From Macrostomum lignano (Eukaryota): 64,000 nucleotides of DNA. Within the stretch, counting starts at the first letter, position 1. Every line of letters starts with the position of its first letter. A program made the position numbers and the translations under genes. The stretch spans positions 124,001 to 188,000 of the forward strand of contig NIVC01001632.1 of assembly GCA_002269645.1 (NCBI GenBank), written 5' to 3'. Positions 1 to 64,000 of this stretch are shown piece by piece. The notes beneath the pieces are model-generated. The model was not told the DNA's origin and searched no databases. It was given only the letters and a program-made list of their open reading frames with translations.

Positions 1-180
1 ACCATGCACCTTTTTGCTTTTCATCTCGTAGGTATACGAGCTACTTTTTTACGTGAAGCTTTGCTAGCAACTCAGGTGCTTGCATAGATTTGTGCACAGT
101 TTGCGTCAAAATTCAGAAATTTAACGGAAGGAAGCTTTTCCGTCTCGTAAATTTTATTAGAAAAGGCACAGATTGCAGTT

Positions 181-3100
181 TCACAGCACATTCCACTGCA
201 TTATGCAGGCTTCTGAGCCGCCCACAGCCACGAGACGAGTGCCTTCTGATAGGAATTTCAAGCTGGAAATTTTGCACGGACCGTGGAACACTCGAAATTG
301 AGCCTGCGGAAAGCGAAAACGTTTGTAGCGATGACACGCATGCTTGCATCAATCCTTGCAGCTATGATCTGCCAAGCAGCATCCAACATCAACCGGACAC
401 CAACCAAATCTACCCAACAGCATCAACCATCAACCGGACACCAACCAACTCTACCCAACAGCATCCAACATCAACCGGACACCAACCAACTCTACCCAAC
501 AGCATCCAACATCAACCGGACACCAACCAACTCTACCCAACAGCATCCAACATCAACCGGACACCAACCAAATCTACCCAACAGCATCAACCATCAACCG
601 GACACCAACCAACTCTACCCAACAGCATCCAACATCAACCGGACACCAATCAAATCTATCCAACAGCATCCAACATCAACCGGACACCAACCAACTCTAC
701 CCAACAGCATCCAACATCAACCGGACACCAACCAACTCTACCCAACAGCATCCAACATCAACCGGACACCAATCAAATCTATCCAACAGCATCCAACATC
801 AACTGGACACCAACCAACTCTACCCAACACCATCCAACATCAACCGGACACCAACCAATTCTACCCAACAGCATCCAACATCAACTGCACACCAACTAAC
901 TCTACCCAACAGCATCCAACATCAACCGGACACCAACCAACTCTACCCAACAGCATCCAACATCAACCGGACACCAACCAACTCTACCCAACAGCATCCA
1001 ACATCAACCGGACACCAACCAACTCTACCCAACAGCATCCAACATCAACCGGACACCAACCAACTCTACCCAACACCATCCAACATCAACCGGACACCAA
1101 CCAACTCTACCCAACAGCATCCAACATCAACCGGACACCAACCAACTCTACCCAACACCATCCAACATCAACCGGACACCAATCAAATCTATCCAACAGC
1201 ATCCAACATCAACTGGACACCAATCAAATCTATCCAACAGCATCCAACATCAACTGGACACCAACCAACTCTACCCAACACCATCCAACATCAACCGGAC
1301 ACCAACCAATTCTACCCAACAGCATCCAACATCAACTGCACACCAACCAACTCTACCCAACAGCATCCAACATCAACCGGACACCAACCAACTCTACCCA
1401 ACAGCATCCAACATCAACTGGACACCAACCAACTCTACCCAACAGCATCCAACATCAACCGGACACCAACCAACTCTACCCAACAGCATCCAACATCAAC
1501 CGGACACCAACCAACTCTACCCAACAGCATCCAACATCAACCGGACACCAACCATCTCTACCCAACAGCATCCAACATCAACCGGACACCAATCAAATCT
1601 ATCCAACAGCATCCAACATCAACTGGACACCAACCAACTCTACCCAACACCATCCAACATCAACCGGACACCAACCAATTCTACCCAACAGCATCCAACA
1701 TCAACTGGACACCAACCAACTCTACCCAACAGCATCCAACATCAACCGGACACCAACCAACTCTACCCAACAGCATCCAACATCAACCGGACACCAACCA
1801 ACTCTACCCAACACCATCCAACATCAACCGGACACCAACCAACTCTACCCAACACCATCCAACATCAACCGGACACCAATCAAATCTATCCAACAGCATC
1901 CAACATCAACTGGACACCAATCAAATCTATCCAACAGCATCCAACATCAACTGGACACCAACCAACTCTACCCAACACCATCCAACATCAACCGGACACC
2001 AACCAATTCTACCCAACAGCATCCAACATCAACTGCACACCAACCAACTCTACCCAACAGCATCCAACATCAACCGGACACCAACCAACTCTACCCAACA
2101 GCATCCAACATCAACCGGACACCAACCATCTCTACCTAACAGCATCCAACATCAACCGGACACCAATCAAATCTATCCAACAGCATCCAACATCAACTGG
2201 ACACCAACCAACTCTACCCAACACCATCCAACATCAACCGGACACCAACCAATTCTACCCAACAGCATCCAACATCAACTGCACACCAACCAACTCTACC
2301 CAACAGCATCCAACATCAACCGGACACCAACCAACTCTACCCAACAGCATCCAACATCAACCGGACACCAACCAACTCTACCCAACAGCATCCAACATCA
2401 ACCGGACACCAACCAACTCTACCCAACAGCATCCAACATCAACTGCACAACAACCAACTCTACTCAACAGCATCCAACATCAACTGCACACCAACTAACT
2501 CTACCCAACAACATCAACCATCAACCGGACACCAACCAACTCTACCCAACAGCATCCAACATCAACCGGACACCAACCAACTCTACCCAACAACATCAAC
2601 CATCAACCGGACACCAACCAACTCTACCCAACAGCATCCAACATCAACTGCACACCAACCAACTCTACCCAACAACATCAACCATCAACCGGACACCAAC
2701 CAACTCTACCCAACAGCATCCAACATCAACTGCACACCAACCAATTCTACCCAACAGCATCCAACATCAACTGCACACCAACCAACTCTACCCAACAGCA
2801 TCCAACATCAACTGCACACCAACCATCTCTACCCAACAGCATCCAACATCAACTGCACACCAACCAATTCTACCCAACAGCATCCAACATCAACTGCACA
2901 CCAACCAATTCTACCCAACAGCATCCAACATCAACTGCACACCAACCAATTCTACCCAACAGCATCCAACATCAACCGGACACCAACCAACTCTACCCAA
3001 CAGCATCCAACATTAATGGCCGTAGATGCCGCTTACTTTCGAACTGATGCAGGGCATCCTGTACAGCAGCACTTGGCCCGTGTCCAATCCCACCGCCAGC

Positions 3101-6100
3101 AGGTTCCGTGACGGACAGGCGTCCATTGCTGTGATGTTTCTCTTGGCGGCCACCTCTGAGTTCCACACACCTATACGGAGAATTGAATATTACTGAAATA
3201 TATCCATTTGAACGAGTCCGATCAAGCACCAATTATCGCACAGATTATAAAGTGCTCGATCTCTTACCAACAGAATAGTAGCAACATAGGCAGCTATGGG
3301 TACTCCAGGTCACATTGCGAAATCGCTCCTCCCCAGTGGTCAGGTGAAAGTTTGTTGCGTCGCCTGTCAAAGTCAATAATTTTCATATTACTTAAGTCGG
3401 GGCAGACAATTTGACTCAACTTCCATTAGCTGCAACCCATCTCAATAGTCTTAGTCTTAGTCCCAACAGAACTTTGGAAACGAGAACAGTTTTCGTTTAG
3501 AAACTTGGCTTCGAAAATTTTTCATGCAGAAAAGTTTTTATTTGTTAAACATCCCTCGCTTCCGAAGTTATTTATGGGTCATTGTTTGTAAGAAGTTGTA
3601 CAGAACCGTTGGGTTAGCGCTCCGACCCAGCGTCGAATGTACATCGAATTTTCGTAGTTTACAAAAAAATGGCTCGTAATAATAATTATTATTGATTACA
3701 CCTGCCCTCATGGCCAGATGTGCAACTGAAAGCTCAGCCGCAGCTATTGCGCGGCGCATCTGAAGGTTGCGTACGGCTGTTCAGTCCAAGGACTGGGGAG
3801 GGGGTCGCCACACAGCCTCAATTACCCCAGCTAATGCTGGCACGCCCATTTTACAGCTGGGTGAACTGAAGCAATGCAGAGTTCAGTGCCTTGCTCAAGG
3901 ACACAAATTGTTCCTAGTGGGTCAAGAATCGAACCCCCGACCTTGGGGTTCGATCCCCGCTCTGACTACTAGGCTGCAAGCCAACAGCATTCGTCACTCT
4001 TCAACAGTTTACAAAGCTTTTAAAGCTCACAGAAAGCCAGCTCGGCGATACGGTTGCTGGCACGCAGCAGCAGGGAGCCCTCGAATCGGTCGCTGGCAAA
4101 GTCGATGGCCTCGACGGTCCGACGGAGGACGCAAATCTCACCAACGACGAGCCAGGAGCTGCTGCGAAGCTCGGCAGCCGATGACTCTGGAGCATCGGAC
4201 CTGTCCTGCTCCGTAGAAGTTGACCGCGTCAGAGAAGCTGACAGCTGAGGCTGATGCCTGCGCTGCTCGATAAAGTAGATCCTGCCGCGGGCGTCTCCAA
4301 CGGCAACCATCTCGCCGGCTGGAGTGGGAAAAGCAAACTTTTCATCCACTCAGTTTATGCACTCTTCAACAAGCAAGTGCGTTTTTCGATTGATCTACTT
4401 CGTCTGGTCAATTAATGTGACTTAAGAAATTGTCAAAAGCTGTAGGGTAGTCAGGATTCACTTCTGTGGGTTATTAAATAATAATAATTTATTACACCTG
4501 TCCCAATGGGCCAGATGTGCAACCGACAGCTCAGCCGCAGCTATTGCATCTGAAGGGCTGCGTACGGCTGTTCAGTCCAAGGACTGGGGGGTAGCCACTC
4601 ACACAGCCTCAATTACCCCAGACAATGCTGGCACCCACTTTACAGCTGGGTGAACTGAAGCAATGCAGAGTTAAGTGTCTTGCTCAAGGACACAAATTGT
4701 TCTTAGTGGGATCGAGAATCGAACCCCCCGACCTTCAAATCGTGAGTCCGTCGCTCTAATCGCTAGGCTACAACCCCTGTTGGTTAGTATAACATTATTA
4801 TAGAATTTTGCAGTTGTCAATGTCAAAATTTGAAGTTTGTATAAAATTTTAGGAGGCAGTTTTCACCAAATACGCTCGAAATACGTTTTTGTAGAATGGA
4901 GATTTTCATTTTTGCAGCAAAAAATTGTAATTACTTTTGATAGGAGTCAGATCCAATGTTCAAATTTTAAAACTAATAATAAATGATAATTTTATAGTCT
5001 TCACACTCATCAGTAGTGAGCCTTCATACGAGGGTAACGTAGAATAAAATGTTTTAATTGGGCTATTATAGACCATATTTATGACAAAAAACTTAGCCTA
5101 GTCAGTGTTGTCTCATTTGGCTGAATGCTTGAACTATTGCAGTTAAAAATTAATTTAGTAACATAATCAATAAGCTAATAATGAATAAAAAGATTCATAA
5201 TACGAATGAATTAAATTGTGTCATTTTTATTATTTTTAGTCACAAAATATGTACGTTGGACAAAAAAGTTAAACCTACCCGTACAATCCTAATTTTATAA
5301 GCAGAAAGCTTTACAAATATGAACATTGGGTCTGCCTCCTCTTCAGCCGATAAGCTGCTTACAAAGCTTCAAACAAAGGAAACATCAACGCCAAGTTGAA
5401 ACTCACAGGGAGCGGTTGCGATTGCAGTGATTTTGTGTCTGGCCGTCCTCCGTTTGAAAACCTGGCACAGAACGGAGCCGGACCGCTGCAGAATGATCAG
5501 CTGACCAGTTCTAGTTCCCAGGATCAGCGTTCCGCTGCTGTGCCACAGAACGCTAGAGATGCACTTTTTCTGAAGATAAGATCGTGTAATAGTGCTGAGG
5601 CCGGCCACACAAACAGAAAATACAGTAGGTTTTGGTGGGTTCCATTTTAGGATGAATTGAAGGAAGGAAGGAAGGAAGGAAGGAAGGAAGGAAGGAAGGA
5701 AGGAAGGAAGGAAGGAAGGAAGGAAGGAATGAAGGAAGGAAGGAAGGAAGGAAGGAAGGAAGGAAGGAAGGAAGGAAGGAAGGAAGGAAGGAAGGAAGGA
5801 AGGAAGGAAGGAAGGAAGGAAGGAAGGAAGGAAGGAAGGAAGGAAGGAAGGAAGGAAGGAAGGAGGAAGGAAGGAGGAGGAAGGAAGGGAAGGAAGGAAG
5901 GAAGGAAGGAAGGAAGGAAGGAAGGGAGGAAGGAAGGAAGGAAGGAAGGAAGGAAGGAAGGAAGGAAGGAAGGAAGGAAGGAAGGAAGGAAGGAAGGAAG
6001 GAAGGAAGGAAGGAAGGAAGGAAGGAAGGAGGAAGGAAGGAGGAAGGAAGGAAGGAAGGAAGGAAGGAAGGAAGGAAGGAAGGAAGGAAGGAAGGAAGGA

Positions 6101-9100
6101 AGGAAGGAAGGAAGGAAGGAAGGAAGGAAGGAAGGAAGGAAGGAAGGAAGGAAGGAAGGAAGGAAGGAAGGAAGGAAGGAAGGAAGGAAGGAAGGAAGGA
6201 AGGAAGGAAGGAAGGAAGGAAGGAAGGAAGGAAGGAAGGAAGGAAGGAAGGAAGGAAGGAAGGAAGGAAGGAAGGAAGGAAGGAAGAAAGGAAGGGAGGA
6301 AGGAAGGAAGGAAGGTAGGAAGGAAGGAAGGGAGGAAGGAAGGAAGGGAGGAAGGAAGGAAGGAAGGAAGGAAGGAAGGAAGGAAGGAAGGAAGGAAGGA
6401 AGGAAGGAAGGAAGGAAGGAAGTCCCAGTAAGTCTTGGACACTGATTACAATCAATAATAAAGAAGTTAAAGCTGCTCAGCACTTACCGGTAGAACGGCA
6501 GTGTGCAGACACCGGTGGGACTCGGCATTGTACATTCGCACCTGGCTGTCGTAGCCGGCCGTGACGAAGACAGACGGGTGGCTGGTCAGGCCGCCGAGGC
6601 TGCGCAGCCGATCGTAGTGCCCGGCAGTCAGTGGATCTGGAAGCAGCTGCGCCTCCGCCAGAGGGTTCTCCGGAGTATGCTCTGAGTCGTCTCCAGAAGT
6701 TACTTCGGTTTCACGTGCTCCTGGCGCTGGGAGACGGCACAGAAAGATGGCATTGGTTGTGGTGCCAAGCGCCAGCAGAATGCCGCCAATGTCCTGGTCC
6801 TGCTGACTTGCGTTATCGGCAGCGTCTTTTTCTGCGCCACCAGCAGTCTTGCAGGCGCAGACGCAACGAATTCCGGCGTTGCCTGCAGCTTCCTCTGGCA
6901 GGGCCAGACTGCTCACGGCTGACGATTCATTTTGTTTTTTTAACGAAGTTGACGAGCCAGTTTCTTGGCGATTTTCATCAGGACTCATTGTTGGTGGCAT
7001 GTCGGATGCGCGCCAGACTAACAGGCGCCCATCGCGACCGCCGCTGAGAATCCAGTTCTGGTCATTGAATAGGAGCTCCAGTAAGGTGAACACGGGACCC
7101 TGTTCAGATAGGCAGGTAATAGTAGCTGTAGATTGTATTTTCCGTCTTTGAGCCTGTCCAAGTCCTAGGAAAATTCCCTTATAGTCCACAGTATTGAGGG
7201 CCAAACACAAAGGCCGAGTGCGTATGACGAGTACACTGCCCGATTATGAGATAGTCTGGGCCGATGTACATCCTGTGGGAGCGTGTGCCTTCGTTCGTAT
7301 CCGGGTCAACGGATTGTAGAGTGTTCTACCTCCCGTAAAAAAGGTAAAAGAAGTTAATCATAGGATGCTACTGTAAGTAGGTAAGTGCACGCATGCGCAA
7401 CTGAAACTTAACAATTAACCATGTTACTGTATAATACGCAATAAGTTATGTTACCCTTTTAGCGCAACACATGAGTTGTAATGCTATTTTGGACTGCAAA
7501 TTCGCCTATAAATACAAGCGGTCCGAAGCGGACCAGGAGCCAACTCCCGACGAGAGGAGAAGCTCCGAAGAGGAAGCCTTAGGAGGACTTCCTGATCACC
7601 AAGTCAATCGAGACTCGGTCGAGTTGTTGCGGTAAGCCTTCCTTATTTGCGCCCGTTGTGTTAGAGACGTCTCGCTCAAGTCTAGTGTTACTTGAGTTTA
7701 GTTGAGTCTGTTGAGACTCTTGAGTCTGTTTAGACTCTACTGGTTGCAGTCTCCAGAAGGACTGCCACTGATAGATCTTAGAAGACTATCAGTGGTTTCC
7801 GGAGCTATACCTAGAGTGCATAGAGGCACTGCTAGAAGAAGGAGGCTTAACTCGAACCGCTGTTCGGCGCAGGGTACCCATTGTTGATACGAGGCCTCTG
7901 ATTGGTCCTGACTGCAGATACCGGCCGGAAGGAACTTCATCGAAAGTCCAAGAAGAACCAGGACCAGAACCAAAGAAGAGACAAGGCGCCTGATCTACGG
8001 ATCATCTGAGACCAGAACTACTGGTGACTAGACCTACAGCGAGATCTAAAAAGAGTACTCAACGGAGGATACAACTAAAGGTAAGTGATACCTTTATCTG
8101 ATAACTGGGTTGCCTAGCAAGTAGCTAGAAGTGATTGTTCCTTGATTACAGTTGAGGACTGGTAATAAGGAACACATCAGGATTGAGCACTGCTCGAATT
8201 CCCTACTTCGAGCTTCTTATGAGTTCCTTACTCCTCGGACCACCGGTCACTCAGTAGAAGTTTCTTCGGCTGCTCAACAATTGTGAACATTGCTTTTATT
8301 GTAAAAAGGCTCATGTCTTCTGTCTAATATAGAAGCATATAAACTCCTAAAATATAAATACAAAACCGAAAATTAAATGCTTCACACCTGATGCAGCTGG
8401 CTTCCCAGTCGTATTATTCGACAGCCGCTACTCTCGTTCTCCGGATCGGCGTCATCCCACACGGCAACTCCTCCGCTTGAGTCGCCAGTGACCAGCAGGC
8501 CATCGGTGCAGTAGACCGCGCTAACCACGTACCTCGCCGACAGGGCAGTCACGTCACCCTCTCGGACCAGCTGCAGCTGTTTCTTACCATCGCCATCGCG
8601 ATCCCAATGACGCCACCAGGCGATGTGGCCGCGCCCGACCGTCACGAACGCGCCGTCGACGCCGGGGCTCACAGTGACGTCGCAGACAACAGCTGCAGAC
8701 GGTCGAACCATGGCGAGAATCGATCGGGACTCGAGGCTCCAGAGCTTCAGCTGCGGTTGAGGCGAGCTGTCGTCCACGGATATCAGGCGCTGTTGCGATG
8801 GTGGAATGAATGCGGAATTACATAATGTTGATGGTGGATGGTTCGAGGCCGACCAAATAAACTAAAGAATAAAGTAGATCTAACTGCGTGAAATTTTGGT
8901 CTGACTCTCAACCAGAAGAATCCTGCATGTATATAACAAGGACGACTTAAGTAGAAGGACGGGAAACCTCGTTTCTTAGAAAATTTTTGAAGGCACTTTT
9001 TCCCGAAAAAATACACTGCGGAGATAGGAAATTTTCATTTTTTCAGCACAAAAATTGCTATAACTTTTGATAGGAGGCAGATCCAGTGTTGATCTTTTGA

Positions 9101-12100
9101 TATGTTGTGCCTTTTTTATTGCTCTATCGATATTTATAAAGCTTTCCGTTCAGAAAATTAGGATTCTATGTTAATTTTTTATTCTACGTATATTTCCTGC
9201 ATCTAAAAATCACAAAAAGGCATGACACAGCTCCAATATTTGGTTTTATGAATCTATTTTATCATCTATGTTACGACTATTTGCTATACAGTCAGGTAAG
9301 AAGGATAAAATAGACTCATAAAATCAAAGAGCCAAGCCGTGGCATTCTAATGTATTTCAAGCACAAGACACATGAAAATATACGTAGAATAAAAAATTAA
9401 CATAGAATCCTAATTTTCTGAACGGAAAGCTTTATAAATATCGATAGAGCAATAAAAAAGGCACAACATATCAAAAGATCAACACTGGATCTGCCTCCTA
9501 TCAAAAGTTATAGCAATTTTTGTGCTGAAAAAATGAAAATTTCCTATCTCCGCCGTGTATTTTTTCGGAAAAAAGTGCCTTCAAAAAAATTCTAAGAAAC
9601 GAGGTTTCCCGTCCTTCTACTTAAGTCGTCCTTGGTATATAATTCATTGCATATTCACACCGCTCTGGTTTGAATTGAAGATAAAACATAAAACAGTCTC
9701 CCTGTCACTGCGTTCTCGATCCTGCAGCGATATCCCGCTTAAAAAATTCAAGCCGATTCCTGGTTAAATTCCAAGTTAAACTGTGAATATTCAAGGTTTA
9801 TCTAGGAATGAGAGTTAAGATCGCTTCCAAGTTAAACTGACGTTTGAATTCATTGCACTTTAACAAAGTACGGATTAAAAAAGTTGAAAAAATGACTGTT
9901 AAACTTAGCTAACTGTAAATAAATTTCAAAGTTTAAAGTTAAAATATTAGGCTGAACTTCTGTACACACATAAATGAAACGCAGCATGAGAAGTAATAGA
10001 TTTGAATGTTATCGCTCGCTGCTCAGACATACGCTGTTCGGCATCAGTGTTCACTTGTGTCGCCAAAGTTTAATGCACACGCTTCAGCTGATGGCCATAG
10101 ACAAACTGCCGATAGGTTAATAATGTTTCAACTGATGGCCATAGACAAACTGCCGATAGGTTAATAATGTTTCAGCTGATGGCCATAGACAAACTGCCGA
10201 TAGGTTAATAATGTTTCAACTGATGCCCATAGACAAACTGCCGATAGGTTAATAATGTTTCAACTGATGCCCATAGACAAACTGCCGATAGGTTAATAAT
10301 GTTTCAGCTGATGGCCACAGACAAACTGCCGATAGGTTAATAATGTTTCAACTGATGCCCATAGACAAACTGCCGATAGGTTAGGAATTTTTCATCCGTA
10401 GACTTGCCGAAATTGAAGTCACTTCTGCTAAAGCCGAGATCAAAATGGCATACTAAGCTAAGACAGACGATCCGCTATAGACTATATACGAACACACTCG
10501 GTTTTTGCTCACATACAGGACTGTACGCTGGTTTTTGTTAAATTAGTCAACACATTGATAGTAAAAATGTTAATAAATGAAGGATCCTGTTACGCGTGTA
10601 TTTTAGAGTACTTAGTTGACAAATTCCAGATGGTATTAGAATTTTATATCATCATATTACATAGCGCTTTTTAGGCCTTTTGAAAATCGTTGGAAAGCTA
10701 GTAAAGTCTGGTCCGTTGCGTCATTCATTGTCTTGTAGATCTTCAGTTGGCGATGGCGTGGGCGACCTTCTTGATGTTCCTGATGACGCGGACCACCTTC
10801 CTGATGCGGATGCCCTTCTTGGCCAGCTGCTGGAAGCCCTCCTCCGTCAGGCCGGACTCTCCCAGGTTGGCCAGGGCCTCCAGGGCCGAGGCGGTCTCGG
10901 CCTCCTCCTGCTGGCTGGGAGCGGCGGCGGCCAGAGCCACGCAGAGCAGAAGTCCGAGAGCGAGCTGCCACTTCATGCTTGACTCTGAGTCTGTTGCTAT
11001 GCGAGCTGATGAAGCTGAGAGTATGCGATTAAGCTGGCTCGGTTGTCTCATGGAACGGTCGGGAGATCGGCATTTATGCACAAAACAGCGGCACGTTTTT
11101 CCGGTACAAGGAGCGGCACGCGTCAGAGTTTGAGCTGGGGACTCAAGTGAGTCCATGTACTGCTACAGTACTTCTTTTCTTATGCAAGTTCGACCAAAGG
11201 GCAAACAATCCTTTTCTGTGAGTAGATGGTTTACTTATGATTCATTTTTCGGCAGCCTCAATGTAACAATAACTTGAACAAAGTTTCTCATGCTCCCACT
11301 CAGTTACTCAGGATTTCAAGAGAAATCATGTCAGTAGCTTTCCATTGGCAAGCCATTATGATTGTTTGTGTTTGCCCAGCTTGTGTGCTCAGAGTACAAC
11401 AGCTCACAAAGTAGCAAGAGACATTGCTAATTAAACATCTCTCGCGTAGAGTTTACGAGCCGCAAGTCAATCTTGTCCTGAAAGGAATTTTTACCATAAT
11501 TTATGCCTTTTAGGAGGTAAAGCTTACATCGGGGTCCAGAAAGACCAGACACACGATTGACGAAGCTGCAGAAGAGGCTTCGCTGTCACATAGTTCGGCA
11601 ACCGTCACCAGGGTGGCGGTGCTCCAAACGCGTACGCCGCCGCCACAGCCGCCACTGGCAATGGTGTTGCCGTCCGGGTGCAGACAGAGGCTGCAGAAAA
11701 CAAAGAAACACACGATGAGAAAATGGTACATTTGACCTCAATAACAGTTGCACCATGACGCAACGCTTTCGGCGACATGGTCACGCAACCAGCCCTGGGT
11801 CAATTCTGTAAATTTCGCTGACTCCTGAGCAGATTTAATACTGTACGCAGGCCCCGACTTTCTAATCTTTAGGCATGTACACTCTCTGAGCGGACTAGTA
11901 GAGGTCTAAATATGGAGTTTACGAATAAAAAAGGCATGAATTTTATCGTCCTCAATCCACTGTGACGCATAACATCCCCGTTTCATTCGACAACAGGGGT
12001 CGGCAAACTCCGGCCTGCTGGTCACATGCGGCCCGCGAAGCCTCTTCATCTGGCCCTCGGGTCTTGTGAAACTTCACAATGGCAATCCGGCCCACTCAAG

Positions 12101-15100
12101 GTTCATGTCTCTTTTCAGCACTCTCTTTTTATCTCTTCTCTCCCCTCTTCTCTCCCCTCTGCTCTCCCCTCTTCTCTCCCCTCTTCTCTCCCCTCTTCTC
12201 TCCCCTCTTCTCTCCCCTCTGCTCTCCCCTCTTCTCTCCCCTCTTCTCTCCCCTCTTCTCTCCCTCTTCTCTCCCTCTTCTCTCCCCTCTTCTCTCCCCT
12301 CTGCTCTCCCTCTTCTCTCCCTCTTCTCTCCCCTCTGCTCTCCCCTCTTCTCTCCCCTCTTCTCTCCCCTCTGCTCTCCCCTCTTCTCTCCCCTCTTCTC
12401 TCCCCTCTTCTCTCCCCTCTTCTCTCCCCTCTTCTCTCCCCTCTTCTCTCCCCTCTTCTCTCCCCTCTTCTCTCCCCTCTTCTCTCCCCTCTTCTCTCCC
12501 CTCTTCTCTCCCCTCTTCTCTCCCCTCTTCTCTCCCCTCTTCTCTCCCCTCTTCTCTCCCCTCTTCTCTCCCTCTTCTCTCCCCTCTTCTCTCCCTCTTC
12601 TCTCCCCTCTTCTCTCCCCTCTTCTCTCCCCTCTTCTCTCCCCTCTTCTCTCCCCTCTTCTCTCCCCTCTTCTCTCCCTCTTCTCTCCCCTCTTCTCTCC
12701 CTCTTCTCTCCCCTCTTCTCTCCCCTCTTCTCTCCCCTCTTCTCTCCCTCTTCTCTCCCCTCTTCTCTCCCCTCTTCTCTCCCCTCTTCTCTCCCTCTTC
12801 TCTCCCTCTTCTCTCCCCTCTTCTCTCCCCTCTTCTCTCCTCTCTTCTCTCCCCTCTTCTCTCCTCTCTTCTCTCCCCTCTTCTCTCCTCTCTTCTCTCC
12901 CCTCTTCTCTCCTCTCTTCTCTCCTCTCTTCTCTCCCCTCTTCTCTCCCCTCTTCTCTTCCCTCTTCTCTACCCTCTTCTCTCCCCTCTCCTCTCCCCTC
13001 TTCTCTCCCCTCTTCTCTCCCCTCTTCTCTCAAGCTAAGCTATCAAATCAAGCTATCAAATTACCTTTTTACATCGCCAGCATGCTCTCGATAGTGCCTC
13101 TGCTTTGAGCCGCTTCCGTGAGGTGAGTAGCTGAGCAGTACGACCAGCCGGCCGGTGGGGTAGACCAGCTCGCCCGTGCTCGGCAGCGATGCCAGGTTCT
13201 TTCGACAGTCGTTGCCCCGGTAACCGTAGCTTAAGAGGAGGAAACAGAGTTTTTCGGTCATGCCATCGCCAATGCGGCACGTGAGAATTTTGTCAAACAT
13301 TTCCAATGGCTTTCCATCAGTGTCTACACCTGGGGTCGGCAATTTTTTTTACCTTAAGGCACAGATAGAGAACCCAGCGCATGGCTGCGAGCCAGAGGAG
13401 GGGATAAAGAAGAGGGGAGTAGAGAAGAGAGATAGGAGAAATTAGAAACGAGGGAAAAACGAAAATAGGGGAAAAAGGACGAGAGGAGAAAAGAGATGAA
13501 ATAGGAGGGGAGAGAAGAGCTTGTAGAGAAGGGAGAAAAGGGAGAGGAAAGAAGAGAGAAGTGAAGGAGAGGAGAGGAGAGGAGAGGAGAGGAGAGGAGA
13601 GGAGAGGAGAGGAGAGGAGAGGAGAGGAGAGGAGAGGAGAGGAGAGGAGAGGAGAGGAGAGGAGAGGAGAGGAGGAGAGAGGAGAGGAGAGGAGAGGAGA
13701 GGAGAGGAGAGAGGAGAGGAGAGGAGAGGAGAGGAGAGGAGAGGAGAGGAGAGGAGAGGAGAGGAGAGAGAGAGAGGAGAGGAGAGGAGAGGAGAGGAGA
13801 GGAGAGGAGAGGAGAGGAGAGGAGAGGAGAGGAGAGGAGAGGAGAGGAGAGGAGAGGAGAGGAGAGGAGAGGAGACGAGAGAAGAGGAGACGAGAGAAGA
13901 GGAGACGAGAGGAGAGGAGACGAGAGGAGAGGAGACGAGAGGAGAGGAGAGGAGAGGAGAGGAGAGGAGAGGAGAGGAGACGAGAGAAGAGGAGACGAGA
14001 GGAGAGGAGAGGAGAGGAGAGGAGAGGAGAGGAGAGGAGAGGAGAGGAGAGGAGAGGAGAGGAGAGGAGAGGAGAGGAGAGGAGACGAGACGAGACGAGA
14101 GGAGACGAGAGGAAAGGAGAGGAGAGGAGAGGAGAGGAGACGAGAGAGAAGGAGAGAAGATTGTAGAGAAGGGAGCTGAGAAGAGCCAAAAACCTTTAGC
14201 GGGGCCGGATTGCTGTTTTGAAGTTTTTGTGCACCACATGCGGCCCTTCGGGCAGGAGTTTGCCGACCCCTAATCCACATCTATGCTTCCACCTTACACC
14301 CAGTCCAGTTCGAGCCGGTCAACGGGCTCCGGCTGCACCTCCGTGGTCGCCCCGTCGGTCCATTGTATGTCATCTGGACACGTGATCAGCCGCTCGCCAA
14401 ATCTGCAGTTGATTTCCAGCTGCCTGATTGCCATCGCTATCGGATGCTGAATAGGAGACGGCGTCAGCTGTGCTGCTGGGTGCTGCTGATGCGGTATCGC
14501 CAGTTGATTTTTACTGCCACCTCCCAGGTGCGCCACTGCAGGGGTTGGAACGGCTTCGATTCCAGAAGCAGCAGCAAACGAACTCCTGGACCCGTTGATT
14601 CCGATCGACTTCTTAGCTGGCGATTGGCCTCGCAAACCGTCTTTGCGATTGTCTTTGCCATTCTCAACGACTTCGTCGCCGCTCTCCGTTGATGCGAGGG
14701 TCACCGTGGACCAGGTGGCACTGCTGGCTGCCTGCAAGACGGTGCAAAGTAAACTAATGCAGTCAATTATGTTCTGGTACGACAAGCAATATCACACAAG
14801 GTCACATGTTGAACCCGCGTGATTTACCGAGCTGGTCCCGCTGAGCGATTGAAGACTCGCGTTGATCGCCGCACTGACGGTCTTGGCCGATTCCTGCCTG
14901 GGCGCCTCCGGGTGCGCTTCGAAGTAGGCCTGCTGTGCCTGCTGCAGGAACTTCATGAACTTCTGCCAGCTGAATTGGAGAAGTTGGGATTTTATGGAGA
15001 GTAAAAAATTACGGCTGGTAAGAAAGACGTCGCTTAAAAATGATAAAAATGTTTTTCCCTCACCGCACAGCTCCAGTTGCTGAATCTTTACATTGATGGA

Positions 15101-18100
15101 GCACAGCTGCCAGCACCGAGCCATAGACTGGATTGTCGTACCTGGCGCACACATCCAGCACCTGAAGGGGTTCGCATTGTAAGGTTCATTCATGTCTTAT
15201 ATTTCTATGTCTATATTTGTCTTGGGCTAAGTGACACCGCTCAGTCTGAACGGACTGTAAGTGACACCGCAGTCTGAACGGACTGTATGTGACACTGCAG
15301 TCTGAACGGACTGTAAGTGACATGCAGTCTGAACGGACTGTAAGTGACACTGCAGTCTGAAAGGACTGTAAGTGACACTGCAGTCTGAAAGGACTGTAAG
15401 TGACATGCAGTCTGAACGGACTGTAAGTGACATGCAGTCTGAACGGGCTGTAAGTGACATGCAGTCTGAACGGACTGTAAGTGACACTGCAGTCTGAATG
15501 GACTGTAAGTGACACTGCAGTCTGAAAGGACTGTAAGTGACATGCAGTCTGAACGGACTGTAAGTGACATGCAGTCTGAACGGGCTGTAAGTGACATGCA
15601 GTCTGAACGGGCTGTAAGTGACATGCAGTCTGAATGGACTGTAAGTGACACTGCAGACTGAACGAACTGTAAGTGACACTGCAGTCTGAACGGACTGTAA
15701 GTGACACTGCAGACTGAACGAACTGTAAGTGACACTGCAGTCTGAACGGACTGTAAGTGACACTGCAGTCTGAAAGGACTGTAAGTGACACTGCAGTCTG
15801 AAAGGACTGTAAGTGACATGCAGTCTGAACGGACTGTAAGTGACATGCAGTCTGAACGGGCTGTAAGTGACATGCAGTCTGAACGGGCTGTAAGTGACAT
15901 GCAGTCTGAATGGACTGTAAGTGACACTGCAGACTGAACGAACTGTAAGTGACATGCAGTCTGAACGGGCTGTAAGTGACACTGCAGTCTGAACGGACTG
16001 TAAGTGACATGCAGTCTGAATGGACTGTAAGTGACACTGCAGACTGAACGAACTGTAAGTGACATGCAGTCTGAACGGCTCACCGCACGCTTTGGCAGCA
16101 GGCCGCTCCTACTGTTGTCCCGCTTGCGAAGGTCCCTCCGGATGATGTCTAAATCCACGTATCGCCTGTGCAGCGCCAGCTGCTCAACCACGCGCCGAGT
16201 GAGCTCCGACGAGGCCGCAGTGGTCGATTCCGAGCTCTCCAGGAGGCCTGCTCCAGTGGAAACTTGGACGCTCTCTCGACGGGTATCGGCATGAGCGCTC
16301 ACCAGACGGAAGGTAGCGGCGTCGCTGTCAACCCAGCCCGTGGCGGCGGAGCTCAAACTCGCCTGACTGTCGTTCAAGTGCGCACGGCTGTCAGTTTGAT
16401 CGATACCGACAACATCGGCGGCGCATGCGGCAGCCAGACGGTCGAGTAGTCGTTCAGACAACGGCATCTGGTGCTCGTTGGCAAGTCTGTGCAAATCTTT
16501 GCATGGCAGGGCGCCTTCGGCTGTGGAAGCGGCGCTCAGCGCGGAGACGAAAGCGCGGAGTTTCAACCGGCTGACCGACTCCAACAAGCGGGTCAGCTGG
16601 CGCTGAAGAGGCTCGGATTGCGGTCCTCCATCACTGGCGTCTGCGGAAGCAATTTAAAAATTTAAGTGGGCTATTGTAGCCGCCATTCGAGTGCTATGGT
16701 TAGGGTAGGGTAGGGTAGGGCTAGGGTAGGGTTAGGGTTGGGTTAGGTTTGGGTTAGAGTAGGGTCAGGGTAGGGTAGTTTTAGGGTAGGGTTAGTGTAG
16801 GGTTTTTTGTAGAGTTTGTTAAGATTTGCAAAGGGGGTCCGGGAGACAAAAAGATGCAGGCAGTTTGCAACAATGTCACATAATAAGTTTCCAATCCAAT
16901 CGTTTGAAGTTTCACTCAGATTTCGGTGCACTAATTTACGATTATCTTAATGTAACTTTTCAGAGCAAGGAATTTAGGAACATTCAAAAGCTTTATTAGG
17001 CAAAGATTGCAATGAATTGAACTCCCCCCAGTGCGTGCCGTGTTAGTGAAGAATTGAAGAATTTGCGTCCGTTCCAGCCTCCGTTGGCGATCCCCCATCA
17101 GCGTCCAAACCCTTGGCCAGAGAAGTTCTAAGTCAGCATCGCCCCATCATCATAAAACTGCGAGCGACCTCTCGGTTCCGGGGAGCAACAATGGCCAAAC
17201 CGAGGCACTTCCTGCCGGGGAGTTAGGGCATTTTTATCCCGAGAGACCTGCTCCAGCCTTCCCTACTTACCTACAGCAGGTATGCTTGGGTTAACAACAA
17301 GGTGAATTGGTGCGGTTTATTAGCCAGAAAGCATCACTAAGGCGGTGGCCACGCTGTCAAGCAAACGACAAGAATACCTCTGGTTGGCAAGGCTGATCAT
17401 GGGAGCCGGCTGGAGCATTGAAAAAATCAAAGCCAAGAGGTTCTGAGCACAGAGAGCGGTTGGCGTATGAGCAACCCAATAACAAATTAACGCAGTAGGT
17501 GCAAAAATTTGCTTTTATGTTTCTTCTGACTGCTACCTAATTTTTTCTTTTTTCGTTTAAAAAATTCCCGGTGATTAGTAATTATTGATGTGTGCCTAAC
17601 TGCCTACCTACCTACCTACCTTCCTACCTACCTACCTATCTACCTGCAAATCTACCTACTTAACTACCTATCTATCTGCCAATCTACCCACGGGTACCTA
17701 AATGCCAACCTATCAACCTACAAACCTACCAACCTACCAACCTACCAACCTACTAACCTACCAACATACCTACCTACCTACCAACATACCTACCTACCTA
17801 CCTACCTACCTACCTACCTACCTACCTACCTACCTACCAACATACCTACCTACCTACCTACCTACCTACCTACCTACCTACCTACCAACATACCTACCTA
17901 CCTACCTACCTACCTACCTAGACTACTCTTAAATCAGACAAAACTACAATAGAATGAAGTCACTCAGTTATTCAGCTCACTTTAAGAGAAGCAACTGCTA
18001 TTTTGTTTTGTTACTTTGCTTTTTCAACATCAATTTCCTGTGTGATTTGAAAGTCATAAAAACTTTACAAGATGGCCAGCTTCTGGCTTAAAAATAACTA

Positions 18101-18759
18101 GAAACACTAATTTAATAATAATAACAATTGATAACACCTGCCCTAATGGCCAGATGTGCAACCGACAGCTCAGCCGCAGCTACTGCGCGGCGCATCTGAA
18201 GGCTGCGTACGGCTGTTCAGTCCAAGGACTGGGGGGTCGTCACACACAGCCTTAATTACCCCAGCTAATGCTGGCACCCATTTTACAGCTGGGTGAACTG
18301 AAGCAATGCAGAGTTAAGTGTCCTGCTCAAGGACACAAATTGTTCTTAGTGGGATCGAGAATCGAACCCCGACCTTCAAGTCGTGAGTCCAACGCTCTAA
18401 CCACTGGGCTACAAACACTAAAGGCAGTCAATTTTGCAATTTTGCAACCAGCTGAAATATGTATAACGAATTTTCTAATCTAATTTTCTTAAGCATTTTT
18501 CCCGAAAACGTTGGGCCTTCAAGTACAAATTCCAGGGAGCGTCCTTGTTCTTCTAGCGGTCCTTGGAAGCTTAAACGGTTCTTGGCCTTCAGCATAATTA
18601 GTCAAATTAGTCAGCGCTTCCTGCATGCTCACCGGCGCAGTTGCTGTGGGCTGCCCAGCTGCCAATTCTCTTCATTCTTTGAGGCGGCGAGCCCTCGTTG
18701 GAGAGGCCGAAGTTGCAGACCTCGCGGCCCTTCTGCCGCTGCCGGGGCTGCTTCTGCAT
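181..18759 (-). CDS. EML: EML/EMAP-family (HELP motif + WD40 TAPE domain) microtubule-associated protein with N-terminal EF-hand-like region; 14 coding exons, ~1167 aa
   Basis: Exons assembled by GT-AG sites with consistent phases: 18633-18759, 16084-16640, 15064-15161, 14828-14969, 14298-14731, 13065-13229, 11528-11690, 8388-8789, 6488-7099, 5407-5569, 4031-4318, 3268-3363, 3037-3170, 181-303 (3504 nt, open to TGA at 181-183). Spliced product gives LELDWV|[12 protein letters not shown] (HELP hallmark), [39 protein letters not shown] and C-terminal [17 protein letters not shown], all typical of EML proteins. The first exon and start codon are less certain. Confidence 0.88.
379..3012 (+). repeat. 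41-bp minisatellite (CCAACAGCATCCAACATCAACCGGACACCAACCAACTCTAC)n, ~64 copies, fills the last EML intron
   Basis: Directly visible period. Translation cycles through three frames every 123 nt, producing the spurious 269-aa and 618-aa ORFs. Confidence 0.97.
3677..3978 (-). mobile_element. tRNA-derived SINE (CORE-like body, (TTA)n tail), copy 1
   Basis: Reverse complement has a Pol III A box (TAGCC..AGT..) and B box (GGTTCGATTC), body TCCTTGAGCAAGGCAC...TTCACCCAGCTGTAAAATGGG and an ATT-repeat tail; five copies in the window. Confidence 0.88.
4475..4772 (-). mobile_element. tRNA-derived SINE, copy 2
   Basis: Near-identical to the copies at 3677 and 18111. Confidence 0.88.
4862..5345. mobile_element. 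Degraded copy of the foldback MITE family seen at 8937-9634
   Basis: Shares TTTTCATTTTT.CAGCA.AAAAATTG...TTTTGATAGGAG.CAGATCCA.TGTT and the opposite-arm AATCCTAATTTT..AAAGCTTTA..ACATTGGGTCTGCCTCCT. Confidence 0.6.
5659..6422 (+). repeat. (GGAA)n microsatellite, ~760 bp
   Basis: Directly visible. Confidence 0.98.
7200..8290 (+). mobile_element. Unclassified insertion, possibly a solo LTR or retroelement terminal repeat
   Basis: ~1.1-kb non-coding block of mixed composition in an EML intron, with TATA box CCTATAAATAC (~7505) followed by a GC-richer leader and two donor-like GGTAAG sites. I could not define TG..CA ends with a TSD. Confidence 0.3.
8937..9634. mobile_element. Foldback/MITE element with ~260-bp near-perfect terminal inverted repeats
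   Basis: 8937-~9196 (CAAGGACGACTTAAGTAGAAGGACGGGAAACCTCG...) is the reverse complement of ~9374-9634; TATA flanks on both sides suggest a TA target (Tc1/mariner-like). Confidence 0.9.
10085..10383 (+). repeat. 44-bp minisatellite (CAGCTGATGGCCATAGACAAACTGCCGATAGGTTAATAATGTTT), ~7 copies
   Basis: Period 44 counted (10085, 10129, ...). Confidence 0.95.
10743..10976 (-). CDS. Small secreted prepropeptide (77 aa), candidate cationic alpha-helical antimicrobial peptide precursor, nested in an EML intron
   Basis: [19 protein letters not shown] (signal-like) + [33 protein letters not shown] (7 Glu) + KK + [23 protein letters not shown] (+7, no acidic residues). GC3-rich codons like the host exons, set in AT-rich intron. 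Confidence 0.75.
   Translation of the reverse strand: MKWQLALGLLLCVALAAAAPSQQEEAETASALEALANLGESGLTEEGFQQLAKKGIRIRKVVRVIRNIKKVAHAIAN
11071..11078 (-). promoter_or_regulatory. Possible TATA-like box (CATAAATG) for the nested peptide gene
   Basis: ~95 nt upstream of the ATG. C/EBP-like TTATGCAA (~11180) and a GACTCA/TGAGTC dyad (~11140) lie further upstream; short motifs are weak evidence. Confidence 0.3.
11994..13031 (-). mobile_element. hAT (Charlie/MER58-like) MITE, one end only, with expanded CT-rich interior
   Basis: Starts CAGGGGTCGGCAAACTCC; the following GCAATCCGGCCC..AAGGTT..CTCTT.TCAGC is homologous to the reverse complement of 14160-14272. Confidence 0.7.
12135..13031 (+). repeat. 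(CTCTTCTCCC/CCCTCTTCT)n 9-10-bp pyrimidine array
   Basis: Directly visible. Confidence 0.96.
13330..14272 (+). mobile_element. hAT (Charlie/MER58-like) MITE, both ends present, interior expanded to (GAGAG)n
   Basis: Left CTGGGGTCGGCAA..AAGGCACAGATAG..TGCGAGCCA; right GGAGTTTGCCGACCCCTA. Degraded 8-bp TSD GTCTACAC / ATCCACAT (three transitions), compatible with the Charlie-type NTCTAGAN preference. Confidence 0.75.
13565..14150 (+). repeat. (GAGAG)n pentamer microsatellite
   Basis: Directly visible. Confidence 0.97.
15232..16078 (+). repeat. 27/28-bp minisatellite (GCAGTCTGAACGGACTGTAAGTGACA[C]T)n, ~30 copies
   Basis: Visible period; each unit contains a CAGTC..GACTG dyad; begins ~5 nt from the donor of exon 16084-16640. 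Confidence 0.96.
16698..16803 (+). repeat. Degenerate TTAGGG/TAGGG telomere-like tract
   Basis: GGTTAGGGTAGGGTAGGGTAGGGCTAGGGTAGGGTTAGGG... Confidence 0.7.
17602..17918 (+). repeat. (CCTA)n microsatellite
   Basis: Directly visible. Confidence 0.95.
18111..18412 (-). mobile_element. tRNA-derived SINE, copy 3, with 9-bp TSD AAACACTAA
   Basis: TSD at 18102-18110 and 18413-18421; head (reverse complement) TGTAGCCCAGTGGTTAGAGCG...GGTTCGATTCTC. Confidence 0.92.
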
Positions 18760-19344
18760 GATCGCTGCTGTTAGAATCGCCAATTGCAAGCTGATCTGCA
18801 ATCATAACTCAATCAGCTGCAGCGCTTCCCAGTCTGCTCAAGTCAACCCTGATTTCTTGAGTCTGTTTAAAAATGATCCGCTCCGCTCCAAGCCAACTTT
18901 TCCTAGCCCTCGCGTAAGGCCGCTGATCCACTCCAATCGAACGGCAGCCAAGGAAGCAAACACACACAAACACAAGCGGCCCCAACTCCCAAGGCGACCT
19001 TGAGCCAACGGTGCAGTATTGAATACTGCTAAGCTAATCCCTTTTTACCTGAGAGGCTAGCAAGCACCCCTCAGCTCCTGCTAACCCTACTCTTTTCTCT
19101 CTCGCCTCTCCATAGGGAATGCAAGTGGCAGGCACTGTTCACTTTTTCTTTCCAATCTAAAGCCAACTTTTCCGTTCTTAATCAATCTAAAAAAAATCTT
19201 CAGCATAATAAAAGCTACCGACTCTGTGCTGGAGCTGTGTGATGCGGCAGTTCTGAATTTGTAAGTACTAACGTACTTTTGAAATTGCTAAATTTCTACA
19301 GCTTAGACAGACTTGAGTCTGGAGTCTTGATCATTTCTCTCGAA

Positions 19345-20163
19345 CCGTGAGAATCTGATCTGCCTCTCCGCCCCTCAAACCGTGAGAATCTGCCTCTCCG
19401 CTCCTTCAAACCGTGAGAATCTGCCTCTCCGCCCCCTCAATCCGTGAGAATCTGCCTCTCCGCCCCTCAATCCGTGAGAATCTGCCTCTCCGCTCCTTCA
19501 AACCGTGAGAATCTGCCTCTCCGCCCCTCAAACCGTGAGAATCTGCCTCTCCGCTCCCTCAATCCGTGAGAATCTGCCTCTCCGCTCCTTCAAACCGTGA
19601 GAATCTGCCTCTCCGCCCCCTCAATCCGTGAGAATCTGCCTCTCCGCCCCTCAATCCGTGAGAATCTGCCTCTCCGCTCCTTCAAACCGTGAGAATCTGC
19701 CTCTCCGCCCCTCAAACCGTGAGAATCTGCCTCTCCGCTCCCTCAATCCGTGAGAATCTGCCTCTCCGCTCCTTCAAACCGTGAGAATCTGCCTCTCCGC
19801 CCCCTCAATCCGTGAGAATCTGCCTCTCCGCCCCTCAAACCGTGAGAATCTGCCTCTCCGCCCCCTCAATCCGTGAGAATCTGCCTCTCCGCCCCTCAAT
19901 CCGTGAGAATCTACCTCTCCGCCCCTCAATCCGTGAGAATCTGCCTCTCCGCCCCTCAAACCGTGAGAATCTGCCTCTCCGCCCCTCAAACCGTGAGAAT
20001 CTGCCTCTCCGCTCCCTCAAACCGTGAGAATCTGCCTCTCCGCTCCCTCAAACCGTGAGAATCTGCCTCTCCGCCCCTCAAACCGTGAGAATCTGCCTCT
20101 CCGCCCCTCAAACCGTGAGAATCTGCCTCTCCGCTCCCTCAAACCGTGAGAATCTGCCTCTCC
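19345..20163 (+). repeat. 30/31-bp minisatellite (CCGTGAGAATCTGCCTCTCCGCCCCTCAAA)n
   Basis: Visible period, ~27 copies, upstream of the EML start. Confidence 0.96.
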
Positions 20164-20698
20164 AGCCCCAATGTGGCGCCGAAATGAGTAATATTTCTCA
20201 ATATACGTGAAGTGTACGATTGGCATCATTCTATCAGAGTGGGTCCAGCGCACTCATAATTTGTATATTTATTTGAAACGAACTAACAAACAGATAAACA
20301 AATCGTTAACAAGGCCAAGCAGTTATAGCTTTGATTTGAACAATTTACTGGTCACATTTCAAAACGCATATGCTGTTACAATTGAAGCACAAAAAGACTA
20401 AAAATAGAAAGAGAAGATACACGCAAAAGGAATGTTGAATAGGATATTAATCATAGTAAAACATTGCCCTCAGTAGTTATAAATGGAATGGAATGAGCTC
20501 AGCTTCACAGGAAGTTTCTTAGTCTCCCAGTTTACAGGTGAAAATACTGATAAATACTTAATTTGTACACAACTAACGGGAAAACAGCTGCAATCTAGAA
20601 ATTATGATTGATATGATTTTAAAACTAAAAAACTCAATATGCACTACTCATTCAGGCAAGGCGAGTAGTCTAAAGCGATTTTTCTCGGATTAGCGCTA

Positions 20699-64000: not shown

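Follow-up and report, generated by a model that had tools for sequence, protein, structure and literature searches.

An EML-like gene of Macrostomum lignano harbours, in one intron, a 77-codon open reading frame (ORF) which, judged by its sequence relatives, is a real gene and not a chance frame, and which is an unannotated member of a lineage-restricted multigene family, here named 'MKWQ' prepropeptides. The ORF goes beyond chance because relatives elsewhere have the same reading frame, indels are in frame, and the promoter is held in common. We put at approx. 0.5 the probability of the full reading, namely that this is a real single-exon nested gene with its own promoter, that it belongs to a tandemly expanding family, and that its product would be secreted, cut at a KK junction, and serve as a membrane-active host-defence effector. 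An antimicrobial function of the product is plausible but unproven; we infer from the features described below that this copy is transcribed and its product secreted, where that product is cleaved, and that it is active.

The nested gene, its host intron, and its promoter

The window, that is, the whole 64,000-nt stretch of DNA that was analysed, contains the following features of the gene and its host.

13061-13342, minus strand: HELP motif match, host EML-like gene (profile match)
11510..11731, minus strand: EML-like exon of the host on the upstream side of the nested gene, given as ORF bounds (matches Beta-prop_EML profile positions 13-71)
11089..11103, minus strand: family-specific upstream promoter motif CGGAAAAACGTGCCG (one exact match in the window)
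11072..11078, minus strand: TATA-like box CATAAAT, located ~100 nt before the ATG and conserved in the family
10977..11047, minus strand: predicted 5'UTR (5' end estimated from the TATA position)
10743..10976, minus strand: complete single-exon prepropeptide CDS, 77 codons plus TGA (ORF reading; frame shared with paralogues)
10643..10648, minus strand: possible poly(A) signal variant TATAAA, weakly indicated, 95 nt after the stop codon
8382..8777, minus strand: EML-like exon of the host on the downstream side of the nested gene, given as ORF bounds (matches Beta-prop_EML profile positions 84-186)
6467-7210, minus strand: Beta-prop_EML_2 match, host EML-like gene (profile match)

The ORF runs on the minus strand from an ATG at 10976-10974 to a TGA at 10745-10743, between the EML-like exons at 11510-11731 and 8382-8777 and on the same strand as the host. 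The initial annotation had described a single-exon, 77-aa ORF forming a GC-rich island, which is borne out by translation and the GC profile; its nesting in an EML intron on the host strand is corroborated by the minus-strand HELP and Beta-prop_EML exon matches on either side. In particular, GC reaches 0.60-0.67 over 10700-10999 against 0.30-0.45 in the flanks, and the codon-position GC of the ORF (0.67 / 0.42 / 0.91) indicates strong coding periodicity in frame. All indels of the window ORF against the paralogue locus L001 are multiples of 3, and the frame is kept relative to paralogues. The longest ORF in the same frame opens upstream at an ATG at 11156, and a second in-frame ATG lies at 11051; the resulting 137-aa extended ORF was rejected as the product, as the upstream ATGs are unconserved in paralogues and neither lies downstream of the predicted transcription start. 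When an EML exon was used as a query for the host gene, no match was obtained at E <= 1e-10, and an Rfam scan of the whole 64-kb window found no RNA family. MITE-like repeats surround the nested copy, which stands alone inside the host intron, and a 1172-nt transposable-element segment of the window is 98.5% identical to a M. lignano contig.

An exact copy of the promoter motif is found upstream of every family copy in the loci L001-L004, truncated copies included. Within the window, two matches occur at <= 2 mismatches, compared with 0.11 expected, and one of them is exact. The promoter layout of the family consists of CGGAAA[A/C]ACGTGC[C/T]G, about 11 nt, and then a TATA-like box, [C/T]ATAAAT, which is conserved in all ten aligned genomic family members and in Logan contig L005, which comes from run SRR31628392; this contig also carries a related promoter motif. 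In the window and in nine paralogue copies, the motif lies ~125 nt and the TATA-like box ~100 nt upstream of the ATG. Sequence flanking the promoter is unrelated between subfamilies. Downstream, paralogues conserve the 5'UTR block CTCAGCTTCATCAGCTCGCA (about 11000-11019), and in a paralogue gene model, P0010 (partial CDS), the start lies some 40 nt past the TATA-like box. Possession of its own conserved, TATA-containing promoter therefore points to an independent nested gene. At the other end, a poly(A) search returned weak variant hexamers only, and the TATAAA at 10643..10648 is a consensus match only, because 3'UTRs are unconserved between paralogues. The upstream region holding the motif and the TATA-like box (about 150 bp) includes the sequence CGGAAAAACGTG.

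The precursor and the MKWQ family

The predicted protein is divided into four parts.

10920..10976, minus strand: predicted signal peptide, aa 1-19 (hydropathy, near-invariance in the family, AF2 helix 4-17; cleavage site approximate)
10821..10919, minus strand: anionic propiece (aa 20-52), which has 7 Glu, a net charge of -7, and the family motif ALEALANL (composition and alignment)
10815..10820, minus strand: KK junction, aa 53-54, presumed convertase site (K53 and K54 >= 90% conserved in alignment A6; cleavage predicted)
10746..10814, minus strand: cationic C-terminal tail, aa 55-77, net +7, predicted helical, hypervariable between paralogues

The structural reading initially offered (signal, anionic propiece, dibasic site, cationic tail) was right on sequence features. 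The proposed hydrophobic signal at ~aa 1-19 agrees with Kyte-Doolittle 9-mer means of up to 3.0 over residues 5-13 and a classic n/h/c layout. Counting confirms the dibasic KK and the exactly seven Glu ascribed to the pro-region: the 77-mer contains 7 Glu and 0 Asp, every acidic residue lying within residues 20-52. Likewise, the 23-aa tail has, as claimed, seven Arg/Lys (4 Arg and 3 Lys), zero acidic residues, and no C-terminal Gly, ending in ...HAIAN and a stop codon with no amidation signal. The propiece including KK carries -5, and the tail +7. The tail has two further dibasic pairs within it, RK (tail residues 5-6) and KK (15-16), so that the 23-mer need not equal the mature product. The suggested amphipathic-helix periodicity is reflected in a helical hydrophobic moment of 0.54 at 100 degrees and 0.72 at 110 degrees, comparable to those of cecropin A (1-23) and LL-37 (1-23) in the identical script, but only modestly above composition-matched shuffles (P = 0.045). 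Given the family alignment, AF2 predicts one helix at residues 45-76 (pLDDT about 70) and another at 4-17 in the signal; overall confidence in the model is low (mean pLDDT 62). No Pfam family matched the 77-aa protein at E <= 10, neither the tail nor the family profile gave a meaningful match among PDB sequences, and no homology was detectable to known antimicrobial peptide (AMP) sequence families in Pfam/PDB (cecropin, dermaseptin, defensin, etc.).

Among paralogues, P0001 and P0002 are matched by the window protein at E = 4e-12 (phmmer), and its closest relatives share 58-59% identity at best. A profile built from these three proteins brought in further members at E 5e-26 to 2e-4, and same-frame homologues reach E-values down to 1e-35. 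A profile search of 1.84 billion representative proteins yielded 13 matches, 11 of them family-like and all from M. lignano except one, which derives from a Logan contig. At 90% identity, 21 clusters were obtained. In all, the family has 30 or more sequence clusters, every one named "hypothetical" and found only in M. lignano and one Logan sequencing run. Its members share an M[KR]WQ[LF]xLGLLLC signal (near-invariantly MKWQLxLGLLLC), an acidic region with an (A)LEAL-type motif, KK, and a basic tail, and the window protein fits this layout (alignments A1, A5, and A6). Positions conserved at >= 90% are M1, W3, Q4, L7, G8, L9, L10, L15, P20, K53, and K54. The window signal differs by one residue from that of its nearest paralogue (2.0 non-synonymous differences in 19 codons).

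The tails, in contrast to this conserved scaffold, are 6-47 aa long and very variable in sequence, with charges up to +19; the window tail is unique among relatives. Tail charge and propiece charge are correlated at r = -0.80 over 33 members, a value uncorrected for relatedness. Most paralogues end in the amidation signals G, GK, or GKR (e.g., IFRVHVRFG, WLRVRARVRIG, GFHVHFHG, ...LLGK, ...IICGKR), many would yield very short His-rich peptides such as GFHVHFH plus Gly, and some are Arg/Tyr-rich (e.g., HYFVYHSRRRYYRRRFYRR...). Thus, the proposed check for paralogues with a conserved signal/propiece and variable mature peptides proved strongly positive. The dN/dS ratio (Nei-Gojobori) rises by region from 0-0.7 in the signal to 0.5-1.35 in the tail; positive selection is not established, because each region comprises too few codons (5-39).

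All ten genomic copies that were read (window plus nine paralogues) have an uninterrupted, single-exon ORF. The paralogues sit in unrelated genomic contexts without EML; the window copy is solitary, and the others, L003 apart, occur in pairs or clusters. Truncated and frameshifted copies also occur, and clusters, inverted and tandem duplicates, and truncated copies together indicate birth-and-death evolution. Since inverted copies in L001 flank transposase remnants, the gene was considered as piggyBac cargo; this finds no support in the window, as no transposase adjoins it there and the similarity to L001 is confined to promoter, 5'UTR, and CDS. The hypothetical M. lignano proteins BOX15_Mlig026085g2, Mlig010792g3, Mlig025003g1, Mlig001477g4, and Mlig010443g3 are true homologues sharing the MKWQ/MRWQ signal, acidic propiece, KK, cationic tail, single exon, promoter motif, and 5'UTR; unlike them, the window gene has a unique tail with no amidation Gly, is solitary in an EML intron, and is absent from public proteins.

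Among some 15 billion proteins, Logan assemblies included, there is no record of the 77-aa product or of the 137-aa one, and an exact look-up of P0001 in the assembly index likewise returned no record. The Mlig_3_7 gene models derive from RNA-seq data and assembled transcriptomes, and the paralogue gene models are thus RNA-based (PMC5730564, which names the RNA-seq datasets SRP082513 and SRR2682326). The absence of the window copy from the GenBank annotation is weak evidence, because that annotation dropped repeat-overlapping transcripts and novel transcripts below 0.5 RPKM (PMC5730564). The four family peptide/signal sequences and the six family gene IDs searched do not occur in the searchable literature, nor do family gene IDs occur in the supplements of the M. 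lignano papers PMC5816591 and PMC12732829; direct searches for M. lignano with antimicrobial peptide gave nothing relevant, and a literature search found no M. lignano cell atlas. Predictors of AMPs have high false-positive rates. In an in-silico screen, Irvine et al. 2023 (S5) listed several paralogues as AMP-like peptides (PMC10414684), and their fAMP-LP 71, 116, and 544 are members of the MKWQ family. BOX15_Mlig026130g1-3, Mlig008283g1, Mlig025063g1, and Mlig001477g4 were positive in SignalP 4.1 and AMP-like according to 73-91% of 11 predictors (PMC10414684 S5); the N-terminus of these SignalP-positive paralogues is near-identical to that of the window protein. It was also reported that such predictors score signalling and protease-inhibitor proteins as AMPs, and single-genome groups holding these paralogues were removed from the prioritised set used to pick peptides for synthesis (PMC10414684). 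The initial annotation called the gene new, which holds for the window copy, absent from public proteins, but not for its paralogues, which are deposited as hypothetical and in several cases listed as AMP-like. The window gene is accordingly a new member of a barely described family whose function is deduced from sequence; the MKWQ proteins have never been described as a family before.

Host defence and the rival explanations

A signal followed by an anionic propiece, a basic site, and a cationic tail is the classic build of AMP precursors. In the proposed mechanism, the compact promoter (CGGAAAAACGTGCCG, about 11 nt, TATA-like box) would drive a short mRNA, and the near-invariant N-terminal signal would route the product into the secretory pathway. 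During transport, the Glu-rich propiece might mask the +7 tail electrostatically. Cleavage by a convertase after the conserved KK would then free the C-terminal peptide, cationic and largely helical, as the complete 23-mer or in shorter pieces; once extracellular, it could be a membrane-active effector of host defence, antimicrobial or cytolytic. With tails that vary behind a constant signal and propiece, the animal would have a diverse peptide arsenal at its disposal. The anionic propiece that balances the tail fits the AMP-precursor class, and the cationic amphipathic character of the tail lends this assignment modest support. Against it, the short His-rich peptides of paralogues carry hardly any charge at neutral pH and are atypical as AMPs, and the amidation signals of most paralogues are typical of neuroendocrine processing.

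These amidation signals keep alive an alternative that we regard as unlikely, in which the family encodes signalling-peptide (neuropeptide- or hormone-like) prohormones that pass through the regulated secretory pathway and are cut at KK by a PC2-type enzyme, trimmed, usually alpha-amidated, and active at receptors, the window copy being a divergent, non-amidated member. The conserved KK junction and tails of just 6-10 aa in many members, a neuropeptide-like size, would suit such a role, and one of these would end in RF-amide; flatworm NPP/FLP prohormones resemble the family in signal peptide, dibasic cleavage, Gly amidation (in most MKWQ paralogues), and small products. However, neuropeptide genes are more often few, with multiple peptide copies per precursor, whereas this family consists of dozens of one-peptide paralogues in clusters with pseudogenes. 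Its conservation is also inverted relative to neuropeptides: signal and propiece are near-invariant and the bioactive end, unconserved, varies from 6 to 47 aa. Extreme tail charge (up to +19), matched by the propiece, the lack of an amidation signal in the window copy, and the absence of the four searched sequences from the searchable literature argue in the same direction. M. lignano does possess a PC2 homologue, an essential gene with expression in the nervous system (PMC4490696), which speaks for signalling. Moreover, the signalling and antimicrobial readings can overlap, because some neuron-derived peptides of Hydra are both neuropeptide-like and antimicrobial (PMC10945409).

It is rather improbable that the peptides serve another extracellular role, either as fast-evolving reproductive (seminal-fluid/prostate) peptides or as polycationic constituents of secreted adhesive, mucus, eggshell, or stylet with an affinity for polyanions or metals. 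The family is confined to one lineage, diverges fast, and has many copies, and its Arg/Tyr-rich or His-rich members (e.g., HYFVYHSRRRYYRRRFYRR..., GFHVHFH) recall compositions known in coacervating, metal-coordinating biomaterials; moreover, the literature searched yielded no expression data that would exclude any tissue. Yet 7-23 aa is short for structural parts, and masking a cationic peptide with an anionic propiece is the usual way of handling cytotoxic peptides; the absence of searched gene IDs from the searchable literature and from the PMC5816591 and PMC12732829 supplements also weighs against such roles. We judge it quite improbable that the family is real and the window copy a silent or decaying duplicate (a young pseudogene, its frame still open) that gives no product. 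That the ORF is intact, the promoter motif exact, and the TATA-like box and 5'UTR block conserved argues against decay, as do a GC3 retained at 0.91 and a signal peptide one residue off the nearest paralogue. Consistent with decay are the solitary position in a host intron among MITE-like repeats, the truncated and frameshifted copies within the family, and the absence of the exact product from the public protein sets searched, though paralogues are annotated from RNA; however, repeat-overlapping and low-RPKM transcripts were dropped from the GenBank annotation (PMC5730564). Finally, the probability of a chance frame in a GC-rich intron, or of an alternative EML exon, is negligible. GC-rich stretches here carry long ORFs in several frames and the ORF shares the host strand, but homologues in frame (E down to 1e-35), in-frame indels, and the conserved promoter immediately upstream effectively refute both explanations; in addition, paralogues lie in contexts without EML, and the ORF closes with a stop codon.

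If the host-defence reading is extended to the whole family, the locus might, tentatively and with somewhat less than an even chance, belong to the first family of host-defence peptides that is genuinely endogenous to a free-living flatworm: dozens of Macrostomum-specific genes would form an arsenal in which one cassette (promoter, signal, acidic propiece, KK) carries varied warheads under co-regulation by a single cis-element. Such warheads may include helical Lys/Arg, Arg/Trp-rich, Pro/Arg-repeat, and ultra-short amidated His-rich peptides. In either case, this is a large, one-lineage, birth-and-death family with a textbook AMP-precursor layout and a common promoter of about 40 bp. Transgenesis and RNAi are established in M. 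lignano (PMC5730564; PMC4490696), so the family would make flatworm innate-immune effectors, their co-regulation, and tail diversification on a fixed secretory scaffold directly testable. If host defence is the function, a single compact cis-element could be dissected in a transgenic model animal; if signalling is, this would be an unusual, massively expanded, hypervariable prohormone family. As candidates for an antimicrobial screen, the peptides themselves (the +7 23-mer and the paralogues rich in Arg/Trp or Pro/Arg) are ordinary.

Comparison with known antimicrobial peptides

The arminins and periculins of Hydra resemble the MKWQ proteins in their secreted precursor with a sharp bipartite -/+ charge and in their clustered paralogues, confined to one genus and expanded in tandem (PMC10945409). 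They differ in that they have no sequence kinship to the family, are mostly longer, and in several cases are Cys-patterned; antimicrobial activity was demonstrated there, and the MKWQ family is known from sequence. A second likeness is to linear peptide precursors, with which the MKWQ family shares its layout, albeit with no homology detectable in Pfam or PDB, a junction of KK rather than KR, and tails down to 6-7 residues. Such precursors, from amphibian skin (dermaseptin/magainin type) and the venom or haemolymph of arthropods (melittin, latarcins, ponericins), have a highly conserved signal, an acidic spacer, a basic site, and a hypervariable cationic amphipathic peptide, frequently with amidation at a C-terminal Gly. 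Bac5, Bac7, and PR-39 are proline/arginine-rich AMPs. The tail of paralogue P0004, FLRVRLPRVRMPRVRLPRVRLPRLRVRFRW, with its repeated PRxR units, resembles these in composition only and, unlike them, is carried on a different precursor; this likeness concerns P0004 and not the window copy.

The prepropeptide gene and its family

The 77-codon ORF carries the elements that the initial annotation had listed. Its N-terminus is hydrophobic, its Glu residues number exactly seven and all fall within the pro-region (residues 20-52), Asp is absent, a dibasic KK occupies residues 53-54, and the 23-aa cationic tail (4 Arg and 3 Lys, no acidic residue, net charge +7) lacks a C-terminal Gly. The ORF also forms a GC-rich island (0.60-0.67 vs. 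0.30-0.45 in the flanks), with GC contents of 0.67, 0.42, and 0.91 at the three codon positions; GC3 of the host exons is 0.55-0.70.

Paralogues that share the signal and propiece but vary in the mature peptide, proposed earlier as a check, are indeed found in M. lignano by protein and profile searches. The initial protein search returned two M. lignano proteins that match the window protein in signal and propiece and differ from it in the tail (best identity 58-59%). When 1.84 billion representative proteins were searched with a profile, 13 matched, 11 of them family-like, and a profile search of 90%-identity clusters gave 21 family clusters; one more member lies on a Logan contig from run SRR31628392. 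Every named member is a "hypothetical protein" of M. lignano in the Mlig_3_7 annotation, and searches of Pfam and PDB sequences with the window protein and family revealed no family and no sequence relative. Members share the N-terminus M[KR]WQ[LF]xLGLLLC...A and an acidic stretch in which the motif ALEAL(A/S)N is frequent, followed by the conserved KK and a highly variable basic tail. It is thus strongly supported, from sequence comparison, that the window ORF is a genuine gene belonging to a multigene family, and a chance ORF can be excluded on the same grounds.

Tails of paralogues
Short, His-rich: GFHVHFHG (many copies), FHLHLPGK, FIHIHFG
Short, Arg-rich: IFRVRVHIG, WLRVRARVRIG
Medium: FRIRIRWGRVARNVLRLLGK, WRRRRRFRWRKAIRVAGKVAKAVL
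Long: WRIRFRRIRIRWRRVYRVVRTAYRIYRHLPFPGK
Pro/Arg repeat: FLRVRLPRVRMPRVRLPRVRLPRLRVRFRWSKK
Arg/Tyr/His-rich: up to 47 aa

The most numerous subfamily (P0010, P0026, P0032, and others; the window copy belongs elsewhere) would release GFHVHFH-amide or FIHIHF-amide. In these products, His at position 3 from the free N-terminus constitutes an ATCUN-type Cu/Ni-binding motif, which suggests metal-dependent chemistry for this His-rich subfamily, not for the window copy. Some member entries bear misleading names: P0001 (UniRef A0A1I8G6Q8) is called "SERPIN domain-containing" and P0012 (UniRef A0A1I8JEL3) "Sushi domain-containing"; the latter, 634 aa long, is a fusion model whose C-terminal part is the prepropeptide.

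Promoter and host gene

Features of the nested gene and its host
13061-13342, minus: host exon, HELP motif (profile match)
11510-11731, minus: host exon, Beta-prop_EML profile positions 13-71 (profile match)
11103..11089, minus: promoter motif (upstream alignment)
11078..11072, minus: TATA-like box (upstream alignment)
10976-10974, minus: ATG of the 77-codon ORF (translation)
10745-10743, minus: TGA of the ORF (translation)
8382-8777, minus: host exon, Beta-prop_EML profile positions 84-186 (profile match)
6467-7210, minus: host exon, second EML propeller (profile match)

Because minus-strand exons with HELP and Beta-prop_EML matches lie on either side, the ORF is placed in an intron of an EML-like gene that shares its strand, as first noted. 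Aligning 220 nt of upstream sequence from the window gene and from nine paralogous copies reveals a family promoter, in which CGGAAA[A/C]ACGTGC[C/T]G is followed after a gap of approx. 11 nt by [C/T]ATAAAT and a conserved 5'UTR block, with the ATG approx. 100 nt past the TATA-like box. The 5' border of the motif is abrupt, and the sequence beyond it is unrelated between subfamilies. The exact motif occurs once in the 64-kb window; on four M. lignano contigs (L001-L004), every family copy, including truncated ones, has an exact match upstream, and the Logan member has a close variant. The model of paralogue P0010 starts approx. 40 nt downstream of its own TATA-like box; since Mlig_3_7 models were made from RNA-seq and transcriptome assemblies (PMC5730564), paralogues are transcribed from about the predicted site. 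If the window copy behaves likewise, its transcript would begin near 11040-11050; the in-frame ATGs at 11156 and 11051, neither of them conserved, then fall upstream of this predicted start or right at its edge. Together, the conserved promoter and paralogue starts strongly support an independent nested gene with its own predicted promoter; the reading of the ORF as an EML host exon is ruled out by the conserved family promoter.

The host exon at 8382-8777 (minus) matched no protein at E <= 1e-10 in a collection of 5.8 billion clusters, though Pfam recognises it; thus, the EML-like gene appears to be unannotated and rather divergent. An inverted pair of a repeat of approx. 260-285 nt (8937-9195 and 9350-9634) lies in the EML intron approx. 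1.1 kb downstream of the nested gene; it is 93-95% identical to L003 6529-6812 and possibly MITE-like.

Charge balance and possible function

The tail has a helical hydrophobic moment of 0.54 (100 degrees) or 0.72 (110 degrees), in the range given by the identical script for residues 1-23 of cecropin A and LL-37, and its excess over composition-matched shuffles is modest (P = 0.045). AlphaFold2 with the family alignment places helices at residues 4-17, 25-38, and 45-76, with low confidence (mean pLDDT 62; tail approx. 70). Across 33 distinct members, propiece negative charge tracks tail positive charge (r = -0.80, uncorrected for kinship), as would be expected of a propiece that keeps a potentially harmful cationic peptide masked before cleavage. 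Estimates of dN/dS, indicative only given the few codons, are lowest in the signal-like N-terminus (0-0.7), intermediate in the propiece, and highest in the tail (0.5-1.35).

In the proposed mechanism, the precursor would be secreted via its signal-like N-terminus, for which the signal-peptidase site is uncertain, and a convertase would cut after the conserved KK; a PC2-type convertase is present in M. lignano (PMC4490696). The cationic helical peptide so freed would act on membranes of microbial or other cells. Whether the 23-mer is the final product is uncertain, as two internal dibasic sites of the tail (10746-10814, minus), RK at its residues 5-6 and KK at its residues 15-16, leave room for further cutting. 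Complete processing by convertases would yield GIRI(RK), VVRVIRNI, and VAHAIAN; the middle piece, VVRVIRNI, is similar to the short paralogue peptide IFRVRVHI(G). The reading of the initial annotation is borne out in part: the evidence for structure, family, and promoter is strong, and a plausible antimicrobial or membrane-active function is inferred.

The main rival, that the family encodes signalling peptides (prohormones), draws on the G, GK, or GKR amidation signals that close most paralogues and on the many predicted products of only 6-10 residues. It is nevertheless less likely, as conservation is inverted (a constant precursor with a variable product), paralogues and pseudogenes are numerous, the tails carry extreme charge that the propiece matches, and an amidation signal is absent from the window copy. 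One family may well combine both roles, since Hydra neuron-derived peptides show that they are compatible (PMC10945409). Other secreted roles, either reproductive or as components of secreted materials, are rather improbable, and it is more doubtful still that the window copy is a silent duplicate, given its intact ORF and promoter and retained codon bias.

Precursors of amphibian skin peptides and arthropod linear venom peptides combine a conserved signal, acidic spacer, basic site, and hypervariable cationic peptide, frequently with Gly amidation, and are among the nearest systems in function and architecture. Comparable on this level are the taxonomically restricted AMP families of Hydra, with bipartite charge and clustered paralogues (PMC10945409). 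Irvine et al. 2023 described the flatworm AMP repertoire as previously undescribed, and their supplementary file S5 includes the paralogues BOX15_Mlig026130g1-3, Mlig008283g1, Mlig025063g1, and Mlig001477g4, SignalP-positive and AMP-like by 73-91% of 11 predictors; these fell into the categories "Same genome" or "Ungrouped", and single-genome groups were removed before the choice for synthesis (PMC10414684). None of the family peptide strings and gene IDs looked for was found in any main text of the searchable literature. The family is already in databases as hypothetical proteins, some bulk-flagged as AMP-like, but never described as a family or tested, and the window copy is a new, unannotated member of this lineage-restricted group. 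It gives a good lead that can be tested in a tractable model animal, but the kind of system is not new.

Family turnover and surroundings of the gene

On the four M. lignano contigs, each copy that could be read is an uninterrupted ORF. L002 has copies in tandem pairs, L001 has an inverted pair, and L004 has a cluster in which at least four copies are intact and two are truncated.

Family copies on L001 and L004
L001 (NIVC01001363.1) 9783-10371 and 14150-14730: head-to-head inverted repeats, 97-98% identical
L004 33392-33545 and 35035-35190: truncated copies
L004 26217-26354, minus: frameshifted copy

The approx. 3.8 kb between the L001 copies holds piggyBac-type transposase remnants (DDE_Tnp_1_7; 12797-13366 and 11889-12494), and the GenBank model BOX15_Mlig026085g2 (P0002) is a chimera whose exon 1 is the antisense of the other copy's tail. 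The truncated L004 copies retain the promoter, 5'UTR, and first nine codons, followed by repeat sequence; together with the frameshifted copy, and beside at least four intact genes, they are evidence of birth-and-death turnover.

Several short repeats of the window match M. lignano contigs at 84-97% identity. One non-LTR retrotransposon (24174-29230, plus) encodes RVT_1 and RNase H across split ORFs, and 1172 nt of its 3' part are 98.5% identical to L004 10705-11876. These matches, together with the M. lignano paralogues, assign the window to M. lignano or a very close relative. In another retrotransposon of this type (44695-48798, plus), a single intact ORF of 1367 aa encodes endonuclease, RT, and C2H2 zinc fingers. 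A further repeat family recurs at 3677-3944, 4478-4776, 18106-18414, 31128-31431, and 36034-36206. Very long polypurine/polypyrimidine microsatellites (5369-6483, 12026-14280, and 58236-62820), with GC and AT skew equal or close to +1 or -1, and other tandem arrays (90-2139, 36847-39700, 43437-44107, and 55665-56970) occupy introns and give spurious ORFs of up to approx. 1500 aa in several frames. A plus-strand gene with WW, MyTH4, and RhoGAP domains (34102-34401, 52449-54113, and 55114-55554), of ARHGAP39/Vilse-like architecture, spans more than 20 kb, its introns holding retroelements and satellite arrays. Between it and the EML-like gene lies a separate large minus-strand gene (31545-32591, 29925-30998, and 20699-21325), in which a DUF4485 first exon precedes long Ala/Glu/Arg-rich, coiled-coil-like exons.
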